Virus record (IMG/VR): IMGVR_UViG_3300013121_000030
Coordinates: 128,001-192,000 of that record
From: an uncultured virus (IMG/VR IMGVR_UViG_3300013121_000030)
Taxonomy: Duplodnaviria; Heunggongvirae; Uroviricota; Caudoviricetes
DNA length: 64,000 nt
Strand: one strand, 5' to 3'
The notes beneath the pieces are model-generated. The model saw only the letters and a list, made by a program, of their open reading frames with translations. It was not told the DNA's origin and ran no database searches. This document shows positions 1 to 64,000 of the stretch, one piece after another (positions within the stretch are counted from its first letter, which is position 1; every line of letters starts with the position of its first letter). Made by a program: the position numbers and the translations under genes.

Positions 1-411
1 ATCGCAGTGAGCCTGGGCCTCCAGTACGGAGTGCCTTTGGAGGAGTACGTTGAGGCGTTTTGCTTCACTCGCTTTGAGCCCAATGGGCCGGTCTTCGGGC
101 ACCCCCACATCAAGATGTCGACGAGCATCATCGACTACATCTTCCGTGAGCTGGCAGTTACCTATTTGGAGAGGCACGATTTGGCACAAGTTCCGCCTTC
201 GGAGGATTTGAGGTCTTCCGCGGTGGAGATCGTCAAAGAGCTTCGGACTCCGGTTTTTGAGGTAGAAGATCGGAGTGTAGATACAATCCACATGGCTCGC
301 CTTCAGGGATATGAAGGCGAGGCATGTACTTCCTGCGGTTCCTTCACCATGGTCCGCAACGGGTCCTGTCTGAAATGTGTGAGCTGCGGAAATACTAGTG
401 GGTGCTCTTAG
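1..411 (+). CDS. nrdJ: Class II (B12-dependent) ribonucleotide reductase, C-terminal part (5' truncated)
   Basis: [30 protein letters not shown] and terminal Zn ribbon [23 protein letters not shown] typical of the NrdJ C-terminus; frame open to the window edge. Confidence 0.9.
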
Positions 412-457
412 TGAGAGACCATGAGGGGCCTCCATGAGGCCCCTCATGGTCTCTCAC
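411..457. terminator. Perfect 22-bp inverted repeat (hairpin) after nrdJ
   Basis: gtgagagaccatgaggggcctc-cat-gaggcccctcatggtctctcac; no U-tract, so terminator role is uncertain. Confidence 0.6.
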
Positions 458-485
458 AGACTACGCAAAATGGGTATTTTAGCCC

Positions 486-2732
486 ATGGCAAACAGGATC
501 TACAGAGGAATTGTCCGTAAGGTCGTTTTGGCGGGTTCGGACAATTTCTTCATTCTCAAAATGGACCTTGAGGATGAGGGGGAGGTGACCGTTGCGGGTT
601 CGGTGTTTGGGGTGTCAGTGGTTCGGGGGATGTCGTTGGCATTTGAGGGCGTACCCGATACTCACCCAAAATATGGTCCTCAGATCCGCATTGTGAGGGC
701 TCCTCTGACTCTTGCCGAGTGGTCATCGGGAGATGTCATAGAATTCTTGAGGGCATATGGGGCCGGAGATTTACTCCTCAAGAAAGTACGAGACTTCGCC
801 AGGGACAACCCTAATCAGTCCCTCTCGGAGGTCCTTGAAAAGGAGGAGCTTTCCCGGGAGAAGCTTGGGGAGGATGGTCCTCAACTCCACAGGATGTGGA
901 AGGTGTTGTCTGCGACAATCCAGGGGCATCAATTTCTCCATGGGATGGGGCTGACAGTTCCCCAGATTCAGGAGGTGTGGCGACGGTTGGGGGAGAAGAC
1001 TGTGGAGGTGGTGACTGAGGATCCTTGGGTTCTGTATGAGGCGGGGGTCCCGTTTGGGGTTGTGGATGAGATCACAACCAAGACAAAGACCAAGGCTTCT
1101 CCCACCTCCCCAAAGAGGATCGCCGCGAGCATGGCAGCAGTTGTGGGAAGGGGAGCGACAGAAGGACATTTGTTTTTGCCTGCCAGTTATGTGTTGGGGG
1201 CTGCCCAAGTCATGTGCCCGGAAGCCACACCAGAAGACCTGAAGAAGGGCATCCTGGCAGCTACAGAGGCAAAAATGCTGGTGGTCTCCAAGGACATGGG
1301 GGTGCCATTGATTTATCGGCATATGGCCTTTCAGGCCGAAGACCAGTCAGCGCGGTGGCTTGTGCGCCGTCTTTCCTCGGCGAAGCACTCCATGGTCAAT
1401 ATCCCCAAGGGGGAGGAACCACACCAGTGGGTGGAGCAATGGACAGCCCCCACGGGGATATCCTTGACGAGCGATCAGAAGACCGCAGTGGTCCGGGCTC
1501 TAGTTGAGCCCGTTTCAATTCTGACGGGTCTCCCTGGAACGGGGAAGACGATGACGCTTCGCATTGTCGTGAAAATCCTCAAGGATTTGGGGGAAAAATT
1601 TGCCCTCATGGCCCCCACAGGAATTGCCGCTAAGCGCATGGAAATCCTCACTGGATCCCCCGCAACCACAATCCATCGAGCTTTTCAGGCATCTCGTGTG
1701 GGACGTGTGGACAACGAGAGAGACTCTGATTACGCGGGGATTGTGGGTTCGTCGGTGGGGGTGGAGTGGGATGATGTGGATCAAGATTGGTCCAGAATGT
1801 TCGATGTTCGTCTCATCATTGTGGATGAGTGCAGCATGATGGACCAGGTGCTCCTGTGGAAGATCTTGGAGAACACTCCGGACACCTGTCGATTGATGTT
1901 TGTGGGAGATGCGGCGCAGCTCCCCTCCGTGGGCCCTGGGCAAGTCCTACATGAGATGATCCGCTCTGGCGCTTTTCCCGTCACGGACCTCAAAGACATT
2001 TTTCGTCAAAAACAGACCTCCCCAATTGTTTTTGCCTCTCATGCGATCCATCGAGGTGTCGACCCTATCCCCGGGGGAGACTTCGATTTCCGCCCCATTG
2101 CGTCCGAGGCGGATGTCGTGTCAGCGATTGAAGAGGAGGCAGTCCGTCTTTTTGAGAGAGCGGAATCGTTTCAGGTGTTGTCGCCTCGCCATAATGGGGA
2201 TGTGGGGGTGACTGAGCTAAATCGCAGATTGAGGATGAAAATCAATCCGGCGACGACTTCATCGCGGGAGGCCAAAATCGGGGGTGAGACCATCCGGGAG
2301 GGGGATCGGGTGATGGTCTGCAAAAACAATTACAGACTGTCAATCTACAATGGGGATATTGGCAAGGTTGTAGCAATTCAGTACGTTGCAGACAAAAGCA
2401 CAACAGTGATTGAGGTCAAGATCTTTGGAGCTGTGCCTACCTATGTCACATTGACTTTGGAGGAGGCAAGGACTTTGCTGCGGTTGGCCTATGCAATGAC
2501 GGTCCACAAGAGTCAAGGGCAGGAATACGAGAATATCCTCATGCCATGGACAATGTCGATGGGGAGGCAGCTCCAACGGACTCTTCTCTACACAGCGATA
2601 ACACGGGCCAAGCGACGGGTGGTTATTTTTGGTCACTGGGAGGCGGTCCAGCGTGCAGTGACAAATGCCGAGCAGGCGTCACGGAACACGTTTTTGGCGA
2701 AGCGCATCTCGGGGTATATGGGCTCGTTGTGA
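486..2732 (+). CDS. recD2: RecD2-like SF1B helicase
   Basis: N-terminal HPKYGPQ, Walker A GLPGTGKT, APTGIAAKR, TIHR, IVDECSM, VGDAAQLPSVGPG, AYAMTVHKSQGQE, LLYTAITRAK. Confidence 0.92.
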   Translation: MANRIYRGIVRKVVLAGSDNFFILKMDLEDEGEVTVAGSVFGVSVVRGMSLAFEGVPDTHPKYGPQIRIVRAPLTLAEWSSGDVIEFLRAYGAGDLLLKKVRDFARDNPNQSLSEVLEKEELSREKLGEDGPQLHRMWKVLSATIQGHQFLHGMGLTVPQIQEVWRRLGEKTVEVVTEDPWVLYEAGVPFGVVDEITTKTKTKASPTSPKRIAASMAAVVGRGATEGHLFLPASYVLGAAQVMCPEATPEDLKKGILAATEAKMLVVSKDMGVPLIYRHMAFQAEDQSARWLVRRLSSAKHSMVNIPKGEEPHQWVEQWTAPTGISLTSDQKTAVVRALVEPVSILTGLPGTGKTMTLRIVVKILKDLGEKFALMAPTGIAAKRMEILTGSPATTIHRAFQASRVGRVDNERDSDYAGIVGSSVGVEWDDVDQDWSRMFDVRLIIVDECSMMDQVLLWKILENTPDTCRLMFVGDAAQLPSVGPGQVLHEMIRSGAFPVTDLKDIFRQKQTSPIVFASHAIHRGVDPIPGGDFDFRPIASEADVVSAIEEEAVRLFERAESFQVLSPRHNGDVGVTELNRRLRMKINPATTSSREAKIGGETIREGDRVMVCKNNYRLSIYNGDIGKVVAIQYVADKSTTVIEVKIFGAVPTYVTLTLEEARTLLRLAYAMTVHKSQGQEYENILMPWTMSMGRQLQRTLLYTAITRAKRRVVIFGHWEAVQRAVTNAEQASRNTFLAKRISGYMGSL

Positions 2733-2739
2733 GGTGTGG

Positions 2740-3168
2740 ATGGTAGACACGAAGCAGAAGATGAACCCCGTACGCAGGGTGGCCCAAAACCTACGGATTA
2801 CAAAGGTTGTGGTGACGAGGAGTCTGTCCACTCCCTCGGGCAGTTTTTTTGTAGCCTTCTCCGCAGCCTCCTCGTCAACCCAGTGTGATTTTGGGGGGGA
2901 AGGCGCAGATGCTCTCCCCACGAAGGAAGAGGATGACGCTTATGCTTCCCAAGGGTTGACATTGGCGGAGGCTGACATCGCCAGAACAATTCTGGCCCGC
3001 AACGTTGAACTTGCGGTTTTGAGTGACGCACGATTGGCAGGGGCAATCACAGAAGAGATGTTTGCAGACTCCGTTGTGGGAGTGAAAAATTCCTTCAATG
3101 CGGCGTTGGCGCGAATGATGACGGACCCCAAGGCCGCTGCCTCAACTCAGGAAAGCGACGGAAAATGA
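2740..3168 (+). CDS. Hypothetical protein
   Basis: ATG 2740 with gagg SD; stop overlaps the next start. Confidence 0.6.
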   Translation: MVDTKQKMNPVRRVAQNLRITKVVVTRSLSTPSGSFFVAFSAASSSTQCDFGGEGADALPTKEEDDAYASQGLTLAEADIARTILARNVELAVLSDARLAGAITEEMFADSVVGVKNSFNAALARMMTDPKAAASTQESDGK

Positions 3169-3842
3169 CAACTGTACTTGATTTGACTCCAGAGGAAGCA
3201 ACCAAGCTTCTGGTGGTGGATGAGGATTGGCTTGATCGGAGCTACAAGAGCATGGAGGGGTTCACAGTGGAGTTGGACCCAAACCCCATCGAATTTGGTC
3301 CTGGGAGGATTGTAGAGAAGATCCACCAGCTGCGCAATTTCCAGAATCGGGTGCGAGACATGGACCTTCAGGCATCCCGGGATTTGTCTCGTGTCCGCCG
3401 CCTCAAGTCTCACTTGGAGGCATCCTATAATGCGCACAGGGACCACCTGTTGTCGACCAATCTGAATGTTAGGGTTCAGAAGTCCGCTGGGGACCGTGTG
3501 GCAATGGTCAACGTCCATCTTCCAAATCTGGTCCAGGCGTTGGAGGGGCTCAAGATCCAGGAGCAGCAGTTGGTGGGGTTCCTGGCGGCCGTCAAGACGA
3601 CGACGAGCAACCTCAGGGACACGGACCGCCAAATCAATGCCCAGATTCGCCTCGTGGGACAGGAGATTAGTCTGGGGGCTCAGTGGATGAGTGGGGGGAT
3701 GATAGACCCCAAGACCAGGGGGGTTCAGGACAAGATTGAGTTTGACATGGATTTCAGCGCCTTTGAAGAGGCACTGACAGACACTCCAAAAACACCCAAA
3801 GAAAAGTTCGTCGACGAGATCGACAAGGTTTTGGCGTCTTGA
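3165..3842 (+). CDS. Hypothetical coiled-coil protein of the recombination module
   Basis: 225-aa helical ORF with ATGA coupling. Confidence 0.65.
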   Translation: MTTVLDLTPEEATKLLVVDEDWLDRSYKSMEGFTVELDPNPIEFGPGRIVEKIHQLRNFQNRVRDMDLQASRDLSRVRRLKSHLEASYNAHRDHLLSTNLNVRVQKSAGDRVAMVNVHLPNLVQALEGLKIQEQQLVGFLAAVKTTTSNLRDTDRQINAQIRLVGQEISLGAQWMSGGMIDPKTRGVQDKIEFDMDFSAFEEALTDTPKTPKEKFVDEIDKVLAS

Positions 3843-3945
3843 TCTGGACGAGATCAAGGGGTTGGTGTAGTATATATTCACTCGGGTGGCATCCGGCCAT
3901 TCAAGGAAATCCGAACGCCCGTAGGGCAAAGAGGAATTGAAACCA

Positions 3946-4896
3946 ATGGCGAAGTTCAGTATTCCGAAATCAACGGATGGTGTAGGCAACATCAACAACT
4001 TCCAAACCCACAGGTTGGGGAAGTTTGAGGTTTCCAAGCTCAATGAGCCTTATCGGCTGAGTTTGGTGTGGTGGCCGGTGATGTTCGCGGACTACAAGGG
4101 ACCCATGTCCGTAGACATGTTCCTGGACGCTTACCGAGAGTTTCGGGAGGCGCAGGCGCAATTTGCGTCCACAGGTGAGAAGTCGGACGCACTGGATTAT
4201 TTCAGTGCTCCACAGGTGGTGGCTCGGTATCAAGGCTACGACAAAAACCCCAATGGGGCCAAGTATATCGTCGCTCGCTCAGAGAGCGAAGTTGAGAAGC
4301 TTGGAAAGGTCTATGACTCGCTGGGTTTGGTCCGTCCTGAGATGAAGGAGAGGATCAACACCTACGTGGTCCAGTGGCAGATCTCAAACAAGCTGACCCC
4401 AGTTTGGTCCGCTATTTTTGAGGATGACTACGAGCCAGAGGTGATCCGGCTGAGCATGACCAAAAACACAAACAGCCATCTTGCAACGCTGATGCAAGCT
4501 GGAAAGTCGTTTGTGGATCATGATGTTTTGATCAAGGCGACCACGAACAAGTGGATCTACAACCCCACGGATGCGAAGGACAGCACATTCTTCAAGATGG
4601 CGGATGTGCTTCTTCGGGACCCTCAGGGTGAGAAGGCAGAGAAAATCCGGAAGGTTCTCCAGAAGATCCTGGATGTGGTGGCTGATCACACAGAAGGGAA
4701 GCGTTCCGCGGTGGACGTTATCCTGGACGAATTGGGCAAGCCCTACACTCCAGAGGCACTCAAGGCCAAACTGAAGGGGTCCGCTGGAGCAGCAGCCTCG
4801 CCCGCCTTTGGCGAGGCGTCGGGAATCTCAGTCCCAGATCCAACAGAGATGGTCCCAGACATCGACGTGGATTCGATTTTGTCAGACATTGTCTGA
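3946..4896 (+). CDS. Putative ssDNA-binding protein
   Basis: Lies before RuvC/RecA, has an acidic C-terminal tail (PDIDVDSILSDIV) and a gagg SD; function inferred from context only. Confidence 0.4.
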   Translation: MAKFSIPKSTDGVGNINNFQTHRLGKFEVSKLNEPYRLSLVWWPVMFADYKGPMSVDMFLDAYREFREAQAQFASTGEKSDALDYFSAPQVVARYQGYDKNPNGAKYIVARSESEVEKLGKVYDSLGLVRPEMKERINTYVVQWQISNKLTPVWSAIFEDDYEPEVIRLSMTKNTNSHLATLMQAGKSFVDHDVLIKATTNKWIYNPTDAKDSTFFKMADVLLRDPQGEKAEKIRKVLQKILDVVADHTEGKRSAVDVILDELGKPYTPEALKAKLKGSAGAAASPAFGEASGISVPDPTEMVPDIDVDSILSDIV

Positions 4897-4955
4897 CGTC
4901 CGGTCGGGAGTAAATCGCGCAGCTCTCTCGGGGGTAATTCCTCAAAGGGGGCTGC

Positions 4956-5762
4956 GTGATTTACTTGGGGTTGGATCCGTCATTGACAAATTTTGGGTGG
5001 GCTCTTGTGGAGAGCTTGGATGGTGAAGTTCTTCGGGTGCGGGATCGCGGGAGATTTCAAACGGGCCCAGATGAATTTCCCGATTTTGTGGCAAGGTACT
5101 GCCACATCCGGGCTTGTGTTTTGCGTCTCCTTCGCAAAACACGTCCTACCGCAGTAGGGATTGAGCACAGCATCTTCAGCGGCTATTTCACCGAGGGCAT
5201 GTATGGCCTTTTCCTTTTTACAATGGAAGCCATCCGGGAGTCCCGCAAAGATGTGGTGATGTTCTCACCAGACCAAGTGAAGTTGTTTGCGAGGGAGAAA
5301 TTGGGGAGACCGCGATGGTGGAAGATGAAGAAGTCGGACATGGTGGAGGCTGCGCAGGCTTACCAAGTGCCTGACTACTCAAAGCCAGATCGGGGTACAA
5401 AGTCCCGACGATGGGACCACAACGAGGCGGATGCGTTTCACGTTGCAGCAGCATCCGCAAGGTTTTGGCAGACCTTCCACAAAATCATCCCTCCGTCGTC
5501 ATTGACGGAGGACGAATTGCGGATCTTTTTGGGCGGAAAGCGCACAAACAAGGGGATCAAGACTTCTCCAAAAGGGTTTGTGTACCGTCCCAACGATCGG
5601 TTTTACAAGTGGGGTCAATCCTCAACACTGACGGAAATCGTCAGGGAATTTGAGCGGGAAATTCATGGCACGACCGAAAAAGACCAGCGAGACCATTCAG
5701 CCAACTCAGAGCGCTCTTCAACGAACGAGGGAAGCTCTGGAGAAGGTTCTGAACAAGGATGA
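4956..5762 (+). CDS. ruvC: RuvC-like Holliday junction resolvase
   Basis: YLGLDPSLTNFGWA, VGIEH, K..MV, HNEADA catalytic pattern. Confidence 0.85.
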   Translation: MIYLGLDPSLTNFGWALVESLDGEVLRVRDRGRFQTGPDEFPDFVARYCHIRACVLRLLRKTRPTAVGIEHSIFSGYFTEGMYGLFLFTMEAIRESRKDVVMFSPDQVKLFAREKLGRPRWWKMKKSDMVEAAQAYQVPDYSKPDRGTKSRRWDHNEADAFHVAAASARFWQTFHKIIPPSSLTEDELRIFLGGKRTNKGIKTSPKGFVYRPNDRFYKWGQSSTLTEIVREFEREIHGTTEKDQRDHSANSERSSTNEGSSGEGSEQG

Positions 5763-6882
5763 CCAAGACTACGAGGTGGAGCTGGACCCCTCAAAATTCA
5801 AGGTAGTCCAACCCGTTCTCAAGACGGGATCTATCATCGTGGACAACTTCCTGGGGGGATCCCCCAATACATATGGGGTGGTGCCATTTCCTGGCATCCC
5901 CAAGGGGAGGGTCATGAATCTTTATGGTCATGAGTCTTCTGGGAAGACCACCCTGGCTCTCACAATCGCGGCTCAGACGATTCGTGATGGCGGGACGGTG
6001 GCATATATTGACTGGGAGCAGGAGATCAACCCCACTTACGCCGAGACCATTGGGATCCCCATTGGGGACAAGTCGAAGTTCATGCTGACCCAGCCCAACA
6101 CCCTGGAGCAGGGGTGTAAGATTGCAGCAACGGCAATGGCTGCTGGGGTGTCTCTGATCGTCCTGGACTCAGTGGGTTCAGCTCAGCCCCAGAAGCTCAA
6201 GGAGCAGAAGATCGGCGACCTGGGAGAGCCCCAGAGAATCGGGTTGGCCAATCAGTTTTGGTCCAACGCCTTCTTTCCGAAGGTGAAACCCATCCTCAAC
6301 AAGACCGGGACGGTGCTCCTCGGCATCTCCCAAACCCGCGCGAATATTCAGACGACGGGCTACGGAGGGGACACCATAACGGTTCAAGGAGGGAACCCGT
6401 GGAAGTTCTATTCAGCGCTTCGGCTCCGTCTCCAGAGGATTCAAACGGATAAGGGAAAGAAGTTCAACCCCATCAAAAATGAATGGGAGGACGCTCCTGT
6501 TGGGATGTTTGTCAAGATCAAGGCAGACAAGATCAAGTTCTCGAACCAGCAGGGAAACGAAGAGGTCATCTACATCCGTTTTGGCCAGGGGGTAGACAAC
6601 CTTCGCTCCATCATTGAGGTGGCCATTCGCTATGGTGTGGTGAGCAAGGGAGGGGCGTGGTATGTGTGGCATCAGCCACAGGGTGAGGATGTCAAATTCC
6701 AGGGGGTTGACAAGCTTCAGGCATTTGTGGCTTCAGATGCAGCACGTACGGCGGCTATGTTTGGGCAAGTGCAGAAGAAGATGCAAGAGGCGTTCTCATC
6801 TTCAACGCAAGTTGCTGTAGCCGACGATATCGCGGCGGAGCTGGCCGGCGAACTCGACGGCATGTTCGCTGAGTTCGACTGA
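5665..6882 (+). CDS. recA: RecA recombinase
   Basis: GIPKGRV, YGHESSGKTT, IDWEQ, IVLDSV, GGNPWKFYSALRL, KGGAWY. Confidence 0.95.
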   Translation: MARPKKTSETIQPTQSALQRTREALEKVLNKDDQDYEVELDPSKFKVVQPVLKTGSIIVDNFLGGSPNTYGVVPFPGIPKGRVMNLYGHESSGKTTLALTIAAQTIRDGGTVAYIDWEQEINPTYAETIGIPIGDKSKFMLTQPNTLEQGCKIAATAMAAGVSLIVLDSVGSAQPQKLKEQKIGDLGEPQRIGLANQFWSNAFFPKVKPILNKTGTVLLGISQTRANIQTTGYGGDTITVQGGNPWKFYSALRLRLQRIQTDKGKKFNPIKNEWEDAPVGMFVKIKADKIKFSNQQGNEEVIYIRFGQGVDNLRSIIEVAIRYGVVSKGGAWYVWHQPQGEDVKFQGVDKLQAFVASDAARTAAMFGQVQKKMQEAFSSSTQVAVADDIAAELAGELDGMFAEFD

Positions 6883-6895
6883 TCACAGGAGCCCC

Positions 6896-8002
6896 ATGCC
6901 ATTCAGTGTCCGAGTCAAAAACTTTCAGTCTCTCAAAGATGTGAAAATTGAGGTGGAGGGGTTGACTGTGGTGACCGGAACCAATAATGCGGGTAAGTCT
7001 GCTTTGGTTCGGGCACTCCACGGAGCCTTCTCCAACACCCGTGGCTCGGATTTTGTTCGGCATGGGGAGTCCTCCTCTTCGGTGGAAGTCCTTTTCAAAG
7101 ATGGGCATTCTGTTCTTTGGGAGAAGGGACCCAAGACAAATCGATATGTAGTGGATGGCCAGGTTTTGGATCGTGCCGAACGAGGGCCCCCAACCGATGT
7201 GCAAAATCTTGGTGTCCGAGCGATTCAGGCAGGAGGGATGGATCTGTGGCCACAGGTTGCACGTCAGTTAGACGGAGTGGTCTTCCTTTTTGACCAGCAA
7301 GGCCATGTCATGGCCGAGGCGGTGTCGGATGCAGAGAGGGTCACAGTCCTCACGAAGGCTCTCCGGCTGTCTGAATCCGAGTCCAGGCAAACCAACTCCG
7401 AGGTAAAAATCAGAAAGAGGGATTTGGAGGAAATCCGGGCCAGAGAGGCTATCTTTGTGGGCCTCGGTCCTCTCCAGGAGGAGTTCAAGATCCTTCGAGC
7501 GCGTGAGGATGCGTGTCGGGCGAGGGAAGCGAGCCTGGAGAAATGGAAGGGAGTCCTGGAGAGATGGCAGCACTGCAAGAAAGAGATCCGTCTCCTTGCT
7601 GACGTGGATCGAGTTTCCAGTCTCCTACCTCGACCAGAAGCTGTTGGGGCCATTCCTTCAAAACTAAAGAGCATTGACTCCCTGAAGAATCTCCAAGCCT
7701 CTTACCAGGCAAAAAAGGTCCAGGCCCAACGGTGGCATGGGGTGAGTTTTTCGGAGGTGGCCGATGCCGCGGAGGACATCAAAGGTGGACTGGAAAAAGT
7801 TCGCCAGCGACACCAAACGCTGATCTCTCTTCGAGAGATTCATCAGAAAATCAAGGACAGCGAGAGGGTTGCCGAATCCATCCGTAAGGATGAGGGCAAC
7901 CTTCTGAAAACCATCCAGGAAGTCCACGAAGCTCTGGAACGCCTAGTTCAGGCAGGGGAAAGGTGCCCGACCTGTAGCCAGGAGATCAAAGGACTGCCAT
8001 GA
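6896..8002 (+). CDS. Rad50/SbcC ATPase, N-terminal half
   Basis: VKNFQS, Walker A GTNNAGKSALVRAL, Q-loop, coiled coil, C-terminal CPTC zinc hook; no Walker B. Confidence 0.85.
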   Translation: MPFSVRVKNFQSLKDVKIEVEGLTVVTGTNNAGKSALVRALHGAFSNTRGSDFVRHGESSSSVEVLFKDGHSVLWEKGPKTNRYVVDGQVLDRAERGPPTDVQNLGVRAIQAGGMDLWPQVARQLDGVVFLFDQQGHVMAEAVSDAERVTVLTKALRLSESESRQTNSEVKIRKRDLEEIRAREAIFVGLGPLQEEFKILRAREDACRAREASLEKWKGVLERWQHCKKEIRLLADVDRVSSLLPRPEAVGAIPSKLKSIDSLKNLQASYQAKKVQAQRWHGVSFSEVADAAEDIKGGLEKVRQRHQTLISLREIHQKIKDSERVAESIRKDEGNLLKTIQEVHEALERLVQAGERCPTCSQEIKGLP

Positions 8003-8976
8003 TTTCTCTGTTGTGGAGGACAGACGTTCATATCTCAGATCATACGCCCGTATCTCGCAAGGATGTATGGTCCGAAACGGTGTTGTCAAAGCTGATCCAA
8101 ATTGGGGAGCTGTGTCGACAACATCGGGTGGATGCAGTTTTGGATGGTGGGGACTTCTTCAGTGATAAGACCCCATCGAGGGTGAGCCATGAGCTGGTGA
8201 CGAGGATTTCCCGTGTTCACGCGGGCTATCCGTGCCCCATCTTGGCGAATGTTGGGAACCACGATGTTCCCTATGCAAAGCTATCCAAACTTCCAGAATC
8301 CCCTCTGGAAACGTTGTTTGTCGCTGGGGTTTTCCGGAGGTGCTATGAGGAGTACGAGTCGATCCTTGAGAAGGATGGGGTAAAGGTTCGGGTGGTGGGG
8401 ATTCCTTACCATGGGACGAAGTACGATCTGGAGAGGTTTCAAGTCAAAAAGAAGGATGAGGACTATCTCGTGGTCATGGCCCATGTACTTGCGAGCCCTG
8501 TTAAGACCACAATGTTCGAGAGAGAGGACATCGTTCAATATGCACTTCTGGAGGAGTTGGGGCCGGAAGTGAATGTGTGGTGTTTTGGCCATTGGCACTT
8601 GGACCAAGGGGTGACTCGTCTTCCGGGAGGTTCCTACGTTGTGAACGTGGGGAGCCTGACTCGTGGGAGTCTTGTAGAGGATTCCCTTAGCCGCATTCCC
8701 AAAGTGGTTTTGCTTCAATTCGGAGACGACTTAAAGGTCCAGGAGGTACCGTTGGTGGTGGTTCCTGGAATGGATGTTTTCGATGTCCACCGGAGGATCA
8801 CGGAAGAGACAGATGAGGTGATGCTATCAATCTTTTCCAGGTCGTTGACCGCATCCCTGAGCGCGGTGGACCAGAGCGTTTCCCTGGAGGACCAAGTTAG
8901 GCAGACAGTCCAACAGGGAGATGTTCGGGACCTAGTTCTGGATTTTATCGGTCGTGCTCGCCACGACATGAAGTAG
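7999..8976 (+). CDS. Mre11/SbcD-like metallophosphoesterase nuclease
   Basis: DVH, GGDFF, GNHD, AH, GHWH, NVGSL.R motifs. Confidence 0.88.
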   Translation: MISLLWRTDVHISDHTPVSRKDVWSETVLSKLIQIGELCRQHRVDAVLDGGDFFSDKTPSRVSHELVTRISRVHAGYPCPILANVGNHDVPYAKLSKLPESPLETLFVAGVFRRCYEEYESILEKDGVKVRVVGIPYHGTKYDLERFQVKKKDEDYLVVMAHVLASPVKTTMFEREDIVQYALLEELGPEVNVWCFGHWHLDQGVTRLPGGSYVVNVGSLTRGSLVEDSLSRIPKVVLLQFGDDLKVQEVPLVVVPGMDVFDVHRRITEETDEVMLSIFSRSLTASLSAVDQSVSLEDQVRQTVQQGDVRDLVLDFIGRARHDMK

Positions 8977-8982
8977 GTTCAT

Positions 8983-9849
8983 ATGAGTGCCTCAGTCCTT
9001 TCGTGGTCGGATGTCTCAACTTATTCGACCTGCCCCAGAAAATTTTTGTGGTCGATGGGGTGGCCTGGGATTGATGTGGGAGGAGGACCAGGCCGAAGGA
9101 AGCCCTGTCCAATCCACGTTGAAAAGAAGCATGCCTTGATGGGGCAAGCAATCCAGCAGGTCTTGGAGGACTTCTACAATTTTCGTATTTGGGAGAGGTT
9201 CCCTGAGGAGGATCGCTTAGCATCTGCACTGACGAAGCTGACGGAGGCTAGAGTCCGCCAAGCCTATTTGCGGAGAAAAGGGCCTCCCGACCCCATAATC
9301 TTCACCGAGATGCTCGACACCTGCACACAAGGAGTGTTGGGGTTTGTCCCAACACTGAAGGGGTCTGGGTTCTGGGGGATGGAGATGAAGCCGGAAGTCC
9401 CACTGGAGATGGACGTGGGAGATGGGGTGAAAATTGGTGGGAGAGTGGACTTTTTGGTGGAGCCCCAAGATGGGGGGATGATTCTTGATGGAAAGAACTC
9501 CCAGTCCAAGAAAAACGTGGATCCGGACCAGCTGAGGTGGTATGGGGTTCTCTTCAAGAGCCATTATGGGATCCCACCCAAGTCGTTGGGGTTTGTCTGG
9601 TATCGACATCCCTATGTCTCAGGGACCCCCGAGACTGGGATTACGTGGCACACCATGACTCCCCAGGATGAGTCCAGGATGGTAGAGAAGGCGAAGAAAG
9701 TGAGATTTAGGATGGACGATCACCAATTTGATCCGCAACCCTCAGCCGCAAACTGCAGATTTTGCGATTATGCTTCGGTTTGTTCGGAACGTTTTACATC
9801 GGCATCATCGGGTGACTTTCCAGAAGGGCCCATGAGCCTCGGAGGATGA
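8983..9849 (+). CDS. PD-(D/E)XK exonuclease, Cas4/RecB-like
   Basis: CPRKF, GRVD, ILDGK, QL.WY, CRFCDYASVC (1+3 Cys Fe-S pattern). Confidence 0.85.
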   Translation: MSASVLSWSDVSTYSTCPRKFLWSMGWPGIDVGGGPGRRKPCPIHVEKKHALMGQAIQQVLEDFYNFRIWERFPEEDRLASALTKLTEARVRQAYLRRKGPPDPIIFTEMLDTCTQGVLGFVPTLKGSGFWGMEMKPEVPLEMDVGDGVKIGGRVDFLVEPQDGGMILDGKNSQSKKNVDPDQLRWYGVLFKSHYGIPPKSLGFVWYRHPYVSGTPETGITWHTMTPQDESRMVEKAKKVRFRMDDHQFDPQPSAANCRFCDYASVCSERFTSASSGDFPEGPMSLGG

Positions 9850-9853
9850 GATT

Positions 9854-10126
9854 ATGTCTGCAACATTTGAGGTATTGCTCCGCAGGTACAACACTCTCCA
9901 GAGTGAACTCCAACGGATCCAGGGCCGCAAGGAAGAGGCCGAGCGTCAGCTTGAGTCCTTGCGAACAGCATGCATAGCGAAGCAAATTGATCCTGAGACT
10001 CTGGGGGAAAGAATCCAAAATATGGAGAGCGACTTGGCACGTGAGATGGCTTCTTTGGAGGGGGACCTGACACGTGTTGAAAAGGAAGCCTCAGTGCTAT
10101 TGAAGCAGGCAATGGAAGGTGCTTGA
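9854..10126 (+). CDS. Small coiled-coil protein
   Basis: 90 aa, heptad-rich, coupled to its neighbours. Confidence 0.65.
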   Translation: MSATFEVLLRRYNTLQSELQRIQGRKEEAERQLESLRTACIAKQIDPETLGERIQNMESDLAREMASLEGDLTRVEKEASVLLKQAMEGA

Positions 10127-11334
10127 TGGAAATCGCAGTTGGCAGGAGAGATTTGGAGAAGGCAATGGCGTTGGCCTCCCTTGCACTGGGGCCGTCGTCG
10201 GCTGACGACTTCACTCGTTTGGTGCTCGTTCGGGTTTCAGAATCTGGTCCTTCGGGTCGGATTGATCTGATAACGTCCACGGGGAAATTGGGATCTCGGG
10301 TCCCGATCCTTGTGGAGACAGACTTGCCTGTGGGTCACCAATTTGCAATCGAAGGCTGGCGTCTGAAGCAATGGGTGGCTTCGGCGACGGAGGAGGTGAT
10401 TAGGTTTCGGGTGGAGGATAAATCCCCTGTTCGAGCCTCCACTTCACGGGGGAGTGTTATGCTTCCAGCTTTTGACCCAGGGGGGTTCAAAAACTGGGAG
10501 ACAATGGCATCTCCGATGCCTGTTCCTTCATCCAAAGTTGACGCCAAGAAGCTCCACAGTGCTCTCTCCTATGCCAAGTCGTTTGTTGGGGAGTCAAACC
10601 CAACAAACCCCGGAACAGCGGTTCTGGAAGTCAGCCAGGGAACCTTGCGGGCTACGGATCTTAAGGCCCTTGCGATCATTGAGGTTGAGGAGATTTCTCG
10701 ACGCAACCTCCGCATCCACGGGAAGGACGTTGGGGCCTTCTTGTCCTTCTTGGCAGCGGTAGAGGGTGAGGTTGAACTCCAGGACCACGCCCTATTTCTT
10801 GTAGCAGAGACGGAGGCGGGAGAAGTTTTTGTTGTTATACGACCTTCTTCCGACTATGAGTTCCCGACAATCAACATCTCGACCAACACAAATGATCCCT
10901 ACTGGGTTGAGATCGACCCGTCCGAGTTGAGGTCGTCAATTACCAGCTTGATTGCTGGGGCGGAGCGAGAGGATCACCTGGTAAACCTCAAGCTCCGGAA
11001 AAGTGAAGATCTTACGCAAGAGATTGGGCTCGTGGTGGGGATGAGGCCCGTTGTTCCTTCACAGGGAGTCCTCAACGAGGTCCGAGTGGGGTGTTTCTCG
11101 TCTGGCGGGACCCCAGATGCGGTCCCTTTCCCTAAGTCTGGAGTTGAGGTGGACTACCACTACCTCAATAAGTTGGTTGCGGGCCGGAAGGAGCGGATCC
11201 GACTTGGGTTTCATGTGATGATTGGAGCAGAGGCTCACCGAAAGAACGGTTGGGTTCAAATGCGCGAGGAGAGGGACGGGTACCGATCTTTTACGTTGGT
11301 GAAGTGGGCCCGTTCAGTTGAGGATTTGGGATGA
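10123..11334 (+). CDS. DNA polymerase III beta-clamp-like protein
   Basis: About 400 aa, LRATD motif, YEFP, VDYHYL; DnaX and primase nearby. Confidence 0.65.
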   Translation: MMEIAVGRRDLEKAMALASLALGPSSADDFTRLVLVRVSESGPSGRIDLITSTGKLGSRVPILVETDLPVGHQFAIEGWRLKQWVASATEEVIRFRVEDKSPVRASTSRGSVMLPAFDPGGFKNWETMASPMPVPSSKVDAKKLHSALSYAKSFVGESNPTNPGTAVLEVSQGTLRATDLKALAIIEVEEISRRNLRIHGKDVGAFLSFLAAVEGEVELQDHALFLVAETEAGEVFVVIRPSSDYEFPTINISTNTNDPYWVEIDPSELRSSITSLIAGAEREDHLVNLKLRKSEDLTQEIGLVVGMRPVVPSQGVLNEVRVGCFSSGGTPDAVPFPKSGVEVDYHYLNKLVAGRKERIRLGFHVMIGAEAHRKNGWVQMREERDGYRSFTLVKWARSVEDLG

Positions 11335-11975
11335 CTCTTTCGTCACGAATGGTGAATCTTGGGGGTGTCATCTCCAAGATTGAGGGTCTCAGTGAGGCTA
11401 CGAGGCTCCAGCGTCAATCGGTGGAGGTGCGCTTGGCGCACCTCCAAAACCATTCACGACTCTTGGTCCTCTCAGGCGAGATATTGAGGCATATGATCGA
11501 TGCTTCTATCTCATCGGCGGTGACTTCGGCCGCAGCCCTTCAAACCGAGGGGTTGCGGGAGATATTTTTTGACCAGAAGCTTCTTGTTAAACATGAAGTG
11601 GAGGAGGTTCGGGGGAAGATCTCGGTTCGATTTCCTATCGAAAACTCGTCGGGGGGGATTGTGGTCGTTGGGGACAGCCTGGACACATTTGGCGGCTCCA
11701 TTTTGACTGTCCAATCGATCCTCTTGAGGATCACAGTGATGTTCCGTAGGGGGTTGAGACCAGTTTTGCTGCTGGACGAGACGTTGGCGGCTGTGGCGGA
11801 CAAGTATGTTGAAAGGACTGGGAAGTTTTTGTCTCTTCTGTGCAACCGACTGGGCATGGACATCTTGATGGTCACCCACGATGATGCCGTCGTGAAGATG
11901 GCCGATCGGGCTTACAATGTGACCAAGGTGGCTGGGGAGGCGGTCTTCAAGCCGCTCTTGACCTCACCTCGATAG
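11331..11975 (+). CDS. Rad50/SbcC ATPase, C-terminal half
   Basis: Short coiled coil, signature-like FGGS, Walker B LLLDE, H-loop MVTH, ADRAY. Confidence 0.85.
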   Translation: MTLSSRMVNLGGVISKIEGLSEATRLQRQSVEVRLAHLQNHSRLLVLSGEILRHMIDASISSAVTSAAALQTEGLREIFFDQKLLVKHEVEEVRGKISVRFPIENSSGGIVVVGDSLDTFGGSILTVQSILLRITVMFRRGLRPVLLLDETLAAVADKYVERTGKFLSLLCNRLGMDILMVTHDDAVVKMADRAYNVTKVAGEAVFKPLLTSPR

Positions 11976-11986
11976 TAGATTGTGAC

Positions 11987-12484
11987 ATGAAGACTGAGGG
12001 AGCAATCCGACATCGTTTGGGGCAGGTCATTTTCCGGTACCGGAAGAGATTTGTCGAGCAGAGCAGTCTCCCTTCCCCCCTCAACTGTAAACATAATGGA
12101 GAGGTGCGATTGCCGATCCTTCCTTCCCAAGGGGGGTCGTCTGCCATCCATGTCTGCCGCTATCATTCTCAGGACGGGGACTGGAATAATGTCGTCTGTG
12201 ACCTGATGTTTGGAGGTCTCAGCACAGCACGATCATGCCCCCTCTTCGAGGCACTCTTTTCTCCAGAGCAGCTCAAGCAACAGTTCAACGAAGAAGTTCG
12301 CAAGGTGATGGCCAATGCTCAAGGGGAAGATCCGAAGGCACAGGAGGTGGCGAGGATGGTCTTGAGCCGAAAATTCCCGGATGCAGCCATGCTTTTGTGG
12401 GTTCTTGGGTCTGGAGAAGACCTGGAGGACATTCAGGAAGAACCACCAGCTCCTGAAGAGGCCAAAGATGTCGACAATCTTTGA
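11987..12484 (+). CDS. Hypothetical protein with four spaced Cys
   Basis: NCKHN..VC..VCD..CPLF. Confidence 0.6.
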   Translation: MKTEGAIRHRLGQVIFRYRKRFVEQSSLPSPLNCKHNGEVRLPILPSQGGSSAIHVCRYHSQDGDWNNVVCDLMFGGLSTARSCPLFEALFSPEQLKQQFNEEVRKVMANAQGEDPKAQEVARMVLSRKFPDAAMLLWVLGSGEDLEDIQEEPPAPEEAKDVDNL

Positions 12485-13034
12485 TGTGCAAGAGTTTGGC
12501 TCCTTGGTGGGGAACTCCTCAACAAGGAGTCTCCAGTTCATGGAATTCACAGTGGACCCTCTTTATGGTCCGTTTTTGGCCTCTGGGACGAGAAAGCTTC
12601 TGTGGGTGGATAAGCTTCGCCCGGGAAACCGTTTGCGGGTCGCGCTTTGCGACTTGGACAAGCTTACCGATTTTGCAGTTCTCAAGTCTATCTTGATCCG
12701 AGCTGAATATTCGGGGTGGGGATCTGTGTTCCCGTGGTCTCCGGAGGGCCTGAAGGCCTCCGAGGATAGGTTTCGGATGTATGGGATGGCTGGGACGAGA
12801 GTCCTGGCTCCCGCAGAGGATGTCGAGGAACTCAAGTTGTGGGGTGCTCCTGTGGAGGCCCATACAGGCCTCCACGGAGGGTGGTCGGTGATGATCTCAG
12901 GTTCGGGGCCACTTGGGGTACTTGGGCTTGTAGGTTCAAATCGAGCTTTTTTGATGGCTCAAAATACATCGAGGGCCGTCAATTTTCTGAGGAAGCCCAA
13001 TGATCTCCGAAGCAGGCATGGCATGGATGGGTGA
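12468..13034 (+). CDS. Hypothetical protein
   Basis: ATG 12468 with gagg SD; in operon. Confidence 0.55.
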   Translation: MSTIFDVQEFGSLVGNSSTRSLQFMEFTVDPLYGPFLASGTRKLLWVDKLRPGNRLRVALCDLDKLTDFAVLKSILIRAEYSGWGSVFPWSPEGLKASEDRFRMYGMAGTRVLAPAEDVEELKLWGAPVEAHTGLHGGWSVMISGSGPLGVLGLVGSNRAFLMAQNTSRAVNFLRKPNDLRSRHGMDG

Positions 13035-13692
13035 AGCTCTTCGAGAACTTGTTCTCGACAGCTTCTCTGAAATGTATGTGCAAAGCCGGGGTGTCAACAC
13101 CCAGTTGATTCAGAAGCTGGGGCTGGTGACGTGGCAGTGCCCATCAACCCCGTGTCCAGACGACACGGGGAGGTTCCTCTATGGCCCATATGGGGAGAGG
13201 TTGGAGGGGCGTTTGATGATGCCCTGGTTCTCTCCTTCGGGGTCCCTGGTCAGTTTCGAGTCTCGTCCTCCATTTGAGAAGGATCTTTTAAAGATCCAGG
13301 GCCCTTCTGCACGTTGGATCCCCGTGTGGGCAGGGATGCCTTTTTCAATGCCAGAGATCGCACGACAGCGTCGCGTTGTTCTTGTGGAAGGGTTCTTTGA
13401 TGCAGTCCCTTTTTGGAGGAATTTTCCTACGACGCCTGTCTTGGCATGTGGCACCTCAAAGCTGTCATGGAACCAGAGAAGATTTTTGCTCCGGTGGGTG
13501 AGGGAGGTGATCGTGATTTTTGACCATGACGATGCGGGTATCTCTGGGGTTGAGCAGGTTCGCAAGGCGATGGGACAAGAAGTTGCGGTTCGCCCCTTTT
13601 GCACGTTCGGGCAGGTTGGGGAGGATCCTTCGTCTTTCTGGGCAAGAGTTGGGGATCATGGGTTTCTCCAAGAATTTGCGATGGTAGCGTAG
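13000..13692 (+). CDS. DnaG-type primase (catalytic/Toprim part only)
   Basis: GRLMMP, VLVEGFFD, GT, FDHDDAG, EDP; no N-terminal Zn-binding domain. Confidence 0.8.
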   Translation: MISEAGMAWMGEALRELVLDSFSEMYVQSRGVNTQLIQKLGLVTWQCPSTPCPDDTGRFLYGPYGERLEGRLMMPWFSPSGSLVSFESRPPFEKDLLKIQGPSARWIPVWAGMPFSMPEIARQRRVVLVEGFFDAVPFWRNFPTTPVLACGTSKLSWNQRRFLLRWVREVIVIFDHDDAGISGVEQVRKAMGQEVAVRPFCTFGQVGEDPSSFWARVGDHGFLQEFAMVA

Positions 13693-13707
13693 TCCGGGAG
13701 TAAAAAA

Positions 13708-14277
13708 ATGGTAGACCGATTCAAGGCAGGATCCAAGTCAGACGCTCTTAAAATCCTCGTGGAACTTATCCACGAGGCACATCCACATCTGTCTCTCATC
13801 CAGGACCAGATCGTGATTATGTTCCGTGAGGATGTGAAGGTCCCTCTGGGGAAGGTCTCGAAGGTCTCTCCGAAGCTGTCTGAGTGGACAGAGCAGGCAT
13901 TCACCTACCTCGTCGAGATTGAGTTGCCAGCCCCACTGTGGAACACCTGGGATGAAAACACCAGGCGAGCTGTGATGGACCACTGGATGTGCGCAATCGC
14001 CGTCAAGGAAGACGAGGAGTCAGACAAGATCTCGGTGAAGATCCGAGAACCCGAGATTTGCTACTATGCGGATGAAATGTCGAGGTATGGGGAGTACCTC
14101 CCTGTGGACGACGGTGCATGGCTGGCGTTTGAGAAGATTGTAGAGTCCAAGAACAACATGAGGGCGTCTATGCCTCCTCCTGTGGTCAAAGGTCCCAAAT
14201 TGCCACCCCCCAAGAAGGGTGCTTCACCTAAGAAGGGGACAGAGACCGCAGAGGATGACTCCGAGTCCTCGAACTAA
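13708..14277 (+). CDS. Phage metallopeptidase-like protein (degenerate HExxH)
   Basis: LGKVSK..YLVEI..W..RRAVMDHWMC..RYG pattern. Confidence 0.5.
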   Translation: MVDRFKAGSKSDALKILVELIHEAHPHLSLIQDQIVIMFREDVKVPLGKVSKVSPKLSEWTEQAFTYLVEIELPAPLWNTWDENTRRAVMDHWMCAIAVKEDEESDKISVKIREPEICYYADEMSRYGEYLPVDDGAWLAFEKIVESKNNMRASMPPPVVKGPKLPPPKKGASPKKGTETAEDDSESSN

Positions 14278-14306
14278 GGGAGAGCCACCATGGGTATGAG
14301 AGACCC

Positions 14307-15734
14307 ATGGGGTTGGATACCAAGTACAGGCCGAGAAGCTACGGGGATGTCCTAGGCCAGGAGGGGACAATCAAAATTTGCCGTGGGATTGTTGAGCGCG
14401 GACAGCGATTTCAACAATCCTATGTTTTTTATGGTCCGTGGGGGTCTGGCAAGACTACCTTGGCGAGGATCTTCGCTCGGGCGCTGCTGTGCTCCTCCCC
14501 TCAAAGGGGGGAACCCTGCGATCAATGTCCCTCATGCATATCGATTTTGAGGGGGTCGAGTGAGACCTTGGTGGAAATTGATGCTGCTACCTCCTCGGGG
14601 AAGGAGGATATCCGAAAGATCCGTGAAGATGCAGAATACGGGGCTTTTGGGGGATCCAGAAAGATCTACCTCATTGACGAGAGCCATGAGCTGAGCCGTC
14701 AAGCGATGGATGCTCTTCTCAAGCCTCTGGAAGACACATTCTTGGGATCGTTGGATAAGCGGCTCGTGTGCATTTTCTGCACTACGGAGCCCGCTAAGAT
14801 GAGATCTGCGATTATGTCAAGGTGTGCCCCTGCCTTCCGGATTCACCCCAATTCTCCCAAGCAGATCCGCGAGCGCCTGGAGAAGATTTGTGCGGCAGAG
14901 GGAATATCTGCGGATCCCGCGGCTCTGGAACTGATCGCGGAGGTCAAAGAGTCTCATATTCGTGACTGCCTCAAGGCAGTCGAAGCTCTTGCAACAAGAG
15001 GAGATATTGGGCTGGAGGGAGTCCGAGAATATCTCCATTTGGGTGCCTCAGAGTGGGTTTTGGAGGCGTTGGGGAAGGTAGGGGTTGACTGTACAGGGAT
15101 TTCTGCGCCCCTGAAGAAGTTGGAGGAAACTACATCTTCTTCAGTTGCGTATGAGAAGTTTGCGTCCTTGAGTCTGTTGGCATATTTGGTGTCCACGAAC
15201 AAGCAAACCCCAGTTCCGACATTTTTGAGTAGGACAAGGCTCCAAGAAATTGGAGATCGGTTGGGGGTCTTCCTGGTTAAGTGTGCTCGGACGTTCTCGG
15301 AACGTCCCTATCGGTCCACTTATACGATGCTGGTCTGCGATTTGTTGTACTTGGATGCCATGCAACGCGGACTGTGGGTGGAAGGCGGGTCCCCGAAGTT
15401 CCATGTGTCTCTTCCACCGGCACAGGGTGCCACAGAGACCACATCTCCGATGGATGTTCCCAACACCCCATTTGTGACAGAGACAGGGGTCAGCATCGAC
15501 CCCATCGCACGGAAGAGACCCACCGGGCACAAAGCCACTCCCGTGGAGGAATCGAAGGCGATGAAGGGCACTGAGATCAGCGCGGAATCGTTTTCGGTGG
15601 TATTGGTGGAGAAGGTTTTAGGAGCCACCAACCAGGAACAAAAGAGTGGATCGAAGGGACACACACTCATGGGTGACTCTCGAACTGACGCAAATCGGGA
15701 TCAACCTCATCGAGGAGAAGCGTCTGGAGAGTGA
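14307..15734 (+). CDS. dnaX: DNA polymerase III gamma/tau clamp loader
   Basis: KYRP..VLGQ, GPWGSGKTT, C..PCDQCPSC, EIDAA, IDESH, LLKPLE, CTTE, SRC. Confidence 0.93.
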   Translation: MGLDTKYRPRSYGDVLGQEGTIKICRGIVERGQRFQQSYVFYGPWGSGKTTLARIFARALLCSSPQRGEPCDQCPSCISILRGSSETLVEIDAATSSGKEDIRKIREDAEYGAFGGSRKIYLIDESHELSRQAMDALLKPLEDTFLGSLDKRLVCIFCTTEPAKMRSAIMSRCAPAFRIHPNSPKQIRERLEKICAAEGISADPAALELIAEVKESHIRDCLKAVEALATRGDIGLEGVREYLHLGASEWVLEALGKVGVDCTGISAPLKKLEETTSSSVAYEKFASLSLLAYLVSTNKQTPVPTFLSRTRLQEIGDRLGVFLVKCARTFSERPYRSTYTMLVCDLLYLDAMQRGLWVEGGSPKFHVSLPPAQGATETTSPMDVPNTPFVTETGVSIDPIARKRPTGHKATPVEESKAMKGTEISAESFSVVLVEKVLGATNQEQKSGSKGHTLMGDSRTDANRDQPHRGEASGE

Positions 15735-16209
15735 GATTCGTCGTCTTCTGAACGTGGATGCGTCGTGGCCGATTTTTGTTCCGGTTCGATTGTACGAAAA
15801 GAATGGACGAACCATAGCCCTCCATCTCATGGAGGGCTATGTGTTTGTAGCTGCTGGACTGGATGAGATCCGCTATTTTAGGTTGGAGAGGACTAAAATT
15901 GTGGAGAGAGTCCTCTCCAGCAAGGACCCCAACTCTGGGGTCAAAGTCCTTAAGGTCCTCCCCGATTCCGAGATCCAAATTTTACGTTCCCAGTTGTGCG
16001 AGCGAGTAACGGAGGATCTCGCAGAGGGAACCCCTGTGGTGATCACACAGGGAGTGTATGCGAGGTTGGAGGGGAGAGTCGTAGATTCACTTGGGGAAGA
16101 CCCCAATAATATCTTGGTTCTCTTCAACTTCAGGTCGATGAGTCGGATCTCGAAGATACCCAGGGAATTTGTTGAAGTGGTATCAGGGGAGTCACAGCAT
16201 GTGGTATGA
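15646..16209 (+). CDS. NusG-family transcription factor
   Basis: IFVP..LMEGYVFV NGN domain and KOW motif GTPVVITQGVYARLEGRV. Confidence 0.8.
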   Translation: MDRRDTHSWVTLELTQIGINLIEEKRLESEIRRLLNVDASWPIFVPVRLYEKNGRTIALHLMEGYVFVAAGLDEIRYFRLERTKIVERVLSSKDPNSGVKVLKVLPDSEIQILRSQLCERVTEDLAEGTPVVITQGVYARLEGRVVDSLGEDPNNILVLFNFRSMSRISKIPREFVEVVSGESQHVV

Positions 16210-17083
16210 CTCCCAATTTACAAGTTTGGCGGATATAGCTTCGAGAATTCCGGACCATTCTGCTTTGGAGCAGATGGAGGCCCTGATTCAGGGGTTGGGG
16301 GATGATCCATCGGAGTCGGCGCAGAAGATGCTGGAGAGGGTACGGGAGTCAATCTCACAGCTCCCAGAGCGGGAGGCCGACTTCGTTGAGCTGTACTATT
16401 TTTTGTTCAAGACTCAGACAGAGATCGCCTACCTCTTTCGAGTTAGCCAGCCGACCGTTTGTTATCGTCTCCAAAGGGCAGCCAGGAGGATCCGATTTCT
16501 GTTGTCCCTGCCGACACTCTCGGACGATGATTTGCACAAAATGGGTGAGGATCTGAACAAGGTCTTGAAGGACCCCATAAACGACCCGAAAATTCTCATT
16601 CGGATGTACCACACCTCTTGTCAAAGTGTGGTAGCCAAGGAGATGGGGGTGTCCCAAGGGAAGATCCGCCATCGTTTGATGCGGTCGATTGATATTCTGA
16701 GTAGGCTCAAAAACAGGTCCGAGGACTTCAAAAAATACTATGACCTTTTTGTTCTGATTGTTGAAGCCTCGAACATCCGAAGAGAGGTTCAGAGGCCCTC
16801 CTCTGGGTCCAAGATGAGGTACATCCTGGATTGTGACCCTGATCCTAATATCTCCTCCTTTGCTGTCTTTGAAGATGAGGATCTTCTTCTAAGTGAAGTT
16901 GGGAAGGCTTCGGGAGAAGTGAGCCTTGTCTGGAGGGAGGTTCAGAAGTTATTGGTGTGGGCAGAAGTGGACATGGTTTGGGGTGATATTCAGGTTCAAA
17001 TCTCTGCGAGGGAACAATCAGAAGGGTCCTTTGAGGCGGACTTCATTGCCCGAGAAGTCCTTGGGGTTGTGTTAGGGGCTTGA
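16199..17083 (+). CDS. Sigma-70 region 4-like transcription factor with two HTHs
   Basis: LPEREADFVELYY..TQTEIAYLFRVSQPTVCYRLQRA and a second HTH QSVVAKEMGVSQGKIRHRL. Confidence 0.7.
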   Translation: MWYDSQFTSLADIASRIPDHSALEQMEALIQGLGDDPSESAQKMLERVRESISQLPEREADFVELYYFLFKTQTEIAYLFRVSQPTVCYRLQRAARRIRFLLSLPTLSDDDLHKMGEDLNKVLKDPINDPKILIRMYHTSCQSVVAKEMGVSQGKIRHRLMRSIDILSRLKNRSEDFKKYYDLFVLIVEASNIRREVQRPSSGSKMRYILDCDPDPNISSFAVFEDEDLLLSEVGKASGEVSLVWREVQKLLVWAEVDMVWGDIQVQISAREQSEGSFEADFIAREVLGVVLGA

Positions 17084-17131
17084 GTACAGCGCTTTTCCTA
17101 TTATGGAAAAGGGGGAGGTAGAGCCCTTCTT

Positions 17132-17446
17132 ATGCCCCGACCCCCCAACAAGACTAAGATTGTACGCTCCATTGTGATGGCCAAGAGTGTGGCTTCATCG
17201 TGGCTGGAGAAAAAGTCCAAGCCCGAATATCGTTTTTTTGTGATGGCCTCACCCAAGTTCTTCGCATCATATCTCCGGGCTTTTCGAGATGGGAAAGTGC
17301 GAATTGCCAGCCTCACGAGGATTCCGGACCTGGGGGTCCAGGAGTCCGGACATGGATTCTATGTCTGGTCCTCAGACGTAAACTCTCTTCGGTCTCTGAA
17401 GGAATACTTCTCGGTCAAGGGCATCGAGACTTCATGGATCTGGTGA
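17132..17446 (+). CDS. Hypothetical protein
   Basis: ggagg SD; first gene of the structural block. Confidence 0.6.
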   Translation: MPRPPNKTKIVRSIVMAKSVASSWLEKKSKPEYRFFVMASPKFFASYLRAFRDGKVRIASLTRIPDLGVQESGHGFYVWSSDVNSLRSLKEYFSVKGIETSWIW

Positions 17447-17447
17447 T

Positions 17448-17888
17448 ATGGCAACGACGACTCTCAAGGAGGCGTGTTTCACTTACATCGTCCGCACAAG
17501 CAATCGGTGCGAACCACCATGGCTTTTTACAGTCGTTCGTAATCAAGATGGGACTCTGGGAGTCCGGAATATCATCGGCCCTTATGGGCCTCTGTGCAAC
17601 ACAGGGGCTCAAATCCCGGAAGAAGTTCTGGAGGCAATTCAGGACTCCAAAAATCAGGTGGAGGATATCTTGTCCCACACTGGCCAGCTCTCAGGAACCC
17701 TGACGTTTACAAACCAAACGAGCGCATCGATTACATTTTCTGCGCCGTTCACGAGTACGAATTACATCGTCCTGGTGTCTCTTCAGGAGTTCGTTCCCTG
17801 GAAAATCTCCAACAAAACCACAACAGGATTCGACATCGAGCTGGGGGTCACCTTCACAGGCACAGTCCAGTACATCGTCTTTGTTTGA
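17448..17888 (+). CDS. Putative virion protein (small beta-domain)
   Basis: C-terminal F.AP...NYIV...NKTTTGF domain shared with the next gene. Confidence 0.55.
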   Translation: MATTTLKEACFTYIVRTSNRCEPPWLFTVVRNQDGTLGVRNIIGPYGPLCNTGAQIPEEVLEAIQDSKNQVEDILSHTGQLSGTLTFTNQTSASITFSAPFTSTNYIVLVSLQEFVPWKISNKTTTGFDIELGVTFTGTVQYIVFV

Positions 17889-17899
17889 GGTAGTCTGCC

Positions 17900-19492
17900 A
17901 TGGCTCAATCTCCATTTCGCTCTGACCAGTTCCAGATTGAAGGGGATTCGTCTCCTTCCTTGGGTAGCCGACTCATCCTGGATGATCCCCTGGATGGATC
18001 CCTCCGCTTTGTTGATCCTAGAATCCCTGGGGGAGTCAACCTCACAGCCTTGGCTGGGCTCCAGCAAGTGGCTCGGGTTCTGGTGGTTTCCCCTTCGGGA
18101 ATTGGGGCTTCCAAGGATAGTGATGGGGACCCAATCACCACAATCCAGGCAGCCCTGGATGCGGTCCCAGACACCTCTGGGCCCACAGATCCATGGGTGA
18201 TTTTGGTGGGCCCAGGTGTCTATCAGGAAGACATCATCCTCACGAAGACCTATGTTTGGCTTGTTGGGTTGGGGGGTGTGACGCTCCGCCCTGCAACAGC
18301 TACGAGCACGGTTCGAGTGGTAGCTGGGCCCTCAACGGTGCCACAGAGGGTGACACTTCAAAATTTGACGATCGAGTGCCCAAATGCCAATCAGGCGTGC
18401 GTGGATGTCCTTTCGTCGACGTTTGCCATGGCAACAATTACGTTGGCGTCCAACCCAAACGTTGGGGACTCCCTGACAATCAATGGGATCGTGCTGACCG
18501 CAATCGCAGTCGGGGGCATCCCTGCACCATTCGAGTTTGCACTTGGGGCGACGACCACAGCGACGGCTTCTAATATTGTGGAAGCAGTCCAGGACCCCCT
18601 TAATCTGCTTGTAGGGGTGGTGGTGGCGACTTCATCTGCGGCAGTGGTAACACTTCGGGCTCAAGATCCTGGCGCTGCAGGAAACGCGCTAACTTTGTCC
18701 ACTTCAGTCCCTTTGGTGATGGTGTTGTCGGGAGCTACTTTTGCTGGGGGGCAAGACGAATCCTCCAACTCTCTTGTTGGTCTGGAGTCCATCCTGATCA
18801 CAGAGTGCGTTTTGGCAGCATCTACCACGCCTTGTTACCAAGTTCGGGCCAAAGCAATTAATGTGGTCCGTTGCACTCGATGCAGCGCGTTGGGGTCTAG
18901 CACAGGAAGCTATGTGGATGTGCGAGAGTGTGCAGAGGCCTCCCTGACTGATGTTAGGGGCCTATATCGCCTGGAGATGCACTATGACGCTGCTGCAGCT
19001 TTTCTTCCCTCTGTTCCAACCAGCGCCTATTCCCTGACTCAGGTTGAGGCTTCTGAAGATTTCAATTCAGCTCTTTCAGGACAGGGATCGCTGACAATGC
19101 TGTCCTCTGCGGCTGGGAATACCGCGTTCTCGGGGGATCGGATGTGGGTTGTGCGGGATTCATACCTGGGGAACCTCCAGGTAGGGATCCCATCTCCAAC
19201 GGTGACCCTTAGTCAGAGTGTTCGTGGGTCTCTGACTGGGTTTGGAGTGGGAACTTTCGAGGAGACGATGGTTGCGGGGTCCGCGACATTTGTGGCTTCT
19301 TCCTTTGAAGACGTTGTGTTTCAGGTGCCGCAACCTGACACGAGCTACATTGTGATGTTGGAGAGCAGTCTTGTTCCAGCTGCGGTGACTGATATCCCAA
19401 CGATCACAAACAAGGCGGCGACGGGGTTCCGTATCGAATTTGGGGCTCCTCAGTCCGTTACGATTCGTTATGCCGTATATCGAGACGTATGA
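17900..19492 (+). CDS. Putative tail/fibre protein with beta-helix start and sheath-like insert
   Basis: TTIQAALDA..ILVGPGVYQE (pectin-lyase-like start); Ala/Thr/Gly-rich domain. Confidence 0.55.
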   Translation: MAQSPFRSDQFQIEGDSSPSLGSRLILDDPLDGSLRFVDPRIPGGVNLTALAGLQQVARVLVVSPSGIGASKDSDGDPITTIQAALDAVPDTSGPTDPWVILVGPGVYQEDIILTKTYVWLVGLGGVTLRPATATSTVRVVAGPSTVPQRVTLQNLTIECPNANQACVDVLSSTFAMATITLASNPNVGDSLTINGIVLTAIAVGGIPAPFEFALGATTTATASNIVEAVQDPLNLLVGVVVATSSAAVVTLRAQDPGAAGNALTLSTSVPLVMVLSGATFAGGQDESSNSLVGLESILITECVLAASTTPCYQVRAKAINVVRCTRCSALGSSTGSYVDVRECAEASLTDVRGLYRLEMHYDAAAAFLPSVPTSAYSLTQVEASEDFNSALSGQGSLTMLSSAAGNTAFSGDRMWVVRDSYLGNLQVGIPSPTVTLSQSVRGSLTGFGVGTFEETMVAGSATFVASSFEDVVFQVPQPDTSYIVMLESSLVPAAVTDIPTITNKAATGFRIEFGAPQSVTIRYAVYRDV

Positions 19493-19504
19493 TACGGAGG
19501 AACC

Positions 19505-20050
19505 ATGTCCGAAGATTTTTGGAAGAGATTCAATGTGATCCCAATTACCACAACAGGTTCGGGGGCGATTGACCATTTCTTTGCATCCAACTCGGCGAGA
19601 GTTCCTTCTGAACTTGTGACGGCCCTGCAGGGGGTTCCAGCACTCGTGGCTGGGACGCGGGTGGCAATGGCAGCGAGCCTGGAGGCCACCTTGGCCTATT
19701 CTGGGGGGCCAGCCTCTGGTTCGGAGGGGACTGTGGTTCTTGTGAGGACGGCCTCTGGGGATACAACAACTGCGGGAAACACGGTTTTTGTGAAGTGGGA
19801 CTCTGGAGGATTTTTCCCAGTCTCTATTCACCACCTTGTGCCTGCGGCAAAGAATCGGAAGACGGCTGCGAACTTTGTGCGAGTGTCAGCAGGGATGGGG
19901 GATTTGGATGATTTCTTCCGTACCTCAGCGGATTCCCAGGACCTCGTGCATAAGGCGACCCAGGACTTGTGGTCATTGAAGACCACGACCAAGGGGGAGA
20001 TTTATCTTGCACGTCTCTTCAACGAGGCAGGGGACCCCCTGAAGGTATAA
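19505..20050 (+). CDS. Hypothetical, probable virion protein
   Basis: ggagg SD; LVHKATQDLW motif; in structural operon. Confidence 0.6.
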   Translation: MSEDFWKRFNVIPITTTGSGAIDHFFASNSARVPSELVTALQGVPALVAGTRVAMAASLEATLAYSGGPASGSEGTVVLVRTASGDTTTAGNTVFVKWDSGGFFPVSIHHLVPAAKNRKTAANFVRVSAGMGDLDDFFRTSADSQDLVHKATQDLWSLKTTTKGEIYLARLFNEAGDPLKV

Positions 20051-20051
20051 G

Positions 20052-20624
20052 ATGGCCCTGTCCAAGCAACAGCGAATGGCTCGGAAGGTCGCTCTTACTT
20101 ACATGTCAAGGGTGACTAAGGAGACAACTCCCCGCCGGAAAACTGCGGGGGAGGTCATCTTCCGCAAGGATACTTCGGGGGATGCTGGGGCCTGGGCGTA
20201 TGGGATTCCAGGGGGTAGCCAACGTAATCTCCCACCTGACTTCCAATTTTTGCCTAAGCACGTCAAACCCCTCGCCAAAGTCCTCAAAGCAACATTGGCG
20301 GCTCTTGGGCATTCCTTGTCGGCACAAGGAAAGTTTGCCAAGATCAAGTCGGCTCAGGTGAGCCCAGATGGGTTTTTGGGGGGCCGAGGTTACATCCAGA
20401 AAATCTCGGACATCCGTAGGCAATATATGAACATTGTGGAGGCACTCTCCGCAATTTCCGATACGTTGTACGATGAGATCGTGGTCGGTCCACATTGGTC
20501 GGCCGTACAGCGTCAAAAGAATCCTGCGGTGCAGAAGGAAGTGGGAGAGCTTCTGGCTGAGGCGGAGGGCATCCGTGAGGACCCTGAGGGTTGGGCTGAA
20601 AAGGCCGAAGAGGGAGATGAGTGA
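20052..20624 (+). CDS. Hypothetical, probable internal head protein
   Basis: Basic N-terminus with RKVA and RKTA motifs. Confidence 0.55.
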   Translation: MALSKQQRMARKVALTYMSRVTKETTPRRKTAGEVIFRKDTSGDAGAWAYGIPGGSQRNLPPDFQFLPKHVKPLAKVLKATLAALGHSLSAQGKFAKIKSAQVSPDGFLGGRGYIQKISDIRRQYMNIVEALSAISDTLYDEIVVGPHWSAVQRQKNPAVQKEVGELLAEAEGIREDPEGWAEKAEEGDE

Positions 20625-22678
20625 TGGCTTCCAACATGCCCAAAGAATTGAATGAGGGGTGGGCTAGCAACCTCCTCCTGGACGGATTTCAGCACGATAT
20701 GGACTACGGAGCTGGCATCCGAGAGCGATACTTGACAGAGATGTCTTCATCTGTGGATAATCTTCCGGATGGGATTGTGACAGACACCTCGGAGCCACAA
20801 GAAGATGTCCACATGGGGGGAGTGTTGGAGGATCTGACGGCTCTCAATATTGTGGCTTCGGCATTGGAAACTCCTCTCCTCCCAACGGAGGGGGTGGTAG
20901 ACCACACATGGCTCTCGGATGCCACTCAGGACCCAAATCGTCTCCCACATCAAATGGATGTGTTGACACAGCTTCAGCACTTGTGGGGGACTCGAACGGA
21001 TGGAATTTTTAGGGTCCCGGCGCAAGAGAGAGTCATTGTTGAGACTCAAGAAGACCCTCCCACAAACATTGTAGAGCCTTCCTATGATGTTGCTGTTCAA
21101 GCCATTGAGCCGCTCCTGCGGTCCGCAATGAGATTGGCAAGCAGTGGCAAATCAGTGGCTGCTGTGCTTCAGCCCAGGGTTGGGGAGAAGATTTGGGAGA
21201 AGTTGAGGCCTCTCGTTGCAGCCCTGGAGAAAGAGAAGGGTCTCCTGGGGACTGTTTATTTGTACGCCTCGGCGTACCCGAGGCTCCATCTTGGACAGTG
21301 GTCCAAGAGTCTTAAGACTCATTCACGTAATGCGACCTTTTTGGTCAGCCCCTCGACTCGCCCCGAGGATGTGGCGAGGATTGAGGGTGCAACGGGATTG
21401 CGGGTTGTTTCTTCGGTGAAGGAAATCCCGTGGGTGGAGGAGTGCTGGCGTCGGACTGGTGTGGAAGTGGCTTCGGTGGGTGAGGCCAAACGAGCTATAA
21501 AGGCTCACTACGAACCCAAGACCGTTTCAACGGTCTATCATGATGGGATTCGGCTTCCTCAAACACACCCCATGGATAGGGTGACCCGTAAAGAGGCAGA
21601 GGAGGCTCTTCAGAATTATCGGGTTCCCGCAGTTGAAATTCGGACGATTGCGGATCGGGTCAAGTCTCGGATGGCTCAGGAATCTCTCTTTACCTTGAAG
21701 AGGTGGGTCAAGGCAGGGCAGATTGCTCCAGAACTGGCTGAGTCCTTGTCAAAGTTGGGCCCTCAAGAGGCTTTGCGTCGTGCTGCTCAGATGATGGTGG
21801 AGGTTCAAAAGAGGCAGTACAAAGGCTTTTCACAACCACAGCGGCAATCCTCGCTGTCCGATGAGGCTCTCCGAGCACACCTCCAAGAGGCTCGGGATGT
21901 GCTCCGCAACGGTTGGGCACAACAAGCTCAAATCAGGTTGGCCAAAGAAGCGCAACGAGATTTTTCCCGGCGTTCAGGTGAACTCACCCGCATGGTCCGC
22001 CAACGGATGTTGCCCCCACACGAGGCAGAGCGTTTGATGGGGGATTCTCGCTCAACACGAGAGGTGTTGAGGGAGGCGGCCGAGATTGCCGCACAGCCTT
22101 CTCGTGCAGGATCGTTTACTGGGTCTTCTCAAGTCGTGAAGGCCCGAGAAGTTTCTCATGCGCAAATTGGGCACGTTCTTCGGAGGTCTGAGGAACGAAC
22201 AGCTCAGCAGAAAAAGGTTGTGGAGGGTCGTGTCCTCTCCAAGGAGTTGAAGCAGAAGGCTCTTTGGGTGCAAAGAGTTGCAGAGCGTGGTCTTTGGGGC
22301 AAAGAATTCGTCGCCAAGGTGGCGTCGCAATTGACTCCAGAAGACACCAAAGCCTTGTGGCCCTACATCGGAGAGCTGGTGAAGAAACAGGCGGCCTTGT
22401 CATCTTCCCCCTCGCAGGGGGGGGAATATTCGGGGCACAGAAATACGGGACATGTTCTTCAGAGCCGAGCTTCTGAGGTTTTGCAACGCGAGGCTAAGTC
22501 GTTCAAGCGGCGGGCAAGCGACGGAGAATCGAAGCTCAAGAAGACAATCCAGGACTCAACGTGTGCTCCAGTGCGCAATGAGGCTGAGGAGCTGCAACTT
22601 CACAACCCACTGGAGAGGATCCCAGAGCAGCAAGTTCGCAAACCTCGTCCAATGCAGGATGTGGAGTTCGATCAGTAA
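20621..22678 (+). CDS. Large hypothetical protein with internal helical repeats
   Basis: 685-aa ORF coupled to the upstream gene. Confidence 0.65.
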   Translation: MMASNMPKELNEGWASNLLLDGFQHDMDYGAGIRERYLTEMSSSVDNLPDGIVTDTSEPQEDVHMGGVLEDLTALNIVASALETPLLPTEGVVDHTWLSDATQDPNRLPHQMDVLTQLQHLWGTRTDGIFRVPAQERVIVETQEDPPTNIVEPSYDVAVQAIEPLLRSAMRLASSGKSVAAVLQPRVGEKIWEKLRPLVAALEKEKGLLGTVYLYASAYPRLHLGQWSKSLKTHSRNATFLVSPSTRPEDVARIEGATGLRVVSSVKEIPWVEECWRRTGVEVASVGEAKRAIKAHYEPKTVSTVYHDGIRLPQTHPMDRVTRKEAEEALQNYRVPAVEIRTIADRVKSRMAQESLFTLKRWVKAGQIAPELAESLSKLGPQEALRRAAQMMVEVQKRQYKGFSQPQRQSSLSDEALRAHLQEARDVLRNGWAQQAQIRLAKEAQRDFSRRSGELTRMVRQRMLPPHEAERLMGDSRSTREVLREAAEIAAQPSRAGSFTGSSQVVKAREVSHAQIGHVLRRSEERTAQQKKVVEGRVLSKELKQKALWVQRVAERGLWGKEFVAKVASQLTPEDTKALWPYIGELVKKQAALSSSPSQGGEYSGHRNTGHVLQSRASEVLQREAKSFKRRASDGESKLKKTIQDSTCAPVRNEAEELQLHNPLERIPEQQVRKPRPMQDVEFDQ

Positions 22679-22710
22679 TCATCCATTCCACGGATGGAGA
22701 TGGAGGACAC

Positions 22711-23187
22711 ATGAAGAAGAAAGCCGCAGTAGTTGGTCCTTGTGATACTGAGAAGGCACCGGAGGTGATCCAGTCTCTCCAGTGGCTCCTTGCTCTTCTC
22801 CGGGCGATGTTCACGAACTATCAGGAATCCCACTGGATTTTCAGAGGGTACGACAATCACCTCCTCTTTCAGCGCCTCTATGAGGCTGTGGATGGAGAGA
22901 TTGATGCACTTGGTGAGAAGATGGTGGGCTACTGTGGCGATGCAGTGGTCAACCCGGTCCTTGACCGGCAGATGCAAATGTATTGGACGTCTCGGTGGAC
23001 AAAGGTGGAGTGCCCTTTCCATCGCGGGCTTGAGGCCGAGGGAGACTTCCAAAATGTTGTCTCGGACCTCTACGACCAACTGGATGAGGCTGGGATCATG
23101 CTCATGGGGATGGATGACATGCTCATGAGTATGAGCAACACCCACGACACCCACCAATACCTCCTCAAGAGGGTGGCTGGACAATAA
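22711..23187 (+). CDS. Dps/ferritin-like protein
   Basis: HW..RG..HLLFQRLYE..EIDALGEK; C-terminal H..HQYLL. Confidence 0.8.
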   Translation: MKKKAAVVGPCDTEKAPEVIQSLQWLLALLRAMFTNYQESHWIFRGYDNHLLFQRLYEAVDGEIDALGEKMVGYCGDAVVNPVLDRQMQMYWTSRWTKVECPFHRGLEAEGDFQNVVSDLYDQLDEAGIMLMGMDDMLMSMSNTHDTHQYLLKRVAGQ

Positions 23188-23750
23188 TGCCCTCAACGAC
23201 TCAGCCTCCATATCGATTGATTGCTCCGGGCTTTGAGAGATCTGGTGAGCCCGACCTGGGCTACAATCGGATCATCACTCGTTATGGAATGCAGGAGCAG
23301 TTGATTCAGTTTTTGGGTATCTCCCCAGCTCTCGGGTTCCAGGCAGCTAACCAAGTTACGAGTTCTTTTTTTGCCCTGACTGACCCGCAGGCTGCGGTAG
23401 GTCCCTCGGCGGTGGTGACGGTCTCCAACACCACCTTTGTGGGACAGTCCGCGAGTCTCTTTGTGGGCCCCTACGAGCTGGTTTCAGAGATCGATTTTGT
23501 GATCGCGGGCGGAGCCGCTGCAATCGCCGCCTCGATCGCCACTGCAGTTTCTGCGCTACCGGGGTTCACAGGAACGCCTGTGGGTGCCGCAGTCACGGTG
23601 ACCAGGAAGGGAGGGATCGCCCCAGACGAGCTGAGGTTCTCTGCTTCCTACCGTGGGGGGAATGTGAACTTTACGTTCACATGGCCCACCAATGTGGGGT
23701 ACCTGGGCTACACCACGAACATCGTGCAGCCCATGCAGCCCTTCATGTAA
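23187..23750 (+). CDS. Putative virion protein
   Basis: Ala/Gly/Thr-rich domain resembling those in genes 17900 and 35679. Confidence 0.5.
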   Translation: MPSTTQPPYRLIAPGFERSGEPDLGYNRIITRYGMQEQLIQFLGISPALGFQAANQVTSSFFALTDPQAAVGPSAVVTVSNTTFVGQSASLFVGPYELVSEIDFVIAGGAAAIAASIATAVSALPGFTGTPVGAAVTVTRKGGIAPDELRFSASYRGGNVNFTFTWPTNVGYLGYTTNIVQPMQPFM

Positions 23751-23773
23751 GTTCGCTCGTGGCGTGCTACACT
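23746..23773 (+). promoter_or_regulatory. Class A promoter motif (TGTAA-N12-CGTGCTACAC)
   Basis: tgtaa gttcgctcgtgg cgtgctacact, 7 nt before ATG 23781. Confidence 0.75.
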
Positions 23774-23780
23774 CGGGGTC

Positions 23781-24110
23781 ATGGTTACCCCCATCACCCC
23801 CCAAGAACTGAAGGCAAGGCGTTCGCAAATCCCTGACTTCGTGATCGACGTCTTCAATGACCTCATTGCGGAGAATTTCGACGGCAGGAGTGCGGTTATC
23901 CTTCAGGAAGATGTTGTGAAGCGGCTGTTGCCTCTTGTTCAGGTCCATGAGGGCCAATCGATATCCCCCAACGCTCGTCGAGAGATGGTGTTCAAGAAGG
24001 GGTGGCTGAATGTGGAGGCCCTGTTTGAGAAGCAGGGATGGAAGGTGGCTTACTACAAGCCCGACTATAGAGAGGATGGGTATCCCAGCTTCACCTTCAC
24101 GGCACCGTAG
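23781..24110 (+). CDS. Conserved phage hypothetical protein
   Basis: IPDFVIDVFNDLI..WLNVE..GWKV.Y.KP. Confidence 0.7.
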   Translation: MVTPITPQELKARRSQIPDFVIDVFNDLIAENFDGRSAVILQEDVVKRLLPLVQVHEGQSISPNARREMVFKKGWLNVEALFEKQGWKVAYYKPDYREDGYPSFTFTAP

Positions 24111-24113
24111 TCC

Positions 24114-24575
24114 ATGATCCTCACCTACCCAGACCCCATCCTGGGGAAAAAGATGCCGACGCGAACCCCTCAGGACTTGGGGGGTCTCTCGTCGCGCATG
24201 CTCTTGGAAATGTTCAGGTCAGGAGGGGTGGGCCTTGCGGCTCCTCAAGTTGGGGAGGAGTACCGTCTCTTCGTGGCAGATCCAGAAGTCGTGGGCCGGG
24301 GGGTGTTCTTCAATCCCGTTCTGATCGAGCAGTCTCCCGCGGGATTGATTGGGTCCGAAGGATGTCTCTCACTGCCCGGGGTTTGTCTGGAGGTGAAGCG
24401 CCCAGAGTGGATTGTCGTCCGCTTCATGGACGACAAGGGAACTGAGTCTGAAGAGAGATTCCACGGGTTCCCAGCCAGGGTGATTCTCCATGAGATGGAC
24501 CATCTGGATGGGGTCCTCATCTTGGATCGGGTCCACGCACTCAAGAGGCAGCGAGTTCTGCGCAAGCTTCGCTAG
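24114..24575 (+). CDS. def: Peptide deformylase
   Basis: GVGLAAPQ, EGCLS, HEMDHLDG. Confidence 0.95.
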   Translation: MILTYPDPILGKKMPTRTPQDLGGLSSRMLLEMFRSGGVGLAAPQVGEEYRLFVADPEVVGRGVFFNPVLIEQSPAGLIGSEGCLSLPGVCLEVKRPEWIVVRFMDDKGTESEERFHGFPARVILHEMDHLDGVLILDRVHALKRQRVLRKLR

Positions 24576-27500
24576 GTCTTTGTTCCAGGTGCCTTGGACA
24601 CGGAGTCCAGGCGAGTGGCCTGCGTCGATTCCGCGGTGACAAACAGCTCCGAGCTGTAGGCATTGCCCGGATCCTCGGGATTGATCCCTTCCACTGCAAT
24701 AAAGTCCGTCCTGGAGTAGGCTTCCAGGAGGACGTCTGCGAGGGATCCTCGGCATACACAGGAGGTGCCATCGGCACTATGGATGTGCCCTGTGATGTCT
24801 GAGAGTTGGTAGGCGACGTTTGCGATGGTCGTCTTGAAAGCTCCGCTGAGGGCGTAGTTGGCTGCAAAGTTCGAGAAGTTGTTCTCAAACTGCGTATTGG
24901 ACACATCCCATCCAGCAGCCTGGATGAGATTGGGGTTGTCGCCATTGACGGACAGGAGTTCATTGAGCGCCTGTTGGCCACGAGGATTGCGAGACAATTC
25001 CTCAGCCACACGTCGGATCTCAGCGAAGGATTCCGCTTCGGAAGTTTGGCGCCTCTTGAACTCTTCGGGGACTTCCGCTCCCACAAGGGCCTCACCCGTC
25101 AAGCTCTCTTGGATAGCTCGTGCTGCAGCAGTTGCGGCCTGTTCGGCGGTTTGCGCAATCCCACGTAGCGGAGCAAAGGCTGCCCTCTCAGATTTGACTG
25201 TGGTGAGAGCTTGGAGGAACAGTTCTGCTGTTTGAGCACTTACCCCCGAGAATGGGTCCCCGCCTTCGTGGACAAAAGAGAAGGTCCCTCCTGGGTCCAC
25301 ACTCAGCCCACGGCCGTAGCGGTATGCCCCATAGTGTTCGTAGCCCTTCTCGTCAGAGACTGGGAACACGGGCACATGAATAGGACGTTCGATCTTCCCG
25401 GGATACGAAGTCTTCTCCAGGGTGGCATCGGCTTCTACTTGGAGAGTTCCTGGGGATCCCGTGGAGATCTCGATAAGTTGATTGAAGACCTGAGTTAGCT
25501 CCCCCAGCCTGGATTGCTTGTTTTCCGCGGGAGTGGAGGCTTCCTGCAAGCTCAATGTGAACCCTGAGCTGATAACGCTTGTGATGGCCTGAGCATAACC
25601 TGAGGCGACCTTTTCGTAGGTCGCAGAGAGACTTTGTCCGTCCGCAGCAGAGCGTCCTGTGGATCCGTATCCTGGAACTGAGGACAAAAGGGAGAATGAT
25701 GTTGTGGATATTGGGATAGCGGTGATGCCGGGAAAGACAGGAGCTAGGAAATCAGGAACAGCGGGAGAATCAATTGCAGCAGAAAAGCTGGGGATTTTGA
25801 GTGTGCGAGTCCCAGTCTGTAGACCTTGCCTCCACACAGGGATTTCGATGGACTCCAGACGAGTCTTTTTTTCTTCGTAGAGAGATTTGAAGACATCAGA
25901 CGGCGTTTGGGAGGGGTCCTGAACAGCCTGCCCAGCTTCCATGAAGGAAGCCACTGTGCTCGTAAAAAGCGCCTGTGCGTCCAAGGTCAGTCGACCCGAT
26001 CCCACTGAATTTCCCAGCACATCGGAGAATTTTGAGGCACTGAATCGAGCAAAGGAGAGAGTCTGGATCTGATCCGTGGAGATGGGGCGGGGAGGGTGTC
26101 CAGGCCCCTGGGCGATGTTGATCCCCGATGTGCAGGAACCTAATCCCAACTCTGCCTCTGGAAACCTAAGTTTGGGGCTGGGGCGGGAAACTGTGGGTTT
26201 GAATTGGATGACTGTTCGAGGAGGGATTGTGATGTCCTGAGTTTTGATGCTGGGAGATGTCGAAGCTTCAGGGGGAGTGGAGATTGTTTTGGGGGTTGAG
26301 GGAGGCGCGGGAGGTGGCACTTCCTGAGTGGGATCCACACCAAAGAGCTTCTGAACAAGGCTGTCCACCTTGGTCCCTGGGAGCTGAAGAAGAGATTGTT
26401 CGGGGACCAAGGAGTTCATAAATGACACTCCTTGGTCCAGACTGAGCCCGGCCCCATTGATAAGGCCACGGAGGAATCTGCCTGCCTGGTTTAGTCCTTG
26501 CCCCTTGATCTGATCGACCGAGAAATTCTCAGTAAAGCGGAGCTTGGCGGGTCGTGTGGAATCGTCAACAAGGATGGATCGGGCTTCGTCAGAACTCCAC
26601 TTTTTGGAGGCATATTTCTTTTTGATTGCGGCTTGCAGAAGATTTAGTCCACCCACAGCACGCCGGAAGTTGAGCCATGTTCGGTCCTGAGCGGGCAGCT
26701 TCTTCCAGAGTGGGCTCTGAAGAGTTCTTTTCGCGGCCGCGGCGAATGCCGCAGTGGCGAAGGTGGGGTCCAACTGGGATTGTTGGGGATCCATAGAGGT
26801 GTATTGGCCCTTGGCATAGGCCGACATGGAGGAGGTGGCTACGAGCTGGTACCACCCAGCGGCACCCAATTCGCCCCAATGCTCCGGATCTCCAATGTAG
26901 GGGTTGTCGCCGAACTTCTTCTTGAACTGTGCAGAGACCTTTTTGGCCCGATCTGGTTTGATGTTCTTGGTACCTGTGCCCCCAATGAGAGCAGCGACAT
27001 CCTTCCCGAGGGCAGGATTGGATGCATTTGAGTTGAAGTTGGACTCCTCCTGGATGAAGGCTAGGGCAAAAATAGTCCAACCCTGGATGTTGTAGGCAGT
27101 TTCAATGGCTCCATTGAGAGCTTCCGCAAGCTTCTTCAGTGCGCTCTTTCTGCTCGGAGTAGGCTTGGTGGTGGCTTTTGTCCCTGAGGTGACAGGCTCT
27201 CCAATGGATGCTGGGGTTGGGGCAGGTCGTTCGCCGTCATCCCAGATGAGGATCGGTTGACCTTGCATGGTGGGGTCTGGGTGAGCTGAGGAGTAGTAGC
27301 GGTACCTCCCAGGCAAGCCCTCTGCCAGGTATTGGGACTTGAGATGCATGAGGGACTCGAAGTATGCCGCAGTGACATCGGCCCCATCTGCCCCTGCCAG
27401 CTTGCGTCGTTGGGGACTTCCCTTGAAGCGCTGGAGTGCTGAGAAGAGTTGGAGGAGGAGGTTGCGGTTGCTCCCCTCGGAACTTGTGAAGGTGTCCAGA

Positions 27501-29830
27501 TCACCCTGGCTTGATTCCAGGCTTCGCGCCAAGAGGTTTTCCTCTTGACGGAGAGAATCGATTGTCTGGTTTGTGGAGATGGTTCCTGTGGTCTTGGATT
27601 CCACCGTTGCGAACTTGTTGTCACGTTCAATCGCCGTTGCGACCTCTGCACGCTTCTGGGACAGATCACGCTCCAAGTTTTGGACGCGGTTTCTCAAGGA
27701 CTGGAGGTCCGAGAAACTGGCGTAGAGATCATCCAGTCCAAATTCCAGAAAATCTTCAGGGTTGGGCCCTGTCTGGAGGCGGTAGCGGATCTCCTCTGTG
27801 GGGACAGTTGCTCGGATTTTCCCATCCGGGTCCGCGAAGGTTGGCGCTACCTGAAGCACTGCAGGAGTGAGGTTGGCGATGTCCTCACGAAGGGAGTTGA
27901 AGAGAATCCGAACGTCCTCAATGCTCCCCAAATAGTCGATGCCTGCCCCCACAGGGAAGAAGGAAGGGTTGGCCTTGGTGGGGTCAAGCGCCATTACGAC
28001 ATTGGGGAATCCCACATAGCGAAGGATGTTGTTTTCGTATACTTCAAGGGGCCTGGAAGGTAGGTCAGGGCGATCCAACCGGATCTTCCAGATGGCGCTC
28101 TCACCAGGTTTGGGTTTTTCAGAGAATCCAGGGGCGAAGAACTTGCTCCGGCGGCATGTCAGGGTCAGGGAGGTGGTGCAGGAGCCACCAAATGAGAAGC
28201 TGTGGCTGATCTGAGTGATGTAGTAGTAGGTGTCGATGAAAGGGATGTAGACTGGATATCCGGGACGCAGCTCCGGCCGGATGGGGATTGTGCAGGTTGC
28301 GCTGAAGACATCGATATTCAACAAGTCTAGCCTCGCCATGCCAATATAAAAGAGCATGCGCGGGTCTGTGGTGTAGGAGATGTCCAAGCTTGCTTGGCGC
28401 CACCCAAAGCGGGACACGAGCTTGTAGTCCACATAAACGGATCGTTTGGCCGTTGCTCCATCATTGGGGACGATATCAGTCCACCCCTTGAACCATGTGC
28501 CGCGGACGTTGATATAGGTTGCCTGAGGCTCCTTCTCTGAAGGAGCGAAGGAGATGATCTCTTGGTCTTCGAGGCGGTATATGGGATTGGTGCTCGTATC
28601 CAGGTTGTAGAATGGGGGCTTGAAGACCAGGTCTCCGTCAACATCTTGGTAGAACTCGTAGCCAGTTATCTCCGTGACTGCATTGACGATGTCCAATTTG
28701 GTCTGGTAGGTGGTCTCAAAAAGATTGATGGTGCCAACTTCACCCATGCTCTGGTTGAAGGCAAACATGTCCAACATGTTGAGGCCTACAAGTTCTGTTC
28801 CTTCCGTAGCAAAATTTGCATAGGTGACGTCGATTCCTCCTCCAGACAACCCCAGCGACTTGGCGATGGAGAAGTTTGTTGAGAATGGGTCAGTCTCAGA
28901 TCTCTGCCCTTTGGGGTCCCCGTATTGGGTGCTGGGCAATAGGTTCTGGAGGTCTCGGTTGGAAGCTGACCCTAGATAGGCTTGTTGGACGCTGTTGAAA
29001 ATACGCCCATTGACACCATACATGCGGAGGTTTTGGACCCTGGTCTTGAATCTCTGCTCCCAGTACAGAGCCACAGCATCATAGAGCTGGCGTCCTCCGT
29101 CAGAGGCAGCAGCCGCCAGTCCTCCAGCAGAGGCATCCACATTGGATTGTCCCGAGAGGGCGAATTCCACCCCCGCTGCGGCACCTGCGGTGTCACGATA
29201 GAGGGTGTACATGATCCCGAAGGGATGCATGTTGTTGAAGGTATGGCCAAAAAGAGTGGGTCGACTGGGGTCGTTGGTGGGTTTTTGGGCGAGGTGGGCA
29301 GCGGATGTAGAAATGTTGACGTACTGCCAGAAGTGCAAGAGGCTACTGCACGAGAAGCTCCCCGTGTAATTCCCGTCCGAATACTCAGGGCCCGAGACGT
29401 TGGTGATGACCCCGTGAAATACGGGGTAGTATGGGTAGGTCACCCATTTTGTGGGATCCGTTTCTGGGGAGCCGAGGTCTTCGGCTTGGAAACGGTCGAA
29501 AGCACCACGGAGGGGGAAATATCCCCTCATGTAGATGTTGACCTCAAGCCCCGGACGGATGATGAAGTGCCCGTCCCGGAAGAGCTGTTGGCCTTGTGTC
29601 CTTGGCAGGGACAGACTCACATTGGCGGTGTGGCTTGTAGCATCGGTCCCAGCATCCACACTTATGGATGTGATGAAGCGTTGGATTTCAATCCGGCCTC
29701 GACAGTTGACGCAACCAGGTAGAGAGGTATCTCCGTTGAGGAACACCAAAGCGTCTGGGGTGTACTTGACAGCAGGTTTGAGGTTGAAGCGCCAATTACC
29801 GCTGTACGCGCTCTGGTCAATGGAACTCAT
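24572..29830 (-). CDS. Baseplate hub/tail protein with central lytic transglycosylase-like domain
   Basis: 1752 aa; EFYQDVDGDLVFKPPFYN, RFGWR, IRPELRPGYPVY hub-like motifs; IQEESNFNSNA..AAGWYQ SLT-like motif. Confidence 0.7.
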   Translation of the reverse strand: MSSIDQSAYSGNWRFNLKPAVKYTPDALVFLNGDTSLPGCVNCRGRIEIQRFITSISVDAGTDATSHTANVSLSLPRTQGQQLFRDGHFIIRPGLEVNIYMRGYFPLRGAFDRFQAEDLGSPETDPTKWVTYPYYPVFHGVITNVSGPEYSDGNYTGSFSCSSLLHFWQYVNISTSAAHLAQKPTNDPSRPTLFGHTFNNMHPFGIMYTLYRDTAGAAAGVEFALSGQSNVDASAGGLAAAASDGGRQLYDAVALYWEQRFKTRVQNLRMYGVNGRIFNSVQQAYLGSASNRDLQNLLPSTQYGDPKGQRSETDPFSTNFSIAKSLGLSGGGIDVTYANFATEGTELVGLNMLDMFAFNQSMGEVGTINLFETTYQTKLDIVNAVTEITGYEFYQDVDGDLVFKPPFYNLDTSTNPIYRLEDQEIISFAPSEKEPQATYINVRGTWFKGWTDIVPNDGATAKRSVYVDYKLVSRFGWRQASLDISYTTDPRMLFYIGMARLDLLNIDVFSATCTIPIRPELRPGYPVYIPFIDTYYYITQISHSFSFGGSCTTSLTLTCRRSKFFAPGFSEKPKPGESAIWKIRLDRPDLPSRPLEVYENNILRYVGFPNVVMALDPTKANPSFFPVGAGIDYLGSIEDVRILFNSLREDIANLTPAVLQVAPTFADPDGKIRATVPTEEIRYRLQTGPNPEDFLEFGLDDLYASFSDLQSLRNRVQNLERDLSQKRAEVATAIERDNKFATVESKTTGTISTNQTIDSLRQEENLLARSLESSQGDLDTFTSSEGSNRNLLLQLFSALQRFKGSPQRRKLAGADGADVTAAYFESLMHLKSQYLAEGLPGRYRYYSSAHPDPTMQGQPILIWDDGERPAPTPASIGEPVTSGTKATTKPTPSRKSALKKLAEALNGAIETAYNIQGWTIFALAFIQEESNFNSNASNPALGKDVAALIGGTGTKNIKPDRAKKVSAQFKKKFGDNPYIGDPEHWGELGAAGWYQLVATSSMSAYAKGQYTSMDPQQSQLDPTFATAAFAAAAKRTLQSPLWKKLPAQDRTWLNFRRAVGGLNLLQAAIKKKYASKKWSSDEARSILVDDSTRPAKLRFTENFSVDQIKGQGLNQAGRFLRGLINGAGLSLDQGVSFMNSLVPEQSLLQLPGTKVDSLVQKLFGVDPTQEVPPPAPPSTPKTISTPPEASTSPSIKTQDITIPPRTVIQFKPTVSRPSPKLRFPEAELGLGSCTSGINIAQGPGHPPRPISTDQIQTLSFARFSASKFSDVLGNSVGSGRLTLDAQALFTSTVASFMEAGQAVQDPSQTPSDVFKSLYEEKKTRLESIEIPVWRQGLQTGTRTLKIPSFSAAIDSPAVPDFLAPVFPGITAIPISTTSFSLLSSVPGYGSTGRSAADGQSLSATYEKVASGYAQAITSVISSGFTLSLQEASTPAENKQSRLGELTQVFNQLIEISTGSPGTLQVEADATLEKTSYPGKIERPIHVPVFPVSDEKGYEHYGAYRYGRGLSVDPGGTFSFVHEGGDPFSGVSAQTAELFLQALTTVKSERAAFAPLRGIAQTAEQAATAAARAIQESLTGEALVGAEVPEEFKRRQTSEAESFAEIRRVAEELSRNPRGQQALNELLSVNGDNPNLIQAAGWDVSNTQFENNFSNFAANYALSGAFKTTIANVAYQLSDITGHIHSADGTSCVCRGSLADVLLEAYSRTDFIAVEGINPEDPGNAYSSELFVTAESTQATRLDSVSKAPGTKT

Positions 29831-29882
29831 GTGGGCACTCTACAAAGGAGGTGCGGTATAGAGTGTTTGGGGAGGTCCTTAC

Positions 29883-30512
29883 GTGTTCCGCAGCGCCTTC
29901 AACTCGCCCGCAGATGAATTTTTGGGTCAAGGGAAACGACCCGTGGTGTTCGATGTCGTGTCTTCAGACCGGGTTACCTCGGTCCTTCCTGAGGGCTTAA
30001 AAATGGTCCTCCACGTCAACCCTAAAACCATGTCTTTTTCCTACTCCAAACAGATCGAGAGGGTGGCGACGCGGGGTGGGTTTGTGGAGTTTCACTGGGG
30101 GGATGCCTCAGAACAAATCACTTTTGACATGGCGACCGGCGGGTTTATGCGCTTGTACAGCGGCTTGTCCAACGTCACCGCCCCTCAGGGACGCAGACAG
30201 ACATTGGCGTACCAAAAATTTGTGGACTTTTTGGCCCTGTTCCACTGCAACGGGGCGTTGTTTGATAGCCGGGGGAACATCATCCATCAAAACTACATCA
30301 AGTGCTCCTTTGATGGAGGTGTTTACGTAGGTTGGTTTGATGGGGGCCTGACTGTCACAGAAGCAGCCGACTCCCCTTACCAATTCACAGTCTCTGCGAC
30401 CTTCATCATCGACAAGGAGGAGATGGTGTTCCGGTCATCGGTGGCTCCGTCCTCGCCAGGGGTAAACACAGAGGGACCTCCTTCAGGGGCCCAAAAGTTC
30501 CTGGGCCCATAA
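29883..30512 (+). CDS. Tail tube-like/baseplate protein
   Basis: LHVNP.TMSFSY.K..TRGGFVEFHWG, Y.GWF, PYQF. Confidence 0.6.
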   Translation: MFRSAFNSPADEFLGQGKRPVVFDVVSSDRVTSVLPEGLKMVLHVNPKTMSFSYSKQIERVATRGGFVEFHWGDASEQITFDMATGGFMRLYSGLSNVTAPQGRRQTLAYQKFVDFLALFHCNGALFDSRGNIIHQNYIKCSFDGGVYVGWFDGGLTVTEAADSPYQFTVSATFIIDKEEMVFRSSVAPSSPGVNTEGPPSGAQKFLGP

Positions 30513-30536
30513 GTCTTCAATAGATAAGGCAGGACG

Positions 30537-31586
30537 ATGCCTGTTTCACGACGATTTACCCAACCTGCGATTTCGATTCTCCGTCGTATGGAGACGGAGA
30601 GATTTTTTGAAGATGTGTCTTATGCGGAGCTGCTACGTGCGGTTGGGGAGATCGGAGCGAGCCTCCACATCTCATCTCCAGAGTTGTTTCGATTGGCAGA
30701 CAAAGTTGAGGGTTCTCGTGGGGGCCATGAAAGGGAGGAGCACGACGATGTGCGGTCTCTCTACGCACGTGTCGAAGCCAATCTGGCCCATCGCTATCTG
30801 TGCGAGCAGGTAGCTCGGGGCACTTCTCCGAGAGGGCAGGGGAGGGTAGCTTCAGGACAACAGCATCGATTGGTCGTGTCCTTTCTGGAGGCTATGCCTC
30901 ACCAGGCGGGATTAGGGACCCTGATTCAGAAGGCCAGGGATCTGTGGGCCTTGGTACGAAGTGCGCCTCGGCTGTGGGAAGCACTGAAGAAATCCCTCGG
31001 GGCGGAGTCCCTGGAAGAGCTGCCGGCAATACTCAAGGAGTGGGCAGCAAAGGGCATGGCAGTGTTGAGGAGAGGGGTGGATAAGTTATCCAAATCCTTC
31101 CCGGCAGCGCTATACTTGGTCCCGAAGGACAAGATGCCTTCAATTTCGGATCTTCTCCAGAGGATCCTTGGGTCTTCTCCAAAGGTTGAGGCCGCCTTCA
31201 GGACCTTGAACACCAAAGTGGTTGCCCCTTTGGATACGTGGATGGCAAAGGCAATCCCCAACCTCTCCCGGCCCTTGAAAGCCGCTGTCTTCATTTGGAT
31301 CTGGCTGAATGTGGCGGAAGTCTCATGGGACTTCAAGTCTATCATGGAGGGCTTTACGGGAGCGATGTCATTGGGTGACATTCTCTCATCGTTACCTGAG
31401 AGTGGTGTAGGGGCGATTCTGGCTGCCTTCGGTGTTGGGTATCACCTTCTTCCAGTTGCGGTTGTGGCTCGAATCTTGTGGCTTGTGGCTTCCAAGTTTG
31501 TGTCCTGGAAGGATGGGAAGCTGGTTGTTCACTGGAGCCGGATTTCCGGAGAGAAGAAGGCAGACGAAGCCTTGGCTGTTCTGTAG
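30537..31586 (+). CDS. Hypothetical protein with hydrophobic C-terminus
   Basis: 349-aa ORF; agga SD. Confidence 0.6.
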   Translation: MPVSRRFTQPAISILRRMETERFFEDVSYAELLRAVGEIGASLHISSPELFRLADKVEGSRGGHEREEHDDVRSLYARVEANLAHRYLCEQVARGTSPRGQGRVASGQQHRLVVSFLEAMPHQAGLGTLIQKARDLWALVRSAPRLWEALKKSLGAESLEELPAILKEWAAKGMAVLRRGVDKLSKSFPAALYLVPKDKMPSISDLLQRILGSSPKVEAAFRTLNTKVVAPLDTWMAKAIPNLSRPLKAAVFIWIWLNVAEVSWDFKSIMEGFTGAMSLGDILSSLPESGVGAILAAFGVGYHLLPVAVVARILWLVASKFVSWKDGKLVVHWSRISGEKKADEALAVL

Positions 31587-31603
31587 GGGTATAAGGGTGC
31601 GTT

Positions 31604-32227
31604 ATGCGCTATCGTTGGCAGGTGAAGGTTCAGCTTTCGGGGCAAACCTGGTGGCTCCTAGACAAGAGTGCGGAAGAGGTGGGCCCAGAAGTTGAGGGAA
31701 AGCCTTATGCGCTGCCCAGCCTCAAGACTCCGCATTCATTCAAAGTGGTAGACCTTGAGACTGGTCTGCCAGTCCTCCAAGGAGAGATGCCTCCCGCCAA
31801 GGGTGTGGGAGGTTTCCGATTTTTGGAGTTTGTGTTGTCAGAGGGCAACTTTAGCTTGAAGATTTTTCGTCTCACTGGGTGGACCCTTCGGGAGGTAGGA
31901 GACTTCCGACTGGAGCCGAGGACCCCACGTCCCATTGTAACGGTCTCCAAGATCGTGGGGGAGGAAGGGACCCCAGCTCCAACAAAGACTCCTATTCCAT
32001 GTTTCGGTCTGTCTCGAAGATTGTCTTATGGAAAAGGGGTGCGGGTAGGTCCCTTGGAGGGATTCCGCACCTTCTCTGTGAAGGTGTCCGATCGCCATTA
32101 CATCCACGTCAACAACTGCTTCATTGTTTCTGAAGAGGCAACCCGACCCTTGTTGGAATTCCCCACCTTTCTTCCCGATGGAAGGTGGATGGAGATTGGG
32201 TCCAAACCTCGGGAAGAAGCTCGTTAG
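31604..32227 (+). CDS. Hypothetical protein
   Basis: 207-aa ORF preceded by a GGGTAT motif. Confidence 0.55.
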   Translation: MRYRWQVKVQLSGQTWWLLDKSAEEVGPEVEGKPYALPSLKTPHSFKVVDLETGLPVLQGEMPPAKGVGGFRFLEFVLSEGNFSLKIFRLTGWTLREVGDFRLEPRTPRPIVTVSKIVGEEGTPAPTKTPIPCFGLSRRLSYGKGVRVGPLEGFRTFSVKVSDRHYIHVNNCFIVSEEATRPLLEFPTFLPDGRWMEIGSKPREEAR

Positions 32228-32263
32228 GGCGTTCATAGAATCCTCTTCCAAGAGGATTCTTGG

Positions 32264-32665
32264 ATGCCGAGAAAACAAGCAGGAAGTCAGGCGGGGTGGG
32301 CGTTGATCTGTGGGCAGGTCAACGCCGCACGAGTGGAAGCCCATCGAGTTCATCAGCTCCTCAACAAAGTTCTGGCGATCGTCGAGGATTCAGAGCATAA
32401 GGACCACATTTACCAGGTGGCTGGGGATTTGATCAACGTAATCCCGCATCGGCTGGAGAACCTTGAGACAAACCTGGATGCTGCTGGATACGCTCTCTCA
32501 AAGATGGGGGAGGATCATCTCCGGGATCGACTCCCCGTGTCATTCCGAGCGTTGGTGGATGAGACGGTTGAGGGCGCCAAGGCATTTGGAGCCCCCATGC
32601 ACCACGAGGGCCTCGTCAAGAGGCTTGCGGCGAGCTACCTGGCTCGTCGAGGAGTGTGGAAGTGA
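32264..32665 (+). CDS. Hypothetical, probable head protein
   Basis: RKQA at the N-terminus, KRLAASYL at the C-terminus. Confidence 0.6.
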   Translation: MPRKQAGSQAGWALICGQVNAARVEAHRVHQLLNKVLAIVEDSEHKDHIYQVAGDLINVIPHRLENLETNLDAAGYALSKMGEDHLRDRLPVSFRALVDETVEGAKAFGAPMHHEGLVKRLAASYLARRGVWK

Positions 32666-33792
32666 AGAAGGGATATCGGTCTCCCGCGCAGGAGTTGTCT
32701 GGATACAAGACATACACAAACGAGCAATCTCAGCGGGGTCTATCTCCTACGGATTACGAATACACGTCAACCCCTGAGCAGGACTCTGCGTGGGATCCAT
32801 CGCGCAAGAAGCAGATGCGAGAGTCCCCATCGGCACTGCCACTTCCAGACCATCAGAAAAAAGACCGCATCCGAAAAGTTGGGCCCACCACCTACAATAA
32901 AGTGGACCGGAAACCCGACGTTCACCGCGACAACTCAAAATCTCTGCCAGACAACCTCCATTACGACCCGAAACTCAACGAAGAGAATTGGCGGACAATC
33001 CCAGAGTACGGCGACAACTACGGACACCCCACAAAATACGATTACAACTACCCCACTCGCCGATTTGACCCCACCCACTTTGCCGCAGAAGTCCAGCGTT
33101 TTGCTGAGATGGCAAAGGAAGCGGTGCCCAAGCTTCCATCCCCTGGAAGCCGCCAGAAGAAGCTGCGCGGACAAGAGAAAGCCGAGAAAGCCAAGGACTA
33201 CAAAGCCCATCGGCCAATCGTTTTGCGCGAACGGCGCAAACATTATCGGGAGAAGATCAAGACGGACCCAAATCGAGATCGTTACCAGAGACTTTATCGG
33301 AAGTACCCGGAACGATTCAAGAGGACGAAGACTTCTCCATTCGGTTCGGCCGCAGAGAGGACCAAGGCATGGCGGGAGGAGCAGAAGCAGGAGGCAAAGC
33401 GTCGTGGGTTGTCACAAGCTGAATTGGCGGAGAGAAGGGTGACGGCGGAAGATTGGGGGATATGGTACAAACACACGGAGCCGCCAGAGAACCCAGACGC
33501 CCGTTCCCAACGGGTCCCTAACCTCACTCAGCGCCCTGAGAAGGGCCTCCATGGGGACCCTCCTGCTGCAAGTCCGCAAGGACCAGTCCACAGGAAAATT
33601 AAGCCTGTTCCTTCAGCGGGAACGGGGAAGGTTATTCCGCAATGGACAGATCTGGTCAACCATGGTCAGCCTGTTCCTGAAGACGTACCAAACAACTATC
33701 TTCGGAACCAGAATGGGGTTAAGACTGCGCTTGTGTGGCGAGTGGCTCGAAATTTTGTGGCGAAGGTACTCTCCAACAGCGAGGAGATCTGA
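32656..33792 (+). CDS. Basic, low-complexity hypothetical protein
   Basis: Arg/Lys-rich centre; KTALVWRVARNF at the C-terminus. Confidence 0.6.
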   Translation: MEVKKGYRSPAQELSGYKTYTNEQSQRGLSPTDYEYTSTPEQDSAWDPSRKKQMRESPSALPLPDHQKKDRIRKVGPTTYNKVDRKPDVHRDNSKSLPDNLHYDPKLNEENWRTIPEYGDNYGHPTKYDYNYPTRRFDPTHFAAEVQRFAEMAKEAVPKLPSPGSRQKKLRGQEKAEKAKDYKAHRPIVLRERRKHYREKIKTDPNRDRYQRLYRKYPERFKRTKTSPFGSAAERTKAWREEQKQEAKRRGLSQAELAERRVTAEDWGIWYKHTEPPENPDARSQRVPNLTQRPEKGLHGDPPAASPQGPVHRKIKPVPSAGTGKVIPQWTDLVNHGQPVPEDVPNNYLRNQNGVKTALVWRVARNFVAKVLSNSEEI

Positions 33793-34187
33793 TGCCACTG
33801 TATACGTATCGCTGCCCTGCCTGTGCATTGGTTTTCGATGAGTCCGCTCCGCTTGCGGAGTACGACCGCCCAAGACCGTGTGAAAAGTGTGGTCAACTGG
33901 CCCCACGAGATATCGCTGCGTCCATGCCGAGTGTGATCTTCAAGGGTGATGGGTGGACAACTAAAAACCTTCGCATCAAGGGTCAGATGCAGAGGAAGAA
34001 TGAGAGGTTGGACAAGAAGATGATGGAAATGAGGGGGGACGGCAAGTATGAAGGAGTAGTCCCCAATGTTGCTGGGGAGCGGACGGACTCATGGTCAGAT
34101 GCCCAGAAATTGGCAAAAGATCGAGGTCTCGATGCTGGCTCTTATGACTCTATTGTCGACAAGGAGAGAAAGGGCCTCACATCATGA
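33792..34187 (+). CDS. FmdB-family zinc-ribbon protein
   Basis: MPLYTYRCPAC..F..CEKCG..IFKGDGW. Confidence 0.85.
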   Translation: MPLYTYRCPACALVFDESAPLAEYDRPRPCEKCGQLAPRDIAASMPSVIFKGDGWTTKNLRIKGQMQRKNERLDKKMMEMRGDGKYEGVVPNVAGERTDSWSDAQKLAKDRGLDAGSYDSIVDKERKGLTS

Positions 34188-34942
34188 TGATCTCCAACCT
34201 CAAAATCCCTCCGCCCAATCTTTTGGAGCGGCAGCCAAACTATATCCATCTCCAGTACAGGAACGACCCCACCATCACGGCTTACAAGGTCCGTGTGGCA
34301 TCGTCCTTGGATGACGCCTATGGGACCGCCAATGGGGTTGTGGGAGCAGGGACGGAAGTCCTTTTTGTGGTGGAGAGGGGAGATTTCTTTGGGTCACAGA
34401 CGATCCTGAGGAAGGGCCTCCAACAGACTGGATCTTCGGGGAATGCTCGCGGTCAAACGAGGGCTCTGTATGACCCAGAGGATTTTTTCAATCCCCCTGT
34501 GACCGTGACTGTCCCCCCGGACGATCAGATTGCCTATATTCGGACTCAGATCCGAAAAGTGTCAACAGCCTTTCCGGTGGGAGCGGACAACACCAACCAG
34601 AGTGTCATCAAGATTATCCCGCCTCCTTTCTTTATGACAACCTTTTGGCCGGTCATGTCCCTGTATGGGACAGCCCCCCAGGTGGCTCTGGCAGCAGGTT
34701 CTCTCCCAACGGAACAAACAATGCGAATTATGGTGCCGTCGTTTGTGCGGACGGTGACCTTGACGAACTTGGATGCGGGTGTTGGGCTTCTTTACTCGCC
34801 ACAAGTGGACCTGCCTTTGCTGCCGTTGGCGGCAGGTAACTCAGTCTCCTCCAACATGGGGAGTGTAATCTGCATCTGCTCTGCGGGAGGTAATCCAAAA
34901 TTTTCCATGGTGATGGAATTCCAGCCCCTCGGGGATCAATAG
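34184..34942 (+). CDS. Putative virion protein
   Basis: Beta-rich 252-aa ORF in the structural block. Confidence 0.55.
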   Translation: MMISNLKIPPPNLLERQPNYIHLQYRNDPTITAYKVRVASSLDDAYGTANGVVGAGTEVLFVVERGDFFGSQTILRKGLQQTGSSGNARGQTRALYDPEDFFNPPVTVTVPPDDQIAYIRTQIRKVSTAFPVGADNTNQSVIKIIPPPFFMTTFWPVMSLYGTAPQVALAAGSLPTEQTMRIMVPSFVRTVTLTNLDAGVGLLYSPQVDLPLLPLAAGNSVSSNMGSVICICSAGGNPKFSMVMEFQPLGDQ

Positions 34943-34994
34943 GCTCCGTTAGGGTGGCTATCTTTCCGATCGATGGGTAGAAACGGAGAAAACA

Positions 34995-35669
34995 ATGCCG
35001 TACATCGTGATGCGCCGGACTGATATCCCCAATGGGGTCCTCCAGGTTGTGGACTTGAAGCCCAACACCTCGCAGAGGAATATTCCTTATGAGCCTGGGA
35101 TGGGGCAAACTGGCTACATCCGCAATATCCCGACCAGTGACACAGTTGCTACGACTGGCGCGGGTCCCATCGTGACCAATGCCCAATATTGTGGTCTGGC
35201 TGCGTATCTGATTGATCATGTGGAGGATTCTTCCACCACGGCAATCACTGCGGCGGTGGCGAATACGGCTGCTGCAACGATTATTGCCAGGCCGCAAGCA
35301 GGTTTGACCGTCACTCTGGCGAACATCAACGCGGCGTTGGTGGCAGCTGGAGCGACAGTTGGTACGGGGCTCACAGCGGGAAATTCGACTGGTTCGCTGG
35401 CAGATGTTCTCTCAATCCTCCAGGGGAAAGGTTATTGCCTTCCTGGCGGAGCACAGGTTGAGGATGCGGGCAACCTGTTTGATCCCACTGTAAGCGGATA
35501 CTTCTCCGATTCTGAAGTAATCCGGACCTACTACGACACGGGATATTTCAAGATCTCCTTCGGAGAAGGAAATCTCTCAAGCTTACTCTCCTCCACCTTC
35601 ACCTATGAGGGTTCGGCGGGTGCGGCCATCACAGTTTACAACAACGACGGCACGCTGTACGTAGGATAA
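34995..35669 (+). CDS. Putative virion protein, paralog A
   Basis: N- and C-termini closely match the next gene. Confidence 0.65.
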   Translation: MPYIVMRRTDIPNGVLQVVDLKPNTSQRNIPYEPGMGQTGYIRNIPTSDTVATTGAGPIVTNAQYCGLAAYLIDHVEDSSTTAITAAVANTAAATIIARPQAGLTVTLANINAALVAAGATVGTGLTAGNSTGSLADVLSILQGKGYCLPGGAQVEDAGNLFDPTVSGYFSDSEVIRTYYDTGYFKISFGEGNLSSLLSSTFTYEGSAGAAITVYNNDGTLYVG

Positions 35670-35678
35670 GAGGAAACC

Positions 35679-36734
35679 ATGCCGCACATTGTGATGAAGA
35701 GGTCCGATATCCCTCGGGCGACATTGCAGGTTTTGGACTTGCAGCCCAACGTCAGCCAAAGGAATCCCACCATTGACCCTCCAGGTCAAAACAAGTATGT
35801 CAATGCTCCCTACAACGATGTTGTTGTGACGACGGGTGTGGGGCCTGTGTACATGTACACAGAGGCTCGCGGACTTGCGGCCTGGTTCATCACCAACATC
35901 GATGATGGCACAGGTGTGCAAGCCACTGGGAGCTTCTCCATTGCGGCGGGCAATGCGGCTCCTGGAGATACTGTGATTGTGAATACGGTTGCGGTTGGAG
36001 GCCCCAACGTCACCTTTACATTTGTGGCAGGCGCTCCTGTGCTGTCCACCGATGTGACTGTGGGTGGGACTGAAGACATTTCGGCGACCAATCTGGCCAA
36101 CGCAATCAACAATGCTCTCAATGGCCTGGACGTCTATGTCACTGCTGCTGCCCCTGGTGGCGGTCCTCCTTCTCCAGTGAACCTCACGGCGGTTCAGCCT
36201 GGGACTGCGGCCAACTCCATTGCGATTTCGGCTGTGGGAGCTAACCTGAGTGCCTCAGGGGCTACACTGGCCGGCGGTGTGAATGCCAATGCTCTTACCG
36301 CAGCCAACGCCAACGCCATTGCCAGCGGGATCTTGACTTCCCTCGTACGGTTTGGGAATCTCGCAACTCCAGCTGTGGCCTGTAACCTTGCGGGCGTCAA
36401 TGGCATCGTTGCTGGGGTTGTGGCAACCGCGGCAATCACTTCAACTCAATTGATCGAGATTTTGGATATCCTGTCTGGTCGCTACTATGTGGCCCCAGAA
36501 GGAGTCCAAGTTGACTCCGGATCTGGGTTCGAGGTGAGCCCTGCAGTTGGAACTGCAACCGGCCCTCGATTTGTGGATCCCAGCACCAGGCACACCTACG
36601 ATACTGGATCCCTCAAAATCTCGTTTGGGGAAGGACACCTCTCGGTGTTTTCGGCATCCAGCTTCATCTACAATGACGCAGCAGGAGCTGCCGTTGTTGT
36701 TTATGCGGATGACGGCTCATTGTACACTCTCTAA
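35679..36734 (+). CDS. Putative virion protein, paralog B with inserted domain
   Basis: MPHIVMKRSDIP..SQRN; YDTG..KISFGEG; extra sheath-like domain. Confidence 0.65.
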   Translation: MPHIVMKRSDIPRATLQVLDLQPNVSQRNPTIDPPGQNKYVNAPYNDVVVTTGVGPVYMYTEARGLAAWFITNIDDGTGVQATGSFSIAAGNAAPGDTVIVNTVAVGGPNVTFTFVAGAPVLSTDVTVGGTEDISATNLANAINNALNGLDVYVTAAAPGGGPPSPVNLTAVQPGTAANSIAISAVGANLSASGATLAGGVNANALTAANANAIASGILTSLVRFGNLATPAVACNLAGVNGIVAGVVATAAITSTQLIEILDILSGRYYVAPEGVQVDSGSGFEVSPAVGTATGPRFVDPSTRHTYDTGSLKISFGEGHLSVFSASSFIYNDAAGAAVVVYADDGSLYTL

Positions 36735-36749
36735 CATTGAGTACCTGGC

Positions 36750-36786
36750 AAAAAAGGGATGCCACCTCAGGTGGCATCCCTTTTTT
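36750..36786. terminator. Bidirectional intrinsic terminator
   Basis: aaaaaagggatgccacc-tca-ggtggcatccctttttt. Confidence 0.85.
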
Positions 36787-36802
36787 CTTGTAGCGTGTAG
36801 GT

Positions 36803-39187
36803 ATGGCACTCCCACCCAAGCCATTTGCTCCACCTTCTCCGTCCTCTCGTCAGATCCAGTTGGATCGGGGTCGACGTCGGGAGATTCAGAACATGGGTCC
36901 TTCAACAGGACCCATGTCTCATGGCCTTGGAGTGGGTCGAGTGGTGCGGGTGGACTATTCCACCCATGAGATTGTCCTCCAAATCATTTCAGGGGAGAAC
37001 GACCTCTATCAAAGGACTGCGACGACAAACTTGTATCCTGTGGCGGGCGCGAGAACCTTCATGGGTGGTCTCCCTGAGCCAGGGGATCTGTGTGTGGTGG
37101 GGTGGCTGGCAACATCCAACAAAACCCCTATGATCTTGGGGTGGATTCCGATCGGCATTTCTGCTGGGATGGAATGGCTACCTGTTCAGGACTTCTTGCC
37201 CACAGAAGTGGACATGAACCCCAAGATTCGATCCCAGTACGAGGGGATTTACAGTAGGCGGCGGTTCAAGATGAGGCCCATGAAGCCAGGGGATCTGTAC
37301 TTGTCCTCCAGCAAAGGAGCTGACATCTACCTGGACGAGGGGGTCTCGATTTCAAATAGGAGGTTGTCTGAGATTCGCCTCCGAGATCAAGACCAGGCGT
37401 TGGTTTTGAGATCTCTTGTGCATTTCCAAGCACTGGGGGGTGCAAGGGTCTATGCTGGCCCAGTCCAGCGAGATGCGCGTCTTCTCCCCTTTCGGGTGAT
37501 TCAGGATGGAGTGGAGTGGGACGCTCCAATTCAGGTGGAAGGGTCTACCCCTCTACCCCCCTTTGCCTTGGGATCTGAGGCAAAAGGGAAATTTCGTCCG
37601 CACCCTGTATTCCAGAAGTCGGATATTTCAAAACCATTCTTCGACTCGGGGTTTGAGGTGGACTCCAATGTGGACCCGTACGCTCTCTTGGCACGTGGTC
37701 TCTGGATCGGTCCTGACGGCTACATGCAGGATCCCTCAGCCAGGACAGATGTGGAGTATGGAGGAAAGCCTATCTATAGGGTTTCACAGTCCTCCGATGG
37801 GACTCCTCCAAATGGGGCAGGGCCCAATGTGGACACCCTGACCGAATATCGGATCGAGTTGATGCACACATCCGATGGGACGCTGCCCGTCACAGAACAA
37901 ACTGAAGGTTTTGACTCAGATCGTCTCCCCAGCACAGCCACACAGGGACAAGCGACCGATGTTCCGCGTCCAATTGTGGAGTGGGCCTTGGGATCTGTGG
38001 TGGGGAACCAGCCCTTCTCTGTGCAGGAGAAGGGTCTCTATGGAATCCCGCTTCTCCCAAAAATCTTTGATGGACCCGTGCTGGACCCCAGGTTGGAGTC
38101 AGGACTTGGAGAGGACATCCATCGTCATGCCGCAACCCTCCTGAGAATTACTCCACCCCTTCGAGACCCAGGCACCAATCCCTCGGCCTTCCTTTGCATG
38201 ACGAAACAGGGATCAGCGAGGGTTTTTCTCTCGGGGCCCCAGACAGAAGACTCCCTGGAGATTGCAGCTCGTGGCGGGGTGCGCATGGAGGCTGGAGGGA
38301 GGATCCGGCTCAAAGGGACCTCTCTGGAGTTGGATTTTGCAGAAGGAGATGACTCCAATCGCGCCTTCTCCGTTGTCACTCAAACGGGATCTGTACGCCT
38401 CTCGGCGGGCGGCCCAACCACCCAAGGGAGTGCCTCTGCGAGGGGGACAAACTCAAAGGTGCGGGAGGAGCAGCTTCCAGCATTGACTTTGGAAGCGCCC
38501 ACCTCGAACGTGTGGGTGACGGCTGGAAAGGCAGTCAAGATTGCCTCAGGGACGACAATTCAGGTTGGAGATGCTCAAGAGGTGAGCGTCTCCGCGAAGA
38601 GGTCCTTGCGGCTTTTCTCCGACAAAATGATCCAACAGTGCAATACGCTGGATCGGACTGTTCAGGGCCAGGAAAGGACCCTCTACATTGGGCCCAAGAA
38701 TTTTGTACCCTCCAATGGGCCCACACGAGAAGTTACCTTTGGGGGAACACCTGCAACGGGACAAACAGGTGGGGTCGTGGATCGCTACAAAGTCCAGTTC
38801 GGGGACAGGGAAGAAACCTTTGTGGCTGGGAATCACACCACAAAAGTGGTGGTTGGAGATTTGACTTACCAAACCGGGTTGGGAAAGTGGAGGGCTGAGG
38901 CGGGGACCAATACGCTGGAGGTCTCTTCGACGGGTGGGATCGATGGGAATGTTTTGGTGGGATCCGTCAAGATGGTTGCTGTGAGCACCATTTCCCTCCA
39001 GGGGTTGGCTGGAGCCACCATGAAGTCAGGTGCGCTGACTCGGGTGTCGGGCTCCACTGTTGTGCTGGGAGCTGTGGGAAAGACAGGGGCCATTGTGAGC
39101 GGAGCAGATCTGGATCCCCTCACAAACTTGCCACTGTCTTTCTTCAACATGGGTTCCCCAGGCCATCTCCTGGGGCCATCCATCTAA
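36803..39187 (+). CDS. Baseplate spike-like (gp5/VgrG-like) protein
   Basis: N-terminal OB-fold pattern GRVVRVDY..GGLPEPGDLCVVG; C-terminal beta-strand repeats. Confidence 0.6.
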   Translation: MALPPKPFAPPSPSSRQIQLDRGRRREIQNMGPSTGPMSHGLGVGRVVRVDYSTHEIVLQIISGENDLYQRTATTNLYPVAGARTFMGGLPEPGDLCVVGWLATSNKTPMILGWIPIGISAGMEWLPVQDFLPTEVDMNPKIRSQYEGIYSRRRFKMRPMKPGDLYLSSSKGADIYLDEGVSISNRRLSEIRLRDQDQALVLRSLVHFQALGGARVYAGPVQRDARLLPFRVIQDGVEWDAPIQVEGSTPLPPFALGSEAKGKFRPHPVFQKSDISKPFFDSGFEVDSNVDPYALLARGLWIGPDGYMQDPSARTDVEYGGKPIYRVSQSSDGTPPNGAGPNVDTLTEYRIELMHTSDGTLPVTEQTEGFDSDRLPSTATQGQATDVPRPIVEWALGSVVGNQPFSVQEKGLYGIPLLPKIFDGPVLDPRLESGLGEDIHRHAATLLRITPPLRDPGTNPSAFLCMTKQGSARVFLSGPQTEDSLEIAARGGVRMEAGGRIRLKGTSLELDFAEGDDSNRAFSVVTQTGSVRLSAGGPTTQGSASARGTNSKVREEQLPALTLEAPTSNVWVTAGKAVKIASGTTIQVGDAQEVSVSAKRSLRLFSDKMIQQCNTLDRTVQGQERTLYIGPKNFVPSNGPTREVTFGGTPATGQTGGVVDRYKVQFGDREETFVAGNHTTKVVVGDLTYQTGLGKWRAEAGTNTLEVSSTGGIDGNVLVGSVKMVAVSTISLQGLAGATMKSGALTRVSGSTVVLGAVGKTGAIVSGADLDPLTNLPLSFFNMGSPGHLLGPSI

Positions 39188-39873
39188 TCCTTGCAGGGAG
39201 AGAGGTCTTGGACGCAATGGTACTGCGTCTTCAGGAGATCTAGCACTGCGGTGCAAGATGTGGAGTTTTTCCCTCCAGGGAGACCCAGTTCGTCGCACGT
39301 GGGCTGGATGAGAGCCACGTCGCACTTTTCAGTGCCGTTGATGACACCATCTCCACAGTAGATGCACATGGAGAGGTCCAACTCACACTTGTCTGTGCAG
39401 GGGACGAAGTTGTTTGGGCTGAACAGGTAGTAGGACCACTGGATGAGACCATATTCAGGAATGGGGTCCAGGATCATGGTGTCGCACTTGTTGTTATTGA
39501 AGCAATAGGCATTTCCGTCACACTGCTCCAGGTCACATGGGCCATCGATGATGTCGACTTCCCCATCTCCACAAGTGTCCTGAACCCCCGTGGTTGCATC
39601 TGTAGTTGAAGAGGTCGTCCCTGTTGACGTAGATGTTGCCGTGGTGGCATCTGTGGAGGACCCCATTCCCCCAGAGGAGGAATCCCCCCCTGTGGAGATG
39701 GTCCCTGTCGTTTCGGATCCACTCGTCGTGGGGTCTGTTCCAGTGGAACTGGAGGTGCCGCGTGTGCCCCCACCTGTGATGGAGGTGACACCTGTGAGAT
39801 TGGTGGTCTGGACGACATCATCCATCAGACATCCAGAGAGGAGAATGGTGAGAAGCAAAGAGGTTTTGTTCAT
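39184..39873 (-). CDS. Lipoprotein with Thr/Ser/Gly linker and myxobacterial-type Cys-rich repeats
   Basis: Signal peptide with lipobox LLSGC; CGDG..EQCD and CGDGVINGTEKCD. Confidence 0.75.
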   Translation of the reverse strand: MNKTSLLLTILLSGCLMDDVVQTTNLTGVTSITGGGTRGTSSSTGTDPTTSGSETTGTISTGGDSSSGGMGSSTDATTATSTSTGTTSSTTDATTGVQDTCGDGEVDIIDGPCDLEQCDGNAYCFNNNKCDTMILDPIPEYGLIQWSYYLFSPNNFVPCTDKCELDLSMCIYCGDGVINGTEKCDVALIQPTCDELGLPGGKNSTSCTAVLDLLKTQYHCVQDLSPCKD

Positions 39874-39938
39874 GGTAGGTTCCTGGAGAAGACTCTTGGA
39901 GAGTCTGAAAATCGTGCCCCCGTATTACCCGAAAGGAC

Positions 39939-40268
39939 TTGGGTTTTGGAATGTTGAAGTGGCCAGCAAGGATAAGTGTTCAGGAAGCGGCCAGGATCTT
40001 GGGAATAACGGATGGTGGGGTCCGGGGGGCAATCGGGCGGGGGAAGATTCCCTCGAAGTTGGAGGGTGGAAGGAGGACCATTCAGTTTGAGGATTTGGCC
40101 TTCTTCGGGATCTATGGGACTTCGCATCCTCTCGAAAATCGGTCGCCAGGTTGGGAGCAGGCAGTGGTGAGAGTCTTTCAGACTCTTTATGGGGAGATCG
40201 AGATCTCCAAGAGGGGAGATCCTGAGGCGGATACCGAGGAGACAATTCGGATCCCAGGACCCAAGTGA
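39939..40268 (+). CDS. Excisionase/MerR-like HTH protein
   Basis: ISVQEAARILGIT..VR.AI.RGKIPS. Confidence 0.65.
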   Translation: MGFGMLKWPARISVQEAARILGITDGGVRGAIGRGKIPSKLEGGRRTIQFEDLAFFGIYGTSHPLENRSPGWEQAVVRVFQTLYGEIEISKRGDPEADTEETIRIPGPK

Positions 40269-41098
40269 ACCTCAACAGAGGTGGGCCCTTCGATTCGCAG
40301 AACCCCGTGCCCCCCTGGGGAGGAGCTGGTGATTTTTACGGTTCCCTCAAAACGAGAGATGTTGATTCCATGTGAGGAATCAATGGGCGAAGGGTTGGTA
40401 GGTACGGACGTGGGAAGGGAAGGCAGGGCAGGTGGGGCGGGGGGAGCAGGGAGAGCGGGCAGGGCAGGTGGGGCAGGTGGGAGGGAAGGTTTCTGGGAGA
40501 TGGAGTCCAAGATGGAGTTCATCTTCCGTGCGATGGAAGAGCCAACCTGGTCTCCACGAGCTACTTTGTAGCAAGTGGAGGAAGAGATCTTATCGCTGTA
40601 GAGTGATAGGAAAGTCCCCATGGACCACTCGCGCTCCTTGAGAAGAGCCAGGAATCGGACGGTCAGCTCTGGGGTCTCTGCTGGTGAAACAGGTTCCACA
40701 GGTGACAAGGACTCCGTGGAGCCCGAATCCGTGGATGACAACATGGATGGGATGGTCTTGAGGAGCTGAACATAGTCCAGGTCATCTGGTGAGAACATGG
40801 GTGATGGTGGATCTGTGGTGGGGGTCTTGGGGGCCCGAGTCACCTCAAGTGCGGAGGACAGTGTGTCTAGGTTGATCCGTGGAAGGATTCGGGGGATATC
40901 CTCGATATGGATGGCGATCTCTCCCTCACCAGAGGGAGCTAGATCGCCACGTGGCCCCACTCGTCGGACGAGATCGGCATTGTCGAGGGCCCATTCCTCA
41001 ATGTCTGTGATCTTCTGGACGCCATAGCCGAGAAGCTCTCGCGCAAAGACGAAGCCCTGGTCATGGAGAAGGCGGGTGGCGGAGGGGGAGATGGCCAT
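40187..41098 (-). CDS. Hypothetical Pro-rich protein with possible HTH
   Basis: Start ATG 41098 suggested by the GGGTAT motif; PALP/PAP repeat linker. Confidence 0.55.
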   Translation of the reverse strand: MAISPSATRLLHDQGFVFARELLGYGVQKITDIEEWALDNADLVRRVGPRGDLAPSGEGEIAIHIEDIPRILPRINLDTLSSALEVTRAPKTPTTDPPSPMFSPDDLDYVQLLKTIPSMLSSTDSGSTESLSPVEPVSPAETPELTVRFLALLKEREWSMGTFLSLYSDKISSSTCYKVARGDQVGSSIARKMNSILDSISQKPSLPPAPPALPALPAPPAPPALPSLPTSVPTNPSPIDSSHGINISRFEGTVKITSSSPGGHGVLRIEGPTSVEVHLGPGIRIVSSVSASGSPLLEISISP

Positions 41099-41121
41099 GT
41101 GCGATGGTATACCCTGGCGCT

Positions 41122-41149
41122 TGTAAGGTGAGATGACACGTGCTACTCT
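41122..41149 (+). promoter_or_regulatory. Class A promoter motif
   Basis: tgtaa ggtgagatgaca cgtgctactct, 6 nt before ATG 41156. Confidence 0.75.
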
Positions 41150-41155
41150 CGCGGC

Positions 41156-41623
41156 ATGGAACACACCACGTGTGGAGAGAAAGATTGCGGTACAGTCTCC
41201 TGCTACGTCAGGATGCGGCGCCAGGGGGTCAACTGTCCTCGCTGCAAGCAAGCTAAGGCTCTCTATGAGAGAGCCCGAAGAGTTCTTCCCCCAGAGCTTG
41301 TGGGGGCAGGAGATCCCGAAAGGGTAGCAGAAGACATTATCATTCAGACACTCCTACTCAGTTCAGAGGGGAGGCCGCTCAAAGAAGTAGCGGAAATCGC
41401 GGGGGTCCCAGTTTCGAGGTTGTATCGAATGGGACCTTCGCCAATTCCTCCTGTGTCCGCCTCCCCCAAGTGCGGGGAGCTGCGAAAGTATCGGGGTGGG
41501 TGTCGGTGTGATGCGTGTAAGGAGGCGAATCGTCTCCATTCATATAAGTATCGACCCAAAAAGGTGGGGAAGAGAATGTCTTCCATCCTCCCACACCAAG
41601 ACGTGGGCGTGGCGGTAATGTAG
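41156..41623 (+). CDS. Zn-finger/HTH DNA-binding protein
   Basis: CGT..CY..CPRCK, HTH LKEVAEIAGVPVSRLYR, Y.GGCRCDAC. Confidence 0.65.
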   Translation: MEHTTCGEKDCGTVSCYVRMRRQGVNCPRCKQAKALYERARRVLPPELVGAGDPERVAEDIIIQTLLLSSEGRPLKEVAEIAGVPVSRLYRMGPSPIPPVSASPKCGELRKYRGGCRCDACKEANRLHSYKYRPKKVGKRMSSILPHQDVGVAVM

Positions 41624-41625
41624 GG

Positions 41626-42279
41626 ATGATGCGCGATGATACAGACCGGATAGGAGAGATTCTGGAGCACCTGAGGAAGTTGTCTGAGGCAGTGCAGACA
41701 CTGATCCGTCTCCAACTTGGGGAGGGTGGCTCCAAAGAGAAGTCTCAAGAAAATTCCAAGGTAATTAGCCCAATCGTGCCTGAGGATGTGGAGGTCATCG
41801 GGAAGGACTTGAGCATATCTCCCTTACACTGTGAGGTAATGTGGGAGATTAAAACCTCCCTCACATCTCTGAGAGTTGGGGAAGGAACTTCTTTTGTTAC
41901 CGAAAGTCGAGGTCTCGTTGAGGCTTCAAAGATTCTCGTAGGGCAGAGAATAGCCCTCGTTCATGGGGTGGGGGAGTTTTCTTTCTGGGAATATGTGGAA
42001 GTCCTTGAAGTTTTGAAGAAAGAGGGTGGGGACGCCAAACGAATTGACAGTGTATCTCCAGTCTTTGCGCAGTTGGGGCCAGAAAAATGGGTCCTTCCGG
42101 TAGGTCCGGTTGAGGATCGGTGTCTGCCTCCAGAAAAGGTTGGAGATGCGGATCCGGACGAATTTGACGAAGTTCTTCGTCAAGTTGAGAGTGCAGGTTT
42201 CAAAATCAAGGCAGTGTCGAACTTCGTCCTCGATGGGAGTTCGACTCGGGAATATGTGATAGAGGGTCTCCCTAAATAG
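41626..42279 (+). CDS. Hypothetical protein with degenerate Hint-like segment
   Basis: LRVGEGTSFVTESRGLVEASKILVGQRI. Confidence 0.5.
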   Translation: MMRDDTDRIGEILEHLRKLSEAVQTLIRLQLGEGGSKEKSQENSKVISPIVPEDVEVIGKDLSISPLHCEVMWEIKTSLTSLRVGEGTSFVTESRGLVEASKILVGQRIALVHGVGEFSFWEYVEVLEVLKKEGGDAKRIDSVSPVFAQLGPEKWVLPVGPVEDRCLPPEKVGDADPDEFDEVLRQVESAGFKIKAVSNFVLDGSSTREYVIEGLPK

Positions 42280-42313
42280 ATAGGGAGAGGCCCCTGAAAG
42301 CCTCTCCCTATCT
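42278..42313. terminator. Hairpin between convergent genes
   Basis: agatagggagaggc-N8-gcctctccctatct. Confidence 0.7.
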
Positions 42314-42328
42314 CCTCGCTGCGGATCG

Positions 42329-42871
42329 TTATCGACGGGCAGCAGTCTTCTTTTTCTCCGAAACTACAATCGGAACATCCACAATGGGCTGCTTCAGTTC
42401 CGAGGGGGAAGATGCCTCGACAGTTGGCCCCAACTCAGTCCTGGACCTGTCCAGAAGTTCGGTGAGATTGTCCGTGGGGATGCTCGTCCACACCTCCTTG
42501 AGGTCCGAGAGAGCTTCGAGTGCGATGGGGATGATCGTGGCAAGGAGCTGGTTGCCCTCTGCTGTCATCACTGCCTTCTCTCCCCGAGCAGCAACAGTTT
42601 GGATTTTGCTGGCCGTTCCCTCGCCGAACTTGCTGTCCAGCAGGTTGGCGAAAACGCCCGCAAGGGCGTGGACTACCGCGGGGGAAGCCAGGTTGAGGAG
42701 TGTTTGAGCAACTGGGTGCTCCACAAACTCCTCTGGGACACCTGCCTTCTTGAGGGCCATGGAGAAGGTGGCCGTTGTAGCATGAGCAGCCTGGACCAGG
42801 GCGATGTCCTGTGCTGCCCCTGAGAGGGCCGATGCGGCCATGGAAAGGGTCGATTGAGTTTCAGAAGTCAT
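42329..42871 (-). CDS. Hypothetical helical protein
   Basis: Resembles the C-terminal domain of gene 43135; GGGTAT motif 10 nt upstream. Confidence 0.65.
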   Translation of the reverse strand: MTSETQSTLSMAASALSGAAQDIALVQAAHATTATFSMALKKAGVPEEFVEHPVAQTLLNLASPAVVHALAGVFANLLDSKFGEGTASKIQTVAARGEKAVMTAEGNQLLATIIPIALEALSDLKEVWTSIPTDNLTELLDRSRTELGPTVEASSPSELKQPIVDVPIVVSEKKKTAARR

Positions 42872-43134
42872 CGTGCGCCTAATACCCAGATATGGGACTC
42901 ATGGTTTTCATCCCATGAGAGATTCCAGAATGCAGGATCCGCAAGCTCTTCTGGAGTCTCCACAAAGGACGAAGGAAACACCAAACGACAGGGAAGATTC
43001 CCACAGGTGCGTGAAATCTCCACACAGGGGCCCAAGGGAAGAACCCATCGATCTGAGCCCGCGAACAGAAGTCCTGAGGTAGGAGAGGTGAGCTTCTTCG
43101 CTGGGGCCACATCCCCTCTCACCACAATTGTCAA
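42868..43134 (-). CDS. Small hypothetical protein
   Basis: Coupled to both neighbours; contains WVLPLGP. Confidence 0.5.
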   Translation of the reverse strand: MTIVVRGDVAPAKKLTSPTSGLLFAGSDRWVLPLGPCVEISRTCGNLPCRLVFPSSFVETPEELADPAFWNLSWDENHESHIWVLGAR

Positions 43135-45360
43135 TCATACTGGGTTTCGGGAGGGGTTGTGTGCGTGGTCCTTGATGTGCGCGACAAATGATGAGGGGGA
43201 AGGTCTCGGCTTTGTGAGAGCCTTGTGTGTAGAGATCTCCAGAGCTTCAGCCTCCTTCAAGAAGACCTCGGCGTGGTCCTGAACGTGGGGCCAGAGGGAC
43301 TGAATGAAGTCCGTGCCCATTTGGGCGAGGACTGATTGAAGGGCCTCTCGACTCCATTGTTGGAGGCGGACGTTTTGGAGTCGGACACCCACGGCGTGAG
43401 CCGCGATGGGCGTGAGGACCATGAGGATGGATTGGGTCGCTGGGGACTCGGGGAGACCCATCCGTTTGAGGAGGTGGGCCGCTAGATGTGAAACGAGGGC
43501 AGCAGTTGCGCGTCCCCCGATGCCTATGAAAGCTTCTACAGTCTTCTCTTGCAACATCTTCGCGGTTTTTTGGGCCTCTTCTGTCTTCCCAGGTGGGGAA
43601 ATGGTGTTATCTTCATGGCTAGGAGCGTCGTTGGAGACCTCCGCAACGTCTACGTTCTTATATATGTGGGCGTAGAACACCTTGGCATCGCCGCTGACTT
43701 GGGCATCGCCGTAGACTTGGGCATCGCCGTAGACTTGGGCATCGCCGTAGACTTGGGCAGTGCCATAAATTAGGGCTTTGCCATAAACTAAGGCTTTGCC
43801 TGACACCTTGGCATCGCCGCAAATTATGGCGTTGTCAAATATCTCGGTTTCTTCACTCACCATAGCTGAGTCGTAGACTTTGGCCTCGCCATAGACCTCG
43901 GCACGGCCAAAGACCTTGGCATTGTCGTAGACTTTGGCATTGCCGTAGACCTGGGCGTTGTCATAGACTTCGGCGTCGCCATAGACCTGGGCGTTGTCAT
44001 AGACTTCGGCGTCGCCATAGACTTCGGCGTCGCCATAGACTTCGGCGTTGCCGCCAACCTTGGCGTAGACCTTGGCGTTGCCGCCGACCTTGGCATTGTC
44101 GCAGACATTGGCGTTGTTGAGGACAATGGCATTGCCGCAAACAATAGCATTGTCGCAGACATTGGCGTTGTCGCAGACATTGGCGTTGTCGCAGACATTG
44201 GCATTGTCGTAGACTTTGGCATTGCCATAGACCTGGGCGTCGCCATAGACCTGGGCGTCGCCGCAGACAATGGCGTTGCCGTAGACAATGGCGTTGCCGT
44301 AGACTGCGGCGTCGCCATAGATCTCAGTGTTGCCATGGACCTGGGCCAAGTTCGTGACCTCGGCCTTGTCATGGACCTTGGCGTTGCCGTGGACCTTGGC
44401 ATTGCCGTAGACACGGGCTCCCCCAAAAACTACTGCCAGAGGTCCAACATAGGCTGTTTGGTCCACATGGGCTGTGGACTCCACCCAACCCCCGCCATTC
44501 GTATGGCGATGCCATTTTTTGGCGAGAATGGCGTCCACCTGAAGAAAGGTTTGATTGGACCAGAGAGCATCATAGACCGTTTTAGTCCAACAGTGGTTTG
44601 TGACCCACGCAACTTGGACTCCATCACGAGTGAGGACCCCCCATTGGGGGTGAATATGGGCATTAGGGAACTCCTCCCTGAGTTCTTCCCGTGCCTCCTC
44701 CCCCCAAGCCTCGGGGAGGTGGATTAGGATGAGGGTTGGTGACTGAAATATCGAGTGGGTTCGCAGATTGTCCAAGTCGTCGAGGAGCTTTTGAGACCAG
44801 ATGCTCTTTTTTGGTGGAGGCTGAGTTGGTGAGGCCCTCGTCCATTCTTCCCCGTGGTGGAAAGAAATCTTGACCTCCTCGGCATCCGTGAAGAAGGACA
44901 ACGACTCCACGGGCCCCTCTACGATCGTCCTGGACACCGAATCCCAGAAGGTAGAGTTGTTTTTTGCAGCAGAGATTTGCTGCGACACCTCACTTGATTT
45001 GATTGGCATGGAAGTGATCGTGCTGCGTTCCACATCTTTTATGTGGGTTTGGAGCAAGATCTCATCCAAGATCTTCTCAAATTTGATTGGTGTGTTGGTC
45101 TCAACTCTTACTTGGAACGATTGTGGATTCCGGGAAAAGATGTTGATCACAACCCAGACGGCAATCAAATCCCGAATCCTGTAGGATACCGACTCCATTC
45201 GAGTCGGAATCCTAATATCCAGGGAGCGTCGGAAGGATAGGTCGGAAAGGAGAGAAGTGACCTGTTGGAGTATCCTGTTGAAGGATACAGATGCCGTGAC
45301 CCAGGTGGGGAGGTCCCACACAGTAGGGGTGGTCTTGTAAAAATCGTAAATGGAGGGCAT
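43135..45360 (-). CDS. Hexapeptide-repeat (left-handed beta-helix) protein
   Basis: NGGGWV..TAHVD.TAYVGP followed by a long (G/D)(N/D)AxV(Y/C) array; start suggested by the GGGTAT motif. Confidence 0.8.
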   Translation of the reverse strand: MPSIYDFYKTTPTVWDLPTWVTASVSFNRILQQVTSLLSDLSFRRSLDIRIPTRMESVSYRIRDLIAVWVVINIFSRNPQSFQVRVETNTPIKFEKILDEILLQTHIKDVERSTITSMPIKSSEVSQQISAAKNNSTFWDSVSRTIVEGPVESLSFFTDAEEVKISFHHGEEWTRASPTQPPPKKSIWSQKLLDDLDNLRTHSIFQSPTLILIHLPEAWGEEAREELREEFPNAHIHPQWGVLTRDGVQVAWVTNHCWTKTVYDALWSNQTFLQVDAILAKKWHRHTNGGGWVESTAHVDQTAYVGPLAVVFGGARVYGNAKVHGNAKVHDKAEVTNLAQVHGNTEIYGDAAVYGNAIVYGNAIVCGDAQVYGDAQVYGNAKVYDNANVCDNANVCDNANVCDNAIVCGNAIVLNNANVCDNAKVGGNAKVYAKVGGNAEVYGDAEVYGDAEVYDNAQVYGDAEVYDNAQVYGNAKVYDNAKVFGRAEVYGEAKVYDSAMVSEETEIFDNAIICGDAKVSGKALVYGKALIYGTAQVYGDAQVYGDAQVYGDAQVSGDAKVFYAHIYKNVDVAEVSNDAPSHEDNTISPPGKTEEAQKTAKMLQEKTVEAFIGIGGRATAALVSHLAAHLLKRMGLPESPATQSILMVLTPIAAHAVGVRLQNVRLQQWSREALQSVLAQMGTDFIQSLWPHVQDHAEVFLKEAEALEISTHKALTKPRPSPSSFVAHIKDHAHNPSRNPV
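43680..44412 (-). repeat. 18-bp coding tandem repeat array
   Basis: Units such as ggcatcgccgtagacttg and ggcgttgtcgcagacatt in near-identical runs. Confidence 0.9.
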
Positions 45361-45391
45361 CGGGGTGGATACCCAGAACCCCACAACCTGG

Positions 45392-45787
45392 TCAGAAATC
45401 TTCAACCAGTTGGAGGATCAGGTCGGAAGCCATGTCTGAATCCAGCGGGGGGATTTTGTCGGATTTTGAACGGAACGCGGTCAGGCGAGCAAGAGGAGTG
45501 TATTTCACAGCGATGTGTGGTTTTGAGGAGATCTGTTCAGGACCAAACATCAAGCTCAGCTCAAGTTCGTCTGAAGAGACGACGAAGCTAAATCCCTTTT
45601 TCTGTACTTGCCAAGATTCGTCGGGGAACAATGCTCTCAGCTTGGCAATCAGATCCCGAACCACGGAGGACAAGTAGCTCTCCATCAGATCTGATAATTG
45701 GTTGTGAAAAGATCGAGATGAGGCGGTCCTAAGGTTCGGACGCAATGGGACTCGGGGATGTGCCATGCACTTCTCCCGTAGAGTCAC
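45392..45787 (-). CDS. Hypothetical protein
   Basis: 131-aa ORF containing NLRTASS. Confidence 0.5.
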   Translation of the reverse strand: MTLREKCMAHPRVPLRPNLRTASSRSFHNQLSDLMESYLSSVVRDLIAKLRALFPDESWQVQKKGFSFVVSSDELELSLMFGPEQISSKPHIAVKYTPLARLTAFRSKSDKIPPLDSDMASDLILQLVEDF

Positions 45788-45799
45788 AGAATATTGGGG

Positions 45800-46675
45800 T
45801 CACTGGGGGCGCCAATCTGGGCGACAGCGAGTCCAAGTAGCCTCTCCCACAGGGAGGTTTTTGATGGCGCTCAGATTTGTGCTGAGGTAGAGCACCACAT
45901 CCGCAAGATCACGGACACATGCTCCAACCATCGGTTGGAATCCCGTGGGGGAGTTGAGGATCACCACGTCCCAACACTGGGGAGCGGTTTCCAGGTGCCT
46001 CCGAAGGAGCTTCATGCAGGGAAGGCCGTGTCCTTCGGTGTACAGAGACTCAAGGGAAAGCCTCCCCAGAAGCTCGGGGATCTTCTTCATGTCTGCCAAT
46101 TGCGTCGCAGGCAGAAGGTCTGGAGGTGGGGGGATATCATAACGAGGACGCCCCGCTGCATTCATATCGGCAGGGATGGGGCAGAATGGGGACTTCGGGG
46201 CAAAGGGATTGCGGGCCACAGCAACGCTATCCGGTCCCTTTTCTGTAAGATCCACCAGAAGGTCCAGGATTCCAGGCTGGGTCCACGGGACCTTGTAGTG
46301 GAAGGCCCACCTGTGGGAGAGCTTCGGTGTGTCAATGTCCATATCAATGATCAGGGTCTTGATCCCGAACCGGGCCAGGTTGTGGCCCAAAGTCCCACAA
46401 GCCCCTGTACGATCGTCTCCGCCAAAGAAGTCGCGGTCCACCCCACCAAAGAAGTCGTAAACTGTTGCGATAGTCATCTCCTTCTGCATGGAGAGGGTGC
46501 CCTTTCCTGTCCGCTTGAACTTCCCCTTGAGGGAGGTGATCTCCCGTGCCTTGAGGCAAGCATCCAGGGTCTCCTGGGCGGATCTGCGGTCCGCCGGGAA
46601 GAACTGATCAAAGAGTTCTTCTCGTGTAAGCCCCGGGGCGAGGCGTAGGACTTGGTGTCGGCGTAGTGATGGCAT
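45800..46675 (-). CDS. ParA/MinD-like (KGGVGR-type) pseudo-ATPase
   Basis: TVYDFFGGVDR, GHNLARFGIKTLIIDMD, GILDLL, DVVILNSPTG, ADVV. Confidence 0.6.
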   Translation of the reverse strand: MPSLRRHQVLRLAPGLTREELFDQFFPADRRSAQETLDACLKAREITSLKGKFKRTGKGTLSMQKEMTIATVYDFFGGVDRDFFGGDDRTGACGTLGHNLARFGIKTLIIDMDIDTPKLSHRWAFHYKVPWTQPGILDLLVDLTEKGPDSVAVARNPFAPKSPFCPIPADMNAAGRPRYDIPPPPDLLPATQLADMKKIPELLGRLSLESLYTEGHGLPCMKLLRRHLETAPQCWDVVILNSPTGFQPMVGACVRDLADVVLYLSTNLSAIKNLPVGEATWTRCRPDWRPQ

Positions 46676-46997
46676 TATATGACCTTGAACCCTAGCCCGA
46701 GAAGATCCCCCGGACGAATGGGATTGGCTCCACATTGGAGGTTGAACACTTCTCGAAGCTGTGGGGGATCTCCTATGAGTTCTGCTCCCCCGTTACGGGA
46801 ATCCGACACTAGGAGCCGCCACACCTCCGCATGTGGGTCCCTTTGAAGGGAGAGGCAGAGGTATCCTCCAGGAAAGGGATGGTGCAGACCTTCAATGTGC
46901 CTCTCTGAGGGGATCATTTCCTCCTCGACGGTGGAGAGGAAAATGATAATGGCGGTCTTTCGCGGGCTCTTGCCCGCCCCAGAGAGGCGGGGTTTCC

Positions 46998-47297
46998 TCA
47001 AGTCGCCCCAGGCCCGCTGCACTTGGGGCAGCGGTCGTTGCTCCACTGGATTTGGAGGAATCCAAGGTTGAAAAGACAATGGGGGCCGTCGTACCAGAAG
47101 TGGTCCTGACCGAAACCTTCCCACTGCCTGGACCACCACAACGCCCAGCATGTGGTGTGGGAAGTCCACCAGGAGACCTTTTCTGGGTCCCGACTCTGAA
47201 AGAAGATTCCCGCAGAGGAGCCATCAACTTTCAGGACGTACCTCCCGAGGCGCTTGTTGTGAGGTTGGAATTTGGGTTTGGTTGCGAACAGGATCAT
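46998..47297 (-). CDS. Trp-rich hypothetical protein
   Basis: ATGA-coupled; WYDGPH; C-terminal CPKC. Confidence 0.5.
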   Translation of the reverse strand: MILFATKPKFQPHNKRLGRYVLKVDGSSAGIFFQSRDPEKVSWWTSHTTCWALWWSRQWEGFGQDHFWYDGPHCLFNLGFLQIQWSNDRCPKCSGPGAT

Positions 47298-47488
47298 GTG
47301 CCCTTTTTGAGGTGCTGTGAGACCATCATGAAAATAAGGATGTCTCCCCACGACACGAGAAAGAAAAAGGCCCCCTTCAAGACCAGAGAAAATACTGATT
47401 TCTCATGGGGAAAGAGGAAGATGGCGATCAGGATCATCTGAGCAAGACAGACTGCCGCCGTGAGCCCCAAAATGAGATATCTCTTCAT
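47294..47488 (-). CDS. Small membrane protein
   Basis: Two hydrophobic segments; ggagg SD. Confidence 0.55.
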   Translation of the reverse strand: MKRYLILGLTAAVCLAQMILIAIFLFPHEKSVFSLVLKGAFFFLVSWGDILIFMMVSQHLKKGT

Positions 47489-47810
47489 CCAACACCTCCG
47501 TAGGTCGTGCGCTCCAGACGCCTCTTAAGGAACTCACCGATCTCAACAGTCAGTGCTTTCTTCTCGTGAGAGGGTGGGCCAAAGACGTCCCCGAAATTGG
47601 TATCCGCAAGGTACTTCAGGGTGCGTTCCATTCGTGAGGCGGCCTCCTCGAACGAGGTGCCGGCCACAGGAGGCAGAACCTCGGCCCACACACCCATGGA
47701 TGGGAACCGGGAACTCATGACGATGGGGGACCCGAGAACAGCCACCCCCCCCCCCCTGGAAGGACCGTGATGGGTGACATTGCGAAGGCTTGGTGTCGAA
47801 GCTGAGTCAT
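47485..47810 (-). pseudogene. Gene frameshifted at a G12 tract
   Basis: Promoter-defined ATG 47810 is out of frame with the downstream ORF; C12 at 47745-47756 on the + strand. Confidence 0.55.
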
Positions 47811-47816
47811 GGGTCG

Positions 47817-47845
47817 TGAGTAGCACGTGACGTGCTGTGTTACAC
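47817..47845 (-). promoter_or_regulatory. Class A promoter motif
   Basis: gtgtaa cacagcacgtca cgtgctactca, 6 nt before ATG 47810. Confidence 0.7.
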
Positions 47846-47863
47846 GGGGGTTGAGGTTCTGGG

Positions 47864-47936
47864 CGCTCCCGGCAGGACTCGAACCTGCATACGAGGGATT
47901 AGAAATCCCTTGCCTTATCCAGTCGGCCACGAGAGC
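47864..47936 (-). tRNA. tRNA-Arg(UCU)
   Basis: Acceptor GCTCTCG/CGGGAGC, anticodon arm AGGGA-TTTCTAA-TCCCT, T arm GCAGG-TTCGAGT-CCTGC; CCA not encoded. Confidence 0.92.
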
Positions 47937-47945
47937 GTGGTTTCT

Positions 47946-48119
47946 TCAGCGGATCTCTCCCGAGATGATATCAGGGGCCCTTTCGATCCCAGGCTCCCGG
48001 GGAGCAGGGATCGTTGGAAGGTGTGGATGGAGATACTCCGCCGTTGCCAGCCGATTTTCCATCACGGCAATGACCCACTGTCTCGTGGTGTCGTCCGTGG
48101 GGTTGGTGTCGTCGGACAT
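47946..48119 (-). CDS. Small hypothetical protein
   Basis: Directly downstream of a class A motif. Confidence 0.45.
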   Translation of the reverse strand: MSDDTNPTDDTTRQWVIAVMENRLATAEYLHPHLPTIPAPREPGIERAPDIISGEIR

Positions 48120-48127
48120 GATGTCCA

Positions 48128-48156
48128 TGTGTAGCACGTCCGTCGCGGACTTACAC
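48128..48156 (-). promoter_or_regulatory. Class A promoter motif
   Basis: gtgtaa gtccgcgacgga cgtgctacaca. Confidence 0.75.
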
Positions 48157-48426
48157 TCGGAACTTGGAAGAATCCCAGAAGAGGCGGAGGCTGAAACGGA
48201 GTTTTCTCACCTCGGAAGCTGCGCGAGTGGCGACAACCCGACTGGGATAGGGGCCATAGGATGTCCCCATGGACCAAGTGGGGTCTGTAGACCTCTCATG
48301 TTCGAGCGATTTTGAGGGGTCCACACTAACTCCAATTTTTGTGCGGCGGCCTGCACAGAGGACATAGACCCACCACTGGAGGGGTTGATGTGGGTACGAA
48401 GTACGTATGGCAGTCACGCACATCAC
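48151..48426 (-). CDS. Degenerate GIY-YIG-like protein
   Basis: WVYVLC..TKIGVSVDP..GPYPSR..A; start uncertain. Confidence 0.35.
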   Translation of the reverse strand: MMCVTAIRTSYPHQPLQWWVYVLCAGRRTKIGVSVDPSKSLEHERSTDPTWSMGTSYGPYPSRVVATRAASEVRKLRFSLRLFWDSSKFRV

Positions 48427-49099
48427 TTTTACCGGAGTGGATGGAACCGTTTCAGGGTCTGACCTTTTTCAGTGGGCCAAACGGTTGCCTTGCTCACCAT
48501 TTCAGGTGGAGCTGGGGTTTCTCTTCTCCTTGACCCGAGAGGGGTCAAGTCGATATCCGCAGATTGACCGCATTCCGTTCTTCTTGGAGATTGGCATTGA
48601 CATTGGAGTTCGTACTGCGGTGCATGTGTGTGGGGAGGCTGCACGGTTGTTGGCTTTCGAGGGAATCCTCCACCCAAGACTCTCTCCTCTCGTAGACTTG
48701 TGTGATCGAGTCCAAATTAACGTGGACTGGGAAGGGAGGGATCTGGAGAAGGGATTGGAGGTGATGAAGGGGCACCCCACAATAGGGTGGATTCTCCAGA
48801 GCCGTGATGCGGAGAAATTTCCAACTCCGCCAATTCCCAATTTGTTCTACCTCTTTGATGCTTCTGGGGGTAGGGGCAAGGAACCCGTGGCATGGCCTCC
48901 ATGCCCAAACGATCAGTGGGTCGGGTACGCAGGGGGGTTGGGCCCTGGGCGGGTTGGGCCTCTCTTGAAGGAATTGGAGCAGAAGTCTCCTGAGGGGAAG
49001 TTTTGGGTGGATATGGAGAGTTCCCTTTTTGAGGATGGTAAGTTTGAGTTAAGTCGATGCACGGAGGTGCTCCATGAGGCCAACAAATTGATTTTTTGA
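48407..49099 (+). CDS. TrpF-like TIM-barrel protein
   Basis: ITFTGVD, RVQIN, LFDASGGRG, GYAGGLGP, WVDMESS. Confidence 0.7.
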   Translation: MAVTHITFTGVDGTVSGSDLFQWAKRLPCSPFQVELGFLFSLTREGSSRYPQIDRIPFFLEIGIDIGVRTAVHVCGEAARLLAFEGILHPRLSPLVDLCDRVQINVDWEGRDLEKGLEVMKGHPTIGWILQSRDAEKFPTPPIPNLFYLFDASGGRGKEPVAWPPCPNDQWVGYAGGLGPGRVGPLLKELEQKSPEGKFWVDMESSLFEDGKFELSRCTEVLHEANKLIF

Positions 49100-49885
49100 T
49101 TGATACTTTGTGGGAGGGGAAAGGAGAACCCACCTTTGGTACCTTCCCCACACGATCTCAAGCAACAAATTGCTCGCAAAAAGGCAGCTCAAGCTGTCCT
49201 TGAGTCTCGCCGACGCAAGGCTGCCGCTCACCGAAAAACTCAAAAATCCCTCGGGAAAGTCGCACTGCAAGACAAGCTTGCGGATGCGGTGGAGTACAAT
49301 CGAGGTCGCGGTCGGCCAAAGGTCAGTGATCCCCTAACTTTTTGGATCCCGTGGTTCAACGAGAAAGTACGTCCGGTCTACCAGAAGTTGTGGAAGTACA
49401 TCCTCAAGTACCGCGAAGTAGCCAGCCCCTTGGGGATCGTTCGCGGGTGGTCAGGTCAACGCGGAAACCCTGCACTCATGGTGAAGACGTGGGTTTCCCC
49501 AGAGGACCTGACTCAGGTTCCAGATATACTTGTGAACTTGGACATGGACGTGGTGGGATTGATTGAGACATACGCCACCAATCCTCGCGCAGTGTGGGTC
49601 AATCCTTTGGTGGATCCGTCTGGAGCAGCCAAGATTGCTGCTCACGTGAAGGCCATCATGGTTTTGGCGGACCAATTCTCCAATGTGGTGGTTTCTGGAA
49701 TTGAGCCACAGCAGTTTTGGAAGAACTGGAAGAGCGCCAAAAGTCTGGCCCGTATGTTCTACAACCAGTCAATGGCTTTTGCACAATACGACACTGCGGG
49801 AGAAGTAGACAAGTTGGCTCAAAAGCTCCTCTCCCAACGGGGGGATTTGCGGTATCGGCCCCAAAGGGTCGTTCCCTCAATCTAA
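49100..49885 (+). CDS. Hypothetical protein with basic N-terminus
   Basis: 261-aa ORF; start uncertain. Confidence 0.55.
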   Translation: MILCGRGKENPPLVPSPHDLKQQIARKKAAQAVLESRRRKAAAHRKTQKSLGKVALQDKLADAVEYNRGRGRPKVSDPLTFWIPWFNEKVRPVYQKLWKYILKYREVASPLGIVRGWSGQRGNPALMVKTWVSPEDLTQVPDILVNLDMDVVGLIETYATNPRAVWVNPLVDPSGAAKIAAHVKAIMVLADQFSNVVVSGIEPQQFWKNWKSAKSLARMFYNQSMAFAQYDTAGEVDKLAQKLLSQRGDLRYRPQRVVPSI

Positions 49886-49894
49886 GAGGACACG

Positions 49895-51106
49895 GTGGTT
49901 CTAGTACCACCCACTCGATATGGAGGTCTGGGGGCCGGTCCTGGTTGGGTCCGGCGATACGAAGCCCAGACCTCCATTCCTTTGTCTGGGTCCAAGTCGA
50001 TCCTCATCGATCCCGTTCTTGGATCCCCCTTCGTTTTTCGTATCGTCCCTCCTGAAGTGCTTGTGGAAGCAATCTCGGGTGGAGCTGCAGCACGTGCAGG
50101 AAATATCTTCGATCGCCTCCTGGCAGATCAGCGACAAGCTGTCCTGGATGGGATTCCAGCAGGCACCGCATTGACAGACCAGGAGCAGACCCTCCTGGGA
50201 ACGAGAGTCCCAAACTCTCCCCAGGGAGTGGTGATTGCGTCTGCGCTGCGTGCAACGAATAATTTCGAGAGGACCAAACAACGCCAAAACAAGGCGAGGC
50301 AGCTTGTCCCCCGGCGTGGGGATGACAGTGATGTCCCCTTGACGGATCCGTTGGTGGGTGGAGATGGGAAGAGATTCTCCCCTCAGCGAGACCGATCCTC
50401 CACAGCCAATCAGCTCGCGGTCGCGGACACCAAGCAATCCCGGGGCATCATGGGACAGCTCATTGCGTTGGCGTCGACCCCACCCCTGACGTTGCTCATC
50501 AATCCTCAAAGTCTCACTGTCACCTACACGAAGAAGCAGTCCTATCAGGATCGGACGAGGACGAACTACCTCTTCCAGAGTTGGGGTGAGGATCAGCCCA
50601 AACTCTCTGTGCAGGGGAGGATAGGAGCCTTTGTCGCAGGTTCCGTGGCGGCCTCTGTGGATGCCTCAGGGCAGAGAGTCCTGAGCACAGAGGCAGCTTC
50701 GGGGGTCCAATTTGCCACGAAGAGGGATTCAGGGGCGTTCCAGAACCTCATGAACCTGATGACGGTGTACCGCAACAATGCCTACATCTATGACCTTGTG
50801 GGGAGGTCCGAGGCCCACTGGTGGATTGGGAGCATTCAGATCGAATACGACCAATACATCTACCAGGGTCAATTTGATTCGTTCACGTACTCTTACAGCG
50901 ACGATCGGCAGGGCGGCGGTCTGGAATTTGGGTTCGAGTTCACCGTGTCTGCCATGTACGACACATGCCAGGATGTGAGTGTCGTTCCAGTGGGGAGCAA
51001 CCAGCAAGCCTCTCCCCTCCCAGTGGGGGAAGCTCCTGCGGTCTACTCTGGAGAAGCCGAAGGCGGGGAAGGAGGACTTCTCCTCAACCCCGCCTTCCGT
51101 CGATGA
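49895..51106 (+). CDS. Tail tube-like/baseplate protein, paralog of gene 29883
   Basis: LLINPQSL.VTY.K..WGE, YQGQFDSF. Confidence 0.6.
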   Translation: MVLVPPTRYGGLGAGPGWVRRYEAQTSIPLSGSKSILIDPVLGSPFVFRIVPPEVLVEAISGGAAARAGNIFDRLLADQRQAVLDGIPAGTALTDQEQTLLGTRVPNSPQGVVIASALRATNNFERTKQRQNKARQLVPRRGDDSDVPLTDPLVGGDGKRFSPQRDRSSTANQLAVADTKQSRGIMGQLIALASTPPLTLLINPQSLTVTYTKKQSYQDRTRTNYLFQSWGEDQPKLSVQGRIGAFVAGSVAASVDASGQRVLSTEAASGVQFATKRDSGAFQNLMNLMTVYRNNAYIYDLVGRSEAHWWIGSIQIEYDQYIYQGQFDSFTYSYSDDRQGGGLEFGFEFTVSAMYDTCQDVSVVPVGSNQQASPLPVGEAPAVYSGEAEGGEGGLLLNPAFRR

Positions 51107-51107
51107 C

Positions 51108-51485
51108 TCAGAGTCCGAGCGCCGCAATCTCCTCCGGGGTGAGCTTGGAGAGCGCCCTCGCCCGGCACTCCATCTTCTTGTGGGCCTTGAAATCTTCTCC
51201 GTAACGAAAGTCGGGGAGGCAGGAGCTCGGGTTGACAGCGATGGCGCGGTCCCCAAAGGTGAGGACGAGAAAAGTCTGCTCCTCAACAACTCCAGGGCGA
51301 CCCATGACTCCAAGGCCAGTCGCCGCGATATCCGCAACAGCCCTGGTTACGCTGGTGTATCGAGGGATGAGGCTTCCTCGTCCCTCAGTCTTGTCGCTGT
51401 CCTCAAACACCACAAACCTGGTTGCGAGTGTCACCGTAGGGTCGTGGTCGGAAGTGATGAGTTCTTTAAGAGTCAGAATGTCCAT
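51108..51485 (-). CDS. Hypothetical protein
   Basis: C-terminal RARALSKLTPEEIAALGL motif common in phage proteins; gagg SD. Confidence 0.65.
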   Translation of the reverse strand: MDILTLKELITSDHDPTVTLATRFVVFEDSDKTEGRGSLIPRYTSVTRAVADIAATGLGVMGRPGVVEEQTFLVLTFGDRAIAVNPSSCLPDFRYGEDFKAHKKMECRARALSKLTPEEIAALGL

Positions 51486-51504
51486 GGTCGGTTTCCTCGC
51501 CTGA

Positions 51505-51533
51505 AGTGTAGCACGCCAACTCCCGGGTTACAC
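51505..51533 (-). promoter_or_regulatory. Class A promoter motif
   Basis: gtgtaa cccgggagttgg cgtgctacact. Confidence 0.75.
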
Positions 51534-51540
51534 GGCGGTC

Positions 51541-52413
51541 GTGAAGAAAATCTCCCCACGGGGACGGATACACTCCTGGGGTACACAAGGCGTGTACCAC
51601 AAGGCTACGATATCCAGGGGGATTCCGGGAACTCTCGGGAAGGTGCGGGAGGAACTGGAGGAGGCAGAAGATGCGGTGGAGCAGGGTTCACACATTCTTC
51701 TCGCGGTGGAGTTGTCGGACATCTTCTTGGCGTTGCGCCAAGTCGCGCGTGGCTACGGATGGACTCAAGAAGATCTGTCTTCAATGGCGGACATCACGGA
51801 ACGAGTCTTCGAGTCGGGGCATCGTGGTGGTTTACCGCTTTCGGCGCACCACCAGCTCCCGAATCCAGGGCGATGTCGAGAGATCGTGGCGCTTTTGAGC
51901 GCCATGGATTTTGGGGCGAAGAGGTGGAAGACCTTCGGCACGGGATACGCGGTGGCGAGGTTTGGCGAGCATCACAAGCTCCACATCTGGCACCCTGAGT
52001 TCGCAGATTCGCACACAGACTTTGGGGGGATTCACAGCCATGCCTACCACTTGGAGAGCACTGTGCTCCATGGGGCCATGAGGACTCGAATTTGGGGGAA
52101 GGATCCTTCGGGCCCTCCAGAACATTGGAAGTTGTGCTGTGGAAGTGGGGAAGAGTTCGTGGGTGCCGTGGTGAGGGCAGAGTTCGAGGTGGGGGAGGGG
52201 TATACCTATGCTCAGACGCAGGGATCATTTCATGATGTGGTGGGGCCGATTCAGGCAGTGACCTGGGTGTGCAAGAACAGCAAGGATGGTGAGGCATGGT
52301 TCATCCACAAGGGTCGGCCAAATCCGTATCTCAATCCGCGGGACCTCACACGCCAACAGGAAGCTGTGGCGAGGGAAATGTGGGGGAAGGCCCTCGTTCG
52401 TTGGTCGACTTGA
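51541..52413 (+). CDS. MazG-like NTP pyrophosphatase fused to a cupin-like domain
   Basis: KVREELEEAEDA..VELSD; LHIWHP..IHSHAYHLESTVLHG..FH. Confidence 0.65.
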   Translation: MKKISPRGRIHSWGTQGVYHKATISRGIPGTLGKVREELEEAEDAVEQGSHILLAVELSDIFLALRQVARGYGWTQEDLSSMADITERVFESGHRGGLPLSAHHQLPNPGRCREIVALLSAMDFGAKRWKTFGTGYAVARFGEHHKLHIWHPEFADSHTDFGGIHSHAYHLESTVLHGAMRTRIWGKDPSGPPEHWKLCCGSGEEFVGAVVRAEFEVGEGYTYAQTQGSFHDVVGPIQAVTWVCKNSKDGEAWFIHKGRPNPYLNPRDLTRQQEAVAREMWGKALVRWST

Positions 52414-52943
52414 CAATCGACTGGACCCTTGCAGGAGAGGCGATTCGGTTCTACCAGTCCAAAGGTTACGTCCACGTTTGGACCCCATGGATTGTTTCTC
52501 GCCGCTACATCGACGCTACACTCCCCGTGGGAGTAGATCCTTTTCGCTGCGGATATGGATGGCTCGTAGGGTCCGCAGAGCAAGGATTCCTTGCAATGGC
52601 TCCCCATCTGAAGAAAGGGCAGCGCTATGTGTCCGCGGGTCCGTGCTTCCGACCAGAACATGACCCGTATCAGCTCAAGTGGCCATACTTCTTCAAAGTG
52701 GAGCTTTTTTCATTTTGCAACGTAGCCCAGCAATTTGTTGACGACGCTAGGGAGTTCATGGAGAGTCGCCTCCCCATCCAAGTCGAAAAAACCTCCGCCG
52801 GAACGGACTTGATGTGTGGCGGCATCGAATTGGGATCGTATGGGAGCCGTCAATCGCCCGAGTTGGGCGATTGGAGTTATGGGACAGGACTCGCACTCCC
52901 TAGGTTTTCGATCGCCCAAAGAGTCTACGGACGACTCTCTTGA
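52401..52943 (+). CDS. Class II aminoacyl-tRNA synthetase-like catalytic domain
   Basis: SAEQGF, PCFR (motif 2), FFKVEL, IELGSYG, GTGLALPRF (motif 3); no anticodon domain; start uncertain. Confidence 0.7.
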   Translation: MVDLTIDWTLAGEAIRFYQSKGYVHVWTPWIVSRRYIDATLPVGVDPFRCGYGWLVGSAEQGFLAMAPHLKKGQRYVSAGPCFRPEHDPYQLKWPYFFKVELFSFCNVAQQFVDDAREFMESRLPIQVEKTSAGTDLMCGGIELGSYGSRQSPELGDWSYGTGLALPRFSIAQRVYGRLS

Positions 52944-53220
52944 CCCTCTCCCAGGGAGTTTCCCAGGGGAACTCCTGGGCCAATTTCAGTTGAGCATTGT
53001 GGAGTTCTTGGCATTGGAGTCGCTGATAATCCCGCATGGCCATGCGTTGCTGGTGGTCCCGCTCCGACCTTGCATATCCGACCAGAAAGTGCAGAACCCC
53101 AGGGATTATTTCGTAGTCCTCCCATGAGGATCCGGGAGGAACGATGGTATTGAAGTAGGGCTCAAAAGAAGAGAAGTCCGGGAGGTTCCGGACTTCTTGG
53201 ACAGTTTGCGGTTCCCTCAT
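52900..53220 (-). CDS. Hypothetical protein
   Basis: ATG 53220 preceded by GGGTAT. Confidence 0.5.
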   Translation of the reverse strand: MREPQTVQEVRNLPDFSSFEPYFNTIVPPGSSWEDYEIIPGVLHFLVGYARSERDHQQRMAMRDYQRLQCQELHNAQLKLAQEFPWETPWERVKRVVRRLFGRSKT

Positions 53221-53237
53221 AAGAGGGATACCCAGGG

Positions 53238-54017
53238 TCACTCGATGGGGGCCTGGTCCTTCAGCTTGTTCAGGACGGGACCCATCCTGGACACGATTGT
53301 CTGGAGCTGGTCTGTGGCCTCTTTCAACTGGTCCGACAAGGTTCCGCTGAGGAGTGTCATGAGAGCGTCATCCTCGTAGGCTTCCGAAGCACGCTCAAAG
53401 GATTGGGACTCGACGGCTCGGAGGAACGTCTCCATGGCCTTTCCAGCCCCCTGGACTTCAGAGGTGATGTCGGAGATCCTGGATGTAAGATTCTTCCAAG
53501 CTTCGCGGAGGGGCTTTCGGAGCGTCTTGGCTCGTGCAGCGGCACCTGCCTGGGCGGCGCGGAAACTCATGTACTGCTGGGTGATCCGTTGGAGGTCGGG
53601 GAGGAAGACAGGATTCGTCTGGAGAAGCCCCCAGAGAACCTCAATGTCCGAGGAAGCCTTCTGGAAGTCATCTTTCCCTGTGAGGACAACGTTTTGGTAG
53701 GGGTGGGCAGCTGAGGTGAGATCCGAATAGAGCTGTGCTTCGCCAAAGGTCAGCTCATCGCGCATGGCTTCCGCAGCCGCAATCAGCTCCTCCTTTTTGG
53801 ACTGAATGGTATCCAAGAAGTCTGCGAGTTCTTCCTCATCCTCCACCTCCTGGAAGAGATATTCGAGGTTCGTGAAGTACGGACCGACGAGATCCACCAA
53901 CTTCCAGAAACGAGCGTCGGCAAGATCCGCTGCAACCTTCAGCTCTTGGCGGAGGAGCCGAGCAAAGGTAGGGTCTGAAGAAGCGAGGCGATAAGCTTGG
54001 TGTGCGATCCGGTTCAT
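53238..54017 (-). CDS. Hypothetical helical protein, possible internal head protein
   Basis: YRLA..P..LL..LKVAA N-terminal motif. Confidence 0.6.
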   Translation of the reverse strand: MNRIAHQAYRLASSDPTFARLLRQELKVAADLADARFWKLVDLVGPYFTNLEYLFQEVEDEEELADFLDTIQSKKEELIAAAEAMRDELTFGEAQLYSDLTSAAHPYQNVVLTGKDDFQKASSDIEVLWGLLQTNPVFLPDLQRITQQYMSFRAAQAGAAARAKTLRKPLREAWKNLTSRISDITSEVQGAGKAMETFLRAVESQSFERASEAYEDDALMTLLSGTLSDQLKEATDQLQTIVSRMGPVLNKLKDQAPIE

Positions 54018-54024
54018 CTCGAAC

Positions 54025-54357
54025 TTACGACGAGATAAACGGAAAAGCGACTGCCACAGATGTTGGGTGCAGCTCCTCGAAAATCCTTCGGAGAATATTT
54101 ACAAAACGGTCTTCCTCGTCCTCTCGGACTTTCTGGTGTACGAATTGTGTCCCTTCTCCGAGGACCTTCCTGTAAGCGTCTCGAATTCTATTCTGCTCAC
54201 GGGCACGAAGTTCAGGCGCAAAGGCGCAGGCTCGGGCCTGGAGGAGGAGAAGAAATTGAAGCTCGATGGCCTCGAAGGAAGATCCCCACATTTTTGGGGT
54301 TGAGAAGATGGAGAAGATGGATTCATCCGCCCAATCCCGAATCGTTTTCTCATCCAT
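54025..54357 (-). CDS. Hypothetical protein
   Basis: PKMWG..EAIELQ.LLLL motif; overlaps the upstream stop. Confidence 0.55.
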   Translation of the reverse strand: MDEKTIRDWADESIFSIFSTPKMWGSSFEAIELQFLLLLQARACAFAPELRAREQNRIRDAYRKVLGEGTQFVHQKVREDEEDRFVNILRRIFEELHPTSVAVAFPFISS

Positions 54358-55156
54358 GTTTCTGGGTCCACCGCGTGAAGAGGTCGGCGATCTCAAAGAT
54401 TCGGCGGACGGACTTGTCCGCCGTGGGAAGATCCGTGATGTCCGCCTTGCATTCCAGGTCAATTGCAGGAACCTTTAGGGTGTCCTCCACCCAGAGGGGC
54501 AGGGGCCCCAGGAGGCGGGGCTGTGCCAGCGAGTAGTGGCCGTCTTCCTTACGGATGTAGTAGCCGTGCAGCACAACGTGGAGCCACTCCTGGTACACGA
54601 ACCCCACATCGAAGGGGGTCGACAGACCATCCTCCTCGAAAATGGAGGCTGCCAGATCCCCAGAGTGGGCACAATGGGTGCCCGCCAGAATCCCCTCCGC
54701 GTGCATCGAGATGACCCCCGCGATCTCCTCCTGGAAGGCAATCTCCAAGATGTCAGCCTGGATTCGGCGGCAGAGGTCCACCATCTCGGGATGCCGGAGG
54801 GCACCTCGCCAGAGGCGAAGATTCTCAGGCTGAGCCTTCGCTTCCATGGCGGAAGAGAGGAAGGCGTGGTTCATGTTCCCTTCGGCATCAATGCCTCCAG
54901 GGTCTGGGTTGATGTGGCGAACCACCCAGAAGGGAGGATGGTTGGCCGGAACCACTGGCCCATCCTGGCCTTCGGGCCAAGGACCTGACTGCGGCCCCGA
55001 CTTGAAGGACGGACCAAAGCACAACCCCCTCACCAGTTCGTGGACGGCCGTCTCCGCAGCCCACTCCGCCACGTGGATCCCCGAGACGAGGATGATGGCC
55101 GAAGCCTTCTGGAGGTTGCCGCGGCCCGGATAACGAGTCCACCGAAGGTTCGGCAT
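54350..55156 (-). CDS. Hypothetical protein
   Basis: Start defined by a class A motif. Confidence 0.6.
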   Translation of the reverse strand: MPNLRWTRYPGRGNLQKASAIILVSGIHVAEWAAETAVHELVRGLCFGPSFKSGPQSGPWPEGQDGPVVPANHPPFWVVRHINPDPGGIDAEGNMNHAFLSSAMEAKAQPENLRLWRGALRHPEMVDLCRRIQADILEIAFQEEIAGVISMHAEGILAGTHCAHSGDLAASIFEEDGLSTPFDVGFVYQEWLHVVLHGYYIRKEDGHYSLAQPRLLGPLPLWVEDTLKVPAIDLECKADITDLPTADKSVRRIFEIADLFTRWTQKHG

Positions 55157-55162
55157 GGATGA

Positions 55163-55232
55163 AATGTAGCACGACAACGCTCATCTTACACATGAGAAAG
55201 TTGGTGTAACATCTGCCTACATGTGCTACACT
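55163..55232. promoter_or_regulatory. Back-to-back pair of class A promoter motifs
   Basis: Minus: gtgtaa-N12-cgtgctacatt, 6 nt, ATG 55156; plus: gtgtaa-N12-tgtgctacact, 6 nt, ATG 55239. Confidence 0.8.
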
Positions 55233-55238
55233 GTCTCC

Positions 55239-55409
55239 ATGCTCTTCAGCATTGTGAATCTTCTGGTCCAGGTCTCCTTGGTGGGCCTTCTTGTCCTGGC
55301 GTTTCTCCAGCCCTCGCTCCTCATGGCGGGGTTGCTTGGGGCCGCGATCGTGTGTGATCGCGTCTTTCGCGCCGGGTTCAGGTGTCCCCAGGGGCCACGA
55401 TGCCGCTGA
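55239..55409 (+). CDS. Small membrane protein
   Basis: Hydrophobic; leaderless-type start after a class A motif. Confidence 0.55.
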   Translation: MLFSIVNLLVQVSLVGLLVLAFLQPSLLMAGLLGAAIVCDRVFRAGFRCPQGPRCR

Positions 55410-55524
55410 AGACAGCGGGCATGGCAAAGGGGATCAGAACGACCACCCAGGACCACTCCACGAAGCCCAGCAGCTTGGCGACAATGACCGCAATTCCAAT
55501 CACAGCCCACATGGCAAGCCTCAC
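55378..55524 (-). CDS. Small membrane protein
   Basis: KLLGFVEWSWVVVLIP motif common in small phage membrane proteins; GTGA coupling. Confidence 0.55.
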   Translation of the reverse strand: MRLAMWAVIGIAVIVAKLLGFVEWSWVVVLIPFAMPAVFSGIVAPGDT

Positions 55525-56126
55525 ACGCGGACCTGGGGTCCAGTGTTGGTCTGGTTGACGGACTCGTACCACTCTTCCCACCCAGGGAGTAGAGAGTAGA
55601 GGACATCCACTTCGGGGAGCGAGAACCCCGAAGCACGACAGGTATCAATAATCTGGCGGGCCCGCATTAGACAGACGGAGGCTCGCCGAAGAATCGAATC
55701 GACACGGAGTTGGAGGAAGGTGGACTGGACATTTCGGAAGGAGACGTCACACTTCTTCCGAAGTTCGGGGTCTTGGAGTGCCTTCTCCAGCTCTTCCTGG
55801 CAGGCGGCTCGCTCGGATCGGAGATGATCCACCAGAGCCTTCACAGTGAGGTTTCGACTCTCCTCGAAGGAGAGTTCAGGGCCATCATCTCGGATGGTGT
55901 CCTCCTCCAGATTTGCTCCACCCACCTCAAACTTTCGCCCCTCCGCAAGGAAGGGCTTCCCCAGACCTGGGGCGCGAGTCACACCCACGATCGGGCCCTC
56001 AACGCGCCATGCGCGCTGTCCCATGGACACGACCTGAAGGGGTCCGCAGAGGTAGGACCCCCACGAGGGGGAGCTGAGGACCGCAAAACGGCCCTGAACC
56101 CGTGCGATTGCATCAGTCTTCCTCAT
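55521..56126 (-). CDS. Hypothetical protein
   Basis: Start defined by a class A motif. Confidence 0.6.
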   Translation of the reverse strand: MRKTDAIARVQGRFAVLSSPSWGSYLCGPLQVVSMGQRAWRVEGPIVGVTRAPGLGKPFLAEGRKFEVGGANLEEDTIRDDGPELSFEESRNLTVKALVDHLRSERAACQEELEKALQDPELRKKCDVSFRNVQSTFLQLRVDSILRRASVCLMRARQIIDTCRASGFSLPEVDVLYSLLPGWEEWYESVNQTNTGPQVRV

Positions 56127-56132
56127 AACCCA

Positions 56133-56213
56133 GGTGTAGCACGTCACTCCCTGGATTACACAACGAAAATATTCTACGATGGGGGTGTAACTTAGGCTCT
56201 GCCGTGCTACACA
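56133..56213. promoter_or_regulatory. Back-to-back pair of class A promoter motifs
   Basis: Minus: gtgtaa-N12-cgtgctacacc, 6 nt, ATG 56126; plus: gtgtaa-N12-cgtgctacaca, 6 nt, ATG 56220. Confidence 0.8.
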
Positions 56214-56219
56214 TGAGAC

Positions 56220-57044
56220 ATGCGTCCTGACATGCACAAGGTTCTGACGGAGCGTCCGCGTGAGCATCGTCGTAAGGGGGAAGGGTCTTTCTTCCATGAG
56301 ATTCGGCCCGCTCGTCGTGGGCCTCAGGTTCGGGACATGGAGGAGGCAGAGGACCTGCCCTCCTCTCCCTCGGGTGAGGGGATGAGGCGTGCAGCCTCAG
56401 AGGTGCTGAGCTACGACCGGAAGACCTTCTCGGACCTCCTGGGCCCTCTTCGTCGGTTCCTCGCCTCTCAGGCGGGGCGTCCCTGGGACAAGGTCCAGAG
56501 CGAGATCTCGAAGCACCTCCCGCGCCGTGGCAACACGGTCCAGGCTCACATCTGGCAGCACATCGACCACCTCGTTGAGACTCGGTGTGTTCGAGAGGGT
56601 CACCTGATCCTCGACTCCAAGGGGGAGGTCATCGTGGACCTCCATGAAGGTTCGTTCAGGCGGTGGTTCGCTGCCTTCTACGTCGCCCAAGATGGGATCC
56701 TGAGGAAGGTGCCCATGTCGAAGAAGGCGAAGCCTGCGCAGGAGGACGACCCCAAGGCCCTCAAGTTCCACTGGCTCACGCGCCCCAAGGATGGGCGTGC
56801 CAAGGCGGCTGTTCGGTGGGAGGGGATCTGGTATCAGGTGGACCTGGCGGATAAGCCCAAGGTTCCGAGTCTGGATTGCATCTTCTCGGACATCTTCTTC
56901 CCCTTCCGCTTCCATGCGTCCGAACTCAATCGGTCCACGTCCTGGGAGCAGGCTCGTACTCCCTGGGGTGCGGTGGGGATGTACGCCGTGTCCAAGACCC
57001 AGATGTCCAAGAAGGGTATTCGAGACCTTCCCAAGGCTGCATGA
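56220..57044 (+). CDS. Conserved hypothetical basic protein
   Basis: MRPDM.KV..ERPR, L.PLRRFL.SQ.GRPWDKV.SEI, FYV..DGIL. Confidence 0.7.
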   Translation: MRPDMHKVLTERPREHRRKGEGSFFHEIRPARRGPQVRDMEEAEDLPSSPSGEGMRRAASEVLSYDRKTFSDLLGPLRRFLASQAGRPWDKVQSEISKHLPRRGNTVQAHIWQHIDHLVETRCVREGHLILDSKGEVIVDLHEGSFRRWFAAFYVAQDGILRKVPMSKKAKPAQEDDPKALKFHWLTRPKDGRAKAAVRWEGIWYQVDLADKPKVPSLDCIFSDIFFPFRFHASELNRSTSWEQARTPWGAVGMYAVSKTQMSKKGIRDLPKAA

Positions 57045-58072
57045 ACAACACAAACAACACATTCGCAATCAACCTCTTTGGTCTCCTCTCTCCAGAGGAG
57101 ACCACGGTGTTCTCTCCAATCTCCGTCCGAACGGCTCTCCACATGGTCTACATGGGGTCAGCCAACGCCACCGCTGTGGATCTTCGCAAGGCATTGGTCC
57201 TCTTTCCAGGAGAGCGTCCGTGGGTTCCTTCGAGGTTCCGACACCTGCGGTTGGACGTCGCCAACTGTGTGTGGGTCAAGGACCCCGATCCTACTCTCTC
57301 GACCTATCGAGAGACGCTGCTCCGGGAATTTGGAGCTGATGTGGGGGTTCTTCCAAAGGAAGCTTCCTCAGCCGCCGCTGTGGTCAACGACTGGGTTGCG
57401 GAGAAGACAGGGGGGAAGATCCCTCAGATTGCGGATGCCTCCTCCTTCCAGGGGGTGGGCATCGTCCTCACCAATGCAATCTACTTCCGCGGGGAGTGGG
57501 AGAATCCGTTTCCTCGCCATTACACCGCACCCCGTGTCTTCCACGGTTCTGCCAAGGATTCGACGGTGCCCTTCATGGATGGCACCATGAAGGTGGGGAT
57601 TCATCAGGATTCCACGATGACAGTCGTGAGTATTCCATTCAGGGACTATGAAGCCTTCCTGACCATCATCATGCCGTCCAATGTGGGGGACATCCCCAAG
57701 GCGTTAGGGTGGCTAGACACCCCTCTTCGGGTTCAGGAAGTTGCTGTGGTTCTTCCCAAGATTCGGCTCGATGGGTCAGCGGAGCTGACTGGCCCTCTCA
57801 CCGAAATGGGCGCGGGGATCCTCTTCCAGCCAGCGGCCAATCTCTCAGGGATGACGGGGGATCTCTCGTGTCGTGTCTCCTCTGTGCTCCACCGGGCTGT
57901 TCTGGAGTTGGATGAGGATGGGGCGACCGCCGCTGCTGCAACTGCGGTTCTCATTACGCGGGGGATTCCCATCATGGATCCACCCAAGGTGGTGGTGGAT
58001 CGGCCCTTTGTGTTCGCCCTGGTGGACGAGGTGGGGACGATTCTTTTCGCTGGCAGGGTGACAGATCTCTGA
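57041..58072 (+). CDS. Serpin (serine protease inhibitor)
   Basis: FAINLF, VFSPISV, VNDWVAEKTGGKIP, NAIYFRGEW..PF, LPK, hinge EDGATAAAAT, DRPFVF, ILFAGRV. Confidence 0.93.
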   Translation: MNNTNNTFAINLFGLLSPEETTVFSPISVRTALHMVYMGSANATAVDLRKALVLFPGERPWVPSRFRHLRLDVANCVWVKDPDPTLSTYRETLLREFGADVGVLPKEASSAAAVVNDWVAEKTGGKIPQIADASSFQGVGIVLTNAIYFRGEWENPFPRHYTAPRVFHGSAKDSTVPFMDGTMKVGIHQDSTMTVVSIPFRDYEAFLTIIMPSNVGDIPKALGWLDTPLRVQEVAVVLPKIRLDGSAELTGPLTEMGAGILFQPAANLSGMTGDLSCRVSSVLHRAVLELDEDGATAAAATAVLITRGIPIMDPPKVVVDRPFVFALVDEVGTILFAGRVTDL

Positions 58073-58192
58073 TGAGCCCTGTTCCCTCGTGGGTGGTGAT
58101 TTTGGGGCGAAAAGTAGCTCATTGGTGCCGCTCCATGGATTCAGGTTAAACGGAATGCCTCCACGGGGCGTTGAGGTTCTCAACGTGGAAAG

Positions 58193-58381
58193 GTGGCAAA
58201 TTTGGAGACGGAGAAGACAATGCTGACTGACGTTCAGATCGACACGACTCTCAAGACTACCTTCGCCAACGATGAGGTCGCCAAGCGCTATCTCGACGCG
58301 GCTCAGCGTCGGACTCTCCTAATGATGTCCACCGTCCCCCCACGGATCCTTCTGGGGGTCTGCGATCATTTCAGGATGTAG
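58193..58381 (+). CDS. Small hypothetical protein
   Basis: Short ORF in operon. Confidence 0.4.
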   Translation: MANLETEKTMLTDVQIDTTLKTTFANDEVAKRYLDAAQRRTLLMMSTVPPRILLGVCDHFRM

Positions 58382-58390
58382 CCCCGATAA

Positions 58391-58630
58391 GTGACACACA
58401 TGGAACAATACGACTTCGAGTCCTTCTTCGAGGAAGAAAACCGGATGAATCGGGAGATGTCCTATCGCCTGTCCAACTCTCAACTCCGAATGTGGAAGCG
58501 AGGCGATGAGGAACAATTCACGATCATCGCGGATCTTTCGGAGTGGGCTCGCTCCAGAGGAGCAAAAGTCCTTGAGATTCGGTGTCCACAGTCCAATTCC
58601 GTCCTGGATACCGTCCCTCTTTGGAGCTGA
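58391..58630 (+). CDS. Small hypothetical protein
   Basis: Short ORF in operon. Confidence 0.45.
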   Translation: MTHMEQYDFESFFEEENRMNREMSYRLSNSQLRMWKRGDEEQFTIIADLSEWARSRGAKVLEIRCPQSNSVLDTVPLWS

Positions 58631-58632
58631 GA

Positions 58633-59679
58633 ATGTCGACCTACTTGAAGATCGCGGCCATGTTGATGGGGGGAGCTGCCGGGGATGCTGTGGGTTCCCC
58701 GTGTGAGGGAGACTCGCAGGATGATTGTCTCCGATACATCACCACTCACTTTGAGAAGTGGTCCTTTTTTGGAGTGCATCGGGGACCATGGCCCTTTGGC
58801 CAAATAACGGACGACACCCAATTGACTCTTGGTCTTGTCCGTTCATTGCTTCGATGTGGTGGATGGTCCCCTGAAGACTTTGCCCATGAACTGGTGGATC
58901 TCTTCTCCAGAGATCGCGTGATTGGATTTGGGTCAGGAACCCGAGAGGCTGTGTTGAGGCTTGAGGAAGGGACTCCGTGGTCTTCTGCTGGCAACATGGG
59001 GGACGGGAATGGTGGAGCGATGCGAGCTGCTCCCATTGGAGTGGTGGCTCCGGACCTGGCAACATGTTGTCGGTGGGCTCTTGAGCAGGCCCACATAACT
59101 CATGCCTCGCCAACAGCCCGCACTGCCTCTGCAGTTGTGGCTCTGGCTGTGGCCCTCGCACTGGAGGACACAGGCGAGTTTCGCAAGCACCCGGTACGTC
59201 TTCTCTTGAGGATTCAAGAGATTTTGGATGTTGAAGTCCCGCGGAATGCACAAGGAGCTTGGCCTGGGAAATTGGAGGAGATGGCGAACCTTCTTGCCCC
59301 CATCGAAGGTCCCTTTGGAGGTGAGGTTGGGGTGGATGCGTTTCGGGCCACAGGTGAGTGGCTTTTGTCCCTCCAATCCCCCTCAGATTGGGAGGGGATC
59401 TCGCCCTTCGCTATGACCTCAGTGCTGTGGTCTTTGGCTTGCGTTGTAACGGCTACGATTTGGGATGGGGCAGTTCCATTGGCGATGTCAATGGGTGGAG
59501 ATGTGGACTCCACAGCGGCGATCGCGGGATCGGTCGTTGGAGCCCTAACTGGGGAAACCCCTCCCAAGGAGATCGAGAATCTGCTTGTAGACTATGGGGA
59601 CCCAATCCCTTGGGCGAAAATCGCCCAAGATCTCTTCAATCTGAGGACGAGGCTTCGAGCCTCAAAGGAGTTGTCGTGA
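58633..59679 (+). CDS. ADP-ribosylglycohydrolase (ARH/DraG family)
   Basis: GDAVG, TDDTQ, GNGGAMRAAP, ITH, GGDVDS. Confidence 0.92.
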   Translation: MSTYLKIAAMLMGGAAGDAVGSPCEGDSQDDCLRYITTHFEKWSFFGVHRGPWPFGQITDDTQLTLGLVRSLLRCGGWSPEDFAHELVDLFSRDRVIGFGSGTREAVLRLEEGTPWSSAGNMGDGNGGAMRAAPIGVVAPDLATCCRWALEQAHITHASPTARTASAVVALAVALALEDTGEFRKHPVRLLLRIQEILDVEVPRNAQGAWPGKLEEMANLLAPIEGPFGGEVGVDAFRATGEWLLSLQSPSDWEGISPFAMTSVLWSLACVVTATIWDGAVPLAMSMGGDVDSTAAIAGSVVGALTGETPPKEIENLLVDYGDPIPWAKIAQDLFNLRTRLRASKELS

Positions 59680-59729
59680 GAACCATTTTCATCCTCCTCG
59701 CCCTTGCCGGTCGTTTCGTTGCATTGGCC

Positions 59730-60587
59730 TCAGTCTTGGCTGGTCTCTTGGTCCTCATTGGAGCCGAGATTGGCCTCTCTGGGTGGCAATGCATTTTGAC
59801 CTGGGCCACAGGCATCGTGATCGCCGTCACTGCCGAACTCATCTGCTCTGTAGAGTGAGAGTTCGTGGAGAATGTCTCGAATCCAGGCGGTGTACAGCGA
59901 CTTGATTTCGTTGCTCTGCTGGGCGAGACGGAGCCAAGCGTCAAAATCCAGAGGGATCCGGAAAGACGGATTGTTGTCTTCGAGGGCAATCTTGTCGAAG
60001 ATCTTGAAAAGGTTGGAGGCGATCGTTCCCTCGCGGTCAATCTGTTTCGCTGCCTTGGCAGCGAGGGTTTTCTGCTGCTGGCTTAGAGCCGCCTTCCATG
60101 GCCTAATCTTCGGCTGGAACTTCTGGCGAATCTCCCCCATCCTCTTGGCGACGGGAGACTCTCCAGCCATCTTGACTCGGCCTGTCCTCTTGTACTCGTC
60201 CAGTCGGCTCATCCATGTGCTTTTGGGGAGCATGGGAGGCCGAGAGATGGTCACCTCGGCTTTCATGGATCCGAGGGAAAGTCTGATCTCTCGTAACGAA
60301 TTGTTACGGAGGCCCATTGCAAAGATCAAGTCGTTGGTCTCACGAAGGCATTCCTGTGAGAGGCGATCCATCGCATCCTCGGCCTCCATCTGGACAGCGG
60401 CACAGATGGTAGCCAGCATATCGATCTGATCTTTCACCTTGGATAAGGGTGAAAGATCAGAGTCGAATACTTCAATGATTTTTTTGAGAATGGCGTCTGA
60501 GGGGCTTGATGATCCCCCCTCGTTAATGTCGAGGCTCAGGACGGCTTGGTTCTCATCGAAATCGAGAGAAATGTGGGGCGATCTCAT
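59730..60587 (-). CDS. Hypothetical helical protein
   Basis: 285-aa ORF. Confidence 0.55.
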   Translation of the reverse strand: MRSPHISLDFDENQAVLSLDINEGGSSSPSDAILKKIIEVFDSDLSPLSKVKDQIDMLATICAAVQMEAEDAMDRLSQECLRETNDLIFAMGLRNNSLREIRLSLGSMKAEVTISRPPMLPKSTWMSRLDEYKRTGRVKMAGESPVAKRMGEIRQKFQPKIRPWKAALSQQQKTLAAKAAKQIDREGTIASNLFKIFDKIALEDNNPSFRIPLDFDAWLRLAQQSNEIKSLYTAWIRDILHELSLYRADEFGSDGDHDACGPGQNALPPREANLGSNEDQETSQD

Positions 60588-60898
60588 ATTTGGATGCGCC
60601 CTATGAGAATTCTATTGGGTCAGAGTCCCAGGAGGTTCTTCCACCAGTTGGGGTCGGAAACCCCTCCACAGTTTGTGCAGTCGGGAGGCGGAGGCGGCGG
60701 GGAGCACGTTGTGGTTTCCTCGCAAACCAAGGGAGTCAGCCGGCACCGCTTGATGTACAGGTTTTTGACCGTGCTCTATACGAAGACACCGGAATATTCG
60801 TATGGAGGATTCCAACCCTGAGGGTCAGCGTGGGCAGTGTGGGAAGAGAGAAGGGCTCCCAGTGTTACTGGTCGTTAACTTTGGGTATGTAAGACAAC

Positions 60899-62017
60899 AT
60901 GACCCTCAAAGAGCGGCTGATTGTGTTGGTTGGATGTTCTCCTCGCACCTCACAACAAGAGTCAAGGCTTAAAACCTTGACACCTGACCACACCGACATG
61001 GTGTTGGGCTTTTTGGACGGAAATAAGTCGCAAGCACAACTTGCCAAAGAATTGAAGGTTGTGCCTTCCACAATCGGGCACAGGCTGGAGAATGTCCTCA
61101 AAATTCTGGAAGAGACTTCCCTGGAAGTGCCCGCCCCATACCCCCCTTATGAGGGGAAGAAGCCCTGGACACCTCCACCTTGGTGGTTCGGAGAAGAAAA
61201 ACCCGCAACAGGGGCGGGGAGTAAGCTGGTTGAGATATCTCCAACAATCGCCAGCGATATGTTGCGGTACAACCGCAAAAACCGCCCAATGAAGAAATCA
61301 CATTGGGAAAGACTTGCGCAGGCCATGTTGGATGGTGCGTTTGTTACAACTCCAGATGCGATCGCCTTCGATGTTTCTTCTAACCTGGTGAATGGTCAAC
61401 ATCGACTCCAAGCCCTCATTGCCGCCAATTCGTCCCTGAAATTTATTGTTAGCTGGGGTCATAACATGGATGCCTTCTGTTTTACCGATCGAGGGGCGAA
61501 AAGAACTGCGGGGGACGTTGCCAGCCTGGATGGCTTCAGGGATGGGAAAAAATGTAGGGCGATTGCCGCCCAGGCTATGGTTGTTTTGGATGCCTGGAAT
61601 GGTGGAAGTGCGGATTTTTCGAGATCTCGTTTGCTTGGGGACCATGATGTCCGCAATTGGATGTTGGCGCACCGAGAGGATCTGGAACATAGCTATGAGG
61701 CGACTCGTCATTTTTTCCCTTCAGCAATCTTCGGGGCTGTACACTTCGCCGTTGGCCTTGCTAACCAGCCAAGGCTAGAGGACGCTTTTCGCAGAGCCAA
61801 GGAAGGAACCGCACGTGACAAGGATGATCCCGCATACCATATGCGGCAGCTCAACGAGATTAAGGACCGAGGAAATGAGTGGGTCTTCAAACTGTTGAAG
61901 CTTGTTTCGCGGGAGCTTGAAGATTCCAAGGTCAAAGCTCTGAGGAAACAAAAAAAAGAGAAGCTTCCTGGACCCCCAGCCGGGTGGAGAAAAGACGCGG
62001 CTCCGGGGAAGTTGTAG
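60899..62017 (+). CDS. HTH plus ParB/Srx-like (GQHR) protein
   Basis: N-terminal HTH; NRP..M..G..IAFD..LVNGQHRLQA..DRG.KRT. Confidence 0.75.
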   Translation: MTLKERLIVLVGCSPRTSQQESRLKTLTPDHTDMVLGFLDGNKSQAQLAKELKVVPSTIGHRLENVLKILEETSLEVPAPYPPYEGKKPWTPPPWWFGEEKPATGAGSKLVEISPTIASDMLRYNRKNRPMKKSHWERLAQAMLDGAFVTTPDAIAFDVSSNLVNGQHRLQALIAANSSLKFIVSWGHNMDAFCFTDRGAKRTAGDVASLDGFRDGKKCRAIAAQAMVVLDAWNGGSADFSRSRLLGDHDVRNWMLAHREDLEHSYEATRHFFPSAIFGAVHFAVGLANQPRLEDAFRRAKEGTARDKDDPAYHMRQLNEIKDRGNEWVFKLLKLVSRELEDSKVKALRKQKKEKLPGPPAGWRKDAAPGKL

Positions 62018-62028
62018 ATCCGGCCTCC

Positions 62029-62877
62029 TCACCCAAGGAAGGACCTGGGGGACAGAATCCCTCGGCCAACGCTGGGACCGAAGGAGCTGCGGACGCCGAA
62101 GCCGAAGCGGGGCTGTTGGAGACCGCGGATGAACTTCACGGTTCGGGCCTTGTATTCGGCGGCCTTGTCGACCTGGCCCTCAGCGTTCTGCTTCAGGGAC
62201 TCGTACTGAGAGGACTTGTTGATGTCGAGGGAGATTCCCCCGATGGAGTACGAGAACTCATCTGCGACCCAGTTGGTGGCGAGAGCGAACAGGGCATGGA
62301 CGGCAGCCCCCCAAAGGATCCATGTGGACCAACCAGGCATTTGGGCACAGAGCTGGTCCAGGGTCTGGATGTTCATGGTGGAGGGAGGCATGGACATGAA
62401 CCAGTTGAGGCTCATCTCCAAATAGGTCTCCAGCTCGTAGTCCTCCCAAATGTAGCCGAAAACTCGGTTGTAGCGGCCTACGACTCCTTCTTGCTCTGGG
62501 GGACGGAACTTATAATTGCGGTCGGGGGAGTTGGAGACGAGAAGACCAGATCTCACAAGGAGGTATCGGGAGGGGTGGTCAACAGTTAGATCATATACAA
62601 AATGGTCCTTGGTGGATGTTCGGACCTCGACGGATCCCACCCCCCATGCCTCGTTTACTTGCTTAGCCTCAATTTTGAGGTCAAGGTCTACAAATATTTT
62701 GTGGTCGGGGGTCATTCGTGAAGACCCCACTGGGGTGGTGACCTCCACCATATCGTCGTCATTCGGAAACCGACGAACGGCGCCTATGCGGCGCCAGCAC
62801 AGGTTTCCCTCTTCATCAATGGTTTTGACGGCCAGAGATCCCTCGTGGTAGGCTTGGCGGATTTTATCGGCAATCAT
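62029..62877 (-). CDS. C-terminal piece of a fractured gene: IntC (62530-62877) plus C-extein
   Basis: Block B MTPDHKIF, block F VYDLTV, terminus LLVSN followed by +1 Ser (SPDRNYKFRPP). Confidence 0.85.
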   Translation of the reverse strand: MIADKIRQAYHEGSLAVKTIDEEGNLCWRRIGAVRRFPNDDDMVEVTTPVGSSRMTPDHKIFVDLDLKIEAKQVNEAWGVGSVEVRTSTKDHFVYDLTVDHPSRYLLVRSGLLVSNSPDRNYKFRPPEQEGVVGRYNRVFGYIWEDYELETYLEMSLNWFMSMPPSTMNIQTLDQLCAQMPGWSTWILWGAAVHALFALATNWVADEFSYSIGGISLDINKSSQYESLKQNAEGQVDKAAEYKARTVKFIRGLQQPRFGFGVRSSFGPSVGRGILSPRSFLG

Positions 62878-63767
62878 GTTCCCCACAACTCCTTCTCTGT
62901 CCAAATCTCAAAACCCCATCCCCGACTCTCGCTCAGTCTCTTTGAGAGGTCGAGTCTTCTCCACACCTTGTGGTCGGGGGAGAGTGTGAAAATCCAAGAA
63001 GCCTTGATTTCAACCAAGGTGATGTCGCCTCTTGTAAGATACAAGAGGAAATCCGGTTTGATGTGGTGGTTCTCAAAAAGGAAGGGGGGCTCATAATCAA
63101 ATTGTGCAACAGTTGGCATTCCCTCAATGATTTCTGCTGCACGAACTTCATAACTGGAACGAACCCAAAACCTAGGCGCTCGACATTTTTTGGGAGTAAT
63201 GTAGGATCCTTTTCCCCTGGACCATTTCACAGGGTCTTCTCCCATCCTCCTTGATTGCTCAACCGACCGTCTCAGTCTTTCTTGGGGAGACCTGTGGAAC
63301 TCCAGGAGATGGGCGCGATACGACTCGTCTTCCCATTTGGATTTTTGTTGGTCGCTGCGAATCCTTCGTTTCTCCTGAGTCCAGCCTTCTCGGAGGGCTT
63401 TGCGCTCTTCTGGTGTGCGGTGCCGTCCCCGGAGATGGTCAAAATCTCCAGCTCTCCACTGCCTCTCAAGTTGACCGGGGCGTTTCTTGCCTCTCCAACT
63501 CTCACCCTGAGTTCGAGCACTGGAGGCACGGTTCTGCTTACTGGAAGGATTCCACATTGCTGTGGTGAGATTTTGGATTGTCCCGTGGGACAGACCAGTG
63601 ATTGTCACCATTTCTCTCCATGTGGTTCCGGCAAGATGAAGCTCAGAGACAATTTTTTGTTTCTTCTCCTTGAATGGGGAAGCTCCTCGTCCTCGTTTAT
63701 GGAATTGCTCAAGAGTCAACCCGTTTTTTTCAAGGAGAGATTGAAGGATGGGATGAGGATTATTCAT
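62874..63767 (-). mobile_element. Free-standing homing endonuclease (TnsA-like PD-(D/E)XK with HTH and NUMOD3-like repeats)
   Basis: RSSYE..DYEP..KPDFLL..LVEIKA; HRTPEER and HRSPQER repeats; lies between the intein halves. Confidence 0.8.
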
Positions 63768-64000
63768 GTAGCCACCGTGGGGGGCCTTCTTCCTTCAGTA
63801 TCTCCCACAAATCTTTCATTGAAATCTCCAGTTGCGTCCCATCTACGTCAATTTCGATCATCTCATCGCCGGCTACACAGTTGTCCCGAAGCATGATGCG
63901 CAGCTTGTCGATCAGGCCAGCCACACATGTGGAGTAGACTTTTTGGCCTGTGGTACAGGATGAAGGATCGTCCACTCCGAATTCCTGAACTACAGTCTGG
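63760..64000 (-). CDS. N-terminal piece of a fractured gene: N-extein plus IntN (63763-63879)
   Basis: ..KLRIMLRDN|CVAGDEMIEI (block A); frame open to the window edge. Confidence 0.8.
   Translation of the reverse strand, partial: QTVVQEFGVDDPSSCTTGQKVYSTCVAGLIDKLRIMLRDNCVAGDEMIEIDVDGTQLEISMKDLWEILKEEGPPRWLHE

Follow-up and report, generated by a model that had tools for sequence, protein, structure and literature searches.

A probable phage neck-protein gene fractured by a short-N split mini-intein and a TnsA-like endonuclease gene

We analysed 64,000 nucleotides of DNA from an uncultured virus of the Caudoviricetes (positions 128,001 to 192,000 of IMG/VR record IMGVR_UViG_3300013121_000030; this whole stretch is hereafter called the window), which forms part of a 234-kb phage. 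Reading of the open reading frames (ORFs) showed three ORFs on the minus strand of the window that overlap at their stop and start codons. A preliminary description of this DNA had proposed a gene fractured by a split intein around a TnsA-like endonuclease, and the ORFs, codon overlaps and motifs were found as it described them. In gene order, the features are:

63880..64000, minus strand: 3' end of the N-extein, neck-adaptor-like, residues about 97-137 (gap-free alignment of residues 1-137 with residues 1-137 of homolog P0009).
63763..63879, minus strand: N-terminal intein fragment (IntN), 39 codons, containing Cys1 (63877-63879), a short helix and the strands of block A; stop codon at 63760-63762 (aligned to the contiguous intein of P0006).
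63760..63767, minus strand: 8-nt overlap of the end of the N-terminal ORF with the nuclease ATG, ATGAATAA (direct reading; DNA similarity to L002, a relative without the nuclease gene, breaks off at 63769, at the start of the nuclease).
62874..63767, minus strand: free-standing endonuclease gene, 297 aa, coding 62877-63767, stop 62874-62876 (Pfam, invariant residues and fold).
62874..62877, minus strand: 4-nt overlap of the nuclease TGA with the ATG of the C-terminal intein fragment, ATGA (direct reading).
62530..62877, minus strand: C-terminal intein fragment (IntC), 116 codons, with TPDH (block B), VYDLTV..PSRY (block F) and LLVSN (block G); Asn116 at 62530-62532 (family profile against solved inteins; predicted docking with IntN).
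62029..62529, minus strand: C-extein, 166 codons from Ser+1 (62527-62529) plus the stop codon at 62029-62031, forming the helical C-terminal region of the neck-adaptor-like protein (913 homologs; 78% identity to P0009 residues 138-302).

The N-terminal ORF crosses the window end and starts 290 nt beyond it, at window-equivalent position 64290 (G000:C1:192290). In the parent record it encodes 176 aa, made up of a 137-aa N-extein and the 39-aa IntN, and its end reads RIMLRDN followed directly by CVAGDEM, closing with WLHE at the stop codon. The C-terminal ORF (MIADK...) begins at the ATG at 62875-62877, and the public gene call has the same start and a product of 282 aa; a TTG at 62904 is an alternative start that would add nine residues. 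The IntN and IntC ORFs share a reading frame and the nuclease ORF lies in another.

The exteins belong to a protein family of large phages, about 303 aa in length. In all, 913 homologs were found, and among the 120 listed the majority measure 295-305 aa. The insertion is exact with respect to intein-free homologs: residues 1-137 of the window's N-terminal piece align to residues 1-137 of P0009, an uninterrupted protein of 302 aa, and residues 117-281 of the C-terminal piece align to its residues 138-302, such that the two pieces abut at residues 137/138. The joined extein is thus contiguous in homologs, as had been proposed from the window alone, and the two homologs that were read at the junction, P0008 and P0009, both carry LRDN-NPDRNY without interruption.

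This extein is, with moderate confidence, a probable phage head-to-tail neck adaptor or head-completion protein. The family has an Ig-like N-terminal domain and a helical domain, and in a model of a homolog the latter (residues 120-276) matched around a dozen chains of neck or adaptor proteins at Z 7.5-9.5, values that are weak for helical folds, where Z below about 13 counts as such. Those resembling the helical domain include chains from cyanophage A4 (9k09_d), phage GP4 (8jov_2), SU10 (7z47_A) and T4 gp13/gp14 (9lu4_D). Compared with the solved neck adaptors, however, the extein is only 4-12% identical, has the additional Ig-like domain at its N-terminus and lacks a Pfam match. Its match to PHROG 17327 was weak (E 0.018-0.053), a search of PDB sequences with the extein profile gave no match, and Foldseek against the PDB returned mainly generic Ig-like matches to the N-terminal domain. 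Neighbours in the ESM Atlas came from the head-completion (HCP) and Phage_connect_1 families, and a structure search in BFVD gave mostly unnamed phage proteins. Inspection of the gene neighbourhood showed no structural-module context, nor were portal or capsid genes adjacent. The earlier assignment as a probable virion protein is therefore kept at moderate strength for the fold, which resembles a neck adaptor; a role in the virion itself may follow from that resemblance.

Between the exteins, the intein carries block A with Cys1 in IntN, and blocks B, F and G are all in IntC, which places the split N-terminal to block B. Cys1 directly follows LRDN and is kept in all alleles at this site; the Thr and His of TPDH in block B are invariant in the family alignment (A3), as is the Asn of block G (LLVSN/S), where relatives have Ser or Cys at +1. 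In the penultimate position Ser stands in place of His, and the block F His (WHNF in most relatives) is replaced, with PSRY in the window and PSRF in the contiguous sister allele described below. The short IntN with block A only and the non-His penultimate residue were thus both correctly recognised at the outset. A penultimate His and a block F His are usual in class 1 inteins without being universal, and loss of the two could slow cyclisation of the Asn.

The family profile built from A3, in which the window IntC is included, matched 53 solved intein/Hint chains, with the Pho RadA intein as the best (E 1.6e-11), and aligned the IntC body to residues 61-166 of that intein. Searches of Pfam and PHROG with the window's own pieces gave sub-threshold matches only (for the intein, Intein_splicing at E 0.015), and the window IntC alone returned only noise against PDB sequences, so membership in the Hint superfamily rests on the family profile together with the motifs. 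The contiguous sister intein gave weak block A matches to PolII inteins only (E 0.27) against PDB sequences, and a homolog search with the intein part of P0006 recovered P0006 itself and nothing else. PDB entry 6DSL is absent from the 53 profile matches, and specific sequence kinship to the TerL inteins was therefore not seen and is not claimed. IntC and IntN were predicted to form a complex, with a score of 0.71 against 0.00 for the best of three controls. Of 78 solved complexes 51 reach this mark, as do 2 of 108 mismatched pairs; the pass may reflect likeness to known split inteins, whose structures are solved. Across the runs at least 96% of contacts agreed and the partner pLDDT was at least 81. 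Together, the profile of the relatives and the predicted docking of the halves agree with the original proposal that IntN and IntC form a Hint fold.

The closest relative (protein P0006, locus L002) has a contiguous mini-intein of 170 aa in the same position, and a linker of 22 aa takes the place of the nuclease gene. IntN is 65% identical to the first 37 residues of this contiguous intein, and the exteins are 89% (N) and 95% (C) identical to those of the sister allele at the amino-acid level. Since synonymous sites between the two are saturated (pS about 0.85), no dN/dS ratio was derived from this comparison; protein identity that stays high despite such change nevertheless suggests that the exteins are under selection.

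In the free-standing nuclease, a helix-turn-helix-like region at the N-terminus and helical repeats accompany a PD-(D/E)xK domain of TnsA type at the C-terminus (about residues 185-297, 62877-63215). Its E/D/ExK set is intact, with catalytic codons on the minus strand for Asp239 (63051-63053), Glu253 (63009-63011) and Lys255 (63003-63005), and S204, E207, E226, D239, E253 and K255 are invariant in the alignment. Pfam family PF08722 matched the window nuclease at E 0.0069 (17.4 bits against a gathering cut-off of 26.5) and the ortholog at L004 at 27.4 bits, and it was found in 24 of 26 nuclease relatives (E up to 0.01; best 9e-17). The structural model (pLDDT 90.7) had TnsA structures 1t0f and 1f1z as its top Foldseek matches in the PDB (E 3e-5, probability 1.0), and the fold confirms the designation as a TnsA-like endonuclease. 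TnsA is the endonuclease subunit of the Tn7 transposase, and the PD-(D/E)xK fold and the E...D...ExK residues are common to both proteins. Unlike TnsA, the window nuclease lacks TnsA's own C-terminal domain and has the helix-turn-helix-like region and helical repeats, with NUMOD3 present in four distant relatives. No Tn7 partner genes (TnsB/TnsC) or other transposon genes were seen near the nuclease gene, which sits between the intein halves, and no paralogs were found in the same genome. Standing alone inside an intein, the enzyme therefore probably acts like a homing endonuclease and not as a transposase subunit.

The three-ORF layout is present at at least 17 other metagenomic loci (L003/L004, L013/L014, L015, L016, L017, L018/L019 and 11 of 14 nuclease-carrying IMG/VR loci), where IntN is 29-43 aa long. 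Cys1, TxxH, the terminal Asn and Ser or Cys at +1 are present in every split locus that was read through. The nucleases of these loci are only 26-48% identical to that of the window, and the split layout is therefore old and has been maintained. On an extein tree covering 98 loci, no fewer than nine changes are required to explain the split state, and well-supported branches force seven of them, which points to mobility. Truncated or decayed copies occur in relatives (L005, L107, L108, L111, L113), and L018/L019 holds a doubly fractured copy, beside which the last piece was not found. This one gene family includes alleles that are empty, contiguous, split and decayed.

Our preferred reading, to which we give a probability of about 0.85, is that this is a fractured gene for a neck-type protein, with a split mini-intein and a homing nuclease gene between its halves, the pieces of which are trans-spliced. 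A class 1 mini-intein would have entered the gene of about 303 codons between LRDN and N, and a free-standing homing-endonuclease gene would then have entered the intein loop, past the first two strands and the short helix, giving the upstream piece a stop codon and the downstream piece a start codon. Two polypeptides would be made, N-extein-IntN (176 aa) and IntC-C-extein (282 aa), and the 39-aa IntN would dock into the incomplete Hint fold of IntC. Formation of a thioester at Cys1, attack by Ser+1 and cyclisation of Asn116 would then ligate the exteins as LRDN-SPDRNY to give the full-length neck protein. The putative homing nuclease would cut nuclease-free alleles of co-infecting phages, with repair copying the cassette in.

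Trans-splicing was weighed against the possibility that the nuclease insertion simply broke the gene, leaving a dead relic whose pieces stay unjoined and whose loss the phage tolerates or makes good with another protein. The missing penultimate and block F histidines would fit a relic, as would the decayed nuclease copies in some relatives and the incomplete copy at L018/L019. However, both ORFs are intact and hold all nucleophiles and TxxH, the C-extein has stayed close to that of the sister allele although synonymous change is saturated, and the split layout persists across at least 17 loci with diverged nucleases; the contiguous sister intein, moreover, has the same PSR[FY] variant, and without splicing of that intein its host protein could not exist. 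We consider a relic improbable. Slightly less probable in our estimate is that the intein halves only hold the pieces together non-covalently, or cleave without ligating them. The predicted complex shows docking and no chemistry, and non-covalent assembly of intein-free fragmented phage genes is documented for Aeh1 NrdA (PMC3045599). Yet Cys1, the block B Thr and His, the block F Asp, the terminal Asn and the +1 nucleophile are kept in all alleles examined; conservation of splicing residues is unnecessary for mere association and so counts against it.

Trans-splicing around a homing enzyme also has to be set against a nuclease that serves the phage, as a T4 gp4-like head-completion enzyme partnering the neck protein. 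T4 gp4-type head completion proteins do have a TnsA-like nuclease domain (PMC7824862), and protein P0002 matches PHROG 218, 'head closure' (E 6.8e-4). Against such a role, the gene sits within the intein loop, only 11 of 282 IMG/VR neck-family loci were found with a nuclease at this site, and their distribution on the extein tree is scattered. The nuclease family further has DNA-binding modules of helix-turn-helix and NUMOD type, as homing endonucleases typically do, is decayed at several loci and is represented by a single copy in the window's genome, which leaves a head-completion role quite unlikely. Finally, the record is a metagenome assembly, from which an assembly or frameshift artefact of one contiguous endonuclease-containing intein might arise. 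Logan contigs from independent wastewater and activated-sludge runs, that is from other samples and studies, bridged both junctions without indels (X1 about 98% alike, X2 identical); locus parts left uncovered in some of the runs carry no meaning. The nuclease Met also aligns with the Met of its homologs in a frame of its own, and the layout is common to at least 17 independent loci. A frameshifted contiguous intein was accordingly rejected as hardly credible, and the three ORFs are separate, as first described. RNA-library contigs (X14) also overlapped parts of the locus, a kind of match that cannot show transcription.

The locus adds a new and well-supported case to a known arrangement and is not a new kind of element. 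Dassa et al. 2009 (PMC2677866) described fractured genes in phage settings in which same-strand split-intein ORFs flank a free-standing endonuclease, as here, with endonuclease and IntC ORFs overlapping by 6-69 bp, compared with a stop/start overlap of 4 nt in the window. Their Terminase locus was 'fractured at an unusual point', its C-terminal part of 122 aa lacking motif N1 only, and this geometry matches that of the present 116-aa IntC, which lacks block A only. The hosts in that work were replication, nucleotide-metabolism or terminase enzymes, whereas the host here is a neck-adaptor-like structural protein, and their endonucleases were GIY-YIG or Vsr-like, in contrast to the TnsA-like one (by fold and Pfam family) found here. 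The TnsA-like nuclease family, the host protein and the insertion site between LRDN and N in the neck gene are the new parts of the arrangement.

A short IntN with block A only, paired with a long IntC holding blocks B, F and G, is likewise found in the atypically split inteins GOS-TerL (IntN 37 aa) and AceL-TerL (25 aa), both of them characterised, and PolB16 OarG (15 aa) (PMC11766414, PMC10189870, PMC11923092). The lengths of 39 aa in the window and 29-43 aa among its relatives lie near GOS-TerL. The window intein differs from these in its host and insertion site and has a Cys1/Ser+1 pair with a penultimate Ser. The preliminary description was right that the split around a free-standing endonuclease is atypical, but such splits have published precedent in the Dassa Terminase locus, GOS-TerL and AceL-TerL.

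Tentatively, and at somewhat less than even odds, we propose a wider generalisation. The TnsA-fold nuclease with its helix-turn-helix and helical repeats may be an undescribed homing-endonuclease family devoted to one intein loop, and the neck-site inteins (IntN 29-43 aa, Cys1) may form a large active short-IntN family orthogonal to TerL. Taken with what is seen in TerL and NrdA, free-standing endonuclease genes might then have two general ways into an intein, the classical endonuclease-domain site and the loop that follows the first helix of the intein.

On the preferred trans-splicing reading, a structural (neck) protein of a large phage can depend on protein trans-splicing, and a TnsA-fold enzyme joins the list of candidate homing endonucleases. 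The empty site, contiguous mini-intein, endonuclease-split intein and decaying endonuclease seen in this gene family correspond to the steps of the gene-breaking model put forward in 2009. Few natural split inteins have a short N-fragment, and protein chemists prize those that do for semisynthesis and labelling; the literature on atypical splits describes less aggregation than for inteins split artificially at the endonuclease position. About twenty natural variants, whose N-fragments are 29-43 residues long, are available from the locus and its relatives, together with a contiguous sister intein for comparison.

The parent virus record, of which the window covers bases 128001-192000, is 234,244 bp long with a CheckV completeness estimate of ~90%, and the source of the window is therefore a large phage. 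The locus lies on the minus strand at the right end of the window, with its first ORF extending 290 nt past the window end, and consists of three ORFs:

N-terminal ORF, minus strand, 176 aa: 137 aa of the host protein, then a 39-aa IntN with Cys as its first residue
Middle ORF (nuclease), minus strand, 297 aa: its ATG is overlapped by the last 8 nt of the N-terminal ORF
C-terminal ORF (public gene call P0005), minus strand, 282 aa: a 116-aa IntC, then 166 aa of the host protein with Ser first

The TGA of the 297-aa ORF and the ATG of the 282-aa ORF overlap as ATGA, and the same start is used in the public gene call. IntN and IntC share one reading frame while the middle ORF is in another, and IntC carries the motifs TPDH, VYDLTV and LLVSN. 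Reading of the ORFs thus agreed in every element with the preliminary description of an IntN, a nuclease and an IntC in three overlapping ORFs. The assembly was checked by comparing the locus with Logan contigs from independent wastewater and activated-sludge runs. Both ORF junctions were crossed by a contig of run X1 (~98% alike) and by identical contigs of run X2 with no insertions or deletions reported, which excludes a frameshift artefact in which the three ORFs would be one contiguous intein.

A search with the C-extein returned 913 relatives. Of the 120 matches listed, most have a length of 295-305 aa and derive from phage contigs, the largest of 528 kb. In uninterrupted members the sequence at the junction is ...LRDN-NPDRNY.... 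The N piece of the window corresponds without gaps to residues 1-137 of an uninterrupted 302-aa homolog (P0009) and the alignment of the C piece begins at residue 138, so that the two pieces abut at residues 137/138 and homologs are contiguous across the junction as it had been rebuilt. It falls in the most conserved block of the family, where P139, D140, Y143, F145, P147 and P148 are invariant. Such highly conserved sites are typical intein insertion points.

The intein pieces of the window are themselves too divergent for identification by Pfam (E = 0.015) or by single-sequence PDB searches. A profile of 12 family members, the IntC of the window included, matched 53 solved intein/Hint chains, as expected for the proposed Hint fold. 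The best match was the Pho RadA intein (1.6e-11), followed by the KlbA, TFIIB, CDC21, PolII, DnaX, NrdJ-1, DnaE and RecA inteins. The body of IntC aligns to residues 61-166 of the 168-aa Pho RadA intein, and this alignment therefore places the split point well before block B, far from the classical endonuclease-domain site. Complex prediction of IntC with IntN scored 0.71 (0.00 for the best of three controls), a value equalled or exceeded in 51 of the 78 solved complexes and in 2 of the 108 mismatched pairs. Runs agreed in at least 96% of contacts with a partner pLDDT of at least 81, and in the predicted contacts the strands of IntN pack on block B, blocks F/G and the first strand of IntC. Because split inteins have solved structures, this docking pass may reflect likeness to them and not be independent evidence. 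Two caveats are the Ser at the penultimate position and the absence from the window (PSRY) of the block F His that most relatives have (WHNF). The closest relative, P0006, shares the block F variant (PSRF) in a contiguous intein, which has to splice if the host protein is to be made.

The exteins of P0006 (locus L002) are 89% and 95% identical to those of the window, and its contiguous 170-aa mini-intein sits at the same point, with a 22-residue linker at the exact position of the nuclease gene. DNA homology between the two extends to 63769, stopping 2 nt short of the nuclease ATG, and restarts within IntC. A second contiguous-intein allele is P0065. The three-ORF layout recurs in L003/L004, L013/L014, L015, L016, L017 and L018/L019, and in 11 of the 14 nuclease-bearing IMG/VR loci found; in these, host residues ~1-137 and ~137-302 invariably flank the nuclease. 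IntN is 29-43 aa long across split loci, and every allele examined retains Cys1, TxxH, the terminal Asn and a Ser or Cys at +1. The host protein family is encoded by 282 IMG/VR loci, the best 80 of which are nearly all uninterrupted. In a tree of extein residues 1-229 from 98 loci, a biased sample combining the best-scoring empty loci with all nuclease-bearing loci, the split state requires at least nine changes, seven forced by well-supported branches, and 11 empty (intein-free) alleles surround the window and L002. This patchy distribution fits a mobile element that would have been gained and lost. The nuclease is truncated or rearranged in L005, L107, L108, L111 and L113. It has an internal deletion and an in-frame fusion to IntC in L113 (2471-3430), survives in L005 (4047-4942) as 125 aa of the catalytic domain following a 500-nt gap and retains only its last 85 residues in L111 (2501-2758); the intein halves are still intact beside all three.

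The nuclease family is small (174 clusters at E ≤ 1e-3 and 32 at E ≤ 1e-30 in an exhaustive HMMER search), and the window's copy is the only one found in the phage genome. Six residues (S204, E207, E226, D239, E253 and K255) are invariant among 26 aligned members and all present in the window's copy. Its AlphaFold model (pLDDT 90.7) has a helix-turn-helix-like N-terminal third and a run of helices in the middle. The suspected TnsA-like endonuclease was confirmed by the three best PDB matches to this model, all TnsA structures (E = 3e-5 and 1e-4, probability 1.0). Pfam Tn7_TnsA-like_N matches 24 of the 26 members (best 9e-17), and NUMOD3 motifs occur in four distant members. A weak PHROG match to 'head closure' is explained by the TnsA-like domain common to T4 gp4-type head completion nucleases (PMC7824862); a structural role is unlikely because the gene lies inside an intein, is rare among alleles, is scattered on the tree and is decaying.

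The host protein itself is probably a neck adaptor. The P0009 model (pLDDT 71) comprises an N-terminal Ig-like sandwich (1-107), a helical domain (120-267) and a disordered tail. By exhaustive structural comparison the helical domain matched about a dozen phage adaptor/neck chains (including cyanophage A4, GP4, SU10, phage 812, Carin-1, P-SCSP1u, Kp7, DEV, T4 gp13/14) with Z of 7.5-9.5, the weak range for helical folds. ESM Atlas neighbours belong to head-completion and Phage_connect_1 families, and PHROG 17327 'head-tail connector' matches at E = 0.02-0.05. The assignment is held at probable because of these Z values and because the neighbouring genes form no obvious structural module. A paralog of the Ig-like domain (26-35% identity) is encoded ~0.3-2 kb upstream of the neck gene in seven loci (L100, L102, L103, L106, L108, L111, L113) and is not beside it in the window.

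Fractured genes, in which split-intein halves flank a separate gene for a GIY-YIG or Vsr-like endonuclease, are known mainly from phage, and the endonuclease and IntC ORFs often overlap; one terminase locus was 'fractured at an unusual point', its 122-aa C part lacking motif N1 only (Dassa et al. 2009, PMC2677866). Atypically split inteins are rare and useful, with an IntN of 37 aa in GOS-TerL, 25 aa in AceL-TerL and 15 aa in PolB16 (PMC11766414, PMC10189870, PMC11923092). Our literature search found no paper combining TnsA, homing endonuclease and split intein. That the locus is a real fractured gene whose intein is atypically split is well supported, its splicing chemistry being predicted; the host protein, insertion site and endonuclease family are new, the arrangement itself being already known.

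A second site in the same neck gene (...ADEF/SYSIGG), lacking an intein in the window, is occupied in L013, L015, L103, L106 and L113. In L013 (3408-5786) it holds an atypically split Ser1/Ser+1 intein (IntN 36 aa, IntC 140 aa) flanking a 324-aa DUF559/Vsr-like endonuclease gene, so that the neck protein of this locus is encoded in three pieces. The second-site intein of L015 (2489-2965) is contiguous (159 aa), and small gaps suggest the same for L106 and L113. L018 (3414-5097) and L019 (1967-3691) carry a doubly fractured copy that has no IntC2 plus SYSIGG... piece downstream of the Vsr-like gene, where one would be expected; the allele may be decayed or its third piece encoded elsewhere. The L018 Vsr-like gene is called as two ORFs with a short unresolved stretch (X in translation) at the break.

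Elsewhere in the phage, an 1844-aa class II ribonucleotide reductase ORF (NrdJ-type; record positions 123033 to ~128565, ending near window 1-565) has two inteins, one with a LAGLIDADG domain, and a 976-aa ORF outside the window (record positions 63107-66000) has another with Hint and LAGLIDADG signals. With the split neck intein, the phage has at least four.

A 372-aa ParB-like gene (window 60899-62017, plus strand; PHROG 5931 at E = 1e-33, ParB-like PHROG 1033 at E = 2.5e-5) runs in the opposite direction to the neck gene and separates it from a 285-aa gene (59730-60587). It looks like a strain-variable insert, since a homolog of the 285-aa gene directly follows the neck gene in L002 and in runs X1 and X4 the contigs cease to match the window at 62048; the insert may be a further mobile nuclease gene. 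In the phage of L005, the neck gene is closely followed by a DUF7487 gene (6542-7330) with PHROG 'homing endonuclease' matches, suggesting a hotspot for mobile nuclease genes around the neck gene.
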